Source: Candidatus Omnitrophota bacterium
GTDB lineage: Bacteria > Omnitrophota > Gorgyraeia > Gygaellales > Profunditerraquicolaceae
Direction of reading: 5' to 3'
NCBI GenBank assembly: GCA_018895075.1
Contig: JAHIOW010000042.1
Span: 1-52,445 of the forward strand
DNA: 52,445 bases
Positions within the stretch are counted from its first letter, which is position 1; every line of letters begins with the position of its first letter. Below, in pieces: positions 1 to 52,445 of the stretch. The translations under genes were made by a program, and so were the position numbers. The notes beneath the pieces were generated by a model. That model made no database searches. It saw only the letters and a list, made by a program, of their open reading frames with translations, and had not been told where the DNA came from.

Positions 1-129
1 GAATGCAAACACGCTGTCGCTTCACTTATCATCATTGACTCCAGCTTCTTACTATCAAAGAACAAAGAACTCGCTGTTGCCTTATACAACATCAAATCAG
101 AACGATTCAAAGAAAGGCTGAAAAACTAA
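1..129 (+). CDS. 3' fragment of a CDS running in from the left edge, possibly with a SWIM zinc finger
   Basis: Frame 1 is open to TAA at 127-129: ECKHAVASLIIIDSSFLLSKNKELAVALYNIKSERFKERLKN. CKH resembles the end of a SWIM CxC..CxH motif. The start is not visible. Confidence 0.45.
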   Translation, partial: ECKHAVASLIIIDSSFLLSKNKELAVALYNIKSERFKERLKN

Positions 130-157
130 CAAACTCCTGTTCTTCATGAAATAAAAA

Positions 158-230
158 TGGGCCGTGCAGGAATCGGACCTGCAACCCCTTGCTTAAGAGG
201 CAAGTGCTCTACCGATTGAGCTAACGGCCC
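158..230 (-). tRNA. tRNA-Lys(CTT)
   Basis: Cloverleaf: acceptor GGGCCGT/ACGGCCC, D stem GCTC/GAGC, anticodon arm CTTGC-CT-CTT-AA-GCAAG, T arm GCAGG-TCCGATT-CCTGC. No encoded CCA. Confidence 0.93.
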
Positions 231-266
231 CAATTTGCTAATGGCAAATTGCAAATTGCTGATGGT

Positions 267-295
267 ATTCTAACAAATAATCCAAAATTACGCAA
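267..295 (-). promoter_or_regulatory. sigma70-type promoter for tRNA-Lys
   Basis: Minus strand reads TTGCGT-N17-TAGAAT with a TGn extension, about 35 nt upstream of the tRNA 5' end. Confidence 0.55.
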
Positions 296-371
296 TAAGC
301 TATTCGCTATTTGCCAAAATGCGCCTGGCTGGAGTCGAACCAGCAACGCCTAGCTCCGAAGGCTAGCGCTC

Positions 372-411
372 CCTGCCTGCCCCAGCCTGCCGGCTGGCAG
401 GGGCAGGCAGG
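372..411. repeat. GC-rich palindromic element, CCTGCC..GGCAGG family
   Basis: CCTGCCTGCCCC...GGGGCAGGCAGG, 12-bp arms. Related 16-bp copy at 52305-52320. Confidence 0.8.
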
Positions 412-416
412 TATCC

Positions 417-446
417 TCCGCCGAAGGCGGATCCGCCTACGGCGGA
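417..446. repeat. Tandem pair of TCCGCC-N3-GGCGGA palindromes
   Basis: TCCGCCGAAGGCGGA followed by TCCGCCTACGGCGGA. The same 15-mer occurs at 10380-10394 and 52238-52252. Confidence 0.85.
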
Positions 447-467
447 AATTGAGCTATAATTATCAAA

Positions 468-723
468 TGCGCCTAGGTGGATTCGAACCACCAAAAGCCA
501 GTTCCGCCCCTCGCCTTAATTCAGGCGGATCCCGAGTAAATTGTTTATCGCGCTCGGCGAGAGTCGAACTCGCAACGCCTAGCTCCGAAGGCTAGCGCTC
601 TATCCATTGAGCTACGAGCGCAAAATAATTCGGGTTTAATTCTATCCACCAAGGCTCGGGATCGAGTCTAAAACTTTACGAGGGACTCGAAGACTGGTGC
701 CTTATCCGTTAGGCAATAGGCGC
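468..723 (-). tRNA. Interrupted tRNA-Arg (likely TCG): 5' half 723-690, 3' half 506-468, 183-nt insert in the anticodon
   Basis: Joined halves give acceptor GCGCCTA/TAGGCGC, D arm GCCT-AACGGATA-AGGC (A20), anticodon arm CCAGT-CTTCGGA-ACTGG, T arm GGTGG-TTCGAAT-CCACC and discriminator A. A CG dinucleotide is repeated at both junctions. Confidence 0.8.
549..621 (-). tRNA. tRNA-Arg(TCG), intact, nested inside the insert of the interrupted tRNA-Arg
   Basis: Acceptor GCGCTCG/CGAGCGC, D arm GCTC-AATGGATA-GAGC, anticodon arm CTAGC-CT-TCG-GA-GCTAG, T arm GCGAG-TTCGACT-CTCGC. Confidence 0.95.
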
Positions 724-726
724 AAT

Positions 727-1446
727 CTAAATTATCTGGCACTTATCGCCTAAAATCTCTTTGATCTTATTCAGTTTCTTATTATCCACGCAACTAATAT
801 TCTCCTCGGAGGTAACGCGCACAGGTGAATTCAGGTGTATCTTATCGGGATTCACCCTATCAATAACCGCCTTTAATCTCTTGATATGCCTTAAATCATC
901 GTTTAGCCCTCTTGCTAACATCACTTCCAGCCATATTTTACCGCGGAATTCTTTCCTGAGATTCACCAAGCCCTCAATAATATCTTCTATCTTTATCTGT
1001 GAGTGCGGACGGTCAACTTTCTCAAAACAATCTCCTGTTACAGCATCCAGAGAAGGAACGATTAAATCCGCATTGCCTATTTCCCGGCGTATTGCAGAAT
1101 CCGCTAATAAAGATGAATTTGTAATCACTGCTACAGGCAAGGAAGTCAGTCTTTTAATTTCTGTGATAAGTTGGCCTATCTTAATATTTAATGTGGGTTC
1201 ACCCGAACCGGACAGAGTGATATAGTTTATTTTTTTTGCCTCCGGGCTATTATTTTGCAACCAAAGCCTCAATTCATTCAAAATCTCTTCTATCGCGATA
1301 TACTCTTTTCTCTCTTTGGTCTTCTCTCTAGTCTTACCCAACTGGCAATAGACACAGTCAAAACTGCATGTCTTATGAGGGACCAGTGTAATCCCCAAGG
1401 ATAAACCCAATCTGCGTGAATTTAGGGGACCGTATATATATTTCAT
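727..1446 (-). CDS. Radical SAM protein
   Basis: CSFDCVYC (CxxxCxxC), SGSGEPTL, N-terminal YGP..SRRLGLSLG. ATG at 1446 preferred over the ORF-track start at 1470, which lies in a repeat. Confidence 0.88.
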   Translation of the reverse strand: MKYIYGPLNSRRLGLSLGITLVPHKTCSFDCVYCQLGKTREKTKERKEYIAIEEILNELRLWLQNNSPEAKKINYITLSGSGEPTLNIKIGQLITEIKRLTSLPVAVITNSSLLADSAIRREIGNADLIVPSLDAVTGDCFEKVDRPHSQIKIEDIIEGLVNLRKEFRGKIWLEVMLARGLNDDLRHIKRLKAVIDRVNPDKIHLNSPVRVTSEENISCVDNKKLNKIKEILGDKCQII

Positions 1447-1458
1447 CGCCTGATAAAA

Positions 1459-1511
1459 ACCCCCCAACACTTCCGCTTTTAGCCTTACGCTATATTGAAA
1501 GTAGTGGGGGT
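1459..1511. repeat. Imperfect inverted repeat (MITE-like or terminator-like hairpin)
   Basis: ACCCCCCAACACTTCC ... GAAAGTAGTGGGGGT in the lpxI-radical SAM spacer. Confidence 0.5.
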
Positions 1512-1527
1512 CAGTGATATCCTCACC

Positions 1528-2331
1528 TTATATCGCCACTATAGAAATACCCCTTTGATCCGCTAATTTGATGCTTTGTTCTTTGTCTATAAAAAGAGTC
1601 TTCTCTGCCTCAATCGCCAGACACCTGGCGCCTACCCTGATAAGATTCTTTACTGTATTTAGGCCTACTACGGGTATATCAAAACGTAAATCCTGCTTGG
1701 GTTTGCTTACCTTTACTATCGTTATACCTTCCCGCGCAATTCTACCGGCGCGCCGGATGAGATTATCAGTCCCTTCTAATGCCTCAACTGCCACTATCGC
1801 CTTTTTTTTGACGGCCACAGTCTGGCCGATATCCAGGTTTGCAACTGCCTTGGCCAGGTCTAATCCGAAATATATATCTTCCCATTCTTCGGCCCCGGGT
1901 TCTTTCTCTGTCAGCGTACCTTTCTTGACTAAAAGTTCCTCGATGAAAGTAGTAGAATTTAATAATTCCAAACCGGACTCTTTGAGTTTCTCTGCGATCA
2001 TCCCGAATATTGTATCTGCCTTTTTATCCCGTATATTTGCCAGCAGGCTTCTTAACTCCTGGTCCCTGTCTATCTCTTTATTAAATAGGCGCCAGGGAGT
2101 TATCTGGCCAGCCATGACTACTTTAGTTATGCCTTCGGCCTTAAATATTTCTAAACACCGGCGGAATTCACTCAGGCCTATCCAATAGATTTTATCTACG
2201 AATTTTTTTAATTTCCGGGATGTATCGCCTTTGATGGCTACGGCTACAATATAATAATTTCTTTTTTTTGCGGCCTGCGAAAATATAATAGGTAATTTTC
2301 TGTTTCCCGCAATTAAACCGATTCTTTCCAT
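1528..2331 (-). CDS. lpxI: UDP-2,3-diacylglucosamine diphosphatase LpxI
   Basis: IGLIAGN, DIGQTV, AVEALEGTD, KPKQDLRFDIPVVG; follows lpxA. Start at 2331 (MERIG) preferred. Confidence 0.92.
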   Translation of the reverse strand: MERIGLIAGNRKLPIIFSQAAKKRNYYIVAVAIKGDTSRKLKKFVDKIYWIGLSEFRRCLEIFKAEGITKVVMAGQITPWRLFNKEIDRDQELRSLLANIRDKKADTIFGMIAEKLKESGLELLNSTTFIEELLVKKGTLTEKEPGAEEWEDIYFGLDLAKAVANLDIGQTVAVKKKAIVAVEALEGTDNLIRRAGRIAREGITIVKVSKPKQDLRFDIPVVGLNTVKNLIRVGARCLAIEAEKTLFIDKEQSIKLADQRGISIVAI

Positions 2332-2338
2332 AGGATTG

Positions 2339-3166
2339 TTATCTGTAGATATCATCTGCGGATTGCTCTAGGGTAATCCGCTTAGAACGACAGGAATGAA
2401 CTACGCCCCTTTGAGAGTTTTTTATAAAGTTGATCAGGCATAAAACTTCCTCGACAGGCTTTATTATCTCTTTCTCTAATTTTTCTAAGGCGTGTTTGGT
2501 AGAAAGGCCTGAGTTAAATAATACCTTAAATGCCTGCTTAAGCTGATTTATTGACTCTCGGGGGATACTATTACGCCTTAAACCTATAAGGTTCAGGCCG
2601 TAACAAACAGCGGGGTGGCCATCGCAGGTTGAATAGGGAGGGATATCTTGAATAACCTTAGAACAACCACCGATAATAGAAAACCTGCCTACTCTCGCAA
2701 ATTGATGTATCGCCGCAAACCCTCCTACAACTGCTCTATCCTCAATGGTTACATGTCCGGCCAGGGTGCCATTATTAGCAATAATACAATCATCGCCTAC
2801 TATACAATCATGGGCGATGTGGGCATAGGCCATGAAAAGATTATTGTTGCCCACAACAGTCCTGCCATTTTCTCCTGTGCCGGGATTAAACGTACAGTAT
2901 TCACGGATGATATTATGATTACCTATCTCTAAGAAACTCTTTTCGCCCTTATATTTTAAATCCTGCGGCGGGCTTCCCAGGACTGCGCCGGTAAAAATCT
3001 GGCAATCTTTACCGATACTGGTGTTGCCTTCTATTACGCAATAAGCGCCGAGCCTGGTGCCTGAACCTATGACAACATTATTTCCGATAATAGTATAGGG
3101 CCCGATTTGGACACCTTTAGCTAATTTTGCTCCTTTAGAGACTATGGCTGTGGAATCTATCTGCAT
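2339..3166 (-). CDS. lpxA: UDP-N-acetylglucosamine acyltransferase
   Basis: Hexapeptide repeats, PQDLKY, AHIAHDC, HQFARVG, GLNLIGLRR. Confidence 0.96.
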   Translation of the reverse strand: MQIDSTAIVSKGAKLAKGVQIGPYTIIGNNVVIGSGTRLGAYCVIEGNTSIGKDCQIFTGAVLGSPPQDLKYKGEKSFLEIGNHNIIREYCTFNPGTGENGRTVVGNNNLFMAYAHIAHDCIVGDDCIIANNGTLAGHVTIEDRAVVGGFAAIHQFARVGRFSIIGGCSKVIQDIPPYSTCDGHPAVCYGLNLIGLRRNSIPRESINQLKQAFKVLFNSGLSTKHALEKLEKEIIKPVEEVLCLINFIKNSQRGVVHSCRSKRITLEQSADDIYR

Positions 3167-3174
3167 ATCTTAAT

Positions 3175-4491
3175 CTATCCTTCAACCAAGGCAAACATCA
3201 TATCTGCCTCTGAAACTACCTTACCATCCACTAATGCCTTACCGTGTACCCGGCCTGTCTTGGATTTTATCTTATCTGCTTCTACGCGCAAGAGAAGCTG
3301 GTCACCCGGGACTACCGTCTTTCTAAATTTTATATTGTCCGCGGCAAGAAAATAGGCCAGTTTTCCCCGGTTCTCTTCCGGAGAAAGCATCATTACCCCG
3401 CCTACCTGCGCCATGGCCTCAATAATCAAAACCCCTGGCATAACCGGTTTTCCCGGAAAATGCCCTTTAAAGAAATACTCATCTTTAGTGACATTCTTTA
3501 TACCCACAGCATATTTGCCCTGCTTTAAAGATATAATCTTATCCACGAAGAGAAAAGGCGGGCGGTGAGGCAGTATCTTCATAATTGCCTCCCGGTCTAA
3601 TTCCCCTTCCTCGCCCGGATGATAACCTATACCCACGCCACCTAAAGAATATCTTTGTCTTTGCTGGTCTATCTTTTTTAAGAGTTTCAGGTTTAAGGCG
3701 TGTCCGCTTCTTAAGGCAATGATATGGCTCCTTATGGGTTGGCCGAGAAGAAACAAGTCTCCCACTAAATCCAGTATCTTATGCCGGATGAATTCGTTTT
3801 CATAACGCAATTTATTCTTGATGATGCCGCTTTTACCTACGACTATTGTATTATCATAAGTTGCCCCGCCGCCCAAACCCTGTTCTCGCAATCTGGATGC
3901 CTCATCTTCAAGGCAAAATGTACGCGCAGAGGCAAGTTCATCCTTAAATATATTGCCATTTAAATTTATCTCCATAAATTCTATCTTCAGCAAGGGGTGG
4001 TTATAATTTAAGATGTAGGAGATTTTAAAATCCTGAGAGGGTATGGCTACGATAGAAGCGTCGTCCTCTTCTACAAAGATAGGCTCTTTGAGGAAATAAT
4101 ATTGGCGCGGTTTTTCCTGCTCTACAACGCCTGCCTGAGATAAAATCTCCAAGAACTCCCGGCTACTTCCGTCCATGCCCGGTATTTCGTTATTATCAAT
4201 TTCAATTAAGATATTATCTATATCCAGGCCCGATAATGCCGCCATAAGATGCTCAATGGTATGTATCTGGATGTTATCCTTGCCCAGGGAGGTACGGCGC
4301 ATACTGGAGCCTTGAGGAAGTAAATATTCAATTGAGGCCTTAATCAGGGGAGTGGAAGCTAAATCTGTGCGCAGGAAGTTGATGCCGCTATCTACCTTAG
4401 CCGGCCTAAAGGTTATATTTACCTTATGTGCGGTGTGTATCCCCACGCCATTGATGCTGACTTCTTTTGCGATTGTCTTTTGTCTATCCAT
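3175..4491 (-). CDS. lpxC/fabZ: Bifunctional LpxC deacetylase / FabZ dehydratase fusion
   Basis: N-terminal [23 protein letters not shown] (LpxC); C-terminal [31 protein letters not shown] (FabZ). Confidence 0.95.
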
Positions 4492-5542
4492 TACGCCGCG
4501 GATTTTCGCTGATTTTTATCTGTGCTTCTAACTGTTCTATCTTCTTTTTTAACTGCGCTATGGTATTATATAATCTAGGTAAATTATGCACACAGGCATT
4601 TATGCGTTTGGCTGTATCATGGGGTTTTGCCGGATATCCCCAGACCGTAGTCCCCGCGGGAATAGACTTACTTACCCCCGACTGGGCCATGACCACAGAA
4701 TTATCGCCGATATTGATATGCCCCACCACCCCTGCCTGGCCAGCTAAAATCACATTATTGCCCAAGGTGGTACTGCCGGAGATACCTGCCTGGGAAACGA
4801 TAAAACAATTCTCTCCTATAACTACATTGTGGGCAATCTGAACAAGATTATCTATTTTTGTGCCCCTTCCGATAACCGTTTTATCAAACCTTGCCCGGTC
4901 AATAGTAACATTAGAGCCTATCTCTACATCGTCTTCAATAACCACTGTCCCTATCTGCGGCACGCGATGATGGGTGCCGTCTACGGTCACAAAACCAAAA
5001 CCGTCTGAACCCACTACGCTACCGCTATGTATTACCACCCGGTTGCCAATAGTTATACGTTCGCGGATAGAGGCATTAGGATAAATCACGGTATTATTTC
5101 CTATCTTGGTATCATAACCCACGTAACAGCCGCTATAGATTATGCTTTTCTCTCCTATGGAAACATTATCACCTATGAATGCATAAGCGCCGATGGCCAC
5201 GCCATTTCCCAAAGACACCTTCTCGCCTAACACTGCAGTGGGGTGTATTCCTTGAGGATGCCTGCTCTCAGTAGGATTAACCAGAGACACTATCTTCACA
5301 AATGCCAAGGAGGGATTCTCTGTGCGGATGATGGGTTTGGGCGCGGTTTTTATCTCCTGCGGAGTAACAATTGCTGAGGCGCGTGTCTTTTCTATAAAAG
5401 GAAAATATTTGGGATTAGCCACAAAGGTAATGTCGCCTTCAACCGCCTCTTTTATCCCTGAGACGCCCCTAATAACAACCTGATCATCTCCTACTACCTG
5501 GCCGTTGATGAGTTCGGCTATTTCTCTTAAGGTCTTCTGCAT
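4484..5542 (-). CDS. lpxD: UDP-3-O-acylglucosamine N-acyltransferase
   Basis: [24 protein letters not shown], hexapeptide repeats. Confidence 0.96.
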
Positions 5543-5550
5543 CTCTATAT

Positions 5551-6057
5551 TTATTCCTTATATGACTTATTCAAAATCTTAATAACCTCACCTGAAATAT
5601 CCATCTTTTTTGCCTGATAGACTAATACGCGGTCATTGAATACCAGGGTGTAACCTTCTTTTTCTGCATATTGCTTCACCGCCTCTTCAATATCCTTTAA
5701 TAATTCCTTCATCTTTTCATCTTGTTCTTTGCGCAGGTCAGTCTGTACCTGCCGGTCAAAATCCTGCAATTCCTTAATCTTCGTTTCTAGTTCGGGTTTT
5801 TTTTCTTCTTTTTGTTTATCCTGCAATAAATTCATCTTGTCTTGAAACTGTTTGACCTCATTTACCTTTTTATCCCTCTGTGTACTATAGGTGCCTTCTT
5901 TACTGGCTAAAGCTTTGTCATAGTCTTTTGTCTTGGTGTATTCATTAAAAATTCGGCTTAAATCTACAAATGCTAATTTCTCAGCCGCCAGGCTTAAGCT
6001 TGCCAACATACTGAAAACAAAAACTATTACTCCCAAACTTATAACTGCTTTCCTCAT
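5551..6057 (-). CDS. skp: OmpH/Skp periplasmic chaperone
   Basis: Signal peptide, KLAFVD, coiled coil, GYTLVF..DIS; lies between bamA and lpxD. Confidence 0.88.
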
Positions 6058-6084
6058 TTAACCCCTTCCTTTCTTTGGACTAGA

Positions 6085-8478
6085 TTAGAACCCGTGCCTG
6101 ATGCTAAAATGGAATTTACCGCTGCCTCTTTCGTCCTCTCCGGGTTCCTTATTTAAAGGTATGCCGTAATCAAGCATCACCGGGCCGATAGGCGACTTAA
6201 TCCTTACGCCCAGGCCAACCCCTGATTTTAAACCGCCTGAACCAAAATCATCTAATTGAGGCCAGGCATTTCCTATATCGTAGAAGGCAGCCACTTTAAT
6301 AAAATTTAATAAAGGATAAGTATATTCTGCATTGCCAATTAACATGGATTCTCCTCCCAGCGGGTCTTCGGACACAGCATCTATAGGGCCTATCTTTCTT
6401 TCGTCATAACCCCTTACCGTGTAAGCGCCCCCCACAAAGAACCTCTCGTATATGGGTATACTGTCAGAATCACCATAGGCATCCGCAAGCCCTATGCGGG
6501 CTCTTAATTCCAGGTTAGAGCCTCTCAACATAGGAAAATAATGCGAAGCCCGGCCAAAAAACTTTAAGAAATCTTTATCTCCTGTCAATGGCCCGCCTGC
6601 GCATTCTAAAGAGCCGCTGAATATATCGCCTTTAGAGGGGTCGAATATATTATCGCGGCTGTCATAGGTAACGCCCAACTCCATACTGCTGATGTTGTTC
6701 TTGCCATATTCATTCTTTAATGCAGACGTGGCATCCTCTGTTATATTTGTAATCTCTATGCTATCGTAACGATAGATTAAATTCCCGCGTAAATATTCGG
6801 ATAATTCTTTACCCAGCCGCAAATCTCCTCCGGTTATCTCCTCGTCGTAACCATAACCTATATCCGATTCTCTTTTATGTTCTCGCTTATAGGCATCAAA
6901 GCCAAAGGATACAGGATAATCAAAAACCCAAGGTTCAGTAAAGCTCAAATCAAAACCCTGGCCCAGAGTCCCCATTGACGCCCGCAACTTCAATTCCTGG
7001 CCATCCCCGGTAAAATATGGAAAATTCTTCCAGTCAAAATTCTTCTGCTCAATCTCCACAAATCCCACAAATTCATCTACGCTTGAGTAACCGCCGCCAA
7101 AGCTAAAAGCTCCAGTCTTGGCCTCTTTTACATCTACAACCAAATCTTTTCTATCCGGTGTTTCTGTATCTTCAGTATCATAACTTATCTCCTGGAAGTA
7201 CCCTAAGTTTTGCAGCCTCTCTTTGCTACGCCTTAGTTTTTCACCGTCAAATCTCTCCCCGGGCTTTATCCTTAACTCCCTGCGTATGACTACATCTTTG
7301 GTCTTTACGTTACCCCTGATCTTAATCTTATCTACATAGGCAATTTTATTCTCTATTATTTTATAGACGATATCGATACGGCCGGTATAAGGATTTAAGG
7401 AAATAGCTTCCTGTATCTGGACAAATATATAGCCCCGGTCAAAATATAGGCCCTGCATATTGACGATATCCCTCTTTAACGCCTCCTGGCTGAAGACCCG
7501 GCCGGGAATACACTCTTTTAATTGTCTCAGGATGGTATCTCTGGTAATATCTTTATTCCCCTGTATCGTTACATTACCGACCAGATACTTCTTACCTTCC
7601 TGGACCTTGATAGTGATATATAAAAGTTGTTTCTGGCCATAACTTTTTATTTCGTAATCAACTCCAACATCCGCAAAGCCCTCCCTATGATAGAAAGACT
7701 CCAAACGCTGGATATCCTCTTTTAATACTTCTTCCTTTAAAATGCCGGCATTAAAAGTCCAGGCCCTTTTTGTTTTCATTAATCTTAATATGCGCCTGTC
7801 AGGGTAATGCATATTACCTTCTACATAAATGTTCTTAATCCTTATCCTCCTGCCTTCTATAATCTTAAAGCGTATCCCTGCCTTATCATTCTCTTTGTCA
7901 ATGTCTACCTGGTATTCTATCTTAGCCCCGCTATAACCTATCTTTTCATATAATTTTTTAAGGGTCTTGACATCTTCGGCTAAATTAGGATAATCCAAAT
8001 ATTGCGTCTCTTTTGATTTCAGGGACTCTTTAAGTTTGTCTTCTTTGATAGTCAGGCGCCTGATCCCGGAAAAAGTAATCTTATCAATTATGGGCCGTTC
8101 TACGACTGTAATAATTATCTTTAGGCCTCTTTTGTAGTCTTGGGTATCAATCTTGATATCGCTAAAGAACCCTAAAAGATAAAGCCGCCTTAAATCGTCG
8201 CTGACGATATTCTCCTGGTACAGGCTGCCTACCCTAATCTTCATCTTAGATATAACGGTGTTGCTGCTTATATGTTTATTGCCTTTTACTTCTATAGCAG
8301 TAACTAACTTAGAGGCAACTCCTTGTTCCAGCTCAGATACAAAATCTCCTGTTTCTTGGCCAGGCGCATCCTGTTGCTGGGTAGGCTGGCCTTCCTGAGA
8401 TTGACCCTGTACAATAACAGGCGATTTAGTGGCTAATAATAAAAAAAGTAACCCGCATATAAAAATTTTTCTTTTCAT
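6085..8478 (-). CDS. bamA: Outer membrane protein assembly factor BamA
   Basis: POTRA repeats (GN..TKDVVIRRE), VRGY motif, SPIGPVMLDYG, C-terminal Phe. Confidence 0.95.
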   Translation of the reverse strand: MKRKIFICGLLFLLLATKSPVIVQGQSQEGQPTQQQDAPGQETGDFVSELEQGVASKLVTAIEVKGNKHISSNTVISKMKIRVGSLYQENIVSDDLRRLYLLGFFSDIKIDTQDYKRGLKIIITVVERPIIDKITFSGIRRLTIKEDKLKESLKSKETQYLDYPNLAEDVKTLKKLYEKIGYSGAKIEYQVDIDKENDKAGIRFKIIEGRRIRIKNIYVEGNMHYPDRRILRLMKTKRAWTFNAGILKEEVLKEDIQRLESFYHREGFADVGVDYEIKSYGQKQLLYITIKVQEGKKYLVGNVTIQGNKDITRDTILRQLKECIPGRVFSQEALKRDIVNMQGLYFDRGYIFVQIQEAISLNPYTGRIDIVYKIIENKIAYVDKIKIRGNVKTKDVVIRRELRIKPGERFDGEKLRRSKERLQNLGYFQEISYDTEDTETPDRKDLVVDVKEAKTGAFSFGGGYSSVDEFVGFVEIEQKNFDWKNFPYFTGDGQELKLRASMGTLGQGFDLSFTEPWVFDYPVSFGFDAYKREHKRESDIGYGYDEEITGGDLRLGKELSEYLRGNLIYRYDSIEITNITEDATSALKNEYGKNNISSMELGVTYDSRDNIFDPSKGDIFSGSLECAGGPLTGDKDFLKFFGRASHYFPMLRGSNLELRARIGLADAYGDSDSIPIYERFFVGGAYTVRGYDERKIGPIDAVSEDPLGGESMLIGNAEYTYPLLNFIKVAAFYDIGNAWPQLDDFGSGGLKSGVGLGVRIKSPIGPVMLDYGIPLNKEPGEDERGSGKFHFSIRHGF

Positions 8479-8499
8479 TTTTTTAATAATAATTTAGCG

Positions 8500-9834
8500 C
8501 TATTCTATGCGTACCAGGTTTTCAAACCGGGTATATTCTTTAATAAAGGCTAACCTCATTGAGCCTACAGGGCCATTGCGCTGCTTGGCGATAATAACCT
8601 CTGCCGTGCCCTGGTTCTGGGGCGTAGGATTATAATATTCTTCCCTTAATATCAGGGTAACCACGTCGGCATCCTGCTCTATTGCTCCGGATTCGCGTAG
8701 ATCAGAAAGTTGCGGCCGATGATCAACGCGCGCTTCTACTGCCCGGGATAATTGACTTATCGCCACTACCGGTATACTCAATTCTCGCGCCAGCGCCTTT
8801 AAGGCGCGCGAGATCTCAGAAATCTCCTGTTGTCTGTTCTCTGTCCTGCCGGTTGTGCGCATCAACTGTAAGTAATCTAAAATAACCAATCGTATATCGT
8901 GGTGCATCTTTAGCCGGCGCGCCTTTGCCCGCAGTTCCATTAGTGAAATCGCCGGAGTGTCATCTACAAATATAGGCGCCTCGGAGAGTTTGCCCGCGGC
9001 AGCAGTAAGGCGAGGCCAATCCGAAGCCGCAAGATACCCTGTCCTTACTTTATGCGCATCAACCCGGGCGTGGGCGCAAAGCATCCTCTGCACTAATTGC
9101 TCTTTGGACATCTCCACGCTAAAAATCGCCACGGGAATTTTCTCTACTACAGCTGCGTGTTCTGCAATACATAAGGCAAAGGCGCTTTTGCCCATAGAAG
9201 GCCTTCCGGCAATAACGATTAAATCTGCAATCTGAAGCCCGGAAGTTTTATTATCAAAATCTATGAACCCCGTGGGTATGCCGGTGACGTGCGCCTTGTT
9301 CTGATAAAGCCTGTCTATTGTCTCAATACTATCTTTTATGATTTCCTTCAGGTGTATATAACTACTCTGCGGCCTTATATCGCTTACTTCAAATATTAAC
9401 TTCTCCGCGTTATCTACTACCTCGCCAATATTTCCGTCACTTTCATAACACAGAGAAACAATCTTAGTAGCGTTATTTATAAGTATCCTTAAAACACTTT
9501 TTTCTTTTACAATATTAACGTAGTGGCTTATATTAGCGGCAGTGGGAACATAATTTACTAAGGCAGTCAAGAAAGTGACTCCCCCTATCCCTTCAAGCAC
9601 TCCCTTTCTTTTTAATTCATCGGCCAGAGTAATAAGGTCAACTGCCTTGTTAGCGCTATAAAGATCTGAGATAGCTGTAAAGACCTTCCTGTGGTTATCT
9701 TTGTAAAAGAAATCTGCATTTAAGGACTCTACGGCTATGGAGATGGCTGTTTCATCCATGAGCATGGAACCTAATACCGCCATCTCAGCTTCAACATTCT
9801 GAGGGGGAATCTTCTCTAAAATGATATCTGTCAT
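8500..9834 (-). CDS. dnaB: Replicative DNA helicase (no intein)
   Basis: PPQNVEAE, GRPSMGKS, DYLQLM, SQLSR, DLRESGAIEQDAD, KQRNGP. Confidence 0.98.
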   Translation of the reverse strand: MTDIILEKIPPQNVEAEMAVLGSMLMDETAISIAVESLNADFFYKDNHRKVFTAISDLYSANKAVDLITLADELKRKGVLEGIGGVTFLTALVNYVPTAANISHYVNIVKEKSVLRILINNATKIVSLCYESDGNIGEVVDNAEKLIFEVSDIRPQSSYIHLKEIIKDSIETIDRLYQNKAHVTGIPTGFIDFDNKTSGLQIADLIVIAGRPSMGKSAFALCIAEHAAVVEKIPVAIFSVEMSKEQLVQRMLCAHARVDAHKVRTGYLAASDWPRLTAAAGKLSEAPIFVDDTPAISLMELRAKARRLKMHHDIRLVILDYLQLMRTTGRTENRQQEISEISRALKALARELSIPVVAISQLSRAVEARVDHRPQLSDLRESGAIEQDADVVTLILREEYYNPTPQNQGTAEVIIAKQRNGPVGSMRLAFIKEYTRFENLVRIE

Positions 9835-9844
9835 TTACCCTCGT

Positions 9845-10294
9845 TTATTTTTTGACGACCCAGACCTTTAGCTGCGCAGAAACCTCTGGGTGTAATTTTA
9901 TAGACACCTCGTATATGCCTAAGGACTTTATATTCTCATTCAAAATAATAACATTTTTATCGATATCAAAACTTTCTTCTTTTAAGGCAGCTGATATGTC
10001 TTGTGCTGTTATGCTTCCATACAATTTATCTTCTTGGTCTTCGTGGGTTAAAACCGGCAGGGTTAAAGATAAATTTTCTAATCTCTCTTTAAGTTTTTCG
10101 GCATCTCTCTTAGATTTCTCTAATTGTAAAGTTTTTCTTTGTTTTTCCTGTTCTAACTTTTTGAGGTTTGCGGATGTCAGAGGGACAGCCAAGCCATTGG
10201 GTATAAGAAAATTACGGGCAAAACCATCTTTTACCTTTACGATGACACCTACCTTGCCTAATCTATCTATATCTTGATTTAATATAACTTCCAT
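9845..10294 (-). CDS. rplI: 50S ribosomal protein bL9
   Basis: MEVIL..LG..G..VKVKDGFARNFLIP, KLYGSIT. Confidence 0.97.
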   Translation of the reverse strand: MEVILNQDIDRLGKVGVIVKVKDGFARNFLIPNGLAVPLTSANLKKLEQEKQRKTLQLEKSKRDAEKLKERLENLSLTLPVLTHEDQEDKLYGSITAQDISAALKEESFDIDKNVIILNENIKSLGIYEVSIKLHPEVSAQLKVWVVKK

Positions 10295-10450
10295 TTTAAA
10301 TGAGCAGACAATTTACGGAGTGAAACGACGTAAATTGTAGCTCCCTTAATATCAGATTTCACGGCGTCTGCGAATTTAATCCGCCTTCGGCGGATAAGTT
10401 CGGACATATAACTTATGTCGCTCTCCGAGCTCCATAAGTTATGTCCTCAC
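10295..10450. mobile_element. Multi-hairpin MITE-like intergenic element, copy 1
   Basis: Collinear with 52180-52338. Hairpins ACAATTTACG/CGTAAATTGT and TCCGCC/GGCGGA; ends TAAATGAG and CTCACTTA. Confidence 0.75.
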
Positions 10451-10714
10451 TTATATAGCGCGGGCGTAAGGTATAAGCGAAAGAAAGCGGGCGCGTTTAA
10501 TCGCCTCCATCAGCCCTCTCTGATGTTTAGTGCAATTACCTGAAATACGCCTGGAGAGGATCTTTCCTCTTTCTCTGACAAACCCTTCCATTATTTTTAT
10601 ATCTTTATAATCTATGGTTTTAACTTTATTTACACAGAAGCGGCAAAATTTTTTCCTTGTAGATAAAAATGCGTTTCGTTTCTTCTTAACGGGTATCTTT
10701 CTCTTAACTCTCAT
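10451..10714 (-). CDS. rpsR: 30S ribosomal protein bS18
   Basis: [39 protein letters not shown]. Confidence 0.97.
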
Positions 10715-11151
10715 TGTATTGCGCCCTCGCTTTCTTCTAACCAGGATGTCTCTGTAGATGGTTCTTTTGAGGCTTCCTGGGACGGGGAATCCGCAAATGA
10801 CGGCTCTGCTTTTTTAGGCGCCGCCCCTAGAAACTGAACGCGCTCTACCCTTACCTCAATCACATTGCGTTTTTGCCCGGAATTATCCTCCCAGGAGCGC
10901 GACTGCAGCCTGCCTTCTATAAATACCGGGCTTCCTTTATGCAAATATTGATTGCAGGTTTCTGCCTGTTTATCCCAGACTACCCCGGTAACAAAACAGG
11001 TATCTTCTTTTAATTCCTGGGTTCTACTATCCTTGAACCTTCTGTTTACCGCAAGCCTGAGATTAACTACCGCGGTACCCTGCGGTGTATAGCGCAATTC
11101 CGGGTCCTTGGTCAGATTACCGATGAGTAATACCTTATTGAAATTAGCCAT
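10711..11151 (-). CDS. ssb: Single-stranded DNA-binding protein
   Basis: [27 protein letters not shown]. Confidence 0.97.
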
Positions 11152-11211
11152 TTTTCTCCCTCCGCTCGAAAAAGTCTTAAACTCCTAAACTGTATACCTA
11201 TAAACTCTAAA

Positions 11212-11505
11212 CTATTTATCTTGTCTTGTAATCAGGACTCTTAATATATTCTCATTAAGTTCATATAGGCGCTTTAGCTCTGATATCAGTGCGGGGTCGG
11301 TGAGGCTAAAATTCACAAGATAATATACCCCCTCTTGACATTTTTTTATGCTAAAGTATAACTTTTTTTTCTCTGACCAGATTCCTGCCTGCGATACGTT
11401 ACCTTTATTTTTAACTATGACATCGCTGATCTGATCAAATAAACCCTTCTTTTCTTCCGGCGACAACTCCGGCTTAATAATAAACATTGCCTCGTATTTT
11501 CTCAT
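11212..11505 (-). CDS. rpsF: 30S ribosomal protein bS6
   Basis: MRKYEAMFII.P, G.YYL, ENILR; rpsF-ssb-rpsR order. Confidence 0.94.
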   Translation of the reverse strand: MRKYEAMFIIKPELSPEEKKGLFDQISDVIVKNKGNVSQAGIWSEKKKLYFSIKKCQEGVYYLVNFSLTDPALISELKRLYELNENILRVLITRQDK

Positions 11506-11507
11506 TT

Positions 11508-12080
11508 TTATCTATCCCGTCGGTTAAAACTGTTCATACTTTCGGTTATCCCTTCCCTCGCCCACATCTTACAACAACTCCCCGCCTTTTCTAATATTTC
11601 CGGTATCCGGGCTTTCTCTTTCTTATGAAAAGGCAATAATACATATTTAGTTGGCTCCATATTTTTTCTGGGCCTGCCTATGCCGATACGCAGCCGAGAA
11701 AAATTTTGACTTCCCGCAGAATCGATTATGGATTTTAGGCCGCGGTGCCCGCCTGATGAACCGCAAGCCTTCAATTTAAGCCTGCCGAATTCTAAATCTA
11801 AATCATCACAGACAACAAGCAGGTCTTCTGGATCTCTTTTATATTTGGCTAACAGCGCGCTTACGGCAATACCCGATAGGTTCATAAAGGTCAGGGGCAT
11901 TGCCAGGACGACATTTTGGCCTTTAATCTTTATTTTAGCGCTTAATGCCAAAACCCCGCTTTCTTTTTTTAAAAAAACTCTACAAGTTTTGGCAAGGGCT
12001 TTTATTACCACAAAACCAATATTATGCCGGTGATCTTGATAAATCTTACCCGGGTTGCCCAAGCCTATGATTAATTTCAT
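11508..12080 (-). CDS. pth: Peptidyl-tRNA hydrolase
   Basis: GLGNPG, RHNIGF, FMNLSG, GGHRGLKSI, RLRIGIGRP. Confidence 0.96.
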   Translation of the reverse strand: MKLIIGLGNPGKIYQDHRHNIGFVVIKALAKTCRVFLKKESGVLALSAKIKIKGQNVVLAMPLTFMNLSGIAVSALLAKYKRDPEDLLVVCDDLDLEFGRLKLKACGSSGGHRGLKSIIDSAGSQNFSRLRIGIGRPRKNMEPTKYVLLPFHKKEKARIPEILEKAGSCCKMWAREGITESMNSFNRRDR

Positions 12081-12105
12081 CCTTTGATTTTACTAAGGAG
12101 CTAAA

Positions 12106-12861
12106 CTACTTTTCTTCTTTATCCTTGCCTTTATCTTTACCCTTATCCTTGCCTTTTTCTTTGCCTTTTTCTTCTTCTTTCTCTTCGCCCTCTTCAGCTG
12201 GTACTTCTTTCTTTTCTTTAATTACCTCTGGCTCCTGTCCTGCTTCACCTTCCATAGATGCTTCTACTGCTTCCTCTTTCATCGGTGCCGCCACGGACAA
12301 GACAATTGCCTCAGGGTCATTTAAAACTTTGATATTCGCAGCAACTACGATATCTTTTATATGTATGTCATCGCCAATCTTTAATTGACTGACATCTACT
12401 TCAATCTCTTTAGGGATATCAGCAGGCAAACACTCTACCTCTATCTCCCAGAGTATATGCTCTAAAGATCCTCCTTCCTGTTTTATTCCTATGGGCTCTC
12501 CTTTTGCTGCTACAGGTACATTTACCTTAACCGTTTTCAGCAAAGATATTTCGTTAAAATCTACGTGTATGATATCACCCTTGACTGGATCATATTGGAC
12601 TTCCTTGATCAGGCAAGGGTATACCTTGTCCTTCTTATCGCTCTTTAGGGCCTTGGATACAATCTTTAGGTTGATTACTATATTTTCTATACGATGCTGG
12701 TGTATCAATCTCAATAATTGCCCTTGCGCTATCTTTATGGTCTGGGTCTTTTTCCCCTGCGAGTAAAATACGCTGGGGATAAATCCTTGTTTCCTGAGAT
12801 TATTAGCCTGACTTTTACCTAATTCGTCTCTTTGTTCTACTTCTAAAAATATCTTTTCCAT
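12106..12861 (-). CDS. rplY: 50S ribosomal protein bL25 (Ctc type) with charged tail
   Basis: LRKQGFIP..Y, VQYDPV..HVDF, EVECLP.DIP; tail with KGKD repeats. Confidence 0.95.
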   Translation of the reverse strand: MEKIFLEVEQRDELGKSQANNLRKQGFIPSVFYSQGKKTQTIKIAQGQLLRLIHQHRIENIVINLKIVSKALKSDKKDKVYPCLIKEVQYDPVKGDIIHVDFNEISLLKTVKVNVPVAAKGEPIGIKQEGGSLEHILWEIEVECLPADIPKEIEVDVSQLKIGDDIHIKDIVVAANIKVLNDPEAIVLSVAAPMKEEAVEASMEGEAGQEPEVIKEKKEVPAEEGEEKEEEKGKEKGKDKGKDKGKDKEEK

Positions 12862-12871
12862 CTACCCTCGC

Positions 12872-13810
12872 TTAATCGAACAGAGAACTGACCGATTCCT
12901 CGTTATAGATTCTTTTTATCGCCTCACCCAGAAGCTCAGCCACGCTTATCACTTTAAGGCGCAGATGTTTTTTATGGTTACTCAAAGGGATGCTGTCTGT
13001 AATTAACAATTCTTCTAAATCTTCGCATTTATCTATAAGTCCTATGGCCTCCCCGGATAAAACCCCGTGCGTAATCGCTGCCCGGATACTCTTAGCCCCG
13101 GCTTTCTTGAGGGTCTGAACCGCTTCTATTAAAGAACCGCCCGTGGCAATTAAATCATCAACCACAATCACATTCTTACCCTCTACTTCGCCTAAGATAT
13201 GCATTACCTCTGCTTTTTCTGGTGAAATACGCCTCTTATCCAGGATTGCCAGGGTTGCAGAAAGCCTTTTAGCATAGGCCCTGGCCATTTTTATGCCGCC
13301 CACATCCGGTGAAATCACAACCAGGTCTTTTAGGTTTAGTTTTAAGAAATAATCTATCAAGACTCCCACCGCAAAAAGATGATCCAGGGGTATATCAAAG
13401 AAGCCTTGAATTTGGCCGGCATGTAAATCCATAGTCAGAATTCTATTTGCCCCGGCAGTGGTCAAAAGGTTAGCCACTAATTTCGCAGTAATGGGCACAC
13501 GGGGCTGGTCTTTTCTATCCTGCCTGGCATAGCCAAAATAGGGAATCACTGCGGTAATCCGGTAAGCAGAAGCCCTCTTTAAGGCGTCAATCATAATTAA
13601 AAGCTCCATCAGATTATCATTGACTAAAGGACACGTAGGTTGAATGACAAATACATCCTTACCCCGTACATTCTCATTAATCTTGACGCGTATCTCTCCT
13701 TCGCTAAACCTTCCTACGAATATATCTGAGAGTTTTACCTTAAGGTATTTACAGATATCCTTGGCTAATTCAGGATGCGCATTACCGCTAAACACCGCTA
13801 TTTTATCCAT
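12872..13810 (-). CDS. prs: Ribose-phosphate pyrophosphokinase
   Basis: PYFGYARQDRK, DLHAGQIQGFF, SPDVGG, VDDLIATGGS. Confidence 0.98.
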   Translation of the reverse strand: MDKIAVFSGNAHPELAKDICKYLKVKLSDIFVGRFSEGEIRVKINENVRGKDVFVIQPTCPLVNDNLMELLIMIDALKRASAYRITAVIPYFGYARQDRKDQPRVPITAKLVANLLTTAGANRILTMDLHAGQIQGFFDIPLDHLFAVGVLIDYFLKLNLKDLVVISPDVGGIKMARAYAKRLSATLAILDKRRISPEKAEVMHILGEVEGKNVIVVDDLIATGGSLIEAVQTLKKAGAKSIRAAITHGVLSGEAIGLIDKCEDLEELLITDSIPLSNHKKHLRLKVISVAELLGEAIKRIYNEESVSSLFD

Positions 13811-13852
13811 CTCTACCTCTTATCCTTTAGGTTTCTATTAACAATGTTTTGG

Positions 13853-15112
13853 TTATCGTTTTCGCTCAGATATGGGCTTTGCCGGTACACCTACCACTAC
13901 ACTGCGCGCAGGTACATTTTTATGTCTAACTACCACCGAACCTGCGCCTGTTTGTGCCGCTTTGCCAATTTTAACCGGCGCCACCAATATGGTATCCGAA
14001 CCAATAAATGCCTTATCTCCTATCACGGTGACGTTCTTTTTCTTGCCGTCAAAATTTGCGGTAACGGTCCCTGCGCCTATATTGACCTGGCGGCCAATGC
14101 GGCTGTCACCCAGATAGCCAAAATGTTTTATCATTGTCTTTGCAGAGACTCTTGAGCGCACAATCTCAAGAAAATTGCCTGCTGTTACATTGTCTTTCAG
14201 GCGCGTACCTGCTCTTAAATGAACGAATGGGCCAAGCACACAATGTCTTCCAATTTTAACATCTCTTTCAATCACTGTAAAGGGATAAATCGTAGTATCA
14301 CGGCCGATCCTTACGCCATAACCGATAAAAGTAGTCTGGGGGTCGATAATAGTAATGCCTCGTTCCATTAAGCCTTCATTAATCCTCTGCTGCATAATCC
14401 TGGAGGCAGAAGCTAAATCCACACGCGAATTTATACCCAAAACCTCACGGGTATCAGAAACCTTGATACCATCTATCAGGCCGCCATTTTTATAAATGAT
14501 ACCTATGGCATCAGTAAGATAATATTCCTTTTTACGGTTATCGGCTTTTACATATCTTAAGGCGTCAAATAACCTGTCTTTATGAAAACAGATGATGCCG
14601 GTATTAATCTCTTTAATCTCTTTTTGAAAATCGTTGGCATCTTTCTCTTCAATAATTCCGCAGATACCGGCGTATTTATCCCTTAAGATGCGGCCATAGC
14701 CAGAGGCCTTATCCACCTGAGCAGTCAATAGCGTAGCATCTAAATTGTTTTCTATATGATATCCTAATAGTTTCTTTATGGTATCTTTCTTTAAGAGAGG
14801 ATTATCCGCATAAAGCACTAAAACCGTACCTCTAAAGTTTCTCAATAAGGGGAGTGTTTCTTTTAGGGCATCAGCCGTACCGCGCAGTCTCTTCTGGATA
14901 ACTACTCTTACGCCGGGTTCAAGTAATTTCTTAACCTCTTTATGTTTATGCCCAAGTACGACAATGACTCTATTAATCTTTAAATCTTTAACTAAATCCA
15001 AAACATAACTTAACATCGGCCTTCCGCAGATAGGATATAAGACCTTAGGGATTGCCGACTTCATCCTCCTGCTGCGACCTGCAGCTAAAATTATACAAGT
15101 GACATTCTTCAT
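13853..15112 (-). CDS. glmU: Bifunctional GlmU (UDP-GlcNAc pyrophosphorylase / acetyltransferase)
   Basis: ILAAG.SRRMKS..PKVL, GYGRI, EYYLTD, NIGAGTVTANFDG. The ORF-track 5' extension overlaps tRNA-Gln, so ATG 15112 is used. Confidence 0.95.
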   Translation of the reverse strand: MKNVTCIILAAGRSRRMKSAIPKVLYPICGRPMLSYVLDLVKDLKINRVIVVLGHKHKEVKKLLEPGVRVVIQKRLRGTADALKETLPLLRNFRGTVLVLYADNPLLKKDTIKKLLGYHIENNLDATLLTAQVDKASGYGRILRDKYAGICGIIEEKDANDFQKEIKEINTGIICFHKDRLFDALRYVKADNRKKEYYLTDAIGIIYKNGGLIDGIKVSDTREVLGINSRVDLASASRIMQQRINEGLMERGITIIDPQTTFIGYGVRIGRDTTIYPFTVIERDVKIGRHCVLGPFVHLRAGTRLKDNVTAGNFLEIVRSRVSAKTMIKHFGYLGDSRIGRQVNIGAGTVTANFDGKKKNVTVIGDKAFIGSDTILVAPVKIGKAAQTGAGSVVVRHKNVPARSVVVGVPAKPISERKR

Positions 15113-15123
15113 TTTAGTTTTAA

Positions 15124-15194
15124 CTGGGACGTCTGGACTCGAACCAGAATAGCGAGACCCAAATTCTCGTGTCCTACCATTGGACGACATCCCA
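15124..15194 (-). tRNA. tRNA-Gln(TTG)
   Basis: Acceptor TGGGATG/CGTCCCA, D stem GTCC/GGAC, anticodon arm CGAGA-AT-TTG-GG-TCTCG, T arm TCTGG-TTCGAGT-CCAGA; usual position near ispE and prs. Confidence 0.93.
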
Positions 15195-15216
15195 AGATTT
15201 AATTTTCTTATTAAGA

Positions 15217-15621
15217 CTAAATACCAGGGCTCACCTGGACTTTGGCTTTCTCTTGTTGATACGCCTCTAAGACTCTTTTCTGTAAATATTCCCTGAAAGA
15301 CTGAGTTATAGGATGGGCAATATCCTTATGTTCTAATTGGGCATTGGTATTGCCTTCCGGTACTCTGACTGCGGAGACAAAAGGCAGCTGTCCTCCGCAT
15401 TGGCTGCAATATTTGCTGCGCGTTTCATTCTTAAAATTACACTTAGAGCAGGTTTGCTTTTTTATCCTCCTGGAAGGCATAGCAATGAATAAACCACTTG
15501 CGCCTTCTATTACTTTTATGTTTCTTACCACAAAGGCATTATCAAAAGTTACCGTTGCATATGCCTTTAATTTTTTATCTGGTGAATCCTTCAAGAACAC
15601 CCTAACCTCGGTTATCTCCAT
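15217..15621 (-). CDS. spoVG: SpoVG family nucleic-acid-binding regulator with zinc-ribbon insertion
   Basis: MEITEVRV..LKAYATVTFD..GLFIAMPSR and DIAHPI, with inserted CSKC..CSQC. Confidence 0.92.
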   Translation of the reverse strand: MEITEVRVFLKDSPDKKLKAYATVTFDNAFVVRNIKVIEGASGLFIAMPSRRIKKQTCSKCNFKNETRSKYCSQCGGQLPFVSAVRVPEGNTNAQLEHKDIAHPITQSFREYLQKRVLEAYQQEKAKVQVSPGI

Positions 15622-15647
15622 GAAGTTACCTCCTTATTAGCTAACCC

Positions 15648-16586
15648 TTAAGAAGTTTGTGTTACAAAGACCTGCGCTGATGTATCTTGCTTTTTAAGTT
15701 CTTCTTTAAGCTGCCTATATAAATATAGCGCCTCCTTTCTTGAAGGGACAATTCCAAAAACTGCCGGGCCACTTCCGGACATCAAGATTGATTTCAGGCC
15801 TAGATGGAGAAACTTTTCTTTGATCCGACCAACCTCAGGATATAACTTACTGGTAACCTGCTCTAAACTATTAAAGAGAACCTTCCCTATCAAGGTAAAG
15901 TCTCCCTTTCTCAATGCTAAATTTAGTATTTTAACACCATATTTTGTTCTTGTCAACCCCGTTAGATGGCCACTTTTTAGCGTACCACGACGCCTATCTA
16001 ACGGGGTCAACTTTGGCTTAAGGCTGTCCCATACTTTATAAATCCGCTCAGTGGCAACTTTCTTTTTAGGTATAACTAAGATATGCCAAAACTTCAGGTG
16101 ATTAAGGAGTCTTAATGGCCTTATCTTATCGCCGCGGCCCCTACCCTCTGCAAATGGGATATTATAGATAAAAAAAGGCACGTCGCTTCCTATCTTTCTG
16201 GCAAAGGCCACCAATTTATCCTGAGTAAGATTCAATCTCCAAAGTTTATTCAAACCCCTAAGTACAGCTGCGGCATTGCTTGAGCCGCCGCCTAAACCCG
16301 CGGCCACAGGGATACGTTTTATTATCCTAATATCCACGCCTCTATTAATCTTAGAACTGCTCTGTAATAATTTAGCAGCTCGGCAAGCAAGGTTTTTTGA
16401 ACTATCCTTGGGGATACCGGGTGAGCTGCAAATGACATTTATCTTTTTATCTTGGCGGGCTCTTAGGGTTATCTTATCGCGGAGGTTAATTCTTTCAAAA
16501 ATAGTCTTTATACTGTGGTATCTATCCTTGCGTTTGCTGAGGACTTCTAGATACAGGTTTAATTTTGCGTAAGAATTAATGACCAA
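15648..16586 (-). CDS. ispE: 4-diphosphocytidyl-2-C-methyl-D-erythritol kinase
   Basis: AKLNLYL, KRIPVAAGLGGGSSNAA, GSDVPFF, MSGSGP; carries an 18-aa insertion. Confidence 0.96.
   Translation of the reverse strand: MVINSYAKLNLYLEVLSKRKDRYHSIKTIFERINLRDKITLRARQDKKINVICSSPGIPKDSSKNLACRAAKLLQSSSKINRGVDIRIIKRIPVAAGLGGGSSNAAAVLRGLNKLWRLNLTQDKLVAFARKIGSDVPFFIYNIPFAEGRGRGDKIRPLRLLNHLKFWHILVIPKKKVATERIYKVWDSLKPKLTPLDRRRGTLKSGHLTGLTRTKYGVKILNLALRKGDFTLIGKVLFNSLEQVTSKLYPEVGRIKEKFLHLGLKSILMSGSGPAVFGIVPSRKEALYLYRQLKEELKKQDTSAQVFVTQTS
15928..15956 (-). promoter_or_regulatory. sigma70 promoter inside ispE, directed toward spoVG-tRNA-Gln-glmU-prs
   Basis: Minus strand reads TTGACA-AGAACAAAATATGGTGT (17 nt)-TAAAAT, with a TGn extension. 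Confidence 0.7.
15957..16006. mobile_element. 50-bp MITE-like element inserted in frame in ispE
   Basis: 11-bp inverted repeats CCCCGTTAGAT/ATCTAACGGGG, flanked by a TCAA direct repeat (15953-15956, 16007-16010). Net 54 bp = 18 codons. Confidence 0.8.
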
Positions 16587-16593
16587 TTTATTT

Positions 16594-17529
16594 CTATCTT
16601 CGCACGATAATCGTCAAGGCTGCCTTTTCTATATCTGCGCTGGTGAGGTTATATTCTTTTAAAAGCTCAGCCGATTCTCCTGACTGCCCAAACCTATTTC
16701 TTATGCCTATGCGCAGGACTTTGGTGGGATAATTCTCTGCTACTATCTCATCAATACTTGATGCCAGGCCGCCTATGACTGTATGCTCCTCGCAAACGAT
16801 GAGGCCGCCGGTAGAACGTGCCTGTCTTAAAACCATATCCCTGTCTAAGGGGTTAATGGTATGCAGATTAACCACGCCTGCCTTGATACCTTTTTTAAGA
16901 AGATTTCCTGCCGCCTCTAACGCTGCATCTACCATAATCCCACAGGCAATAATAGCAAGGTCCTTACCCTCCCTTAAAACCTGTGCCTTGCCTAATTCGA
17001 ATTTACCTTTATTTTCTATATTGGGCACTTTCGATCTTCCCAGGCGTATATAAAACGGGCCGTCAGTATTTGCTGCGGCTATTACCGCTTCCCCTGTCTG
17101 GCCAGCGTCGCAAGGAACGATTATCTTCATATTCGGAATTACCCGCATCAGCGCGATATCTTCCAGGGCCTGATGACTGGCGCCATCCGGGCCTACGGTG
17201 ACACCGGCATGGGTGGCAACTATCTTAACATTAAAATTATTGTAGGCAACGCTGTTTCTTATCTGGTCCCACGTCCTGCCAGTAGCAAACATGGCAAAGG
17301 TAGAAACAAATACAATCTTACCGCAGCTGGCAAGCCCTGAGGCAGTGGCCAGCATATTCTGTTCAGCCACGCCAAAATTAAAAAATCTTTCTGGGAACTC
17401 CTTGGCAAACAGGGCTGTACGTGTAGAATTAGACAAATCTGCATCCAATGCCACTATATCTTTATTTTGTCTGCCTAATTCTACCAGCGTCTTACCGTAT
17501 ATGTCACGTTGATATAGCATCTCAACCAT
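16594..17529 (-). CDS. Transketolase, C-terminal (pyrimidine-binding) subunit
   Basis: DADL..ST, GVAEQN, GPDGASHQALED, EEH..GGL. Confidence 0.94.
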   Translation of the reverse strand: MVEMLYQRDIYGKTLVELGRQNKDIVALDADLSNSTRTALFAKEFPERFFNFGVAEQNMLATASGLASCGKIVFVSTFAMFATGRTWDQIRNSVAYNNFNVKIVATHAGVTVGPDGASHQALEDIALMRVIPNMKIIVPCDAGQTGEAVIAAANTDGPFYIRLGRSKVPNIENKGKFELGKAQVLREGKDLAIIACGIMVDAALEAAGNLLKKGIKAGVVNLHTINPLDRDMVLRQARSTGGLIVCEEHTVIGGLASSIDEIVAENYPTKVLRIGIRNRFGQSGESAELLKEYNLTSADIEKAALTIIVRR

Positions 17530-17534
17530 ATTCG

Positions 17535-18371
17535 TTATTCTAACTCCTTTAATGCTCTCTCCGCCTCTTCTTTGGTCGGTGCCCGTCCATGAAAATCCAC
17601 AACATTCTCCATAAAAGAAACGCCCTTACCTTTTATAGTGTGGGCAATAATTATACAGGGTTTGGCCTTTATTGTCCTGGCCTCCTGATAAGCAGACAGG
17701 ATTTCCTTTATATTGTGTCCGTCTATCTCTATAGCATGCCAACCAAATGCCTGCCACTTAGCCAATAAGGGCTCTAAATTCATAATATCCTTAGTGGTGC
17801 CGTCGATCTGAAAACCATTATAATCTAATATGGCGCACAGATTATCACATTTATAATGGCTGGCTGCCATAGCTGCCTCCCAGATATTGCCTTCCTGGAT
17901 TTCGCCGTCACCTAAGAGCACATATACGCGGTAATCTTTTTTGTCAATTTTGGCTGCCAGGCCCATCCCTAAGGCCACAGATAAACCTTGTCCTAATGAA
18001 CCGCTGGCTACATCTACACCCGGCGTACGCCTATCAGGATGACCCTGGAGAAGCGAACCTAATCTTCTTAATGACCACAGGTGTTCTACAGGAAAATATC
18101 CGCTTTCTGCCAATACCGCATACCACAAAGGGCAACAATGGCCCTTGGACATATGGAATCTATCTCTATCCGGCCAGAGGGGATCGCCAGGATTATATCT
18201 CAATAACGCTTCTGCCGTCGCTAAATTGCCAAAATAAAGGCAGGTAATTAAATCCGCGGCAGAAAGACTTCCTCCCGGGTGGCCTGAGCCTGCCTGAGCA
18301 AGCATCTGGATGATAAGCCGCCTGATTTGTTTTGCCTTCTCTTCTAATTTCTTAATCTGGACTTCAATCAT
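17535..18371 (-). CDS. Transketolase, N-terminal (TPP-binding) subunit
   Basis: SGHPGGSLS, DRFHMSKGH, LQGHP, GSLGQG, GDGE..EG..WEA. Confidence 0.95.
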   Translation of the reverse strand: MIEVQIKKLEEKAKQIRRLIIQMLAQAGSGHPGGSLSAADLITCLYFGNLATAEALLRYNPGDPLWPDRDRFHMSKGHCCPLWYAVLAESGYFPVEHLWSLRRLGSLLQGHPDRRTPGVDVASGSLGQGLSVALGMGLAAKIDKKDYRVYVLLGDGEIQEGNIWEAAMAASHYKCDNLCAILDYNGFQIDGTTKDIMNLEPLLAKWQAFGWHAIEIDGHNIKEILSAYQEARTIKAKPCIIIAHTIKGKGVSFMENVVDFHGRAPTKEEAERALKELE

Positions 18372-19336
18372 TGCAATTTATTTAATTTTTCCTTAACGCC
18401 GTCTTGCCCAGAATCTAATTCCAGGGAACTCTGCCAACTTGCCTTTGCCTTCGTAAAATCTCCTACCTTAAAATAAACATCGCCTAAATGATCCTGGATA
18501 ACCGGATCTTGTAATAGCGCATTTGCTCTCTCTAACTGTTCTATGGCTTCATTAAATTTACCCTGCTTAAAATAGAGCCAACCCAGGCTATCCACATAAG
18601 CGCCATTATCAGGTTCTATCTGGAGGGCTTTTTTGATCATAATCTCTGCCTGCTCTAAATTTTTATTTTCTTGCGCATAGAGGTATCCTAAATAATTTAG
18701 AGCCTGGTGATAATCAGGTTGTAACTCCAGGACCATCTTTAACTCTTCTTCTGCCTTCTGTTTATTTTTTAATTCATCGTAGATATTGCCTAAATAAAAA
18801 TGCGCCTCCACATCAAGGGGGGACAGTTCCAGTATTAACCGGTATATATTCTCTGCGGATTCTAACTTTTTCTGCTGCAGATAAATCATACCTAAACTTT
18901 TATAAATGTCTGTGTTTTCAGGCTGGGCCTTGGAGGCGTTCATAAGCGCGGCTTCATATTCACGGTTTGCCTCTTCGACTTTGTTTTGTGAAGAATAAAG
19001 GAGTGCTAATATTGCATGCGGCTCTACTGCTTCCGGGTCAAATTTTATGGCAAGATTTAATTCTTCAATTGCCTTTACAAGCTGGTTAATCTTTATAAAA
19101 CTAGAAGCTAAGTTTAAATGAATAACTGAATTTTTATAATCTGCTTTTAAGGCCTGTTGATATTCCCCGATAGCCTTATCTATGTCGCCGAGCTCATCGT
19201 ACATCTCTGCCATGATATAATGGCTTAAGGCGACTGATGATCTCTTATCGAAAGTAAGGGCTTCTGTATTTATTAACAGGCATAGCGCCAGACAAAAAAA
19301 TAGCCATCCCCCTGCTCTTTTAAAATTATAAAACAT
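18368..19336 (-). CDS. Exported tetratricopeptide repeat protein
   Basis: Signal peptide, several TPR units, ALNYLGY..DSLGW..DHLGD. Confidence 0.88.
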   Translation of the reverse strand: MFYNFKRAGGWLFFCLALCLLINTEALTFDKRSSVALSHYIMAEMYDELGDIDKAIGEYQQALKADYKNSVIHLNLASSFIKINQLVKAIEELNLAIKFDPEAVEPHAILALLYSSQNKVEEANREYEAALMNASKAQPENTDIYKSLGMIYLQQKKLESAENIYRLILELSPLDVEAHFYLGNIYDELKNKQKAEEELKMVLELQPDYHQALNYLGYLYAQENKNLEQAEIMIKKALQIEPDNGAYVDSLGWLYFKQGKFNEAIEQLERANALLQDPVIQDHLGDVYFKVGDFTKAKASWQSSLELDSGQDGVKEKLNKLQ

Positions 19337-19363
19337 TATAGGTTAAACTGCGATTGGTAGGTT

Positions 19364-19465
19364 TTAACCCCAATCCCTCTTCTTCAGATGGCGGAAACGA
19401 CGGCGCATCTTCTTTCTCTTGTGGGTCTTTATCTTCCTTTTTTTTCTCTTTCTGCCGCAAGGCAT
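19364..19465 (-). CDS. Small basic protein, bS22 / AURKAIP1-COX24 (DUF1713) type ribosomal protein; absent from the ORF track
   Basis: Hand translation MPCGRKRKKRKIKTHKRKKMRRRFRHLKKRDWG*, preceded by AAGGAG. Confidence 0.85.
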   Translation of the reverse strand: MPCGRKRKKRKIKTHKRKKMRRRFRHLKKRDWG

Positions 19466-19479
19466 ATCCTTCGCTCCTT

Positions 19480-20364
19480 TTAATATATTACCTTATTCAA
19501 CGGGTATTCGATAATCCCTTCCGCGCCTGCTTTTTTTAATTCCGGAATTAATATACGTACGACCTTTTCATCAATTATTGTCTCAATGGCAAACCAGCCT
19601 TCTTGCGAGAGGCCGGAGATAGTAGGATTTTTTAACGCCGGCAGGAGAGCGATTACCTTTTTAAGGTCTGTCTTTCTAGCGTTCATTTTTAGGCCTACCT
19701 TTTCTTCTGCAGCTATGGCGCCTTTCAATAAAACTACTATTTGCTCCATCTTGCTTTTCTTCCAGCTATCTTTATAGGCGCCTTTATTGGCGATAAACTG
19801 GGTGGTGGATTCAAGAATAGTGGCGATCTCCTGTAATTTATTTTCCCTCAGGCTGCTTCCGGTCTCGGTTAATTCTACAATAGCATCCACCAACCCGGAC
19901 CTTACTTTCACTTCGGTAGCCCCCCAGCTGAATTCTATCTCTGCCTTTACCTTATTTTTATTAAAGTATTCCTTGGTTACATTTACTAACTCCGTAGCCA
20001 CACGCCTGCCTTCCAGGTCTTTAATTGACCTAAGGCCAGAGCCTTCAGGCACTGCCAAGACCCATCTTACCTTATTTAAACTTTGCTTGGAATAAACTAA
20101 ATCCGTAATCTTTACCACATCAGATTTATTTTCCAGTATCCAGTCATTGCCGGTAATGCCGCAATCTAAAGCGCCATCCTGGACATACCTGGACATCTCC
20201 TGGGAACGCAATAGTACCGGTTGTATCTGGGGATCATCAATTGCCGGGAAATATGAACGCTGGGAAGGCAGGGAAAGATTAAAACCTGCCTTCTTAAACA
20301 TCTTAAAGGTCGCCTCTTGAAGGCTCCCTTTAGGTAGACCTAATTTTAAAATTTGATTTTTCAT
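19480..20364 (-). CDS. hisG: ATP phosphoribosyltransferase, long form
   Basis: LPKGSL, DCGITG.D, SWGATEVK, ETGSSL, C-terminal regulatory domain (PTIS.L, AGAEGI). Confidence 0.96.
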   Translation of the reverse strand: MKNQILKLGLPKGSLQEATFKMFKKAGFNLSLPSQRSYFPAIDDPQIQPVLLRSQEMSRYVQDGALDCGITGNDWILENKSDVVKITDLVYSKQSLNKVRWVLAVPEGSGLRSIKDLEGRRVATELVNVTKEYFNKNKVKAEIEFSWGATEVKVRSGLVDAIVELTETGSSLRENKLQEIATILESTTQFIANKGAYKDSWKKSKMEQIVVLLKGAIAAEEKVGLKMNARKTDLKKVIALLPALKNPTISGLSQEGWFAIETIIDEKVVRILIPELKKAGAEGIIEYPLNKVIY

Positions 20365-20404
20365 TTTTAATATCCTTTAATTGGCCTTTCGCCACAATCT
20401 GTTT

Positions 20405-20433
20405 ATTATACAAATTTAATCATGCTTTGTAAA
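20405..20433 (-). promoter_or_regulatory. sigma70 promoter for the hisG operon
   Basis: Minus strand TTTACA-N17-TATAAT in the divergent spacer. Confidence 0.6.
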
Positions 20434-20441
20434 GAAAAAAT

Positions 20442-20469
20442 TTGCCATATTTATATTTTCCTATATAAT
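20442..20469 (+). promoter_or_regulatory. sigma70 promoter for the PpiD-like gene
   Basis: TTGCCA-N16-TATAAT. Confidence 0.5.
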
Positions 20470-20471
20470 AT

Positions 20472-20499
20472 TGGGGACGCTCCCTTTGGTGCCACCCTT
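20472..20499. repeat. 28-bp dispersed repeat, copy 1
   Basis: TGGGGACGCTCC-N4-GGTGCCACCCTT; 24/28 identical to 26663-26690. Confidence 0.75.
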
Positions 20500-20557
20500 G
20501 GCAATTAGAACCTATTTTATTGCTAAGAGTTACAATGCAACTTATCACTTTAGTTAT

Positions 20558-21997
20558 ATGCTGAGGCAATTACGCGATAAAAAAACTGCAAAAAGGATAT
20601 GGATTTTCCTGGCTATCGTGATTGTACCTGCCTTTGTCCTCTGGGGTTCAGGCAGCCTTATCCGTGGCAGAGAAAAAACAAACCTCGCCGGTAAAATCTT
20701 CGGTAAGAAGGTGTCGTCTTTAGACTATCAGGATGCCCTTATCGCTGTAAAAAATCAAGCCGTTATTCAATTCGGAGATAATTTTTCAGAGGTCCAGAAA
20801 TATCTAAACTTAGAAAACAAGGCCTGGGAAAGACTGGTCTTGCTGAGCGAGGCAAAAAGACGCAGGATAAAAATAGATAACCGGGAGGTTGTTTCATTAA
20901 TCCAGAGTTATCCCTTTTTCCAGAAAGATGGCTACTTCAACCAGCAGATATATTCATCAATGCTTGAATATGTCTTCCGCACGCCCGCGCGTGTATTTGA
21001 AGAGCAGGCCCGCCAAAATATAATACTGGCCAGGCTCTACAAAGTACTTACGGATAGCGTAAGCATAAACGAGGAAGAAGTTAAAGAGGCATACCGCAAG
21101 AATAACGAAGAGATAAGCATCTCTTATATACTCAGCCTATATTCTGATTTTACCAAAGACCTAACCCCTTCCCAGGAAGAGATTAAAGGTTATTTCGCCA
21201 GTAACTCATTTAAATTTAAAAAGCCCCTTTCTTTTAATATGGATTACGCATCTCTGGTCTTGGGAGATAATGAAGACCAGGAAGCGATGAAAGATAAAAT
21301 AACAAAAATCTTATTACGTTTAAATAAAAAAGAGGAGTTTGCCGAAGTCGCCAAGGATTTTAACCTCAGCGTAAAAGAAACAGGGCTATTTACCCAAACT
21401 GATCCTATCCCCGGTATTGGTTGGTCGCCAAAAATCTTGAGTTTCATCTCCCAAGTCAAGCCGGGCGAGTTCCTGCCGCCTATATATGTGGATAAAAATT
21501 ATTATATCGCCAGGCTCAAAGAAAGAAAGCCGCCCTACATACCTGATTTTGAAACTATAGAGGATAAAGTAAGAGAAGCTTTTATAAAAGAAGAGGCCCA
21601 AAAATTATCTAAGTTAAAAATAGAAGCTTGCCTTCAAAAATTACAAGAGATATACCAGATAAATCCTAACTCCATAAATTTTGACAAGATAGCCAAGGAA
21701 TATGGCCTGCGCTCAGGCTCTACCGATCTATTTAAATACGGCAGCTATATAGAGGGGATTGGCGCTTCTGATAATTTCTGGTCTGTCGCCATTGGCTTAA
21801 AGCAAGATGAATTTAGCCCAGTTATTGATGTACCTTCCGGCCTTTATATTATTAAGTTACAATCAAAAGTACCCATAGATGAGAAAAAATTCGAAACAGA
21901 AAAGGATGGATTTGCTGAGGAGTTATTATCGCGGAAAAAAGAAGAATATTTTACTAAGTTTCTAGAGGAATTAAAAAGAAAGATTTTGACTTTCTGA
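20558..21997 (+). CDS. PpiD/SurA N-terminal-domain membrane-anchored periplasmic chaperone
   Basis: ML..LR, single TM (IVPAFVLWG), PFFQKDGYFN..Y, degenerate parvulin-like F.EVAK.F repeats. ATG 20558 preferred. Confidence 0.82.
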   Translation: MLRQLRDKKTAKRIWIFLAIVIVPAFVLWGSGSLIRGREKTNLAGKIFGKKVSSLDYQDALIAVKNQAVIQFGDNFSEVQKYLNLENKAWERLVLLSEAKRRRIKIDNREVVSLIQSYPFFQKDGYFNQQIYSSMLEYVFRTPARVFEEQARQNIILARLYKVLTDSVSINEEEVKEAYRKNNEEISISYILSLYSDFTKDLTPSQEEIKGYFASNSFKFKKPLSFNMDYASLVLGDNEDQEAMKDKITKILLRLNKKEEFAEVAKDFNLSVKETGLFTQTDPIPGIGWSPKILSFISQVKPGEFLPPIYVDKNYYIARLKERKPPYIPDFETIEDKVREAFIKEEAQKLSKLKIEACLQKLQEIYQINPNSINFDKIAKEYGLRSGSTDLFKYGSYIEGIGASDNFWSVAIGLKQDEFSPVIDVPSGLYIIKLQSKVPIDEKKFETEKDGFAEELLSRKKEEYFTKFLEELKRKILTF

Positions 21998-21999
21998 TA

Positions 22000-22182
22000 T
22001 TAACTTACCTTAATAGAATTCACCGGGCATTGTTCAGCTACTTCTCCCAGATTATGCTCAGCACAGCTTCCTGATTTAACATGGGCAATACCATCGCCCT
22101 GAATCTCGAATACCTCAGGACATGCCTGTTCGCATAAACCGCAACCCACGCACGTAGAGGCATCTACGCTTACCTTAGGCAT
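22000..22182 (-). CDS. Monocluster ferredoxin
   Basis: CVGCGLC..CPEVF ... CPVNSI. Confidence 0.92.
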   Translation of the reverse strand: MPKVSVDASTCVGCGLCEQACPEVFEIQGDGIAHVKSGSCAEHNLGEVAEQCPVNSIKVS

Positions 22183-22193
22183 AACTTTCCCTC

Positions 22194-22673
22194 CTATCTT
22201 TCCAATAAATTTTCAAACATCTCTTCATGATTAACTTCTTCGGATAATATGTGCGTTATTAACTGATATGTGACGTGGTCTTTGCCCTGTGTCTTCTTGG
22301 CAATTTTATTATACACTTCAATCGCGCCTGCTTCAGATTCGCTGACTATACGGATTATCCTGTTTATATCTGCCATGTTTTTGGGAGGCATGATATAAGA
22401 GGCGTTGGCATTCTTTTCTAAATCCATAGGATTAGCAGAGGGCAAATCCCCTAATTTGATAATCAGGTCCGCTAATTCCTGCGCATGTTCTAACTCATCC
22501 TTGGCCAGTTTGTTCAATAACCCCTGGATATCCTCATAGGACTTACCGGAAACTGTCTGCGCCATATACCAATAAAGGTAAAATGCTAACCACTCATCCG
22601 CATAGGCCTTATTTAAATCTTTTACCAGGTCCTTTAAGCTTAAATCCACGATAGCCCTTGCCTGTTTTCCCAT
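22194..22673 (-). CDS. Ferritin-like (Dps-like / bacterioferritin-related) protein
   Basis: AYADEWLA.Y.Y, ELEHA, E..AI.VY, EEVNHE di-iron ligands. Confidence 0.88.
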   Translation of the reverse strand: MGKQARAIVDLSLKDLVKDLNKAYADEWLAFYLYWYMAQTVSGKSYEDIQGLLNKLAKDELEHAQELADLIIKLGDLPSANPMDLEKNANASYIMPPKNMADINRIIRIVSESEAGAIEVYNKIAKKTQGKDHVTYQLITHILSEEVNHEEMFENLLER

Positions 22674-22689
22674 ATCTTTCCACCTCCTT

Positions 22690-23592
22690 TTAACATTCAG
22701 TAGAGAGGTTTTTCTCGCTACTCGTTACTCTCAGATTGTATTTTTCTATGTTATGATTTGCTATCTCCTGAATCTTCTTAATCTCCTCGGGGTTGTTCAG
22801 TAAATGCTTGAATCTTCCTTGCAGTTTCAAATATTCCTCAACGGGTGAGGGTTTTATTTTACGCACCGCAATAAGTCTTGTATTTTCATATTCAACCAAA
22901 GGATAAAGCCCGGCCTCTACCGCTGTCTTTGCTACTTGCGCTGTCTGTACGGGTTCATGCCGCCAGCCCAAAGGACAGGGTACATGTATCTGTATATATT
23001 TGGGACCTTTGATGGAAACCGCCTTTTTGACTTTCCTTTGCAAATCCTGAGGAAAACCTACTGAAGCTGTAGCCACATAAGGTATCCCATGGGCATTGGC
23101 AATCTCAGGCATAGGTTTTTTGGGGCGGATATTCCCCGAGGATGCGCTACCTGCAGGGCTGGTGGTGGTATTGGCATCAAAAGGTGTAAGGCCACTGCGC
23201 TGAATTCCAGTATTCATATAAGCTTCGTTGTCGTAACAAACATAGAGTATATCCTGGCCTCTCTCAAACATGCCTGAGAGCGCCTGCAGTCCAATATCTG
23301 CTGTGCCACCATCGCCTCCCTGAGCAATGACATTAACGGTATCTTTCTTACCTAAATATATCAAAGCCGCCTCAATGCCTGAAGCCACGGCAGCAGCATT
23401 TTCAAAAAGCGAATGAATCCAGGGAACCCCCCAAGAAGACTCAGGATACTTTGTGGAAAAAACCTCCAGGCACCCTGTATTATTGGCTACAATGGTATTA
23501 GGGCCACTGGCCTCAATTACCAGGCGCGCTCCCAGTGACTGGCCGCATCCTACACAGGCAGTATGGCCTGGGGCAAAGAGCTGTCTATTCAT
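22690..23592 (-). CDS. porB: Pyruvate:ferredoxin oxidoreductase beta subunit
   Basis: GHTACVGCG, TGCLEV, GGDGGTADIG, DNEAYMNTGIQRS, PCPLGW. Confidence 0.93.
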   Translation of the reverse strand: MNRQLFAPGHTACVGCGQSLGARLVIEASGPNTIVANNTGCLEVFSTKYPESSWGVPWIHSLFENAAAVASGIEAALIYLGKKDTVNVIAQGGDGGTADIGLQALSGMFERGQDILYVCYDNEAYMNTGIQRSGLTPFDANTTTSPAGSASSGNIRPKKPMPEIANAHGIPYVATASVGFPQDLQRKVKKAVSIKGPKYIQIHVPCPLGWRHEPVQTAQVAKTAVEAGLYPLVEYENTRLIAVRKIKPSPVEEYLKLQGRFKHLLNNPEEIKKIQEIANHNIEKYNLRVTSSEKNLSTEC

Positions 23593-24766
23593 AAGTCTCC
23601 TTTAAGAGTTCAGGTTTTAAATCAATAAACTCACAGGCCCTTTCTTTGGCAGTAAGCAGGCGAAATATCTCTTTTATAGAATCCTTGGTGATATCCCGGC
23701 CACCCAAACCAGCGACAAAACTACTGATAACCTGCGGTTGTTTCTTTTTACCGAAAAATGCCGCCTTGACCTCTACTGCCAATGGCGCGTAAGAACCCAG
23801 AGACAAGGCCTTATCCAATACCGCTACCCTGGGTATATTCTTTAATCTCTCGTAAATCTCCTGATGCGGAAAAGGCCGATAAGTGGTAATCTTCAGTAAT
23901 CCTACTTTCTTACCCTTTGCCCGCAGCTCATCCACAACCTCTTTTATTGTGCCGCAGACCGACCCCATAGCCACAATAACCCGCTGGGCATCTTTGGTGC
24001 GATATTCCTCGATAAGTCCGTGGTATTGCCGGCCGAAAACTTTAAAGAATTGGGCGGTTATTTGAGGAATTAACTTAATGACCTCTTTGTGGGTCTCCTG
24101 AATCGCGAAACGCATCTCCATATAATATTCAGGGTCAACTAATGGGCCCATGGTAAGAGGTCTTTCCGGGTCAAGTTTATAAAGGGCTGAATATGGAGGC
24201 AGGAATTTATCTACCTCCTCCTGCTGGGGCATATCTATAGTTTCTATCCCATGGGTAAGGATAAAACCATCCATACAGACCATTACCGGCAGCATTACAG
24301 ATTTGTCTTCTGCGACTCTATAACCTATTAAATGTAAGTCTACTACTTCTTGTATATCCTCTGCATAAAACTGAATGAAGCCGCAATCACGCATGGAAAC
24401 AGAATCCTGCTGGTCATTCCAGATGTTGATGGGCGCCGAAATTGCCCTGTTGGCGCAGGTAAGCATTACCGGCAGGCGTAGTCCAGCGATATTAAAAAGT
24501 ACTTCTCCCATATAGAACAACCCCTGCGAACTGGTAGCAGTATAGGCCCTGACGCCTGTGGCCACTGCGCCCAAGACCACTGATGCCGCAGAGTGCTCTG
24601 ATTCTACATTCACAAACTGGGAATTCAATTGACCATCTGCCACCATCTGAGCCAATCCCTCTACAATATGCGTCTGGGGAGTTATAGGATAAGCAGAAAT
24701 AACCCCTGGCTTGCATAATTTAACCACCCTTGTTACAGCTTGAGAACCTTCCAAAAACTCTCTCAT
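23585..24766 (-). CDS. porA: Pyruvate:ferredoxin oxidoreductase alpha subunit
   Basis: AYPITPQT, VESEHSA, TATSSQGL, NRAISAPINIW, GLGGRD. Confidence 0.94.
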   Translation of the reverse strand: MREFLEGSQAVTRVVKLCKPGVISAYPITPQTHIVEGLAQMVADGQLNSQFVNVESEHSAASVVLGAVATGVRAYTATSSQGLFYMGEVLFNIAGLRLPVMLTCANRAISAPINIWNDQQDSVSMRDCGFIQFYAEDIQEVVDLHLIGYRVAEDKSVMLPVMVCMDGFILTHGIETIDMPQQEEVDKFLPPYSALYKLDPERPLTMGPLVDPEYYMEMRFAIQETHKEVIKLIPQITAQFFKVFGRQYHGLIEEYRTKDAQRVIVAMGSVCGTIKEVVDELRAKGKKVGLLKITTYRPFPHQEIYERLKNIPRVAVLDKALSLGSYAPLAVEVKAAFFGKKKQPQVISSFVAGLGGRDITKDSIKEIFRLLTAKERACEFIDLKPELLKETYE

Positions 24767-24769
24767 CTT

Positions 24770-25033
24770 TTATTCCTTTAGTTCTTCCTCAATCATGGTG
24801 ATATCGGCTTTAGGGCAAATAAAAGCGCAAAGCCCGCAACCTTTACAAAATTCATAATCACAGTAAAAGGTATTCTTTTGCGCTCCCTCAATACAGTCTT
24901 CAGGACAAGTCAGGGCGCACATCTTACAGGCAATACAATCCTTCTGTAAGAATTTTGGCCTTAGTTCAGTGCGCCAAGAGCCAGTTTTGTTATTTCTGCT
25001 TGTACCTGGTTTTACATTAAGCGGGCCAAACAT
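24770..25033 (-). CDS. porD: Pyruvate:ferredoxin oxidoreductase delta subunit (2x[4Fe-4S])
   Basis: TGSWR..RP, CIACKMC..CP, CKGCGLC..CP. Confidence 0.92.
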   Translation of the reverse strand: MFGPLNVKPGTSRNNKTGSWRTELRPKFLQKDCIACKMCALTCPEDCIEGAQKNTFYCDYEFCKGCGLCAFICPKADITMIEEELKE

Positions 25034-25035
25034 AC

Positions 25036-25587
25036 CTACCTCTTAATCTTATCTTTAATAAACTCGAATCCCTGTTTAACTGCCTGGAGATTTGCCTCCC
25101 GGGCCTTGCCGGAAAATCTTTTCTTTATTGCCTCCAGCAAGATATCCAGGTCAAATTCATTGGTGGCGCAGGCAAATGCGCCCAATAAGGCAGTATTACC
25201 TAAGGGCCGGCCTATGGTCTTTAATGCAATATCATTGGCAGGCACCAGGAAAACTTTTTGAGTTGCCTTGACCTTAGGTACCTCTATTCCTTGTTTCCCA
25301 TTTACAATAGCAATTCCTGCTTCCGCCAGCCCTAAGAAACAATTAACCCCGCGCATCAGCGTAGGATCAACAACTACAACATAATCCGGCTTATAAATCT
25401 GGCTTCTTAACCGCACTGGCCTTGAATCTACGCGCACAAAGGCATTCATCGGCGCCCCCATCCTGGCTGCGCCAAAATGCGGGAAGGCATAAGGATACAT
25501 CCCTTTTAAAAAGTAGGCGTATCCCAATAAAAATGCGGTAGTAATTGCTCCCTGGCCGGCACGGGCATGGATACGTATTTCCTTCAT
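25036..25587 (-). CDS. porC: Pyruvate:ferredoxin oxidoreductase gamma subunit
   Basis: EIRIHARAGQGA, FGAARMGAP, NTALLGA. ATG 25587 preferred. Confidence 0.92.
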   Translation of the reverse strand: MKEIRIHARAGQGAITTAFLLGYAYFLKGMYPYAFPHFGAARMGAPMNAFVRVDSRPVRLRSQIYKPDYVVVVDPTLMRGVNCFLGLAEAGIAIVNGKQGIEVPKVKATQKVFLVPANDIALKTIGRPLGNTALLGAFACATNEFDLDILLEAIKKRFSGKAREANLQAVKQGFEFIKDKIKR

Positions 25588-25619
25588 CGATTTAGCCCCT
25601 TTCAAAAAAACGCCTATCT

Positions 25620-25648
25620 ATAATACGATTTTTAAGCGAATTTGTCAA
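25620..25648 (-). promoter_or_regulatory. sigma70 promoter for the por operon
   Basis: Minus strand TTGACA-N17-TATTAT. Confidence 0.65.
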
Positions 25649-25659
25649 ACACTTTATTC

Positions 25660-26697
25660 TTAAGGGGTTTTTCCTCTTATGGAAAAGGATACTTCTGAAA
25701 GGAGTTTGAATATCTTATCTGATTTTTGGGTGTCAAGGCTGCCTAAACCACAACTAGGGCTCAGAAGCAGGCTATTTAGCAAGGGCTCTTTGTCTAACCC
25801 TTTCTTTACTAATACATTAATACCCTCATCCAGCCTTTCTCTCAGGGAATCCGGCGTCTCTTGGCCTGAAAATTCGCTTGTCGGCACTATCCCCCAGCAG
25901 ATGATGCCGCCCCTTTTAATAAATTCCTTAAGATTATCTGCATAAAGTGTAAATTTATCTAAAAAGCCAAAGGCATCAAAATTAATTATATCTAAGGCCT
26001 TGATTTCAGTAAAGATAGACCAGTCAGTATTACCGCAACAGTGCACCCCTAACAGAACATCCGCTTTAGACTTTATACCCCCGGTAAGTTCGCTCAAGCC
26101 CTTTATCACATCCTCTCTGTTTATAGGGGTGTAAGCAGAGCCAAAAGCCCCCAGATATGGCTCATCTAAAAACATAATTATCTTTTTGGCAAACTTCTCC
26201 AAAAATCTTATCTGCCAAAGCGCTTTCATCTTCAGGCCCTCGATGATTGCCTGCATAAATACCGGCTCGTGTAAAAGCGCTTTGCCATTTTCATCCTTTA
26301 TGCTTGCGGCAAAGGTAAAAGGCCCGGTAGTATGGCATTTGAGGGACTCTACATCTTTCAATAACTCTGGCTTATCTGATAATCTTTGAGCAAATGCATA
26401 CAGGCCAGAGGCGTAATCTTGAGTTATTTTGAAATATTCTAGGTCTTGATTGATAACCTTCTCATAGAATTTCTCTAATTCTTTTACTTCTATACCGGCT
26501 AAACCCTGGCTGAATTGAGCCACCATACCCTCACGGGTATCCCTGTTGGGTAATTGCGGCCAAAAGGGAATCTGGGGTATATATTTAAAGATTAAATCTA
26601 AGGCCGCCTGGACATCCTTATGCGGCAGGCTCCCTATTCCTGTAGCCATCCCTCTCAATTTATGGGGACGCTCCTCAAGGTGCCACCCTTTAGTCAT
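25660..26697 (-). CDS. Single-domain (core) MetE-like methionine synthase
   Basis: ATGIGSLPH, PFWPQLP, TGPFT, DEP, GVHCCG, WGIVPT, SPSCGLG. Exact start uncertain because a repeat overlaps the 5' end. Confidence 0.8.
   Translation of the reverse strand: MTKGWHLEERPHKLRGMATGIGSLPHKDVQAALDLIFKYIPQIPFWPQLPNRDTREGMVAQFSQGLAGIEVKELEKFYEKVINQDLEYFKITQDYASGLYAFAQRLSDKPELLKDVESLKCHTTGPFTFAASIKDENGKALLHEPVFMQAIIEGLKMKALWQIRFLEKFAKKIIMFLDEPYLGAFGSAYTPINREDVIKGLSELTGGIKSKADVLLGVHCCGNTDWSIFTEIKALDIINFDAFGFLDKFTLYADNLKEFIKRGGIICWGIVPTSEFSGQETPDSLRERLDEGINVLVKKGLDKEPLLNSLLLSPSCGLGSLDTQKSDKIFKLLSEVSFSIRGKTP
26663..26690. repeat. 28-bp dispersed repeat, copy 2
   Basis: TGGGGACGCTCCTCAAGGTGCCACCCTT. Confidence 0.75.
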
Positions 26698-26740
26698 ATA
26701 ACCCTCGTATTTTCAATATGTTATAAATCCAACCCTGTAA

Positions 26741-27370
26741 CTAAAACCCTAAATTTTCGCCCACTAAAATAACCTTCAATCTATCCAGTATAACCTCTGC
26801 CTCAATAATTAAAATCTGGCAACACATCCTCTTGTATTCAGGGGAAAAACATATCTCCTGGCGGCAGATACCATCTTTAAGGCAAGGCGTGTTCCAGTTG
26901 TTAAGCCGCTTACAGTTAAGTGGCGTGGCATATTCCCTGGCGCGTTTTATGGCCTCATCTAAATTTGTAGTAATCTTATTTATGCCGGCGGCTACAATTA
27001 CATTTTTGGCATAAGAAATCCCGGCAATACGGTTACCGTATCCGCTGAAAAAAACCAGCTCTCCTTTTTCAGAGATAGCATTGGCAGAGGTCAAATAATA
27101 ATCCGCTCCTGCGCCCTCTCTCCTTAGTCTTAAATTTTCATCTTGACTGATGCCGGCCTTATATTGATTGAAGACCTTATTGCCGCGAGACTCCAGCATT
27201 CTAACTATGCCTAATTGGTTTAATGTAACTGAGCCTGAGATACCTACGCTGGCAGATAACGGTATAATCTCTAAAGCCTTATCAGCTGCCTGTTCTTTAT
27301 TATCACAGTACAACCCGCGAATATTTCTCTTCTGCCAATTTTTGATAAGATTATCGGCTCTCTTATCCAT
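26741..27370 (-). CDS. LUD-domain (lactate utilization-like) protein
   Basis: GSVTL, ADYYLTSANAI, G.GNR, GINKI, C-terminal Cys cluster, GENLGF. Confidence 0.85.
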   Translation of the reverse strand: MDKRADNLIKNWQKRNIRGLYCDNKEQAADKALEIIPLSASVGISGSVTLNQLGIVRMLESRGNKVFNQYKAGISQDENLRLRREGAGADYYLTSANAISEKGELVFFSGYGNRIAGISYAKNVIVAAGINKITTNLDEAIKRAREYATPLNCKRLNNWNTPCLKDGICRQEICFSPEYKRMCCQILIIEAEVILDRLKVILVGENLGF

Positions 27371-27371
27371 T

Positions 27372-28727
27372 TTATTGTCTTTTCCCTAATTGACGCGCTA
27401 AAGTGCGTCTTAATTTCCTAAGTTGCAGACTGACAACAACCGGATATTTATATCTGGAACAAACCTCTTCTAATCTATCAGGCATGCGCCTGAGATTCTC
27501 TGTTAATCTTCTCCTGATTTTATCAAGAGAAGGGAACTTATAGATTATTTTACCCTTTTCTACCACTTTTATCAACAAGGGTATAGCATTTATCTTCTCT
27601 TTCTCAAGGCCCAGAACGTCCTTTACGAACCTCCCCTTTTTATCTTTAATCCTAAATATCTGCTTTCTGCCCGGATAGGTAACTTTACCCTTGCTTAATT
27701 TCATCGTAGGCATAAATTTACCATCCTCATCCGTAACTTCGCTTATCTTATAAATAACATCTAAAGAAGGAGCATCAATACTTGTACCCATATTTGTTCC
27801 CACTCCAAAACTATCTACAGGCGCACCTGCCTGAAGCATCTGTCTTATCTTAAATTCATCCAGGTTCCCGCTGGCAAAGATACGCACAAATTTAAGGCCT
27901 GCCTTATCTAGCATTCTTCTGGCTAATTTAGATAAGGAAATAATGTTGCCGCTGTCTAATCTTATGCCCTGCAGGCAATGCCTTTTTGCCTTAAGATAGA
28001 GGCCGGTATCTATTGCATTCTCAATGCCTTTTCTGGTGTCATAGGTATCCACAAGCAAGATTGCATCCTCGGCAAAGGTATTGCTATAGGCCAAGAAACT
28101 ATCCAGCTCATGCTTAAAAGACATCACAAAAGAATGCGCCATAGTCCCTACGACAGGTATCTTATATAATTTAGCTGCCAATACATTGGATGTGCCGCTA
28201 AATCCGGCGATATAAGAAGAGCGCGCTGCTTTTACCCCTGCGTCAGAACCATGCGTCCTTCTTAAAGAAAAATCATAAACTCTCTTCTCTTTGACGGCAG
28301 AGACTACGCGCGAGGCCTTGCTGGCAATCATAGTCTGTAAATTTATAGTGTTGAGCAGAAAACTTTCTATGATCTGGGCCTCGATAATTGATGCGGTAAC
28401 GCGCACAACGGGTTCATCGGCAAAAAATATAGTGCCCTCTGGCAGGGCCCAGGTATCCCCTTTAAATTTAAATTTGCTTAAATATTTAAGAAAACCGTCA
28501 GAGAAAATTTTCTTGCTACGCAAATAATTTATATCTTCCTTACTGAATTCTAACCTCTTTATGTAATTTAAAATATCCTCTAAACCTGCGGCAACTAAAT
28601 AAGAGCGATTTATGGGCAAGGCCCTGACAAACAAATCAAAGGTAGCCAGGGTATCCTTTTTGTAATGGAAGTAACACTCTGCCATAGTAAGCTCATATAA
28701 ATCCACCAATAAAGAGAGATTATCCAT
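27372..28727 (-). CDS. pncB: Nicotinate phosphoribosyltransferase
   Basis: DLYELTM, DFSLRR, GTSNV, GTMAHS, LVDTYD, RLDSG, FGVGT. Confidence 0.96.
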   Translation of the reverse strand: MDNLSLLVDLYELTMAECYFHYKKDTLATFDLFVRALPINRSYLVAAGLEDILNYIKRLEFSKEDINYLRSKKIFSDGFLKYLSKFKFKGDTWALPEGTIFFADEPVVRVTASIIEAQIIESFLLNTINLQTMIASKASRVVSAVKEKRVYDFSLRRTHGSDAGVKAARSSYIAGFSGTSNVLAAKLYKIPVVGTMAHSFVMSFKHELDSFLAYSNTFAEDAILLVDTYDTRKGIENAIDTGLYLKAKRHCLQGIRLDSGNIISLSKLARRMLDKAGLKFVRIFASGNLDEFKIRQMLQAGAPVDSFGVGTNMGTSIDAPSLDVIYKISEVTDEDGKFMPTMKLSKGKVTYPGRKQIFRIKDKKGRFVKDVLGLEKEKINAIPLLIKVVEKGKIIYKFPSLDKIRRRLTENLRRMPDRLEEVCSRYKYPVVVSLQLRKLRRTLARQLGKRQ

Positions 28728-28728
28728 A

Positions 28729-29214
28729 TTACTCTGAAATTAAAGCCTGGTATTCATTTCGGGGAAAGGCATTCCCTTTAAAACGTATGTATCCTTCTCT
28801 ATCGACAATAACATAGGTAGGCACGCCTATCAACCCATAAGCCATGGCCACTGTTTCATCTTCGTCCAAAAGGACCCTAGAGGTTAAGTGATAGTTTTTA
28901 ATAAAATCATTCACTCTATAAGCAGGCTCTCCGATATTTATAGCCAATAACTCAAAACCATCTTCTGTTAATTGCGCATAGCTATTATTTAAAAGTCTTA
29001 ATTCCTTAACGCAAAAATGACACCAGGTTGTCCAGAAAAATAAGACTGTAGGACTGCCCCTAAAATCAGAAAGACTAACCCTGTTGTTATCTAAGTCCGT
29101 CAGATTAAAATCAAAGGCCAAACTATCCGTTGTCGCTTCTGCAACTGACGGGCGGGTTAGGCAATTCCCCGCTAACCACAAAAACAAGAAAATCAAAGAT
29201 ATTCTCTTTACCAT
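28729..29214 (-). CDS. TlpA/ResA-type thiol-disulfide oxidoreductase
   Basis: Signal peptide, FWTTWCHFC, YG..GVPT..VD; adjacent to ccdA. Confidence 0.88.
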   Translation of the reverse strand: MVKRISLIFLFLWLAGNCLTRPSVAEATTDSLAFDFNLTDLDNNRVSLSDFRGSPTVLFFWTTWCHFCVKELRLLNNSYAQLTEDGFELLAINIGEPAYRVNDFIKNYHLTSRVLLDEDETVAMAYGLIGVPTYVIVDREGYIRFKGNAFPRNEYQALISE

Positions 29215-29885
29215 ATCAACCTTCCAGCTTTTATCAGAAAATATCCGCCCATTCCTATCAAAATAAAGCCTGCGAGTTTCTTCAGGCGCAAAGACCAGAT
29301 GTTAGACCTGGATAATAGATTAAAAAAAGTTGCGCTAAAAGTTCCTACTAAGATCAATAAGAATCCCATCCCGTAAGCAAAGACAAACAAGAGACCGGCG
29401 CCATAAAGTATATTTTGTTTACTGGCCACATAGACTAATATTGCACCTAAGGCAGGAGTGATACAAGGGCCAATTACCAGTCCTGAAACAAGGCCAAAGA
29501 TAAAAGCCGAGAGAAAACCGCCGCTCCTGTTGACTTTATTCTGCAGGCGTATTCCGGTAAAGTTTATATTTATGGCCCCTAAAAATGATAATCCGGCGAT
29601 AATACAGACGCTGCCTATAACCAAGAAAGAGATCGGATGGGCTGAAATCTGCCCGAATAATCTCCCGCTCATGGCAGCAACCAACCCTAAGAAGGAATAA
29701 GTAGTCGCCAGGCCCAAGACATAGACCAAACTTAGAGACAAACCTCTAAGGCGCGATGAGCCTGCCTCTACTCCGATAAAACCCAGGGTTACAGGAACAA
29801 GCGGATATACGCAGGGTGAAAAACTTACGATAATGCCGCCAAAAAAGGCAACTATAAAATCAATGAAATTACCCTGTAGATTCAT
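29208..29885 (-). CDS. ccdA: CcdA/DsbD-family membrane electron transporter
   Basis: SPCVYPLVP, GPCITPAL, multiple TM segments. Confidence 0.88.
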   Translation of the reverse strand: MNLQGNFIDFIVAFFGGIIVSFSPCVYPLVPVTLGFIGVEAGSSRLRGLSLSLVYVLGLATTYSFLGLVAAMSGRLFGQISAHPISFLVIGSVCIIAGLSFLGAININFTGIRLQNKVNRSGGFLSAFIFGLVSGLVIGPCITPALGAILVYVASKQNILYGAGLLFVFAYGMGFLLILVGTFSATFFNLLSRSNIWSLRLKKLAGFILIGMGGYFLIKAGRLIW

Positions 29886-30180
29886 TTACCCACTCTAGAT
29901 ATTTTTTATTCCCGGCAACGATGCCAAGGGCGATTATCTCAGGCACTTCATAGCTATGCAGCAATTTTACTTTTTTTATTACTTTTCCCAGGAGCGCCTT
30001 TCTGGTCTTGGCTACCAAAAGCACCTCTTTTGCGCTCTCAATTTTACCTTGCCAGGAAAATACTGAATCCACGCCTGGGATAATATTTACACAGGCAGCA
30101 AGCCTGTTTTTTACCAGATACCGGGCAATACGATTCGCCTCTTTTTTGCCATGAACGGTTATAAAAATTACGATATACAT
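29869..30180 (-). CDS. cutA: Divalent-cation tolerance protein CutA
   Basis: LAACVNI, W.GKI, HSYEVPEII. Confidence 0.95.
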   Translation of the reverse strand: MYIVIFITVHGKKEANRIARYLVKNRLAACVNIIPGVDSVFSWQGKIESAKEVLLVAKTRKALLGKVIKKVKLLHSYEVPEIIALGIVAGNKKYLEWVNESTG

Positions 30181-30644
30181 TTTTTAATTAATTTAGCTAC
30201 TCTTGAGCCAAGCCTTAAGCACTGTTTAGTAGCCCGGGTATCAGGCGCTCCTATGGATACCGCGCCGTAATGGTCACCCTGGGGATCACCCTGAATAATC
30301 ATACCATGTATGAGCAGGGCATTCAAGATATCTAAAACGGTGGTCTCATTGCCCCCGCCCACATTAGCAGAAGAGGCAAATGCTGCGCCTATCTTGCCAT
30401 CAAGCCTACCATGAAACTTTACTGATTCATCTAATAATTTTTTAATCTCTGCGGCCATAGTACCGTAATAAGTAGGCGAACCAATAACTATGGCATCATA
30501 TTTTAAAAGTTCATCAACCTGCACATCTTTGACGTCCTTTATCAGCGCCTCAATACCCTCTTTCTTAATACCCTCAATAACGGATCCTGCCATCTTTTTG
30601 GTATTACCTGTTTGAGAGTAATAAATCACTAATGCCTTTGCCAT
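30168..30644 (-). CDS. Flavodoxin / WrbA-like flavoprotein
   Basis: YYSQTGNTKKMA, GSPTYYG, GGGNET. Confidence 0.88.
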   Translation of the reverse strand: MAKALVIYYSQTGNTKKMAGSVIEGIKKEGIEALIKDVKDVQVDELLKYDAIVIGSPTYYGTMAAEIKKLLDESVKFHGRLDGKIGAAFASSANVGGGNETTVLDILNALLIHGMIIQGDPQGDHYGAVSIGAPDTRATKQCLRLGSRVAKLIKKCIS

Positions 30645-30660
30645 GGCTACCTCTCCTTTC

Positions 30661-30900
30661 CTATTTAATCTTTACAGACTTTAATCTTCCGAACTGTGCG
30701 CAGGTATCAAATATAATCGTAGGGTCTTGAGTATGTATACATATTCTAAACTCTTTACCTTTGGTAGGATTATCTTGCGGTAGTTGATAAATCTCTAAAT
30801 TCTCTCCGCACTCTGTTATGGATTCCCTTAAGGTTTCTATTGAGGTGTTATTCTGAATATACAAGATAAATTCTAGGCAATAATTATCTTTAGGCATCAA
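30661..30900 (-). CDS. Hypothetical protein
   Basis: 79-aa ORF that fills the operon gap; no motif recognised. Confidence 0.6.
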   Translation of the reverse strand: MMPKDNYCLEFILYIQNNTSIETLRESITECGENLEIYQLPQDNPTKGKEFRICIHTQDPTIIFDTCAQFGRLKSVKIK

Positions 30901-30903
30901 TTT

Positions 30904-31680
30904 TTAACACCCTTTAAATATCATTTTAGCCATGGCCATCACTGACATTATTCTACCACATCCGGCGCCTTCCTTGCGATAGGAAAAGAATTCATCATTC
31001 TGGCACGATGTGCAGATATTAGAATCAAATATATTTGTATCCTTAACTCCCAGGCTTAAGGCTTCCTTCTTGTTTATCTTAACTAAATCTAGATAATAAC
31101 GGCCGCCTCTTTGTATCAGCGCATGGGGGAATAAATCACCAAACTCTTCGCCTACTTCATAGCAGCATCCTCTTATGGCCGGGCCAAAGCCCAGATATAA
31201 GTCTCCGGCCTGAATATTGAATCTCTCTCTCATCGATTGAATGGCCTTGGTGGTAATATTTTCCTGGGTACTGCGCCAGCCGGCATGAACCAGCCCTATA
31301 CCTTGTCTGTTGGGTTCATATAGAAATATGGATAGGCAATCTGCGGTAAATACGGCTAAAGGTAGATTTTTCTTATCGCTTATAAGGGCATCTGTATCAG
31401 CGATAGCGCCCTGGTAAGATAATGCGCCCTGCGCCCTATCTTTTTCTGTCACATATCTGATCTGGCTACTATGGACTTGCCTGCTACATACCAAATCGCG
31501 ATAATCAATCCCCAGTTCTTTTAAGAAATCTTTGCGATTCTCCAGTGAATCTCTGGTATCACCGTATGATAAAGACATATTCCCCAGGGCGCGCCTGCTA
31601 AAAGCGCAAACCAGGCCCTGGCCAGGACAAGGATTGAATAGATAATACTCCTTATTTACAAGCGGAAAATGCCTTTGCAT
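30904..31680 (-). CDS. pgeF: PgeF/YfiH purine nucleoside phosphorylase (laccase-domain protein)
   Basis: QVHS, TADC, HAGWR, GPAI..CCYEV, CT.C..FFSYR. Start uncertain. Confidence 0.9.
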   Translation of the reverse strand: MQRHFPLVNKEYYLFNPCPGQGLVCAFSRRALGNMSLSYGDTRDSLENRKDFLKELGIDYRDLVCSRQVHSSQIRYVTEKDRAQGALSYQGAIADTDALISDKKNLPLAVFTADCLSIFLYEPNRQGIGLVHAGWRSTQENITTKAIQSMRERFNIQAGDLYLGFGPAIRGCCYEVGEEFGDLFPHALIQRGGRYYLDLVKINKKEALSLGVKDTNIFDSNICTSCQNDEFFSYRKEGAGCGRIMSVMAMAKMIFKGC

Positions 31681-31900
31681 TAATCTCAATGATTTTATTG
31701 CGGGACTTCTCACCCTTAATAATCCGGATCTGGTATCTCTTTAGATTAAAATATTCGGCTAGTAAATCTATGAGCTGCTTATTGGCAAGGCCTTGGTGCG
31801 CAGGTTTAGTTAAATATACCCTCCAGCCACCATTTTCTTTCTGAACCTTGGTCCTACTTGACTTTGGTATGACGCGGATATTTAGAATCACTTCCGGCAA
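31652..31900 (-). CDS. DUF167 / YggU family protein
   Basis: V.P.SS, P..G.AN..LI..LA, I..G.KSRNK. Confidence 0.88.
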   Translation of the reverse strand: MPEVILNIRVIPKSSRTKVQKENGGWRVYLTKPAHQGLANKQLIDLLAEYFNLKRYQIRIIKGEKSRNKIIEINAKAFSACK

Positions 31901-32187
31901 GCAACGCGATAGGCGTCTAAGATACTATAAATACCTAATGTGCACATAAAAACTAAACTAATGGAGAATAAGACCCCGCCAAAAATAACTTGTCTGGGGA
32001 ATATAATCCTGCCTGTTAACCACAGCCCGATAAGTACGACGCTGATTATAAAAACAAGCAGATTGGCCGCAGAAAAGAAGATAATGCATAATCCTTTAAA
32101 AATCTGGCCATTGTAAAGCTGCCCCAGGCCGTTAAAGATAAAGGAAAAAACTGCTGCCAGGCCAGGGTCTTTTATATTTTGATTCAT
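31888..32187 (-). CDS. Small membrane protein
   Basis: PGLAAVFS..GLGQLYNGQ..KG, TM helices, ..DAY. Confidence 0.75.
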   Translation of the reverse strand: MNQNIKDPGLAAVFSFIFNGLGQLYNGQIFKGLCIIFFSAANLLVFIISVVLIGLWLTGRIIFPRQVIFGGVLFSISLVFMCTLGIYSILDAYRVACRK

Positions 32188-32197
32188 CAGCGCGCTC

Positions 32198-33130
32198 TTA
32201 TTTTACCTCTATTTCTCTGGTATCTTGCATATTGGTAAGTCTATCTGAAAATCTATCCAGTCTCTTCTGGCTATCTTCGTATTTACTCCTGGCATTGGAA
32301 AGATGGCCCCCTAGGGTGTCAAAATCATCTTTGAATTTACCTATCTCAATGGATAATGTGCTTAAATTTTTCAAGATTACCTTGGCATTCTCTTCTATCT
32401 TCAGCCCCTTAAGGCCCAGGCAGATTATCTGCAGGTACGCATAAAAGGTATTCGGAGAAACAGGGATAACTTTCTTAGAGACAAAATAGGACAGAAGGTC
32501 TTCCTTAATAATAATCTCATAATAGACGTTTTCAGCGGGGATATACATAAACGCGAAATCATAGGTGTTTTCCTGCGGCAAAATATATTTAGAAGCAACC
32601 TCATCAACTCGCGCCTTTATATCCTGAATGAATTTTCTGCGGTGGGTATTTTTTAATTGTTCATCGGGGGCCTGGAGCATCTTCTGGAAGTTTTCCAGGC
32701 TGAACTTGGCATCTATGGGTACCAAACGCTCACCCAGTTTTAACGCTGCATCCACTGCCTCGCCGGATTTAAACCTATACTGCATCTGGTAATAAGCCTT
32801 TGGCAGGACCTGCGATAACAGGTTCTCTAACAATGTCTCTCCCATCTGGCCCCTGAATTTCGGCGCGCGCAGGAGTTCCTGGAGGCTGGAGATATCTTTA
32901 CTAATCTCAACGATCTGCTGATTGGTCTTTTCTAACTTGCCCAATGATGCCTGCACATTGCCAAAGATATTCGTGGCATCGCCAATCCTTTCCCTGACCG
33001 CCCTGTTTTCCTCCTGGAGGGATTGATTCATCTGGCTCAATCGCTCATTCAACAAAGAAAATATTTTTAAAAGAATGCCTATAATAATTAAAGAAAAAAG
33101 TAAAAAAAGTGACCCCGCCAACCACGCCAT
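32198..33130 (-). CDS. rmuC: DNA recombination protein RmuC
   Basis: N-terminal TM, PKFRG..GE..LE, PIDAKF, KYI, FMYIPAE, VSP.T. Confidence 0.92.
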   Translation of the reverse strand: MAWLAGSLFLLFSLIIIGILLKIFSLLNERLSQMNQSLQEENRAVRERIGDATNIFGNVQASLGKLEKTNQQIVEISKDISSLQELLRAPKFRGQMGETLLENLLSQVLPKAYYQMQYRFKSGEAVDAALKLGERLVPIDAKFSLENFQKMLQAPDEQLKNTHRRKFIQDIKARVDEVASKYILPQENTYDFAFMYIPAENVYYEIIIKEDLLSYFVSKKVIPVSPNTFYAYLQIICLGLKGLKIEENAKVILKNLSTLSIEIGKFKDDFDTLGGHLSNARSKYEDSQKRLDRFSDRLTNMQDTREIEVK

Positions 33131-33211
33131 TTGTCTTCTCTACCTGTATTAAGTTTTAATTACTTACTTTTTAAAATCTCTGCCTCTATTATATCACTAT
33201 CCTTTTTCTTC

Positions 33212-33931
33212 TCAAACTAAATAATCCTTTTTTATTCTCCTTACGCTTCTAAATATATTTGTCTTTACCTCGGGACAGACCTTTTTTAAATCCTTGATAA
33301 TATTACTTATCTTTGTGCGTTTAGAAGTAACAGAATTCGGGCAGGCGCACCTCTGTTGGGGAAATCCCGCTGACTTCCCGAAGCGCGCGATCATATCTTC
33401 TTCCACATAAACCAGGGGCCGGATCAGGGTAATCTTGCCTTTAAATAACTCCTGCCTTGGCGACATCGCCGAAATCTCGCCATGAAAAAATAGATTTAAT
33501 AAAACCGTCTCTATGGTATCGTCTTTATGATGACCGAGGGCAACCTTATTACAGCCAAAGCGATTGGCAGCCTCAAACAACGCCTTTCTCCTATTCCAGG
33601 AACACCAAAAGCAAGAGATATCTTTGCGGCTCTTACCCTGCAGTATGTCTATTTTTTCAATGTGGTAGTTAATCTTATGTTTTTTAAAGTATTCAGTCAA
33701 AATCTTAGGATGATGACAGGGGTAACCCAAATCAATATGCACTGCCAGGAGTTCATATTTTATGGGCACAAATTGCCTGCGGTCAGCTAATACCCGCAGC
33801 AAAGTCAGGCTGTCTTTTCCGCCTGAGACGGCAACGGCAATCTTATCCCCGTCAGATATCAGGTTATAGTCTATGATCGCCCTGCCCACCCTCTTTGAAA
33901 TATAAAACTCCTGTCCCTCTAATACCGACAT
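33212..33931 (-). CDS. ttcA: tRNA 2-thiocytidine(32) synthetase-like PP-loop ATPase
   Basis: SGGKDS, CFWCS..RR, ALGHH.DD..ET, IRPL, C.CP. Confidence 0.88.
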   Translation of the reverse strand: MSVLEGQEFYISKRVGRAIIDYNLISDGDKIAVAVSGGKDSLTLLRVLADRRQFVPIKYELLAVHIDLGYPCHHPKILTEYFKKHKINYHIEKIDILQGKSRKDISCFWCSWNRRKALFEAANRFGCNKVALGHHKDDTIETVLLNLFFHGEISAMSPRQELFKGKITLIRPLVYVEEDMIARFGKSAGFPQQRCACPNSVTSKRTKISNIIKDLKKVCPEVKTNIFRSVRRIKKDYLV

Positions 33932-33995
33932 CTATAGCCTTTCTATAAATAAACCGTTGGATTATTCATCACGATTTAATTTTTTGCGATTGCGG

Positions 33996-34805
33996 TCATT
34001 GGATAAAGATCAAGCGGAGAATTTTGTCAAACCAGAATATGGATAAAACTGCGGCTATTGATAAGAATGGGCCGTAAGGTATGGTGTGGTCTTTCTTGAC
34101 CATAAAGTTTATCCCCCCTACTATCAATCCAAAAAGGGGAGCCAGAAAAAATGTCAGCAACACCATCTTCCAGCCCAGGAATGCCCCAATCATAGCCAGG
34201 AGCTTAACATCCCCACCGCCCATAGAAGCAGTCTCTCCCTGAATAGGAGGTTTTTTCAGCATCTTAAAATAGATCAGGTCAAAGGTCAGGCCAGTTAAGT
34301 AGATAATCCCTCCCCCGATAACAATACCCAGAAAAGAATTGAACATAGGTGATAGGTGATAGGTGATAGGTGATAGGTTGAATCCTTTCACGGAACTTAA
34401 TATAAATCCTAAGATCATGCCGCCTATGGATATCTCATCAGGTATAATGCGCTGTTTCATATCCACAAAACTGGCAATAATCAAATTGCAAACCAGGACA
34501 ATATAGAAAAAGAAATCATAACTCAATCTATAACGGCTAAAAAAGACAACAAACATTACCGCCGTTAATAATTCAATGATTAAATACTTAAATGATATCC
34601 TGCCTTTACAGAAACGGCACCGCCCTTTTAGAAGAATATAACTTATGAATGGTATATTGTCATACCAGAAAATCTTTTTTTCGCAGAGAGGGCAATGCGA
34701 ACCCGGCCAGACTACTGATTTGCCCAGAGGCAGGCGGTAGATGCAAACATTCAAGAAACTACCCACGATAGAGCCGAAAATAAATGCCAGTATCTTTGCT
34801 ATCAT
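33996..34805 (-). CDS. pilD: Prepilin peptidase / N-methyltransferase
   Basis: GSFLNVCIYRLP, SHCPLC..CRFC, MGGGDVKL, IPYGPFL. Confidence 0.95.
   Translation of the reverse strand: MIAKILAFIFGSIVGSFLNVCIYRLPLGKSVVWPGSHCPLCEKKIFWYDNIPFISYILLKGRCRFCKGRISFKYLIIELLTAVMFVVFFSRYRLSYDFFFYIVLVCNLIIASFVDMKQRIIPDEISIGGMILGFILSSVKGFNLSPITYHLSPMFNSFLGIVIGGGIIYLTGLTFDLIYFKMLKKPPIQGETASMGGGDVKLLAMIGAFLGWKMVLLTFFLAPLFGLIVGGINFMVKKDHTIPYGPFLSIAAVLSIFWFDKILRLIFIQ
34345..34378. repeat. Heptamer tandem repeat (GATAGGT, about 4.9 units) inside pilD
   Basis: ATAGGT plus four perfect GATAGGT; encodes NLSPITYHLSPM. Confidence 0.9.
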
Positions 34806-35737
34806 GATTTATTAATCGCCTCGTTTAAGGCCTGCCGCATTGTATCCACAGGTGCCTTCTGAGCTGTCCAAAATTCAAACGCCTCTACCCCCTGATACAG
34901 AAGCATACCTTCTCCGCTTGTAGTATTTAGACCTTTTGACTTGGCATCCTTGATTAACTGGGTTTCTCTATTATACACTAGGTCATAAACAAATAAATCT
35001 TTATGAAGTAAACTTTTATCTACCACAGAGCCATCGCCCTCCTTCATACCTATAGGTGTGGCATTAACTAATAATTGAGCATCTTTTATTTTATCTGGAA
35101 TTTGCTCTCTTGAGATAAATTCCAATTTATCCTCCAAATATGAAGATTGTGGAAGTTGCAAAAAATATTTTTTTGCAGCTTCCATAACTTCAACTTTAAT
35201 ATCAGTTATATATATTTTTTCAACTTGCGCTTGCTTCCAACTTAATGCAGCAATAACAGCTCTTCCTGCGCCACCACATCCAATAAGAAGTGCATTTTTA
35301 TTCTTAGTTTCGAAATCTAAAACATTTCTTAAGGATTCTAAAAAGCCTGCGACATCAGTATTCCAATATTTTAATCCATCGCTATCTCTCTTTACTGTAT
35401 TTACAGCGCCGGATAATTTAACGTAATACAGATCCCTCAATATTAAATTTTTGTACTCAAAAGGGAAACTTTCCTCTAATATTTCTCTGGCTTTTACCTT
35501 ATGCGGAATAGTTATATTAAATCCTACTATATCTTTGGCATAAATAGAATTTCCTTCTATATCTTTCGCCAAAAAATCTTTATTCAATAAAAAACCTTCC
35601 AAATCTTCGGGTTTTACCTCAAATAATCTATATTCGGCAGATATGCCCAGGACTTTAAATGCGGCGTTGTGCATTGCTGGAGAGAGGCTATGTCTAGCAG
35701 GATAACCAATTAGGCCATAGATTACAGGCGGGGTCAT
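34802..35737 (-). CDS. aroE: Shikimate dehydrogenase
   Basis: HSLSPAMHN, NITIPHK, AVNT, NTD, GCGGAGRA, NATPIGM, DLVY, MLLYQG. Confidence 0.95.
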   Translation of the reverse strand: MTPPVIYGLIGYPARHSLSPAMHNAAFKVLGISAEYRLFEVKPEDLEGFLLNKDFLAKDIEGNSIYAKDIVGFNITIPHKVKAREILEESFPFEYKNLILRDLYYVKLSGAVNTVKRDSDGLKYWNTDVAGFLESLRNVLDFETKNKNALLIGCGGAGRAVIAALSWKQAQVEKIYITDIKVEVMEAAKKYFLQLPQSSYLEDKLEFISREQIPDKIKDAQLLVNATPIGMKEGDGSVVDKSLLHKDLFVYDLVYNRETQLIKDAKSKGLNTTSGEGMLLYQGVEAFEFWTAQKAPVDTMRQALNEAINKS

Positions 35738-37239
35738 TGACTTTCTATTTTATTCAGTGCGTCCAGATAAGCCCTTATTGAGGCCTCAATAATGTCGGTG
35801 CTTGAGCCTCTGCCCAGGACTGTCTTTGCCTTCGTAGAAAGTTTAAGATTTACTCCGCCCAAGGCATCTTTTCCTGAGGTAACTGCCTCTAGGCGGTAAT
35901 CTTGGAGTTTTGCCTTTATGTTACTTATCTTGTCTATGGCCTTAAAGCAGGCGTCTACCGGGCCGTCACCCGTAGAAGAGCCGATAAGGATTTCTTTCTT
36001 CTTCTGTAATTTTACCATTGCCTTGGGCGTAATCTGCGTGCCAGAGATAATCTCAAAACTAATCAGTTTCCATAAAGGTTTTACTGTCCGTAACCCATCC
36101 TCAACAATGGCAATTAAATCGCTGTCAAAGACATTTTTCTTTTTATCTACCACTTGCTTGAAGCGCACAAAGGCCTCATCCAGTTGCTGTTTGCGCAAAT
36201 GAAAACCCAATGTCTTTAACCTCTCGCTGAATGCATGCCTTCCGGAATGCTTGCCGAGCACCAGCCCTGCCCCGTAGAAACCAACATCCTGGGGCTTGAT
36301 GATTTCGTAAGTAGAACGTTTCTTTAAGACCCCGTCCTGATGGATACCGGCCTCGTGCCTAAAGGCATTGCTTCCTACGATGGCCTTATTAGGGGCGATG
36401 ACAAAACCGGTAAGTTTTGAGACCAGCCGCGAGGTCTTATAAATCTGGTTTTTCCTTATATCTGTGGTCAGGCTGCCAAAGACATCCTTTCTTGTATCTA
36501 AAGCCATGATTATCTCTTCTAAGGAGGCGTTACCGGCGCGTTCCCCGATGCCGTTTATGGTGCATTCTACCTGCTCTGCCCCCTTCTTGATTGCCTCTAA
36601 AGAATTAGCCACCGCCAGGCCTAAATCATTATGACAATGCACGGATATAACCGCTTTATTTATACTGGCTACATTATCCCTAATTGCCCTAATCAAACTG
36701 CCGAATTCCTCTGGTTCAGCATACCCCACGGTATCGGGGATATTTACTGTGGTTGCTCCGGCATCAATCACTGCCTCAATAACCCTAAACAGAAAACCTC
36801 TGTCGCTGCGCGAGGCATCTTCAGGCGAGAATTCTATATCCGGGCAATATTTTTTAGCATATTTTGTTGACCAGACTGCCAGCCGCAAAATCTCATCTTC
36901 TGCTTTTTTTAACTTGTATTGCATATGAATCCTAGAAGTTGCTAAGAATACATGGATACGCGGCCTCTTAGAAAATTTTATGGCCTGATAAGCCACATCT
37001 ATATCCTTTTTTATGGCTCGCGCCAGGCCGCAGACAATCGGCCCTTTAATAGAGGCGGCCACGCTCTTTACTGCCTCGAAATCACCTTTTGAGGATATGG
37101 GAAAACCCGCCTCAATGATATCCACGCCTAAGCTGGCCAGGGCCTCGGCAATCTCTAACTTTTCTCTCTGATTTAGAGACGCCCCCGGCGCCTGTTCTCC
37201 GTCGCGCAGAGTAGTATCGAATATAATAATTTTATCCAT
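35734..37239 (-). CDS. leuA: 2-isopropylmalate synthase
   Basis: [35 protein letters not shown]. Confidence 0.97.
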
Positions 37240-37243
37240 CGTT

Positions 37244-37310
37244 TGTTAAATGTTTAATGTACTATGTTTAATGTTTTAACATTAAACTTTAAACATTAAA
37301 CTTTAAACTA
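37244..37310. repeat. Inverted heptamer array (TGTTTAA)n/(TTAAACA)n, copy 1
   Basis: 28 bp at 37250-37277 are identical to 49055-49082. Confidence 0.8.
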
Positions 37311-37413
37311 TTTGTTCATCCAGGGCATTGATTTAGCCGTGCCTCTGGCGTTTACGGCTAAATCACACTTTGCTCTGCAAAGTGCATATCCCTTATTTCT
37401 TCATCCAGGGCAT
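37308..37413. mobile_element. 64-bp double-hairpin insert flanked by a 21-bp duplication of the ilvC 3' end
   Basis: 37308-37328 and 37393-37413 match at 19/21. Hairpins TGATTTAGCCGT/ACGGCTAAATCA and CACTTTGC/GCAAAGTG. Confidence 0.7.
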
Positions 37414-38385
37414 CATCTGGCGTAACTCCTGCCCCACTTTTTCTATTTGGTGTTCGTCGCCCTCTTTCAACAATCTATTAAAATTAGGCCTGCCTGCCTC
37501 ATTCTCCTTAATCCATTCCCTGGCAAATTTACCGCTCTGTATCTGTTTTAATATTTTCTTCATTTCTCGACGGGTTCTTTCTGTAATAATTCTCCTGCCC
37601 CGAGTTAAATCTCCATAGCAAGCGGTATTAGAGACGCGTCTGCGCATGCCAGAAATGCCTGTCTCCTGAATCAAATCAGTAATCAATTTTAATTCATGCA
37701 ACACTTCAAAATAAGCAATCTCCGGCTGATAACCTGCCTCTATCAGGGTATCAAACCCTGCTTTTATTAATTCGGTTACCCCGCCGCATAAAACCGCCTG
37801 CTCCCCAAAAAGGTCGGTCTCTGTCTCTTCTTTAAAAGTAGTCTCAATGACCCCGGCCTTAGTTGCGCCTAGCGCCTTAGCATAAGCCAAAGCCAATTTT
37901 AGGGCCTCTCCTGTAGCGTCTTGAAATACCGCCACCAACGAAGGTACGCCTTTGCCCTCTTCATACATCTTCCTGACCAGAGCGCCTGGGCCTTTAGGCG
38001 CAACCATAAATACATCCACTTTTTTAGGTGGTTTTATCTGTTTAAAATGGATATTAAAACCGTGGGAAAAACACAGGGCTTTTCCTTTTTTTAAGACGGG
38101 CTTGATAGACTCCTTGTAAACCTTGGCCTGCATATGGTCCTGGGTAAGTATCTGTATAATGTCCGCGCTTTTTGCTGCCTCATCTGCTGAGACAGGGATA
38201 AATCCGTCTCTTTTTGCCTGCTCGCAGTTCGGCGTTCCCTCCAGTTCTGAAATAACTACCTTGCATCCTGAATCGCGCAGGCATAAAGACTGCCCTCTTC
38301 CCTGGATACCATAACCGATAATGGCAATGGCCTTATCCTTTAATAGATTTAAATCCGCATCATTATCATAGTAAATCTTCACCAT
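37393..38385 (-). CDS. ilvC: Ketol-acid reductoisomerase
   Basis: [41 protein letters not shown]. Confidence 0.97.
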
Positions 38386-38396
38386 CCTATACCTCC

Positions 38397-38873
38397 TTAA
38401 GGTGAGCCCATGGCAATCCTGCCGGTCCTTACCAGTTCTTTAACTCCGAACTTATTCAATGCCTCAAGTAACTCCTTAATCTGCCCCTGCTCACCCACTG
38501 CTTCAATAACCGCAGTATCGCCCTTGGCTTTAATCAACTTTGCTGCATATTTATTTAAGATACCTTCTAATCTGTTTTTTTCCTTGGCAGAATAATTAAC
38601 CTTGGCTAAGATAAGCTCCCTATCCACATGTTCTCTTTTAGTAAAGTCAGTAACCGTGACTATATCTATAAGTTTATTGAGTTGTTTCTTTATCTGCTCC
38701 AGTATCTTTTCGTCTTCTGCCTCCACCACCATAGTCATATAAGAAATATCCGGATCCAGCGTTTCAGAAACTGCCAGAGACGCGATGTTATAACCCCGGG
38801 CGCTGAACAACCCGGCGATACGCGCCAGCACTCCCGGTTTATTTTCTACTAATACTGATATTGTATGCCTCAC
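38397..38873 (-). CDS. ilvN: Acetolactate synthase small subunit
   Basis: [39 protein letters not shown]. Confidence 0.94.
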
Positions 38874-40538
38874 TTAAGCCATGCCTCCAATCATCCTGTT
38901 TATCGCCTCTCCTGCCGGAACCATAGGATAGACATTCTCTTCGGGCTCAATATGAAAGTCAATAAAGACAACGTTATCTGTAGAAATCGCCTTTTCAATT
39001 GCCGGGCGCACCTCTTCATTCCTGGTTACCTTGATACCCACCCCGCCATAACTTTCTGCCAACTTTACAAAATCAGGATTATAAATACAGGTATGGGAGT
39101 AACGCTTCTTATAAAATAACTCCTGCCACTGCCTGACCATCCCCAAATAACCATTATTTAATATCGCTACCTTCACATTTATTTTGTTGCAGACACAAGT
39201 GGCTAATTCCTGTATATTCATCTGGATTGAGCCATCTCCGGCAATATCAAATACTATTTTCCCCGGAAAACCCACTTTAGCGCCCATTGCCGCCGGAAAA
39301 CCAAAACCCATAGTCCCCAACCCGCCTGATGAAATAAAAGTACGGGGTGCAGTATATTTATACCACTGCGCTGCCCACATCTGATTCTGGCCGACCTCGG
39401 TAGTAATAATCGCCTCACCCTTAGTGGCCTCGTAAATCTGCTCAATCACATATTGCGGTTTAATTTTTCCTTTGTTTTCATAACTTAAAGGGTGCTTTTT
39501 CTTCCAGGCCTCCACAGCCTTAAGCCAGTCCGCAGTATCCGGGGCCTGCCCAAGCTCTTCCAACAGTTGTCCTAAGACATTCTTGGCATCGCCTACGATG
39601 GGCACATCCACCTTAACATTCTTGCTGATAGAAGCAGGGTCAATATCAATATGGATAATCTTAGCGTGCGGGGCAAAGGTATCAAGTTTTCCGGTAACTC
39701 GGTCATCAAAACGGGCACCTACGGCAATAATCAAATCCGAATCCATGATGGCGTGATTGGCATAAGCAGTGCCATGCATCCCCAGCATCCCCAAGGAAAA
39801 CGGGTGTGTCCCGGGGAATCCGCCTAAACCCATAAGCGTCATAGTTACCGGCGCCTGAATCTTCTCCGCTAATTTTTGCAGTTGTTCATGCGCCCCTGAG
39901 GTAATAATCCCTCCGCCGGCGTAGATAATTGGTTTTTTAGAAGAGGTAATTAGTTTTGCGGCTTTTTTAATCTGGCCAGGATGGCCAAAGTAGGTGGGTT
40001 TATAACTGCGGATATTTATTTCTTCTGGCCAGATAAATTCTGCCTCTGGCTGCTGGACATCAACAGGAACATCAATTAAAACTGGGCCGGGCCTGCCGGT
40101 TGAAGCGATATGAAATGCCTCCCTGACAATCCGGGCTAAATCCTTGACATCTTTAACCAGGTAATTATGTTTGGTTATCGGCCGGGTTATGCCGGTAACA
40201 TCTGCCTCTTGAAAGGCGTCATTGCCGATTAAGAAAGTCTTGACCTGTCCAGTAATGGCTACAATAGCTACAGAATCCATATAGGCATTGGCAATGCCTG
40301 TAGTCAGATTAGTTGCCCCTGGGCCTGAGGTAGCAATACAAACTCCGACTTTACCGGTTGCACGGGCATACCCGTCAGCAGCGTGCGCCGCTGCCTGTTC
40401 ATGGCGAGTAAGTATAAACTTGATGTCAGAATCATAGAGTTTATCAAATAAGGGTAAAACCGAGCCGCCGGGATAACCAAATATCACCTGCACGCCTTCG
40501 CGCTTCAAACACTCAATTAATATTTCTGCACCCGTCAT
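38874..40538 (-). CDS. ilvB: Acetolactate synthase large subunit
   Basis: [41 protein letters not shown]. Confidence 0.97.
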
Positions 40539-42187
40539 TGAAGAACAGCTCCTTTATCCGCAGAACTAACCATCTTAGAGTAACGCCTCAGATAGCCTGT
40601 TTTAATCTTGGGCGCGACTGGTTTCCAAGCCCTAAATCTTTTTTCTATTTCAGGCTTTGTTAATTTAACCTCTAGTTTCCTGTTAGGTATATCTATGGTA
40701 ATTATATCACCGTCCTTTAATATGGCAATAGGGCCGCCACTGGCTGCCTCAGGAGAGATATGGCCAATACAAGGGCCCTTTGTGCCGCCGGAAAACCTAC
40801 CATCAGTAATTAAGGCTACGGATTCAGCCAACCCCATACCCACGATGCTGGATGTAGGAGCAAGCATCTCGCGCATACCCGGCCCACCAGCCGGGCCTTC
40901 ATAGCGGATAACAATAACCTCTCCTTTTTTTATTTTTCTACCTGAGATTGCCTTCATTGCCTCCTCTTCCCGGTTAAACACCCTCGCCCTTCCTTGAAAT
41001 CTCATCATCTTTGGGCTTACTGCTGACTGTTTCACCACTGCGCCCTCGGGAGCCAGATTACCAAACAAGACCGCGATACCCCCCTGTTTATGATAAGCGC
41101 GGCTAAGTGGCCGGATTACTTCCTCATTAGAGATTTCAGCTGTATTGGCAATATCAAATATTCTCCTGCCGCTTAAGGTCATTGTATTATTTAACTTACC
41201 CTTCAATCTCTTAAGCACTGCGGGAATACCACCAGCATATTCTAAATCCTCCATAAAATATGAGCCTGCCGGTTCTAAGTTTGTAATATGCGGCGTATTT
41301 TTGCTTATCTTATCAAAAGTTTTAAGGTCCAATTTTATTCCTGCCTCATGCGCAATTGCCATCAGATGCAAAACTGTGTTACTGGAACCACCCAAAGCCA
41401 TATCTACTACAATAGTATTCTCTAAAGATTTTCTGTTAATAATCTTTAAAGGACTGATATTTTTTTTGACCAACTCTACAATGCGCTGTCCGCTGGCCTG
41501 GGCGATCCTGCGCTTCTTGGCAGAAACTGCCAAGCTAGTTGCACAACCAGTCAAAGACATCCCCATGGTCTCAGTAATACAGGCCATGGTATTGGCAGTA
41601 TATAACCCCTGGCATGAACCTACCCCTGGACAGGCCTCCATTTCTAGACAGAGAAGTTCCTCCCTGGAAATTTGGCCTTTTTTTGCCCGGGCCAATGCCT
41701 CAAATGTATCATGCACAAAGGCAAGTTTCCTTTGTCGCAAGCGCCCGGAAAGCATGGGCCCGGCAGTAACAATGATTGCCGGAATATTCAGGCGCGCTGC
41801 TGCCATGAGCATTCCCGGGGTAATCTTATCGCAATTAGTCAGGCAGACAATGCCGTCTAACTGATGGGCATTGACCACCGTCTCAATACTATCTGCTATC
41901 AATTCTCTTAAGGCCAGAGGATAACACATCCCCAGATGCCCCATGGCAATACCATCGCAGACACCCGGCACACCGAAGAAAAAAGGCACGCCGCCGGCAT
42001 AACAAATCCCGCGCTCAATAAAACGTTCTAAGTCCCGCATCCCGATATGGCCGGGGATTAAATCCGTAAAAGAACTGGCCACGCCGATAAACGGCCTATC
42101 CAGATCTTTTCTGCTTAAACCTGTAGCGTGCAGGAGCGCGCGGTGCGGAACACGTTCTAAACCCTTTTTGATTTTATCTGAACGCAT
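40535..42187 (-). CDS. ilvD: Dihydroxy-acid dehydratase
   Basis: [39 protein letters not shown]. Confidence 0.97.
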
Positions 42188-42209
42188 TATTTTTCTCCTT
42201 CTTTCTTTT

Positions 42210-43541
42210 TTAATCTGCCCCTTCAGTATCGCGTTCTATTGCTTTTACTTCCTGGTTTTTGCGCCTACGAATAATAACGCGTTTTAAAGTTACAAATTCC
42301 TCCACTAACTCTTTATTATTTATAGAATTCAGTTGTTTAAAGAGGAAATCGAACTTCTCCTCAATCTCGCCGCTAATGGCATCTCTTATATCCTGAGTGA
42401 GGCCGGTAATCTCTTTCTTAAAAGCCCCTAATGCCTTTTTGCGCGTCTTATAGATAAATTGTTCTTCGGTTTCGCCTTCTTTCTTTTCGCTTGCGCAGTT
42501 AACTTTTAACCAATCATAAATCCTGTTTTTCAAGTCCTGGGGAAAATGTTTACTTTCATAAACCATATTCTGGAATTCAGTGGCTAAGTGCACTTCGGCA
42601 GTTTCGCACTCCACAAATTTATGAAACGCCTCAGGCGGCAGGGTAGAAGCGCCGTGCTGGACTGCGCCGGACAAGCTAAACTCCTCGCGGGCAATCTTAG
42701 AGAGGCTCTTTAAGGTATCAAAATCTAATTTTACCTGGGCTACTGTGCCGTCCGGTAAAACCACGCCGCCGTGGGCAGTGCCTGTCTGGACACTTATCTT
42801 ACTGATACCTAAACGGCCCTTACGCAGCCTCTTGGAGTATCCTTGCATAAATGCGCGTAATTCCTCGGGTGTCGAGTTCTTTCCGCCTACCTCGCCAATC
42901 TCGCCCCCCACGGATACTTCTATACCGCGGGGTTGAATCTGGCGTATAAACTGTGTTAACCTGGCACAGACATCATAATTGAGATACTGCTGTTTCTTTA
43001 TATCGACTTTCTCCAAATCCACCAGAGTCGATGAGTCAATATCAATATTATAGAACCCTGACTCAATAGCCTCGCTGATTAAATTTTTTAAACCCTCTAT
43101 TTCCTTATCCGAGTTCTCTTTAAACTTTTTGGCATTGACCTGGAAATGATCACCCTGAATAAAAACCGCACCGGAAAAATTCTCTTTTATTGCCGCAGCC
43201 AAGACTGCGCTGGAATATTCTACAGGCGGCTGATCAGTATAGCCAATCTCTGACTTGGCAATTTCAAAAATGAATGCGCCAGAATTGTTTTTCTTGGCCA
43301 CCCTGAATATTGCCCGCGCCAGATCATAGGTCATGCCTCTTAAATTTATGGCCGGAACGGTAAAACCGCTCAATTTACCCTCACCCCGCGCCTGATAAAG
43401 TTGGTTCATGCTAGAAAGGTAAATCCCTTTTTTATAGGCGATATTAAGGATCTTTTTAGCCAAGTCTCTCTTAATGCTTAAATTATCGCTTAAGACTAAT
43501 TCCCGGAGAATTTTATCAATATCCAAAGGCCTCCTGCCCAT
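42210..43541 (-). CDS. Class II ketose-bisphosphate (fructose-bisphosphate) aldolase family protein
   Basis: [34 protein letters not shown]; follows pfkA. Confidence 0.85.
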
Positions 43542-43558
43542 AAAAAACAGTCTCCTTT

Positions 43559-44539
43559 CTATGTTAATATCTTAATCAAACGATAGAAATTATCTACCTT
43601 TAATTCCTTCTTGGTTACGGCAAATTCTAAATCCACCACATTAATATCATCTGAGATTACTCCTACTGCCTTGCCATTCTGGCCATTCATTAATAATTCT
43701 ACAGCCGCTGCGCCTAAGCGCGTGGCCAAGATCCTATCCCTGGCAGTAGGGATGCCACCTCTTTGTATATGGCCTAAAACCACTTCCCGTGTTTCCAATC
43801 CCGTCATCTCAGTAATTTTTTTTGCAATATCTTGGGCCTTGGCTATCTGCCCGTCCGGCAAGTGAGCACCCTCAGCTACGATAATAATCCAACTAACCTT
43901 GCCGCGAATATTGCCTTCTACTATCTCATCGCACATCCGCGGGAAATCAAATTTTTTCTCGGGCAAAAGAACTTCTTCTGCGCCACCACCCAGAGCAACC
44001 TGCAAGGCGATAAAACCATACTCTCTGCCCATTACTTCAATCACAAAAATCCTCTCCATTGAAGTAGAGGTATCTCTTATCTTGTCAATCGCCTCTAAGG
44101 CAGTATTTACTGCTGTATCGCAACCTATGGCGGAATCCGTTCCATTTAAATCATTATCGATTGTTCCGGGGATACCAATACAACTTAGATGCCATTTTTT
44201 TACCAGTTCTATACCGCCGCGGTATGTCCCATCACCGCCGATTAAAACCAGGCCGTCTATCTTATTCTTTTTTATCGCCTGGACTGCCCGGCGCTGGCCT
44301 TCTTCAGTTAAAAATTCATCGCAGCGTGCGGTTTTCAGCATCGTGCCGCCGCGATTGATAATATTAGAAACAGAACGGTGATTAAGTTCTTTCAATTCTT
44401 CGTTGATCAGGCCGGCATAACCACGAAATATACCTATCACCTCTATTTTATTATGCACAGCGTAACGCACCACGCTGCGTATAGCAGCATTCATTCCCGG
44501 CGCATCGCCGCCTGAAGTTAAAACTCCGATACGCTTCAT
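43559..44539 (-). CDS. pfkA: 6-phosphofructokinase
   Basis: TSGGDAPGMN, GGDGT, PGTIDND, EVMGR, LGHIQRGG. ATG overlaps the ahcY stop (ATGA). Confidence 0.96.
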   Translation of the reverse strand: MKRIGVLTSGGDAPGMNAAIRSVVRYAVHNKIEVIGIFRGYAGLINEELKELNHRSVSNIINRGGTMLKTARCDEFLTEEGQRRAVQAIKKNKIDGLVLIGGDGTYRGGIELVKKWHLSCIGIPGTIDNDLNGTDSAIGCDTAVNTALEAIDKIRDTSTSMERIFVIEVMGREYGFIALQVALGGGAEEVLLPEKKFDFPRMCDEIVEGNIRGKVSWIIIVAEGAHLPDGQIAKAQDIAKKITEMTGLETREVVLGHIQRGGIPTARDRILATRLGAAAVELLMNGQNGKAVGVISDDINVVDLEFAVTKKELKVDNFYRLIKILT

Positions 44540-47067
44540 GTGCCTATCTCCCAACTACAAAGATACTTTTTCTGCTCTTTAGTCAGGACATCTATCTTGA
44601 TATTCATAGATTCTAATTTCAGCCTGGCAATATCGGCATCAATTTCCTCAGGAACCTTATAAACCTCATTTCTTAATCCCTGGTGGAACTTGACAATATG
44701 CTCGACGCTTAAGGCCTGGTTGGCAAACGACATATCCATCACCTGCGCAGGATGGCCTTCTGCTGCCGCCAGATTTATGAGGCGCCCTTCGCCTAATAGG
44801 TAAATCCTGCGGCCGCCTTTTTTTAATCTATATTCATCTACAAAATCGCGAATGCGCCTTTTATTCCTGCTTAACTTCTCTAATGCCGGTATATCTATCT
44901 CTACATTAAAGTGTCCGGCATTAGCCACAATTGCGCCGTCTTTCATCGAGAGGAAATGTTCCCTGCGGATTACGCTTGCGTCGCCGGTGGTAGTCACAAA
45001 GATATCGCCGCATTTTGCCGCATCAGATATGCGCATCACCCCAAAACCATCCATAACCGCTTCTAAACCCCTGAGGGGTGAGACCTCAACCACAATAACC
45101 TGCGCACCCATCCCCTTTGCCCGCATGGCCACCCCTTTACCGCAATTATGAACTAATATACCATTTGCTACAAAACTATTAACCTTACTTACTTCTATGT
45201 CATAAATTTCTTCTTTTTCTTCTAATTTTCTTACTGACTCTAATGGAATCAATTTATAATCGTTATTAATGATTGCTCTTAATGCATCTAACAGCTTATC
45301 ATTAAGATTTGAATATTTATAATCTAAAATCCTTTTTGCTACTTCCTTCGAAATTCTTTTTTTACCATTTATATTAATCACTTTTGCATCTTCTCTACTA
45401 ACCACAACTTTGTACCTCATGTTTATCTTTCTTATAATTTCTTTGAAGTAAGGAATGCTGTCGTATTTATCAATACCTCTTGTATTTTCAAGGCCACTTA
45501 ACTCTCTTTGTTTTCTTTCCAATGAAAAACCTATTTTTTTCTTAAATATCTTTCTTGATTCTAATCCTTTTATGACCAATTCATAGCCAGATTTTGTAAC
45601 ATAAGAACAATTATCTATATTTGCAACTCGACTCCTTCTTTCTATGATGTGAGAATGTATGCCGTAATTCATTAATAGAATCTGCGTCTGTTCTATCAAC
45701 TTTTTACTGGAAGAAGATAGTCCAACAACACAGATTCTTTTACCTTTTTTCTTTCTCACCCATCCATCTGTATCAAAAAGACCCCTCAAGAAATTAGAAA
45801 CTATTTTTTCTTTAGCGGAAAAAATCGGCTCAGGTATAACTTTTTGAAAAGATTTCAGATAACCCAAGTTCAATTTAACTAATAAGTCTCTAAATTTTGT
45901 GGAATATATATCTAAATATAAGTTACTCCTGCAATCTCCTATATGAAACTTTAATTTACTTAAAGCATTTTTAAAATGTTCTTTATCTTTAGAGCTACAG
46001 GCCAGAGATACTGATCGCTTCTTTGTTACTGTCCCGTCACCAATTAAACAACCCAAAATGTAAAACAAGTCTTCGGATTTAAAACTAAAGCCGTATTTTT
46101 TAATTAAATTACTATAATCGTTTTTCCCCCATCCATTTTTATTTTTACATACAACAATATTGTCTCCCGGTATTAAATTTTCTACTTTCTTATATCTAAA
46201 GCCATCTTCCGCAAAAACTAAAACTTCGTGTTCCTTAGTTGCTCTAATACTATAACCGTCTTTTGTTTTTACCTTATAGAGCTCTTTTACTCCTTTATGA
46301 AATTTATTTACTACCTTACCATAGCCATTAAAACCTACTACCGTATCCCCAATCTCTATATCTTTTATGTCCTTAATGCCGTGGTAAGTAAATATCTTTG
46401 TATCTTTAGCAAGACACCAGCCATAACCGCAGACTACAAATTTGGAACCAGCTAATAATTTGTTAGTGGCGCGGATTATTCCATCTACGGTTGATTGTCC
46501 GGTGCCATAACGGTTATCAAATAGATGTTTGGTTTGAGCGTCATTTACCGCGATTATAGGATAACGCAACTTTCCCTGCTCTGCCAAGGCCCTTAACCTG
46601 ATTACGCCTGTAGTTGTCTCCTCGGTTCCACCGATAATATTATGGTGCATAGAAACCTGTCGCTGATGGATAGTGCTAACTAAATCTGCCCCATCATCCA
46701 TGGTAATACCAGGTTTAAATGCCAATACGGATTTAATATGTTGATAATAAGTTTTAGTATCTTCGCCTTTAATGGCGAAACAGGCAATTCTAAGCTTCTT
46801 TACCAAAGATGATGCTACATCATCCTGCGTAGATAAAGGGTTAGATGCACAAAGAGATAGATGCGCGCCGCCTGCCTTTAATACCTCCATTAAAACCCCT
46901 GTCTCGGTAGTAACGTGCAGACAGCAGGCTATCTTGATGCCTTTTAAGGGTTTCTCTTTTTTAAAACGCGTGGCAATCAAACCAAGCACAGGCATATTAT
47001 TACCTGCCCATTCAATGCGTAATGCTCCCTTCTTGGCCAGTTTTATATCTTTGATATCATAACTCAT
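44536..47067 (-). CDS. ahcY: Adenosylhomocysteinase precursor containing a 424-aa intein
   Basis: CLHVTTET, SNPLSTQD, EETTTG, KHLFDNRYGTGQS, GYGW|intein|CGKG, GHFNVEID, GRLINL..AEGHP. Exteins are 217 + 202 = 419 aa. Confidence 0.96.
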   Translation of the reverse strand: MSYDIKDIKLAKKGALRIEWAGNNMPVLGLIATRFKKEKPLKGIKIACCLHVTTETGVLMEVLKAGGAHLSLCASNPLSTQDDVASSLVKKLRIACFAIKGEDTKTYYQHIKSVLAFKPGITMDDGADLVSTIHQRQVSMHHNIIGGTEETTTGVIRLRALAEQGKLRYPIIAVNDAQTKHLFDNRYGTGQSTVDGIIRATNKLLAGSKFVVCGYGWCLAKDTKIFTYHGIKDIKDIEIGDTVVGFNGYGKVVNKFHKGVKELYKVKTKDGYSIRATKEHEVLVFAEDGFRYKKVENLIPGDNIVVCKNKNGWGKNDYSNLIKKYGFSFKSEDLFYILGCLIGDGTVTKKRSVSLACSSKDKEHFKNALSKLKFHIGDCRSNLYLDIYSTKFRDLLVKLNLGYLKSFQKVIPEPIFSAKEKIVSNFLRGLFDTDGWVRKKKGKRICVVGLSSSSKKLIEQTQILLMNYGIHSHIIERRSRVANIDNCSYVTKSGYELVIKGLESRKIFKKKIGFSLERKQRELSGLENTRGIDKYDSIPYFKEIIRKINMRYKVVVSREDAKVININGKKRISKEVAKRILDYKYSNLNDKLLDALRAIINNDYKLIPLESVRKLEEKEEIYDIEVSKVNSFVANGILVHNCGKGVAMRAKGMGAQVIVVEVSPLRGLEAVMDGFGVMRISDAAKCGDIFVTTTGDASVIRREHFLSMKDGAIVANAGHFNVEIDIPALEKLSRNKRRIRDFVDEYRLKKGGRRIYLLGEGRLINLAAAEGHPAQVMDMSFANQALSVEHIVKFHQGLRNEVYKVPEEIDADIARLKLESMNIKIDVLTKEQKKYLCSWEIGT
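45145..46416 (-). mobile_element. Intein with LAGLIDADG homing endonuclease
   Basis: Starts CLAKDT, block B ATKEH, LAGLIDADG blocks LGCLIGDG and FLRGLFDTDG, block F IYDIEV..NSFVANG, ends VHN followed by Cys+1. AT-rich relative to the exteins. Confidence 0.96.
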
Positions 47068-47080
47068 AAAGACTCCTTAT

Positions 47081-48250
47081 TTATAATCTCTTTGCCTGTT
47101 TTTTCAACTCCTGGGCCTTGTCTGTTGCCTCCCAGCTAAATTCAGGTTCTGTCCTGCCAAAATGCCCATAGCAGGCAGTCTTTCTGTATATCGGACGCAA
47201 AAGGTCCAAAGACTTAATCATCCCCTGGGGCGTCAGCTCGAAGTTCTGCCGGATAAGTTTTACGAATGCGGTTTCAGAAATCTTACCAGTGCCAAAGGTA
47301 TCTACCATTATCGCTAATGGGTCAGCCCGGCCAATAACATAAGCCATGTGTATCAGGCATTTATCTGCCAGGCCACTAGCCACAATATTCTTGGCAATAT
47401 ATCTGGCCATATAGGCTGCTGAACGGTCTACCTTGGTGGGGTCTTTACCTGAAAAAGCACCCCCGCCTGGCGCCGCAGTTCCGCCATAGGTATCCACCAC
47501 AATCTTTCTTCCGGTCATACCTGTATCAGACTGCGGGCCGCCAATGACAAACTTACCTGTTTCATTGACATAGTATTTTGTATCTTTAGTAAGGTATTCC
47601 TTTAATACTGGCTTGGCAATAATATCGATCAACTCCTGGCGCGCTTTTTTGGTAATCCTTTCTTTTGTGGAATCTAATATATCTTCAGTGTGCTGGCAGG
47701 CCAAGACACAGGAATCCACTTTTTTAGGCCGGCCATCATGATATTCTACGCTTACCTGAGATTTACAATCAGGGCCGAGATATTTTAATAGCCCCTCTCT
47801 CCTGACCTGGGCTAGGCGTCGGACTAACTTATGGGCAAGCATTATAGGTAAGGGCATAAGTTCCTCAGTCTCACGGCAGGCAAAACCTATCATAAACCCC
47901 TGATCGCCAGCGCCACCGGCATTAACACCCTGAGCGATATCAGGAGATTGGCTATGGATAGTATTGATGATAGCGCAGGTATGATAATCAAAACCGTATC
48001 TGGGATGAATGTAACCTATTTCTTTTAATAAATTGCGGGTAAGGTTATGCACATCTACATAGCCTGTGGTCGTAATCTCTCCGCCCACAATCAAAAGCCC
48101 CATGGTCACATACGTCTCACAGGCCACCCGACCATAAGGGTCCTGCCTTAAGACATCATCCAGCACCGTGTCGGAGATCTGATCGCAGACCTTATCCGGA
48201 TGGCCTTCTCCTACTGACTCTGAAGTAAAAAGGTATTTATGTGCTGACAT
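47081..48250 (-). CDS. metK: S-adenosylmethionine synthetase
   Basis: [50 protein letters not shown]. Confidence 0.98.
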
Positions 48251-48301
48251 AGCGCTTACTCCTTTTTATTGTTGATATATAAATTATTCTCCATTGCCTC
48301 A

Positions 48302-49042
48302 TCAATTTGCAAATGCCTCTTGGGCCTCTTTATAAAAGTTGTGGTGGCCGATATCGTACCAACGCCCCTGGAATACATACCCGTAAACCGCAACCTTTCT
48401 CCTTAGCCAATCTATGTATAAACCTGTAGCATCATGTTCGTTGGCCCTGGCATCTATATATTCCTTGATCATCCCTAATCTCTCTTTAAAAAAATAATAA
48501 AGGCACATTGCTACTAAGGTTGAATCCGGGCTTTTGGGTTTTTCCTTAAAATCAACAATCTTATTGTTTTTATTGAGTTTAATCACGCCGTATTTCTTGG
48601 CCATGCCTCTATCATTTATATTATAAACACCGATCGCCGGATTTGGTTTATTCCTCCTGGCAAAAGATAAAAAGCCCTTTAAATCATCGTCAAATAGGTT
48701 ATCGCCGCCAATAACCAATAAATCATCTTTAATGCCTTTTTTTACTATGGCGAAATGCATATCGCCAATTGCCCCGCGCTTCTGGCCTTCACCCTTAGTC
48801 AAATCATCTATTATGGTTATGCGCTTCTTAAGCTTTAGGTTTTTCGCCCATTTTTTAAATCTGGATATAAATTTGCTGTTTGTAATTACGATAATCTCAT
48901 CTAGCTCGCCCAGGTTTTTCAGTTTATCTATGATATAATCTATTATAGGTTTTTGACCGATCTTAAGCAGCGGCTTAGGATATTTTTTGGTTAAAGGATA
49001 TAGCCGCGTGGCATAACCCGCCGCTAATATCAATGCCTTCAT
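48302..49042 (-). CDS. Sugar-phosphate nucleotidyltransferase family protein
   Basis: ILAAGYATRLYPLT..PKPLL, GDN, F.EKP, WYDIG. Confidence 0.9.
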   Translation of the reverse strand: MKALILAAGYATRLYPLTKKYPKPLLKIGQKPIIDYIIDKLKNLGELDEIIVITNSKFISRFKKWAKNLKLKKRITIIDDLTKGEGQKRGAIGDMHFAIVKKGIKDDLLVIGGDNLFDDDLKGFLSFARRNKPNPAIGVYNINDRGMAKKYGVIKLNKNNKIVDFKEKPKSPDSTLVAMCLYYFFKERLGMIKEYIDARANEHDATGLYIDWLRRKVAVYGYVFQGRWYDIGHHNFYKEAQEAFAN

Positions 49043-49048
49043 TTTTAT

Positions 49049-49110
49049 TGTTTTATGTTTAATGTACTATGTTTAATGTTTTTACATTAAACATTAAACT
49101 TTAAACATTA
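49049..49110. repeat. Inverted heptamer array, copy 2
   Basis: ATGTTTAATGTACTATGTTTAATGTTTT..ACATTAAACATTAAACTTTAAACATTA. Confidence 0.8.
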
Positions 49111-50178
49111 TACATTTTTGGCTAATTCGTTCTTCAGATAAGTGATTTTATCTACGGGCGTGGGGTCAATCCCATAAAGTATCGCCAGGTAAAATGAGAT
49201 AAAATCTCCTATATAAATCAGGGAAAAAATTCTACTGAGCAAATCTTCTCCCCGCGACCAAATATCTATTAATTCTACCCCTTCCTTTCTAAGTATATCG
49301 GAAGTTATATCCATCCTCTTTACTAGGCGCGGATGCATATGCTTGTCTCTAAATAGTAATATTAGAAAATTCTTAAGTAATTTTTTAGGGTTTTGCCAAC
49401 CCATGATTTCATTGTGATTCATTTCTGGAAACACATGACTTGAGGCTAGAGCCTTGGCATTTTCATTAAGCTGGCACCTCAGGCGCATTGCCGCTACATC
49501 AAAATGCATAGAAGCCGAATAGATAATTGCCAACTTATTAAATAATTTTCTCGCGATAAACTTTGCAATATTGTCCTTCTCTCCTATATGCGGATTAAGC
49601 TTACTCTTATTGAGATCCTCTAAGATTTCAAACGCCTGATGGATAGAATAACTTACGTCTTTAATCAAGCCAAGTTTTTCTAATACGCACAGGGGTATAA
49701 TGCTCAAATATCCTAATGCGCATCTGGGTGGCAGGCCTCCAGGTATCTGGATGAATGTAATATTATCATTCTGCGCATATTCTTTTAATCTACCGTCTGA
49801 AGAAACAAGAATCATGGATGCGCCTTTCTCCCTTGCCTGGTTATAGGCACTTATTGTCTCTTCTGTATTACCCGAATAACTTGATATAAATACCAGCGTC
49901 GAACTATCTATATACGCGGGTAATTCATATTCCCGGTAGACAATAATAGGCAGCTTGCTTTGAGAATACAGATAAGACTTTACTAAGTCCGCCCCGATAG
50001 CTGAACCGCCTAAACCAGCAAATACAATCTTGTTAAAATCTCTCTTCTCAAATAGTATCTCTACCGTCTTAGCTAAATCCTGGGCTGTCCTAAACTGTAA
50101 GGAAAAATCCAATAACAAACCCAACATGTTAGAACGGTCAATCCTTTTTATATTTTCTAAACTTAAAGACCCTTTCAT
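49108..50178 (-). CDS. Bifunctional phosphoglucose/phosphomannose isomerase
   Basis: GLGGSAIG, SYSGNTEET, PRCA, QLNENAK, PEMNHNEI, DPTPV..I..LK. Confidence 0.93.
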   Translation of the reverse strand: MKGSLSLENIKRIDRSNMLGLLLDFSLQFRTAQDLAKTVEILFEKRDFNKIVFAGLGGSAIGADLVKSYLYSQSKLPIIVYREYELPAYIDSSTLVFISSYSGNTEETISAYNQAREKGASMILVSSDGRLKEYAQNDNITFIQIPGGLPPRCALGYLSIIPLCVLEKLGLIKDVSYSIHQAFEILEDLNKSKLNPHIGEKDNIAKFIARKLFNKLAIIYSASMHFDVAAMRLRCQLNENAKALASSHVFPEMNHNEIMGWQNPKKLLKNFLILLFRDKHMHPRLVKRMDITSDILRKEGVELIDIWSRGEDLLSRIFSLIYIGDFISFYLAILYGIDPTPVDKITYLKNELAKNV

Positions 50179-51905
50179 CCTAATATCTTCCTTAATTCTA
50201 ACTGGCTGAACGCCTCTACCTCTTTACCTGTAGACAACTGCAGGGCCTTTTGGGCAATCTCTTGGGCCTTCTTCAGGGTAACCGAACGAATTATGTATTT
50301 TACCTCTGGAATAACCTGGGGAGGCATACTAAATTCATCCAAACCTAAGCCTAAAATTATTAATATAAAGGCAGGTTCTCCGGCCATCTCACCGCACATC
50401 CCCACCCAAATTCCCGCATGATGCGCTGCCTCGATTATATTTTTAATCATCCTTAAGACAGCCGGATGCAAAGGCTCGTATAGATAGGCTACCTTTTCAT
50501 TGGCACGGTCCACTGCCAAAGAATACTGAATCAGGTCATTAGTGCCGATGCTAAAGAAATCGGCCTCCTCAGCTAAAAGGTCACAAGTCATTGCTGCTGA
50601 AGGCACCTCGATCATCGCCCCTACTTCAATATTATCATTAAAAGGTAAACCTTCCTTCCTTAGCTCCTCCTTGCAATCATCTAATATCTTGTTTGCCTGT
50701 CTCAGTTCTTCGACGCCCGAAATCATCGGATACATAAGTTTCAATTTCCCATGTACCGAGGCCCTCAATATCGCCCTCAGTTGCACCTTGAATATATCCG
50801 GCCGCGCCAGACAGAACCTCACCGCCCGCCATCCCAGAAAATTTTGCATCTCATGGGGAATTTCAAATTGCGACAAAAATTTATCGCCACCCAGATCCAG
50901 AGTGCGAATAATCACCGGGTAAGGCTTCATTTCGCTGGCTACATAGCTATAAGCCTGGTAATGTTCCTCTTCCGAGGGAAGGCCTTTTCTGTTCATATAG
51001 AAAAATTCCGTGCGGTAAAGCCCTATGCCTTGCGCACCGTGGAGTTTTACTGAACCAACTTCATCGGGCAACTCTATATTGGCGGTTATCTCAATCTGCT
51101 TACCGTCAAGAGTAAGTGTAGGAAGGTCCTTTACAGATAAAAATTTTTCTGCTATCCCTTTTAGCTTGCGCTGTCCCTCTTGATAAAATTGCAGGGTCGC
51201 CTCATCGGGATTTATGATTACATCACCCATACTGCCATCGACTATCAAGAGGTCATTTGTCTTGATCTTTAAGGTTATCCCTTCTACGCCAACTACCGCC
51301 GGTATCTCCAGGGACTTAGCCATAATTGCCGTATGGGAGGTCTTACCCCCGATATCTGTAACAAAGGCGCAGACATTTTGTTTATGCATTGCCGCCGTAT
51401 CTGAGGGGGAGAGATCATGCGCTACCAGGACCACTTTCTCTTTTAAATCCTTGAAGTCCATGCGTTTTTTACCCAAAAGATTGCGCAAGATCCTCTTTCC
51501 TACGTCATTTATATCTGCGGTGCGCTCTTTTAAATATTCGTCTTCAATCTTAGAAAATACATCAATATATTTCTTCAAGACCTCAAGAAATATATAGGCT
51601 ACATTCAGGCGTTCTTTTTTAAGGCGCGAGATAACCTCTTCAATAAGCATACGGTCTTCTAAGACTAACAGATGGGCATCAAAAATCTCAGCTTGTTCCT
51701 GCCCCATATCAGTAGCGATTCTTTTTTGTAAAGCCACGATTTCTCTGCGGGTCTGGATTAATGCCTCTTCGAATAGCTGTATCTGCACAGGGATATCCCC
51801 TTGCGCTATAGGCTCTTTAGGAATAACGAATTCTTCTTTGTCTATCCTATAGGCTGGCCCGATACTTATTCCGGAAGCTGCAGCTATACCTTTAACCTTT
51901 ATCAT
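50175..51905 (-). CDS. ptsI: PTS enzyme I
   Basis: GGKTSHTAIMA, GIGLYRTEF, RTLDLGGDK, FSIGTNDL, GMCGEMA. Confidence 0.97.
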   Translation of the reverse strand: MIKVKGIAAASGISIGPAYRIDKEEFVIPKEPIAQGDIPVQIQLFEEALIQTRREIVALQKRIATDMGQEQAEIFDAHLLVLEDRMLIEEVISRLKKERLNVAYIFLEVLKKYIDVFSKIEDEYLKERTADINDVGKRILRNLLGKKRMDFKDLKEKVVLVAHDLSPSDTAAMHKQNVCAFVTDIGGKTSHTAIMAKSLEIPAVVGVEGITLKIKTNDLLIVDGSMGDVIINPDEATLQFYQEGQRKLKGIAEKFLSVKDLPTLTLDGKQIEITANIELPDEVGSVKLHGAQGIGLYRTEFFYMNRKGLPSEEEHYQAYSYVASEMKPYPVIIRTLDLGGDKFLSQFEIPHEMQNFLGWRAVRFCLARPDIFKVQLRAILRASVHGKLKLMYPMISGVEELRQANKILDDCKEELRKEGLPFNDNIEVGAMIEVPSAAMTCDLLAEEADFFSIGTNDLIQYSLAVDRANEKVAYLYEPLHPAVLRMIKNIIEAAHHAGIWVGMCGEMAGEPAFILIILGLGLDEFSMPPQVIPEVKYIIRSVTLKKAQEIAQKALQLSTGKEVEAFSQLELRKILG

Positions 51906-51915
51906 ATTTTAGGCC

Positions 51916-52179
51916 TTACTCCTCATTGCTGATAATCTTCTCCAGCTCCGACATAGCCATATGCGCGTCATCGCCTTCGGCTTCAATTACAATCTGGCTG
52001 TCTTTCTCTGCGCCCAACATAAGGATACCCATAATAGACTTGCCATTTATTTCTTCTTTGCCGCGCTTTACCGTTATGCGGGCATCAAATTTATTTGCAA
52101 CCTGGACAAATAATGCCGCTGGGCGGGCATGTAGCCCTTGCTTATTTTTTACTATTAACTGCTTTCTGACAACAACCAT
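51916..52179 (-). CDS. ptsH: Phosphocarrier protein HPr
   Basis: GLHARPAA, NGKSIMG. ATG 52179 preferred because the upstream extension lies in the repeat. Confidence 0.96.
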   Translation of the reverse strand: MVVVRKQLIVKNKQGLHARPAALFVQVANKFDARITVKRGKEEINGKSIMGILMLGAEKDSQIVIEAEGDDAHMAMSELEKIISNEE

Positions 52180-52338
52180 TATAAATGAGCGCATAACTTA
52201 CGGAATAAAATGACGTAAGTTATATGCGCGAATTTAATCCGCCGAAGGCGGATAAGTTCGGACTGATAAGTTATGTCGCTTAGATTATCTTTAATATAAG
52301 GCTCCCTGCCGGCAGGCAGGCATAACTTATGTCCTCAC
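52180..52338. mobile_element. Multi-hairpin MITE-like intergenic element, copy 2, with nested CCTGCCGGCAGGCAGG
   Basis: Collinear with 10295-10450; TATAA on both sides on the minus strand. Confidence 0.75.
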
Positions 52339-52445
52339 TTATATCTCTTCAATAAACCCTAAAATAGCCCTGGCTAATTTTGAAGAATCATGCCTGACCA
52401 TGCCTTCGCTCATTACGATATCGTCCCCAATCACCCGATAACCCA
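52339..52445 (-). CDS. yvcK: 3' end of a YvcK/CofD-family gluconeogenesis factor (partial)
   Basis: GYRVIGDDIVMSEGMVRHDSSKLARAILGFIEEI*. VRHD..KLA is the typical C-terminus, and the gene precedes ptsH. Confidence 0.75.
   Translation of the reverse strand, partial: GYRVIGDDIVMSEGMVRHDSSKLARAILGFIEEI

Follow-up and report, generated by a model that had tools for sequence, protein, structure and literature searches.

A complete tRNA-Arg gene nested in the anticodon of another tRNA-Arg gene in groundwater Omnitrophota points to a new kind of small mobile element

Introduction

Integrative elements that target tRNA genes duplicate only the 3´ part of the tRNA, which remains as att repeats. MITEs are non-autonomous elements with inverted repeats, and REPINs are doublets of REP sequences that are moved by RAYT transposases. 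The tRNA introns of archaea and eukaryotes are cut at a bulge-helix-bulge motif and occur in multiple, transposed and split forms; the motif consists of two 3-nt bulges and a 4-bp helix and holds the splice sites.

Two described systems interrupt tRNA genes in a comparable manner. Group I introns are located in the anticodon loops of bacterial tRNA genes (10.1101/2020.01.27.920355), and integrase-borne elements split and restore tRNA genes, as reported for the Caldiarchaeum tRNA-Thr gene (PMC3293823). In the open literature that was searched, we found no report of a bacterial tRNA gene that contains a further tRNA gene.

Here, we analyse a 52,445-nt contig, hereafter the window, from a metagenome-assembled genome (MAG) of Candidatus Omnitrophota (G000; 1.05 Mb, 73 contigs, 88.3% complete). 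The original prediction, made from the letters of the window, placed a complete tRNA-Arg(UCG) inside a second tRNA-Arg and offered two readings: an intron whose removal yields two tRNAs, or a small element that disrupts a tRNA gene and carries its replacement. The same type of insert is found in related groundwater bacteria, sometimes nested within itself, and this recurrence suggests a small mobile element of a new kind.

Results

Architecture of the nested locus

On the minus strand of window positions 1-1500, a radical-SAM gene is followed by the split tRNA-Arg(UCG) with its insert, a tRNA-Arg remnant and tRNA-Lys(CUU). The features are listed below.

727-1470, minus strand: radical-SAM protein gene (247 aa, CxxxCxxC), conserved as the gene next upstream of the tRNA-Arg(UCG) site
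690-723, minus strand: 5´ half of the resident outer A-type tRNA-Arg(UCG), 34 nt, comprising the acceptor 5´ strand, D arm, anticodon stem 5´ strand and CTT
507-689, minus strand: E1 insert, 183 nt, precisely missing from an otherwise identical allele
655-689, minus strand: 5´ arm of the insert, with hairpin HP1 (box a in its loop) followed by box b
622-654, minus strand: AT-rich spacer of the insert, with a -10-like TAGAAT at 644-639
549-621, minus strand: intact inner tRNA-Arg(UCG), the B1 cargo (ARAGORN 548-622; Rfam tRNA 549-621)
507-536, minus strand: 3´ arm of the insert, with box b´ and with box a´ in the loop of hairpin HP2
468-506, minus strand: 3´ half of the outer tRNA-Arg(UCG), 39 nt, comprising CGGA, anticodon stem 3´ strand, variable loop, T arm, acceptor 3´ strand and discriminator
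320-456, minus strand: further tRNA-Arg(UCG) remnant, with D-stem and D-loop start, palindromes and an intact 3´ part
158-230, minus strand: tRNA-Lys(CUU), the conserved downstream neighbour (ARAGORN, Rfam)

The outer 5´ half begins 3 nt past the end of the radical-SAM gene. Read from the sequence, the two outer halves form a cloverleaf in which every stem pair is Watson-Crick (7/7, 4/4, 5/5 and 5/5). When the insert is cut out in silico, which gives the ligated junction CCAGTCTTCGGAACTGG, ARAGORN calls the outer gene as tRNA-Arg(tcg). In place, ARAGORN with introns allowed and lowered thresholds calls only the inner tRNA and not the outer gene, so the intron-aware ARAGORN search that the original prediction had proposed does not recover the split gene. 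The inner tRNA scores 67.1 bits with the Rfam tRNA model (gathering score 29), and no other intact tRNA-Arg(TCG) was found in this MAG. In the relatives G024 and G011, the radical-SAM gene is followed by a resident tRNA without arms whose sequence matches the inner tRNA at 100% identity. Each insert junction carries a CG dinucleotide, and the boundary of the insert is therefore ambiguous by 2 nt. The 183-nt insert contains no ORF.

The minimum-free-energy fold of the 256-nt split gene (-102.9 kcal/mol, z = -4.31, with 0 of 200 shuffles as good) retains the four outer arms and lengthens the anticodon stem, which ends in the inner cloverleaf. This agrees with the position that the original prediction had given to the inner tRNA. 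The coordinates it had assigned to the outer halves, insert, inner tRNA, repeats and junction CG were all verified, as was its fully Watson-Crick outer cloverleaf.

The remnant downstream starts with TAGCTCAATTT (456-446; D-stem and D-loop start), which is followed by GC-rich D-loop palindromes (445-372) and the intact 3´ part (371-320). It is without a 5´ acceptor strand, and its Rfam tRNA score of 24 bits is under the gathering score. Its palindromes recur across G000 and its relatives, and the same remnant layout is observed in the metagenome locus L163.

Inverted arms, hairpins and spacer

The two arms of the insert are inverted, hairpin-forming and approximately 35 nt long, and both read YCCCTCG-N16/17-ATCCCGAG from the outside inward. 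In the minus-strand reading, they contain two inverted repeats: box a and box a´ (CCCTCG, 684-679, and CGAGGG, 513-508), and box b and box b´ (GATCCCGAG, 663-655, and CTCGGGATC, 536-528). The HP1 stem is formed by CGAGTC (689-684) and GACTCG (668-663), and its loop holds box a. The HP2 stem is formed by TCCGCC (529-524) and GGCGGA (508-503), the latter crossing the junction into the outer 3´ half. In other copies, the HP1 stem varies yet still pairs (CGGAGCC/GGCTCCG and CGGAAT/ATTCCG), and the pairing of HP2 is likewise maintained with other sequences (TCCAGTC/GACTGGA and TTCCG/CGGAA). Both stems contain the junction nucleotides, and the two loops carry a and a´. Long-range helices are also possible between a and a´ (CCCTTG/CAAGGG in G126) and between b and b´, and RNAalifold on five copies additionally pairs box a plus TTAAATTT with AAATTTAA plus box b´. 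So many alternative helices would suit nested inverted repeats of DNA at least as well as a single RNA fold.

Between E1 copies of four genera, sequence identity amounts to 80-88%; conservation extends to the tRNA, the boxes and the hairpin stems, and the spacers are free to vary. In the window, the spacer motif TAGAAT (644-639) is located 20 nt past the TAGACT of HP1. TAGAAT or TATAAT is equally placed in L161, L163, L167, L169 and L178, and the distance of 20 nt from T[AT]GACT is observed in six copies. This motif may be a promoter of the element's own. No sigma-70 consensus promoter was found in the insert, and a scan of positions 100-1000 for promoters (16-18 nt spacing) and terminators was empty.

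Filled and empty alleles in groundwater DNA

Logan contigs from four groundwater DNA runs, each of a different study and each assembled independently, were aligned to window positions 1-1500. Among the 24 runs listed as matching, none was an RNA run. Runs X2, X3 and X6 belong to other studies; X1, the best-matching run, is not independent and may be the source sample. Contigs of X1, X3 and X6 span the filled 5´ junction; the filled 3´ junction is found in X1 and also on contig C6 of the MAG. The contigs concerned are X1 records 6 (477-600) and 7 (577-717), X3 record 20 (585-1151, 0 differences) and X6 record 28 (624-717).

An empty allele is present in three of the four runs, with two contigs each in X1, X2 and X6. 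Its joint leads from 504 to 688 and skips exactly 183 nt, with 2 nt shared. The 9796-nt X2 record 13 carries this allele and exhibits 0 other differences over 418-504 and 688-1500. The empty allele reads CCAGT-CTTCGGA-ACTGG, which is an ordinary tRNA-Arg(UCG) with its loop restored. An alternative register mentioned in the original prediction, which would give the anticodon GCG, is refuted by this allele and by all intact orthologues, which read CTTCGGA and therefore UCG. Because near-identical backgrounds carry the filled and the exact empty allele, the insert is a presence/absence polymorphism at the DNA level. The empty site that the prediction had suggested looking for thus exists both as intact orthologues in relatives and as an allele lacking precisely the 183 nt.

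A chimeric join of two tRNA-Arg loci close to the end of the MAG contig would produce a similar arrangement. The whole locus is contained in the terminal 723 nt of the contig, short repeats are common to tRNA genes, and the assembly graph forks at 466/465. However, the terminal part of contig C6 matches window 589-466 over 124 identical nt, which comprise the 3´ part of the inner tRNA, the 3´ arm and the outer 3´ half, and C6 diverges only beyond this stretch. This places the fork downstream of the nest and not inside it, and C6 repeats the 3´ junction. Both junctions occur on independently assembled contigs from other runs and studies, and the same architecture is observed in MAGs and metagenome contigs of other projects and assemblers. 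The chance of an assembly artefact is negligible, and these data show that the nested structure is real.

Recurrence in related genomes and the target site

The tight pattern CTTCGN{3,4}CCCTYGN{8,28}YCCCGA, which combines the 5´ junction with the arm, was run over 234 genomes of the order. It matches 8 of them, 6 of which read as real, with 2 hits in controls. These six (G000, G079, G083, G114 twice, G126 and G127 twice) belong to one family and five genera. A metagenome scan with the E1 5´-arm pattern returned 35 loci; 10 are E1 elements in tRNA-Arg genes, and the other 25 were discarded as chance hits in GC-rich coding DNA. The pattern TCCCGAGN{80,220}CTCGGGAT matches 39 of the 234 genomes, mostly by chance, and revealed G083, G114, G126, G127 and unrelated box modules. 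The pattern CCCTYGN{10,26}YCCCGAG was rejected as noise (164 of 234 genomes, with similar control counts); of 20 regions taken from its matches, those listed contain no nested tRNA and are nearly all coding DNA or small intergenic box modules. Remnants of tRNA-Pro and arrays of box modules were also seen.

Two types of element are distinguished. E1 has the arms CGAGTCCCTCG..GACTCGATCCCGAG / CTCGGGATCCGCC..GGCGAGGGGCG and carries the B1 tRNA as cargo. E2 has other hairpin stems and carries B2 or, once, a GCGCCTG-type B tRNA (G127). The anticodon of the cargo equals that of the target in every copy with a readable cargo. In the 6 genomes and 10 contigs, every E1 copy observed is located in a tRNA-Arg gene. 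G000 holds a single E1 copy plus the fork copy on C6, and E1 is single-copy per genome apart from nests.

Twelve 5´ and 3´ arms can be matched into pairs like brackets. The anticodon-stem strands that flank them pair 5/5 in 11 pairs and 4/5 in the remaining one. Eight different anticodon-stem sequences flank the 12 pairs, which gives at least eight tRNA-Arg(UCG) backbones as targets. The insertion point is constant, and only the registers 35/36 or 36/37 fit the junctions of both E1 and E2. All eight E1-type pairs have CG at both junctions (right junction GGGGCG/GA, with the slash at the junction), and this CG is the junction repeat of E1; the repeat comprises 4-5 nt in E2 copies.

The resident site was located in relatives within Candidatus Omnitrophota through the radical-SAM protein. 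Among the 32 related loci, 27 have a tRNA-Arg(TCG) downstream, which is intact and 4-12 nt past the radical-SAM gene in 17 of the 27. The resident tRNA-Arg is of the A type or of one of several B types, and hybrid types occur in L028 and L051. An uninterrupted A-type orthologue of the outer gene follows the radical-SAM gene in G026 and G036, and intact orthologues of the outer gene are also found in L036, L039, L041-L043 and L049. At four radical-SAM loci (L030, L035, L037 and L058), the 5´ half of a tRNA-Arg stops at CTTCG and is followed by window-like arms and an intact tRNA-Arg.

Nests and the decay of outer copies

Nesting reaches three to four levels, and G114, G127, L167 and L169 each hold two to four. 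From the outside inward, the G114 nest consists of a target, an E1 whose cargo is partly deleted (with a hairpin replacing the T loop), an E2 with B2 and an E1 with B1. In G127, a decayed target contains an E2-like element with the GCGCCTG-type B tRNA, which in turn contains an E1 with B1. The order is B, E2 (B2) and E1 in L167, and A, E1 and E2 in L169. The innermost tRNA is intact in every case, and the outer copies are often degraded.

Once the insert is deleted in silico, 5 of the 8 outer copies of the GTDB genomes yield a tRNA-Arg call with ARAGORN. The calls are clean for G000, G114 L1, G114 L2 and G083; the G079 call is doubtful because of a D-loop palindrome. The outer copies of G126, G127 L1 and G127 L2 give no call. 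A GC-rich palindrome lies between GGATA and GAGCG of the D loop in G079, G126, G127, L163, L167, L176, L186 and the window remnant. Other lesions of outer copies are T-loop hairpins, a missing 5´ acceptor strand and a missing 3´ half, and in G083 the outer T loop reads TTTGAGT, with loss of C56. No intact inner copy carries an insert of the D-loop or T-loop type. Conversely, perfect outer genes are present in G000 (the window), L161, L163, L181, L184 and G114 L2, and the outer 5´ half of L181 is identical to that of the window although the elements differ. In L176 and L186, a 5´ remnant and the 5´ arm are retained and the intact tRNA continues directly into the downstream flank. This layout looks like the product expected from recombination between the inner tRNA and the outer 3´ half.

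Discussion

We interpret the insert, whose mobility at the DNA level is shown by these data, as probably a protein-less, site-specific element that disrupts a resident tRNA-Arg(UCG) and supplies the replacement. This reading is favoured because the cargo matches the target, the inner copies are intact and the outer copies lesioned, and no known intron machinery was found. A cargo of matching anticodon is required by such an element and is unnecessary for a spliced intron. In the proposed mechanism, two inverted hairpin-forming arms enclose the AT-rich spacer and a complete tRNA-Arg(UCG) gene, and the element would enter a resident tRNA-Arg(UCG) at its anticodon CG, either at 35/36 or at 36/37. 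Insertion would destroy the resident gene, and the cargo tRNA would assume its job; imprecise deletion would therefore be no simple way out for the host. Since the cargo shares the anticodon loop, it would be the next target, and nests would arise. The outer gene would not be rescued by splicing. Expression of the cargo would perhaps depend on a spacer promoter or on read-through, and RNase P and RNase Z would mature the transcript. Insertion would be catalysed in trans by a recombinase or transposase with specificity for the folded arms and the anticodon loop, and the shared CG would serve as crossover or as duplicated target.

Several observations count against this mechanism or fit others as well. 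No moving enzyme was identified. The two Y1_Tnp genes of G000 (on C46 and C48) were considered as the mover and rejected: these Y1 (HUH) genes are not flanked by the element boxes, and neither boxes nor palindromes occur within approximately 260 nt of them. Y1 transposase genes are also present in four of the five other nest genomes. Outside nests, the element is single-copy per genome, unlike ordinary MITEs. The perfect outer genes and the identity of the L181 half could reflect selection on a spliced outer tRNA instead of recent insertion. Junctions at the bases of two covarying hairpins around a modelled four-way junction would also suit an RNA-processing signal. The decay of outer copies is a weak discriminator, since even a spliced outer tRNA would be redundant beside the inner copy.

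These last points bear on an RNA-level alternative, in which the insert would be a new mobile bacterial tRNA intron. An endonuclease would cut at the two CGs, at a four-way junction where the anticodon stem, HP1, HP2 and the long b/b´ stem meet, and RtcB with archease would join the outer halves; RNase P and RNase Z would free the inner tRNA, thus giving two tRNA-Arg(UCG) per transcript. At least six copies have perfect outer cloverleaves, whose acceptor and anticodon stems differ and yet fit each other. HP1 and HP2 covary and both contain junction nucleotides, the arms are conserved across elements that are 80-88% identical, and the precursor folds well as a whole (z = -4.31). In G000 (C6), G083, G114, G126 and G127, the genes for RtcB and archease lie 0.1-2 kb downstream, on the same strand; in G000, where the original prediction had suggested looking for RtcB, the RtcB gene (C6:2631-3938) and the archease gene (4084-4488) together follow directly after tRNA-Lys. 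However, RtcB is found in 37 of 41 relatives and adjoins an uninterrupted tRNA-Arg in G010, G011, G017, G021, G027 and G040. The order tRNA-Arg, tRNA-Lys, archease, RtcB holds without any interruption, so the linkage is a property of the locus and not of the insert, and we judged this synteny to be non-specific as support for splicing. The endonuclease EndA was not found: PF01974 gave 0 matches in G000 (88.3% complete), whereas the control matched four archaea. A bulge-helix-bulge cannot be drawn, since the 3´ strand has only 1-4 unpaired nt beside box a´ and a 4-bp central helix would consume the Gs needed for pairing with box a. The anticodon itself, and not position 37/38, contains the junction. 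To our knowledge, the ends left by RNase P and RNase Z are not RtcB substrates, which also counts against splicing. Outer copies that carry D-loop or T-loop palindromes, or that have lost the acceptor strand, could not be rescued by one splice, and a cargo of the same anticodon would be unneeded. A ribozyme finds no support either: cmscan of window 1-3000 against 4227 Rfam families (E<=1) returned only tRNA and two chance hits, with no group I or other ribozyme. The Rfam scan, the fold and the reading of the junctions thus all agree with the original prediction, which had seen neither a group I core nor a clean bulge-helix-bulge. We regard the spliced intron as rather unlikely; its broader form, a new class of bacterial tRNA intron that spreads as DNA, with the outer tRNA sealed by RtcB-archease and at least two tRNA-Arg(UCG) per transcript, is in our view unlikely. 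Between the two readings offered originally, the polymorphism, recurrence and nesting support the replacement-carrying element, and the intron that yields two tRNAs finds no direct support, as neither a group I core nor a bulge-helix-bulge nor EndA was found.

The nests might instead have arisen with no self-mobile element, through duplication, gene conversion, insertion of REP-like palindromes into a tRNA-Arg hot spot and homologous recombination between strains. Different genomes have A, B, B1 or B2 types, and also hybrids, behind the radical-SAM gene, the B1 cargo is identical to the arm-less resident of G024 and G011, L176 and L186 resemble recombinants of the inner tRNA with the outer 3´ half, and GC-rich palindromes and box modules are scattered across these genomes. 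Yet insertion has occurred in A- and B-type genes, which have just the 7-nt loop around the junction in common, and homologous exchange cannot explain this. The boundaries are nucleotide-identical in eight backbones. What the empty allele lacks is exactly the 183 nt, and the sequence shared at its joint is limited to 2 nt. We therefore give passive recombination a low probability.

If the disrupting and replacing element is the correct reading, it would be a very small selfish element that encodes no protein and makes itself indispensable by replacing the essential tRNA that it hits. It would explain the frequent type changes of the tRNA-Arg(UCG) after the radical-SAM gene among Omnitrophota, the dead tRNA halves that pile up at the site, and the elements that fight over one site, as E1 inside E2 inside E1. 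It would also point to a machinery that recognises the 7-nt anticodon loop in at least eight different stems. Should the spliced intron be correct instead, it would be the first case of bacterial tRNA splicing that depends on proteins and would give bacterial RtcB-archease a natural role and substrate. Such loci are invisible in current annotation because tRNA finders miss the outer genes.

Comparison with known systems

Like bacterial group I introns, the insert is located in the anticodon loop of a bacterial tRNA gene and is present or absent at the population level. Compared with them, it has no P3-P9 core, and only approximately 110 nt remain outside the inner tRNA. With archaeal tRNA introns, it shares the interruption of the anticodon region, the D-loop or T-loop interruptions in some copies, and the presence of RtcB with archease; the RtcB-type ligase is found in G000, though it is general in the order. 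It differs from them in that the host is a bacterium, EndA and a bulge-helix-bulge were not found, the junction is within the anticodon and a complete tRNA lies inside.

Like MITEs and REPINs, E1 is short and non-coding, with inverted hairpin ends, a 2-nt junction repeat and box motifs that are found elsewhere in the genomes, and Y1/HUH transposase genes are present in the genome. Terminal inverted repeats are observed, together with the flanking CG, which may be a short target duplication or a crossover core. Unlike MITEs and REPINs, E1 carries a gene as its cargo, strictly targets only the tRNA-Arg(UCG) anticodon, is single-copy and has no linked transposase. Neither many dispersed copies nor an autonomous relative was found in G000, the 6 genomes or the 10 contigs, and a REPIN/RAYT pairing is not seen around the two Y1_Tnp genes described above.

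Prophages, ICEs and archaeal plasmids and viruses resemble the element in their choice of target: they insert site-specifically into tRNA genes, often in the anticodon loop. As in these integrative elements, the carried sequence preserves a working tRNA, tRNA fragments remain, and the alleles are heterogeneous in populations. An element-encoded recombinase and direct repeats of the tRNA 3´ end are both lacking at E1. Whereas integrative elements span kilobases and bring their own recombinase, E1 comprises 183 nt, is ORF-less with junction repeats of 2-5 nt in this family of inserts, and carries a whole independent tRNA gene inside the gene that it splits.

Genomic context of the tRNA-Arg locus

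The order radical-SAM gene, tRNA-Arg(UCG), tRNA-Lys(CUU), archease and RtcB is kept throughout the bacterial order, as observed on a second contig of the window's own MAG (G000:C6:2631-4580) and at the loci of relatives. Arg and Lys tRNAs are classic targets of anticodon nucleases, and the linkage of tRNA-Arg and tRNA-Lys to an RNA repair ligase may therefore have a meaning of its own. In two related genomes (G127:C33:78589-81426 and G012:C35:3300-6140), the RtcB match is divided into two pieces, which cover residues 1-51 and 49-426. The pieces are separated by approximately 1.5 kb within a single open frame of 996-998 aa, which looks like an insertion of the intein type.

The assembly graph forks at window position 466/465, with its counterpart at G000:C6:4688-4819. 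Window 589-466 and C6 are identical over all 124 nt. Past the fork, the C6 branch leads to a different tRNA-Lys(CUU), archease and RtcB, whereas the window branch leads to a tRNA-Arg remnant and then to another tRNA-Lys. The two branches have approximately 26 nt in common 3´ of tRNA-Lys (..CCCATTTTTATTTCATGAAGAAC). Either variation between strains or a paralogue of the locus could account for the fork. The T loop of the window's tRNA-Lys(CUU) (158-230) is TCCGATT, with C in place of the conserved U55; an intact tRNA-Arg of the window's outer type in another locus (L049) likewise carries C at this position.

ARAGORN identified 36 tRNA genes in the whole MAG, with the Arg anticodons TCT, CCT, CCG and TCG; neither ACG nor GCG was found in this 88%-complete MAG. 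If this absence is real, the reading of CGU, CGC and CGA would fall to tRNA-Arg(UCG).

Modules and palindromes at tRNA remnants

Box modules (TCCCGAG-N24-CGAGGGA and TCCCTCG-N24-CTCGGGA) also occur at other tRNA genes, in four loci of relatives: L060 (G043:C1), L061 (G044:C101), L062 (G031:C1) and L114 (G043:C32). In this set, they border 3´ remnants of tRNA-Pro directly 3´ of intact tRNA-Pro(UGG) and tRNA-Pro(GGG) genes, and enclose a 57-nt promoter-like stretch between tRNA-Val and tRNA-Asp. The modules of G043:C32 are arranged as a tandem array with a period of approximately 77 nt. A similar replacement may be at work in other tRNAs.

In two genera, a 34-nt hairpin substitutes the T loop of tRNA-Arg remnants of the inner, insert-carried type (L097, G114:C75; L099, G127:C33). 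The hairpin is similar in both, TCCCTTCGC...GCGAAGGGT, and is flanked by the T-stem strands.

The third tRNA-Arg copy of the window is interrupted in its D loop:

372-445, minus strand, D-loop segment of tRNA-Arg remnant 320-456 with three GC-rich palindromes

These comprise CCGCCGTAGGCGG, ATCCGCCTTCGGCGGAGGAT and a 40-nt CCTGCC...GGCAGG hairpin. Like palindromes occupy the identical D-loop position in disrupted tRNA-Arg copies of three related genomes (G079, G126 and G127) and four metagenome loci (L163, L167, L176 and L186). Further copies of the three palindromes of the window are found across many contigs of the MAG and in many relatives, and in this recurrence the palindromes resemble REP elements.

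Follow-up and report, generated by a model that had tools for sequence, protein, structure and literature searches.

The two long spacers found in the window, that is, the whole 52,445-nucleotide stretch of Omnitrophota DNA analyzed here, are insertions rather than regulatory leaders, and we consider it probable that both are gene-less copies of a phylum-wide mobile element of Omnitrophota, each seated on the stop codon of the upstream gene. This reading builds on features observed directly: the anatomy of the two copies, the family to which they belong, the nuclease-bearing relatives, the position on stop codons, the presence or absence of the element at the same junctions, and the covariation of its hairpins. 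The window corresponds to contig C37 in an assembly of 1.05 Mb (73 contigs, 41% G+C, 88% complete), and both junctions lie within minus-strand gene runs, pth, rpsF, ssb, rpsR, rplI, and dnaB for the first and a CofD/YvcK-family gene, ptsH, and ptsI for the second. The identities of the flanking genes come from Pfam (S18, E 1e-22; L9; DnaB; HPr, E 5e-31; CofD, E 6e-115; three EI domains), the CofD value being read from contig C21, which overlaps the end of the window and holds the body of the CofD/YvcK-family protein. A scan of the window against Rfam 15 yielded only three tRNAs at the gathering threshold, and nothing for the region of the first copy (10200-10550) even at E<=1.

Copy 1 is the rpsR–rplI spacer (156 nt) and copy 2 is the spacer between the CofD/YvcK-family gene and ptsH (159 nt), both wholly occupied by the repeat from stop to start. 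On the coding (minus) strand, copy 1 reads ...GCT ATA TAA-GTGAGGACATAA...GCTCATTTA-AA-ATG GAA and copy 2 reads ...GAG ATA TAA-GTGAGGACATAA...GCTCATTTA-TA-ATG GTT, which confirms that the two look-alike spacers reported in the earlier note, of the common form TAA-GTGAGGACATAA...GCTCATTTA-NN-ATG, are real. The element of copy 1 spans 10297-10453 (stop TAA 10451-10453, ATG 10292-10294) and that of copy 2 spans 52182-52341 (ATG 52177-52179); the stop codon of copy 2 lies at 52339-52341 and not at 52341-52343 as first given. Read along the minus strand, copy 1 begins with the rpsR stop codon, whose TAA (10451..10453; ORF end d=-3, S18 by Pfam) is at the same time the initial triplet of the left terminus TAAGTGAG. 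This terminus opens a left, L-type hairpin (10395..10453; HMM E 5e-14, present in the minimum free energy [MFE] fold) made of a basal stem TAAGT/ACTTA, tandem G.A/A.G, and a 13-bp stem GGACATAACTTATG...CATAAGTTATATGTCC. It is followed by a central GC hairpin read from the sequence as CCGCC-GAAG-GGCGG (10381..10393), the site at which the complete copies of relatives hold a GIY-YIG gene, and by a right, R-type hairpin ending in CTCATTTA (10297..10378; HMM E 1e-9), with a basal stem TAAAT/ATTTA, a stem CAGACAATTTACG...CGTAAATTGTCTG, and an extra internal insert. A two-base spacer AA then leads to the ATG of rplI (10292..10296; L9 by Pfam). Copy 2 repeats this order on the same strand: the stop codon of the CofD/YvcK-family gene, identified by Pfam, doubles as the opening triplet of the left terminus (52339..52341), the left hairpin (52253..52341; HMM E 6e-9, supported by the fold) bears a nested GC-rich palindrome GCCTGCCTGCCGGCAGG... 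in its loop, the central hairpin CCGCC-TTCG-GGCGG (52239..52251) has a loop inverted relative to that of copy 1, and the right hairpin GCGCATATAACTTACG...CGTAAGTTATGCGC (52182..52236; HMM E 4e-13, again supported by the fold) ends in CTCATTTA and is separated by the two-base spacer TA from the ATG of ptsH (52177..52181; HPr by Pfam).

The two copies can be aligned by modules only, with a mean column identity of 77% and two large indels, and both fold with energies well below those of shuffled sequences (z -4.9 for copy 1 and -4.7 for copy 2). Their alignment bears out the compensatory changes previously noticed in one hairpin (CAATTTACG/CGTAAATTG vs TAACTTACG/CGTAAGTTA), and the downstream genes do start without a Shine–Dalgarno (SD) sequence, since neither ATG is preceded by a GGAG-type motif. 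By contrast, the duplication of TATAA that had been read at the edges of copy 2 is a coincidence: the unit found family-wide at both edges is TAA, and the right edge of copy 2 keeps the customary spacing (CTCATTTA + 2 nt + ATG) and differs by one substitution.

A BLAST search for further copies, as the earlier note had advised, revealed a family of dispersed loci and not a chance likeness of two spacers. Queried with both copies, the genome returned 31 merged loci at E<=0.01, one of which is a contig-end duplicate of copy 2 and another a nested GC palindrome only; the 1.05-Mb genome thus holds about 30 element loci, and an HMM of the half-element gives 38 matches at E<0.001. This HMM superseded a regular expression for the core hairpin (TTAYG...CRTAA), whose yield was low (17 hairpins only) because of a 2-nt bulge, and a filter on hairpin energy, which lost true copies too. 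The elements are 130-260 bp in size and mosaic in make-up, full elements, singlet halves, nested palindromes, and inverted doublets all being present in this genome. Beyond it, DNA of the element turned up in 27 of 41 related genomes, distributed over several families of one order, and a 23-letter pattern of the terminus matched at least 122 stretches in a collection of species representatives, where the 80 titled records among the matches all come from Omnitrophota MAGs (80/80), some of them labelled Planctomycetia. The repeat appears to be an element family specific to Omnitrophota and found throughout the phylum. Full-text searching, with most subscription journals outside its scope, found no literature on such an element in Omnitrophota.

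The copies lie at definite positions relative to genes. Within this genome, the upstream ORF stops at the TAA of the left terminus in both window copies and at C17:32953, C33:14765, C41:847, and C63:57844, and at four further loci it ends a few codons within the element. Eighty loci were also inspected in other Omnitrophota genomes. At 49 of them, an ORF of 55 or more codons shares its reading frame with the terminal TAA, the remainder comprising three loci directly after a gene's own TAA, three facing a gene start, three cut-off loci, and unclear cases. On the other side, right termini followed by NN-ATG without an SD sequence occur, for example, in both window copies and at C45, C48, C53:23298, C55, C63:47072, and C63:57109, and right termini followed by an SD sequence and a start codon at C17, C41, C53:9895, and C73; among the 42 of the 80 foreign loci in which a right end was found, an ATG lies at -1 to 4 nt in 23 and a start codon at 5-15 nt in 16 (mostly after AGGAGG), and three have none. 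As a yardstick, only 414 of the 6,717 TAA triplets standing outside gene interiors in this genome (6.2%) are stop codons, and TAA-N-ATG makes up 28 of 258 TAA-stop junctions. Copies thus fall on stop codons much more often than at random, with a more than 10-fold excess for which a simple preference for TAA does not account. The proposal that the element targets gene junctions and not random TA-rich sites is in this sense upheld, copies sitting on the stop codons of tightly spaced gene junctions (49/80). A few copies, C33:10833 and two more within the rib operon, run opposite to the genes; these too have a stop codon on one side and touch an ATG on the other. The same stop triplet stands at both edges, as TAA...TAA in the window copies and in other copies of this genome, and may be a target-site duplication; the TAA is also readable as part of the inverted termini, and the reversed rib-operon copies (C63:53807-54000 and 54589-54782) end in TAA...TTA.

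Comparison of the same junctions between relatives shows that the element comes and goes. The rpsR–rplI junction is filled in two of 30 genomes, this one (G000) and G001; the other 28 have unrelated spacers, 23 of them of 2-39 nt, including five of at most 5 nt. The ptsH junction is likewise filled in two of 30 genomes, G000 and G014, and 17 of 29 relatives have only -4 to 5 nt from stop to start, one of them with an overlapping TAATG. A third junction, rplI–dnaB, is filled in G001, G010, and G014 and not in this genome. Closer at hand, contigs of a relative of about 90% identity in two groundwater metagenomes join position 10295 to position 10467 with 11 other letters between, the comparison being one of contigs only and with an organism that is about 10% diverged and not of the same species; numerous further joints and loose ends among these contigs belong to other organisms or to other copies of the repeat. 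Its empty rpsR–rplI junction reads ...CGC ATA TAATGG AAG, with an overlapping TAATG. The expectation that empty junctions would show this overlap was thus borne out for rpsR–rplI in the metagenomic relative and for one ptsH junction, whereas most empty sites are of the form TAA + 1-5 nt + ATG.

The left half of the element has the form TAAGTGAG-G...C-CGAACTTA and is followed by the short central GC hairpin; its right half, read inward, is TAAATGAG-C...G-CGAATTTA, an inverted and consistently different copy of the left one. The two halves are in other words terminal inverted repeats that differ at a few fixed positions, three diagnostic ones being linked across 144 distinct halves (G4/G9/C56 in 92 and A4/C9/T56 in 41). 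Among 71 left-half sequences, compensatory double changes are seen at five of the 16 predicted pairs (for instance, GC in 39 vs CG in 31, or AU in 45 vs CG in 23), and only four cells are G.U; in a separate count, 1,220 of 1,248 left-half stem cells are Watson–Crick, with 4 G.T and 5 A.C, as are 539 of 585 right-half stem cells. The near-absence of wobble pairs, it can be argued, means that the hairpins are kept for their DNA rather than for their RNA form. Scarcity of G.T in stems fits a constraint on DNA and does not show cleavage. Each terminus moreover forms a stem with the inner linker belonging to the same half: in 141 distinct halves, the pairs T1-A (134), A3-T (141), and T5-A (140) are nearly invariant, covariation is seen at position 2 (A2-T in 115, T2-A in 15), position 4 (G4-C in 95, A4-T in 43), and position 8 (G8-C in 136, A8-T in 3), and the tandem G.A (138) and A.G (141) are conserved. 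Because each terminus pairs inside its own half, the element is best described, from these predicted pairings, as three abutting hairpins and not as a junction closed by both ends.

This architecture leaves room for a loose form of translational coupling, in which the abutting hairpins would hold the stop codon near the start codon, or would direct a processing that leaves the downstream cistron near-leaderless; the compact shape alone would then persist inside operons for that reason. We regard this as a possible though clearly less probable account, and one that is compatible with the mobile-element explanation. It is consistent with the near-total lack of predicted unpaired bases between stop and start, with the 23 of 42 elements in which an SD-less start lies 0-4 nt past the right hairpin, and with the orientation bias of the left termini, found on gene ends in 49 of 80 loci vs gene starts in 3 of 80. 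However, stems nearly free of G.U point to a constraint on DNA rather than on RNA, and the SD core is missing from 62 of the 98 empty tight junctions of this genome (about 63%), so that SD-less initiation may simply be ordinary here. A combined version, to which we give somewhat less credence still, would be that of a stop-codon-seeking mobile DNA evolved to translational neutrality, whose hairpins either bridge a ribosome restart or form a processing site. In the former variant, ribosomes stopping at the first triplet of the element would restart at an SD-less ATG 0-4 nt past its last base; in the latter, a near-leaderless downstream cistron would result. Were this neutrality genuine, the junctions of essential operons (rpsR–rplI, rplI–dnaB, ribH–nusB) would be colonizable across the phylum.

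The stricter mechanism put forward in the earlier note, namely that the two ends of the element pair with each other, is not supported by the covariation of the 141 halves, which places each terminus in its own half. In that scheme, selection for the pairing of TAAGTGAG with CTCATTTA would rejoin stop and start and thereby keep the genes coupled, a scenario that we now find improbable. It has some appeal, as the ends are complementary on the sense strand with one G.U, copy 2, in its MFE fold, forms a junction that an end-to-end stem closes, the downstream ATGs of the window lack an SD sequence, and 23 of the 42 elements have a start codon no more than 4 nt from their right end; dnaB, rplI, and nusB, which are essential or core genes, stand after such right ends, and initiation must therefore still work there. 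Yet the compensatory changes at positions 2, 4, and 8 are those of the intra-half stem, which the MFE fold of copy 1 adopts instead. Among 19 full elements, the end-to-end stem is intact in 8 and has 1-3 mismatches in 11, with no compensating change at all, and the predicted probability of end-to-end pairs averages 0.33 and exceeds 0.5 in only 9 of 42 elements. The frequency of SD cores gives no sign of a bridged SD sequence either: the core is present in the final 18 nt of the gene upstream at 4 of 18 filled junctions, 149 of 1,043 background ones, and 36 of 98 empty tight ones, and is therefore no commoner at filled junctions than in the background, and rarer than at empty tight junctions, in this small sample.

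The mobile-element reading gains further weight from complete copies that carry a gene. In two relatives, G032 (L179:1501-1758) and G039 (L010), the order is upstream gene, TAA-left half, stem arm, SD sequence, GIY-YIG ORF, stem arm, right half, and ATG of the next gene, and the nuclease and the element are adjacent in a third place (G014:C21). The element-borne ORF, of 79-85 amino acids and with a ribosome-binding site of its own, stands in the loop of the middle hairpin and encodes a GIY-YIG domain (Pfam E 1e-18 and 9e-10), whose nearest solved relatives are UPF0213 proteins (PDB 1zg2, E 7e-7); NCBIfam reported nothing above cut-off for this protein, and Pfam reported GIY-YIG only. Homologs of the nuclease occur in 222 of 301 sampled Omnitrophota genomes. 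Among the best 30 loci of this phylum sample, family halves abut the nuclease ORF in four (L194, L196, L200, and L208), and the other 26 are without family arms according to the HMM; in most of these, the ORF is framed by a short inverted repeat rich in GC, and beyond each of its arms stands the same stop triplet, be it TGA...TGA (L191, L195, L197, L198, and L204) or TAA...TAA (L190, L206, and L210). In the assembly of this genome (88% complete), no small GIY-YIG gene was found, the search giving a UvrC-type match only and none to the element-borne protein, and the copies here may for this reason be orphans. Since the complete copies of relatives carry the GIY-YIG gene, the window copies would be non-autonomous, gene-less derivatives. 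Of the earlier suggestion of "a MITE or structured RNA," the MITE-like, non-autonomous repeat can hence be retained, with the difference that the long copies found encode a GIY-YIG nuclease and not a transposase.

This enzyme also weighs against other modes of mobility. A repeat of the REP/BIME/REPIN type (PMC3116915) moved by a Y1 (RAYT, IS200-like) transposase might be expected from the mosaic of palindromic units in inverted pairs and singlet halves, and from the two Y1_Tnp genes of this genome, a family also found in 30 of 41 relatives; nevertheless, PF01797 is not associated with the element (20 of 27 genomes with it, 10 of 14 without it), the arms are absent around the two Y1 loci of this genome and six of the best foreign ones, and the gene inside the arms is that of the GIY-YIG nuclease, all of which makes this origin very improbable. 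As mobilizing enzyme, the Y1 transposase was rejected for its lack of association across genomes and of arms near its loci. Slightly more improbable again is descent from a DDE-transposase insertion sequence, as a classical MITE that duplicates TA or TAA at its target: mutually inverted halves, TAA at both edges, and a size of 130-260 bp would suit it, but the long copies found carry a nuclease and not a transposase, and the left and right ends are consistently distinct. Finally, a cis-regulatory structured RNA (leader or riboswitch) common to both operons, as the strong fold and covarying stems could suggest, is the least credible of all, given the dozens of unrelated neighbor genes, its absence from each of the two junctions in 28 of 30 relatives, the failure of Rfam to match it either at the gathering threshold or at E<=1, and stems almost without G.U.

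On this basis, the spread of a mobile element seated on stop codons could proceed as follows. The nuclease, acting in trans, would recognize both oriented hairpins as single-stranded DNA, by analogy with the Ssn system discussed below, and would nick at the outer edges, thereby driving the spread of the element; host replication or repair would complete the movement, and we know of no joining activity in a GIY-YIG nuclease. As both outer edges carry the triplet, the upstream ORF does not lose its stop codon, and the sequence that followed the old stop (1-2 nt and an ATG, or an SD sequence and an ATG) would follow the right end unaltered. Insertions would then survive where the stop codon is recreated and the downstream initiation region is left untouched, and the copies would presumably be co-transcribed within operons. 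Downstream genes devoid of an SD sequence would still be translated, either thanks to the near-absence of single-stranded RNA from stop to start or because an SD sequence was never needed, the candidate routes being a restart across the compact insert, near-leaderless processing, or ordinary SD-independent initiation.

Whatever the exact route, the placement rule is unusually exact, with a single orientation, a seat on the stop codon, and frequent contact with the next start codon, and the more than 10-fold excess on stop codons offers a handle on target choice by such elements. The junctions described here also form a natural test bed for ribosome restart across a folded insert of about 150 nt without an SD sequence. 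They further call for caution in the annotation of Omnitrophota genomes, because the repeats break contigs and mimic leaders or riboswitches.

Several known systems share part of these properties. The seg genes of T-even phages are free-standing GIY-YIG homing endonuclease genes, small and located between genes, and homing inserts a copy of such a gene at the corresponding locus of a genome that lacks it; this process would leave unexplained the dozens of gene-less hairpin copies found here at unrelated loci. Small non-autonomous inverted repeats such as the Correia and ERIC elements are co-transcribed with their neighbors and leave the operon unbroken. A comparable case is Chunjie of Geobacter (cited in PMC10969869), a small non-autonomous inverted-repeat element tolerated inside operons and co-transcribed with its neighbors. 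In contrast to the element described here, Chunjie, Correia, and ERIC are DDE-type IS derivatives with TA-type duplications, and none is reported in that review (PMC10969869), as far as the portions drawn on here go, to supply the stop codon and abut the next start. Also comparable are the REP/BIME/REPIN repeats and their RAYT transposases, which similarly feature palindromic units, inverted doublets alongside singlets, a mosaic structure, an extragenic location in operons, and a long persistence in the lineage; the Omnitrophota element differs by a GIY-YIG nuclease instead of a Y1 transposase, by longer units, and by its exact placement on stop codons.

The closest published system is that of the Ssn nucleases and their hairpin repeats, the likeness being one of architecture and, presumably, of mechanism. 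In the main text of Chenal et al. (2025, Nat Commun 16:2388, PMC11893778), these small GIY-YIG nucleases are described as cutting single-stranded DNA beside an oriented hairpin repeat (NTS/SRM), which lies on both sides of the gene and has hundreds of dispersed copies, and the authors liken the NTS-ssnA-NTS arrangement to an insertion sequence. Membership in this system is not established, the likeness being architectural: the published SRM motif, searched as a regular expression, has three matches in this genome, none in or near elements (0-4 in first-order Markov controls), and the main text of PMC11893778 does not contain "Omnitroph" or "stop codon," nor its 10 supplementary files "Omnitroph." As portrayed in that main text, the Ssn repeat is a hairpin of about 30 bp, whereas the element here combines a pair of long inverted hairpins, each of about 55-90 nt and with tandem G.A, with a central gene-holding hairpin, and is placed precisely on stop codons inside operons. 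The two nonetheless have in common, within the scope of the same text, a small single-domain GIY-YIG gene with the repeat on both sides (here in the relatives G032, G039, L194, L196, L200, and L208, and not in this assembly), many gene-less dispersed copies, and oriented hairpins conserved in both sequence and shape. If the nuclease link holds, the Omnitrophota element would represent a compact and abundant form of these newly described systems of GIY-YIG nucleases and hairpin repeats.

In the genome that holds the window (G000), several elements crowd the riboflavin operon (contig C63:53800-59600; locus L250, 56600-59700), in which, with genes assigned by Pfam, one full element separates RibBA from RibH and a half element lies between RibH and NusB. 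Two more copies, reversed relative to the genes, lie on both sides of a 193-aa ORF beginning MFSGIVEE, the start codon of which overlaps the element terminus and which is likely to be riboflavin synthase. Insertion may also have occurred repeatedly at a single stop codon: at locus L190, on contig C33 of the relative G053, a further mini-hairpin, built with the same arms but lacking the gene, is located 3' of a nuclease-bearing element, a TAA is found after each unit, and an ATG follows the last one. This tandem arrangement looks like the product of successive insertions at a regenerated stop codon.

The two copies in the window also differ internally. The stem of the central hairpin is the same in copy 1 (rpsR-rplI spacer; 10381-10393) and in copy 2 (spacer between the CofD/YvcK-family gene and ptsH; 52239-52251), whereas its loop is reverse-complemented, reading GAAG in the former and TTCG in the latter on the coding strand, as if this small central palindrome had been flipped between them. 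Moreover, the left hairpin loop of copy 2 harbors a nested GC-rich palindrome of the CCTGCCTGCCGGCAGGCAGG type (window 52284-52320), which is found as a stand-alone sequence elsewhere in G000 (C53:27304, C33:18297, C63:42506, C60:3323, and C34:26708) and could possibly represent a second small repeat family, inserting into the hairpin element family.

The window ends 104 nt past copy 2. The 2-kb contig C21, on which the body of the CofD/YvcK-family gene is found, terminates within the element of copy 2 (window 52321-52445 and C21:2045-2084, locus L249), with a sequence identical to that of the window; since both contigs end at or near the same element with identical sequence, the assembly broke in the repeat. 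Unrelated to the hairpin element, the 74-nt ssb-rpsF spacer (window 11151-11226) is variable between strains, since 21-26 other letters take its place in the contigs of relatives.

Directly 5' of some left termini of the element lies a conserved module, composed of GTTAGAT, about 15-18 nt, and CGTCTATT, which also precedes the SD-ATG of a Y1 transposase gene and other unrelated genes (G000 C42:10430-10462, C73:17343-17385, and C46:1790-1830; further loci L045, L098, L107, L114, L120, L176, and L178). This module has the look of a phylum-wide promoter consensus, in which case an element just 3' of it would be a 5' leader.

No element arms were found near either of the two Y1_Tnp (IS200/RAYT-like) genes of G000 (C46:1833-2324 and C48:56-607; 163 and 183 aa). 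In relatives, other small GIY-YIG ORFs lie within or directly adjoin tRNA genes (loci L187 in G009, L188 in G001, L169, L170, L172, L181, and L184), and at L187 tRNA-like halves flank the ORF on both sides, which suggests a separate, tRNA-associated nuclease cassette.

Follow-up and report, generated by a model that had tools for sequence, protein, structure and literature searches.

How can a cell obtain functional adenosylhomocysteinase from a gene whose product is interrupted in the very loop that binds NAD, and what is the interrupting segment: a mobile element, an inherited relic or a regulator of the enzyme? These questions are raised by ahcY of a groundwater Omnitrophota bacterium, a gene of 843 codons plus stop codon (44536..47067, minus strand). 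The window analysed here is a stretch of 52,445 nucleotides (contig JAHIOW010000042.1 of assembly GCA_018895075.1) from a small metagenome-assembled genome (MAG; 73 contigs, 88% complete), in which this single-copy gene is the sole AdoHcyase gene found. The 843-aa product scores 604 bits with the ahcY equivalog model TIGR00936 (NCBIfam; cut-off 498), and Pfam recognizes both AdoHcyase (4e-57) and AdoHcyase_NAD (5e-45). We consider it highly probable that the interrupting segment is a class-1 intein in the glycine loop of AhcY which carries an intact two-motif LAGLIDADG homing endonuclease and is horizontally mobile.

Anatomy of the AhcY intein

The intein comprises 424 aa from Cys1 to His423-Asn424 (precursor residues 218-641; 45145..46416, minus strand, like all ahcY features below), an assignment supported by Pfam, NCBIfam and AlphaFold2. 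It is inserted between Trp217 and the Cys of the GYGW/CGKG glycine loop in the NAD-binding Rossmann domain, with the junctions VVCGYGW/CLAKDTKIF on the N side and NGILVHN/CGKGVAMRA on the C side. The N-extein (residues 1-217; 46417..47067) ends in FVVCGYGW, and the C-extein (residues 642-843 and the stop codon; 44536..45144) begins with Cys+1 (CGKGVAMRAK). On PDB 7o5l, the nearest solved AhcY relative (E 4e-148), the two exteins match residues 9-225 and 225-425, respectively, and because both map without a gap the splice junction is exact. Removal of the intein leaves an AhcY of 419 aa with unbroken catalytic and NAD domains, which corresponds to the short type of about 420 aa. The archaeal S-inosylhomocysteine hydrolase 7r3a also matches the spliced product (2e-136), which leaves the substrate preference of the predicted AhcY unproven.

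A preliminary description, made from the sequence alone, had proposed an intein of this length with two LAGLIDADG blocks, followed by Cys+1, and its coordinates and motifs proved exact; that the insert breaks the NAD-binding loop and that its removal restores a 419-aa enzyme was borne out as well. Its reading of a low G+C content as a sign of foreign origin agrees with values of 0.296 for the intein versus 0.422 and 0.473 for the N- and C-extein (window 0.423), and mobility is backed further by synonymous sites and the extein tree (see below). It was also right that dnaB is free of inteins, as DnaB_C positions 1-255 are unbroken in a 444-aa frame (window 8518-9282).

Four curated models score above their cut-offs within the intein, namely Pfam LAGLIDADG_3 (PF14528; 72 bits, cut-off 22.5) and Intein_splicing (PF14890; 68.5, cut-off 35.8), and the NCBIfam intein_Nterm and intein_Cterm models TIGR01445 (36.7, cut-off 24.5) and TIGR01443 (33.8, cut-off 15.6). 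Splicing block A, CLAKDTKIFTYHG (46378..46416), holds the Cys1 nucleophile, and block B, ATKEH (46228..46242), contains T60 and H63 of the TxxH motif, which we take to define this block. Blocks F and G, IYDIEVSKVNSFVANGILVHN (45145..45207), end in the C-terminal His-Asn; block F reads NSF (Asn) here versus HSF (His) in the consensus of 26 inteins. Cys1, T60 and H63 are invariant in an alignment of three AhcY-intein alleles and are also found in the fourth (L027). Cys1, D406, H423 and N424 are nearly invariant across the 26-sequence alignment, with H423 and N424 invariant among the three alleles, and GILVHN/C is present at the C-terminal junction in all four. The internal residues Cys90, Cys123, Cys140 and Cys162 are conserved in the three-allele alignment.

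The endonuclease region interrupts the Hint fold, separating its two halves, and spans roughly intein residues 100-385 (approximately 45262..46119), judged from the secondary structure of the model, the LAGLIDADG_3 match and fold matches. LAGLIDADG motif 1, LFYILGCLIGDGTV (46027..46068), includes the acidic residue D127 (LIGD127G), and motif 2, FLRGLFDTDGWV (45757..45792), includes D215 and D217 (FDTD217G); by analogy to PI-SceI, the catalytic Asp residues of both motifs are presumably among these. The three-allele alignment shows no variation at G126, D127, G128, D215 and D217, the last two of which are in addition nearly invariant in the 26 inteins.

The AlphaFold2 model of the intein (pLDDT 91.5, pTM 0.92) has endonuclease-bearing full-length inteins as its top Foldseek matches (7qss; 1dq3, PI-PfuI; 2cw7, PI-TkoII; 1vde, PI-SceI), the best being the TliVMA intein 7qss (E 2.6e-22, TM 0.67), and its endonuclease part matches the folds of I-DmoI and I-Tsp061I. 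With TliVMA/PhoVMA (7qss, 7qst), PI-PfuI, PI-TkoII and PI-SceI it shares a Hint fold split by a two-motif LAGLIDADG endonuclease, a Cys1...His-Asn/Cys/Ser/Thr+1 layout and a similar size (E 2.6e-22 to 1e-15, TM 0.5-0.67). In contrast to AhcY, the hosts of these solved inteins are V-ATPase, ribonucleotide reductase and DNA polymerase; the structural alignments show only 13-19% identity, and by sequence alone PI-SceI and PI-PfuI are matched with E values of only 2e-4 to 1e-3. The best solved-structure sequence match to the N-terminal Hint half (residues 5-63, E 5e-11) is the gp41-1 mini-intein (6qaz), which is presumably derived from a split intein. Its C-terminal block ANxILxHN resembles that of the AhcY intein, but its 128-residue chain in the solved structure is free of an endonuclease. 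Cys1, TxxH, His-Asn, Cys+1, the curated models and the Hint fold thus confirm, at the level of sequence and predicted structure, that the insert is a class-1 intein, and the endonuclease is predicted to be of the monomeric two-motif LAGLIDADG type.

The 843-aa precursor would be unable to build the dinucleotide-binding loop. The intein would remove itself by an N-S acyl shift at Cys1, trans-thioesterification to Cys+1, cyclisation of Asn424 and a final S-N shift, which would release the 419-aa AhcY and a free 424-aa endonuclease. The latter would cleave intein-free ahcY at the strongly conserved target TGYGGNTAYGGNTGG/TGCGGNARRGG, and repair off the intein-bearing copy would insert the element (homing). 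The element presumably splices, as its catalytic residues are intact, its host gene is single-copy and it is under purifying selection; horizontal spread limited to the intein and the conservation of empty targets are indirect signs that the endonuclease cleaves intein-free ahcY. In practical terms, the intein is a putative new Cys1/Cys+1 splicing domain accepting Trp at position -1 and offers a candidate LAGLIDADG endonuclease with a new target of probably more than 20 bp, conserved over many ahcY genes.

Distribution and annotation

We found four AhcY-intein alleles with one common insertion site, the window, L027, L028 (identical to P0002) and P0003. The three alleles with a taxonomic label are all from Omnitrophota MAGs, the exteins of the four are 62-81% identical, and their inteins are 65-89% identical to each other. 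The element is rare: within the family, 2 of the 58 genera with an AhcY match bear the intein, while 54 have an unbroken AhcY frame of normal length and two further frames are cut short; in a sample of the phylum, it occurs in G000 alone among 395 genomes with an AhcY_NAD match. Ten genomes with weak AdoHcyase_NAD scores were considered as carriers, but contained contig breaks, masked bases, frameshifts or a deletion and no intein.

Contigs that match the intein exactly were present in four additional metagenome runs, which come from four studies; an RNA data set is not listed for this stretch. In run X7 a contig without a single difference covers 44503-45348 and spans the C junction. Empty sites were seen in these groundwater metagenomes as well: in runs X7 and X9, loose contig ends, translated by hand, run from GYGW directly into CGKG; contig joints found at 85% likeness lay off the intein borders and had short sides, and were set aside in favour of these loose ends. 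The intact motif GYGWCG[KR]G is read through in all 30 intein-free alleles examined, each of which also keeps 18-22 of the central 24 nt of the target.

Among 82 AhcY-containing proteins of more than 663 aa, precomputed Pfam annotation lists an intein family for three; ten of the other 79 were rescanned as possible hosts and turned out to be terminal fusions. A profile scan of metagenome contigs with the intein alignment yielded at least 15 loci, the best of which, besides short pieces, are 26-33% identical. The scan of viral contigs gave no sign of a phage carrier; its single locus has 31% identity along 136 aa. With the intein as query, 10548 matches among protein representatives were obtained at E<=1e-3 (best 31-37% identity), a search that omits the AhcY-intein cluster itself and is unusable for counting AhcY inteins.

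The insertion site had been thought possibly unreported. This stands for the literature searched, in which AhcY was not found as an intein host; the strings 'homocystein' and 'adenosyl' have no occurrence in the main text of Novikova 2016 (PMC4760082), whose supplementary host tables may list it. The sequences themselves, however, are already public, annotated as adenosylhomocysteinase only (one NCBI MAG record reads 'adenosylhomocysteinase, partial'). Annotation pipelines currently tag such proteins as plain adenosylhomocysteinase, and an exception model for intein-containing AhcY was not among the NCBIfam matches. Within the literature searched the host site is thus undescribed; the element is of an ordinary, well-known kind, and the general understanding of inteins is unchanged by it.

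Horizontal movement between ahcY alleles

An intein that is rare and restricted to few related lineages could have entered ahcY once in a common ancestor and been lost many times since, with an endonuclease that is domesticated or decaying and no longer homing. In agreement with such vertical descent, P0003 and the window are about equally diverged in the intein (65% amino acid identity) and the exteins (62.5%), which makes P0003 taken alone compatible with co-descent. However, synonymous sites of the other alleles indicate otherwise. The intein shows a pS of 0.26-0.39 (dS 0.32-0.55) versus 0.60-0.86 for the exteins, and the neighbouring genes metK (0.64), pfkA (0.83) and fba (0.77) lie far above the intein, too; this comparison comprises three of the four alleles, those for which DNA was at hand, and leaves out P0003. 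Codon bias does not account for the difference, as the same codon is used at identical amino acids in 0.77-0.85 of cases between inteins versus 0.49 expected at saturation from intein codon usage, and in 0.37-0.53 between exteins versus 0.40 expected. In addition, when the window is compared with L027, nucleotide identity jumps at the N junction (75% outside, 98% inside the intein) and drops sharply at the C junction (97% inside, 65% outside).

The phylogeny of the exteins points in the same direction. In an extein tree of 32 rows, calculated with a 'quick' method, with most inner branches unsupported and P0003 on a long branch, the intein label requires four changes, and L027 clusters with the intein-free alleles L052 and L059 with a support of 100. 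A tree in which the intein-bearing exteins form one clade is rejected by an AU test (delta lnL 95.9, p 0.0006). Indeed, the L027 extein is 89% identical to that of the intein-free L059 and 73% to that of the window, yet the L027 intein is 89% identical to the window intein. Purifying selection acts on the whole intein (omega 0.13-0.17), and with 86% and 68% identity the endonuclease region is no less conserved than the parts that carry out splicing, which speaks against a decaying endonuclease. We therefore regard a vertically inherited, decaying intein as improbable. These sequence comparisons strongly support horizontal movement of the intein within one Omnitrophota family, from one diverged ahcY allele to another, a further and more distant allele lying outside that family; they are a sign of active, or recently active, homing among uncultivated groundwater Omnitrophota. 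Given an intein dS of 0.32-0.55, the transfers were not very recent, and the endonuclease of the window allele could since have become inactive. A co-conversion tract is not visible in the flanks, where alleles differ from each other even in the last 12 nt.

Splicing, SAH hydrolysis and related inteins

Because ahcY is single-copy and an MTA/SAH nucleosidase (Pfs) was not found in the 88%-complete assembly, whose sole PNP_UDP_1 protein is an MTA phosphorylase, SAH hydrolysis would hinge on splicing, a dependence already suggested in the preliminary description and, in our view, a fair inference. Splicing might then do more than restore the enzyme. According to one broad proposal, inteins of small-genome uncultured bacteria repeatedly occupy the SAM cycle because selection favours them there, and AhcY splicing is a post-translational step that gates SAH clearance, and with it all methylation, by redox state or nutrients, the element not being purely selfish; we consider this quite unlikely.

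A related explanation sees the intein as a switch: splicing would sense redox state, metals or metabolites and so gate both SAH hydrolysis and the methylation potential, and mobility would be secondary. Control over splicing would mean control over the pathway; a thiol is present at Cys1 as well as at Cys+1, with Cys-5 close by, MetK, another enzyme of the SAM cycle, also hosts related inteins, and redox-controlled inteins are known. In one of these, Mycobacterium smegmatis DnaBi1, the catalytic cysteine is engaged in a disulfide, and cases with the partner cysteine in an extein are on record, too (PMC6195587). In principle the catalytic cysteine could be disulfide-trapped in both inteins; in contrast to the AhcY intein, however, DnaBi1 belongs to class 3 and its disulfide partner is internal to the intein. 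For the AhcY intein, a partner cysteine of Cys1 or Cys+1 conserved along with the intein was not found when Cys-5 was checked in P0003 and 30 intein-free alleles: Cys+1 is present in all 30 of the latter and Cys-5 in 28, so that both are features of the extein, and P0003, which bears the intein, has Ala at position -5. Moreover, most relatives live without the intein, as seen from the uninterrupted AhcY in 54 of 58 genera of the family, and the intein has spread as a selfish element would. Redox- or metal-sensitive splicing is thus weakly disfavoured by the sequences, and a conditional switch as the main role of the element appears very unlikely to us. A chimera of assembly or binning, in which an intein of another gene was joined into ahcY, had been named as a possible pitfall and might be suspected in a MAG of 73 contigs with an insert whose G+C content (0.30) is unlike its flanks, but it is contradicted by a continuous reading frame with exact splice junctions, by four independent assemblies with the same junctions and different exteins, and by the X7 contig that crosses the C junction, and its probability is close to nil.

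A horizontally mobile intein in a glycine loop has a parallel in the system of PMC4760082, where, according to its main text, the intein likewise sits in a nucleotide-binding loop that is rich in glycine and highly conserved, an arrangement that provides an invariant DNA target for the endonuclease and leaves the host inactive before splicing. That loop is the Walker A loop of a replication ATPase, whereas the AhcY intein resides in a metabolic hydrolase, in the GxGxxG motif of its NAD-binding Rossmann fold. The known insertion sites of inteins would thereby gain a central metabolic enzyme and the NAD Rossmann glycine loop.

The closest sequence relatives outside the AhcY clade are uncharacterised metagenomic inteins in MutS (P0004-P0006) and MetK (P0007, P0009, L008), which are 27-32% identical to the AhcY intein across its full 424 residues (E 1e-26 to 1e-31). 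They differ in host and insertion site, and with only about 30% identity to these relatives the AhcY inteins (65-89%) form a tight clade of their own. Like the AhcY intein, the MetK inteins are located in a glycine-rich nucleotide-binding motif (GGGAF/SGKD) of a SAM-cycle enzyme. Taken together, related inteins occupy cofactor-binding glycine loops at one site in AhcY and at two sites in MetK, the observation from which the proposal of a SAM-cycle niche starts.

The intein and its host protein

The ahcY gene (44536..47067, minus strand) encodes an 843-aa precursor of S-adenosylhomocysteine hydrolase (AhcY) in which residues 218-641 (45145..46416, minus strand) form a 424-aa intein, joined to its exteins at VVCGYGW|CLAKDTKIF on the N side and NGILVHN|CGKGVAMRA on the C side; AhcY without the insert has 419 aa. 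In Pfam, AdoHcyase and AdoHcyase_NAD are found on the flanks of the insert, which itself matches LAGLIDADG_3 (72 bits, cut-off 22.5) and Intein_splicing (68.5, cut-off 35.8). Both intein_Nterm and intein_Cterm of NCBIfam score above cut-off, and the interrupted protein still passes the NCBIfam ahcY equivalog model (604 vs 498 bits). Splicing block A with Cys1, block B (ATKEH), two LAGLIDADG motifs (LFYILGCLIGDGTV and FLRGLFDTDGWV) and blocks F/G ending in His-Asn are all present, and the coordinates, lengths and motifs given in the preliminary description were right throughout. The exteins align with residues 9-225 and 225-425 of the solved AhcY 7o5l; thus removal of the intein restores the GYGWCGKG loop exactly. 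The G+C content of the insert is 0.296, compared to 0.42-0.47 in the exteins.

An AlphaFold2 model of the intein, for which the input alignment comprised 26 sequences, is confident (pLDDT 91.5, pTM 0.92), and its top PDB fold matches in Foldseek are full-length endonuclease-bearing inteins, including the TliVMA intein (7qss; E 2.6e-22, TM 0.67), PI-PfuI (1dq3), PI-TkoII (2cw7) and PI-SceI (1vde). The free LAGLIDADG enzymes I-DmoI and I-Tsp061I resemble the middle part of the model, and mini-inteins its Hint halves.

In the 1.05-Mb assembly (88% complete) ahcY is single-copy. The sole PNP_UDP_1 protein is an MTA phosphorylase (TIGR01694, 322 vs 275 bits), so that no MTA/SAH nucleosidase was found among the PNP_UDP_1 proteins of this 88%-complete assembly. 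By inference, SAH hydrolysis in the host would depend on splicing of the AhcY precursor. It had also been suggested that cysteines near the insertion point make splicing redox- or metal-sensitive. Cys+1, the first C-extein residue, is present in 30 of 30 intein-free alleles and Cys-5, in VCGYGW, in 28 of them; P0003, which bears the intein, has Ala at this latter position. Both cysteines thus belong to the exteins themselves and are not partners that came in with the intein, and their distribution in these alleles lends the idea no support. It can nevertheless be tested, given that redox-gated inteins are known (PMC6195587).

Distribution and novelty

With the intein part as query, 63 matches at E<=1e-3 were retrieved from 5.8 billion proteins in a word-indexed search. 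Three of them lie within AhcY: that of the window itself, P0002 (86% identical; recorded at NCBI as 'MAG: adenosylhomocysteinase, partial [Candidatus Omnitrophica bacterium]') and the unnamed protein P0003 (65%). The next-best matches are MutS and MetK inteins with about 30% identity. Scanning GTDB species genomes brought in L027 (89% identical), a fourth allele and likewise from an Omnitrophota MAG; the insertion point is identical in all four. With intein-free AhcY as query, 82 AhcY-containing proteins of more than 663 aa were found, and intein families are listed for the same three proteins; ten of the unexplained long proteins were rescanned and proved to be terminal fusions. An intein-like match of some kind occurs in 78 of 401 genomes of the phylum, and apart from the window's genome none of the 401 gives more than 33% identity over the full intein length. 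The AhcY NAD domain was detected in 395 of the 401; ten genomes with weak scores for this domain showed contig breaks, masked bases, a frameshift or a deletion instead of an intein. Within the window's family, sampled with one genome per genus (n=61), the AhcY C-extein was detected in 58 genomes, where two frames are long (those of the window's genome and of the genome carrying L028, the locus of P0002), two are cut short and 54 measure 415-479 aa.

No paper found in the searchable literature names AhcY as an intein host, and it is absent from the main text of a large survey (PMC4760082), whose supplements, like InBase and InterPro, lay outside the search. The AhcY intein proteins are already public, without an intein label. 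AhcY is a new host with a new site, the element itself being of a thoroughly known kind.

Movement of the intein between ahcY alleles

Synonymous and codon comparisons were based on the DNA of three alleles (window, L027 and L028). The intein shows a proportion of synonymous differences of 0.26-0.39, the exteins 0.60-0.86 and the neighbouring host genes 0.64 (metK), 0.83 (pfkA) and 0.77 (fba). Because third positions in the intein are A+T-rich, the same-codon fraction at saturation was computed from the intein's own codon usage: 0.77-0.85 was observed against 0.49 expected, while the exteins (0.37-0.53 against 0.40) are saturated or nearly so. Nucleotide identity between L027 and the window, taken in 20-codon windows, steps up at the N junction (75% to 98%) and down at the C junction (97% to 65%). 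In a tree built from 32 exteins (28 without the intein and four spliced; L048 was excluded as a duplicate, L071 as missed by the motif pattern, L019 as masked and L021 as deleted) the intein label requires four changes, intein-bearing L027 clusters with intein-free L052 and L059 (support 100), and a single clade of the four intein-bearing exteins is rejected (delta lnL 95.9, p 0.0006, AU test). Omega across the intein is 0.13-0.17, with equal conservation of the endonuclease and splicing parts. The foreign, mobile origin proposed in the preliminary description is thus borne out by the intein-extein comparison, in which synonymous gap, junction steps and AU rejection agree. In combination, these results show that exactly the intein has moved horizontally between diverged ahcY alleles and that selection maintains the whole element, which is the signature of homing. 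The interest lies mainly in a clean natural case of homing in uncultivated bacteria and in the new splicing domain and endonuclease that the intein offers.

The DNA consensus at the site, taken over 30 intein-free alleles, is TGcGG.TAtGGcTGG|TGCGG.A.gGG.Gt.gC.ATGCG, and the alleles match the window's flanks at 18-22 of the central 24 nt. The window's stretch is present in groundwater and subsurface metagenome runs of 14 studies, three of which are possible sources of the assembly; zero-difference contigs span parts of the intein in four runs from four other studies. Pieces about 91-92% identical indicate further variants of the intein. Loose ends in two of the metagenome runs, X7 (one contig) and X9 (two contigs), pass straight from GYGW to CGKG in hand translation, so that the same habitats also harbour relatives whose alleles are empty.

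Related inteins and genomic surroundings

S-adenosylmethionine synthetase (MetK) also carries full-length LAGLIDADG inteins, at two different sites, GGGAF|C...HN|SGKDP (L008:1138-3642, minus strand; P0007; P0009) and GL|C...HN|TGRK (P0014). They are among the closest relatives of the AhcY intein (27-30% identity), and the literature search found no relevant paper on inteins in MetK. In one genome (G386) an intein-bearing metK directly adjoins an intein-free ahcY. The window's genome carries two more inteins in classic hosts, on contig C50 (L079:3005-6787 and 6789-10796), in GyrB (residues 455-888, 434 aa) and GyrA (residues 111-635, 525 aa); their G+C of 0.37-0.38 versus 0.45-0.47 in the exteins is a milder contrast than that of the AhcY intein (0.30). 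The replicative helicase gene dnaB (8518-9282, minus strand) lacks an intein, as noted previously, DnaB_C positions 1-255 being unbroken in a 444-aa frame.

The order metK-ahcY-pfkA-class II fructose-bisphosphate aldolase (42210-48250, all minus strand) is kept in family relatives, in L019 completely and in L021 up to pfkA. L021 (1045-2130) encodes the sole AhcY found in its genome (G312, same family), a 361-aa protein that has lost 57 residues in frame (TTTGV|CGYGWCGRG), including the conserved TKxxFDNxYG region. The deletion stops five residues ahead of the intein insertion point; it may reflect misassembly, mark a pseudogene or be a scar left by imprecise repair of the endonuclease target.

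The window's genome also encodes, on contig C49 (2828-3412, minus strand), a stand-alone protein of about 290 aa that shares 30% identity with the intein's endonuclease part (residues 108-305); about nine other genomes of the phylum have similar frames of 283-296 aa. The protein is probably WhiA-like and LAGLIDADG-derived; WhiA (3hyi) was also matched by the intein model in the fold search. Among long AhcY proteins, an N-terminal pre-ATP-grasp/ATP-grasp module is fused to AhcY in P0236, P0241, P0242, P0244 and P0247 (about 860 aa), one such fusion being named as coming from Candidatus Gottesmanbacteria, and other fusions involve MetK, PfkB-type kinase, acetyltransferase or methyltransferase domains.
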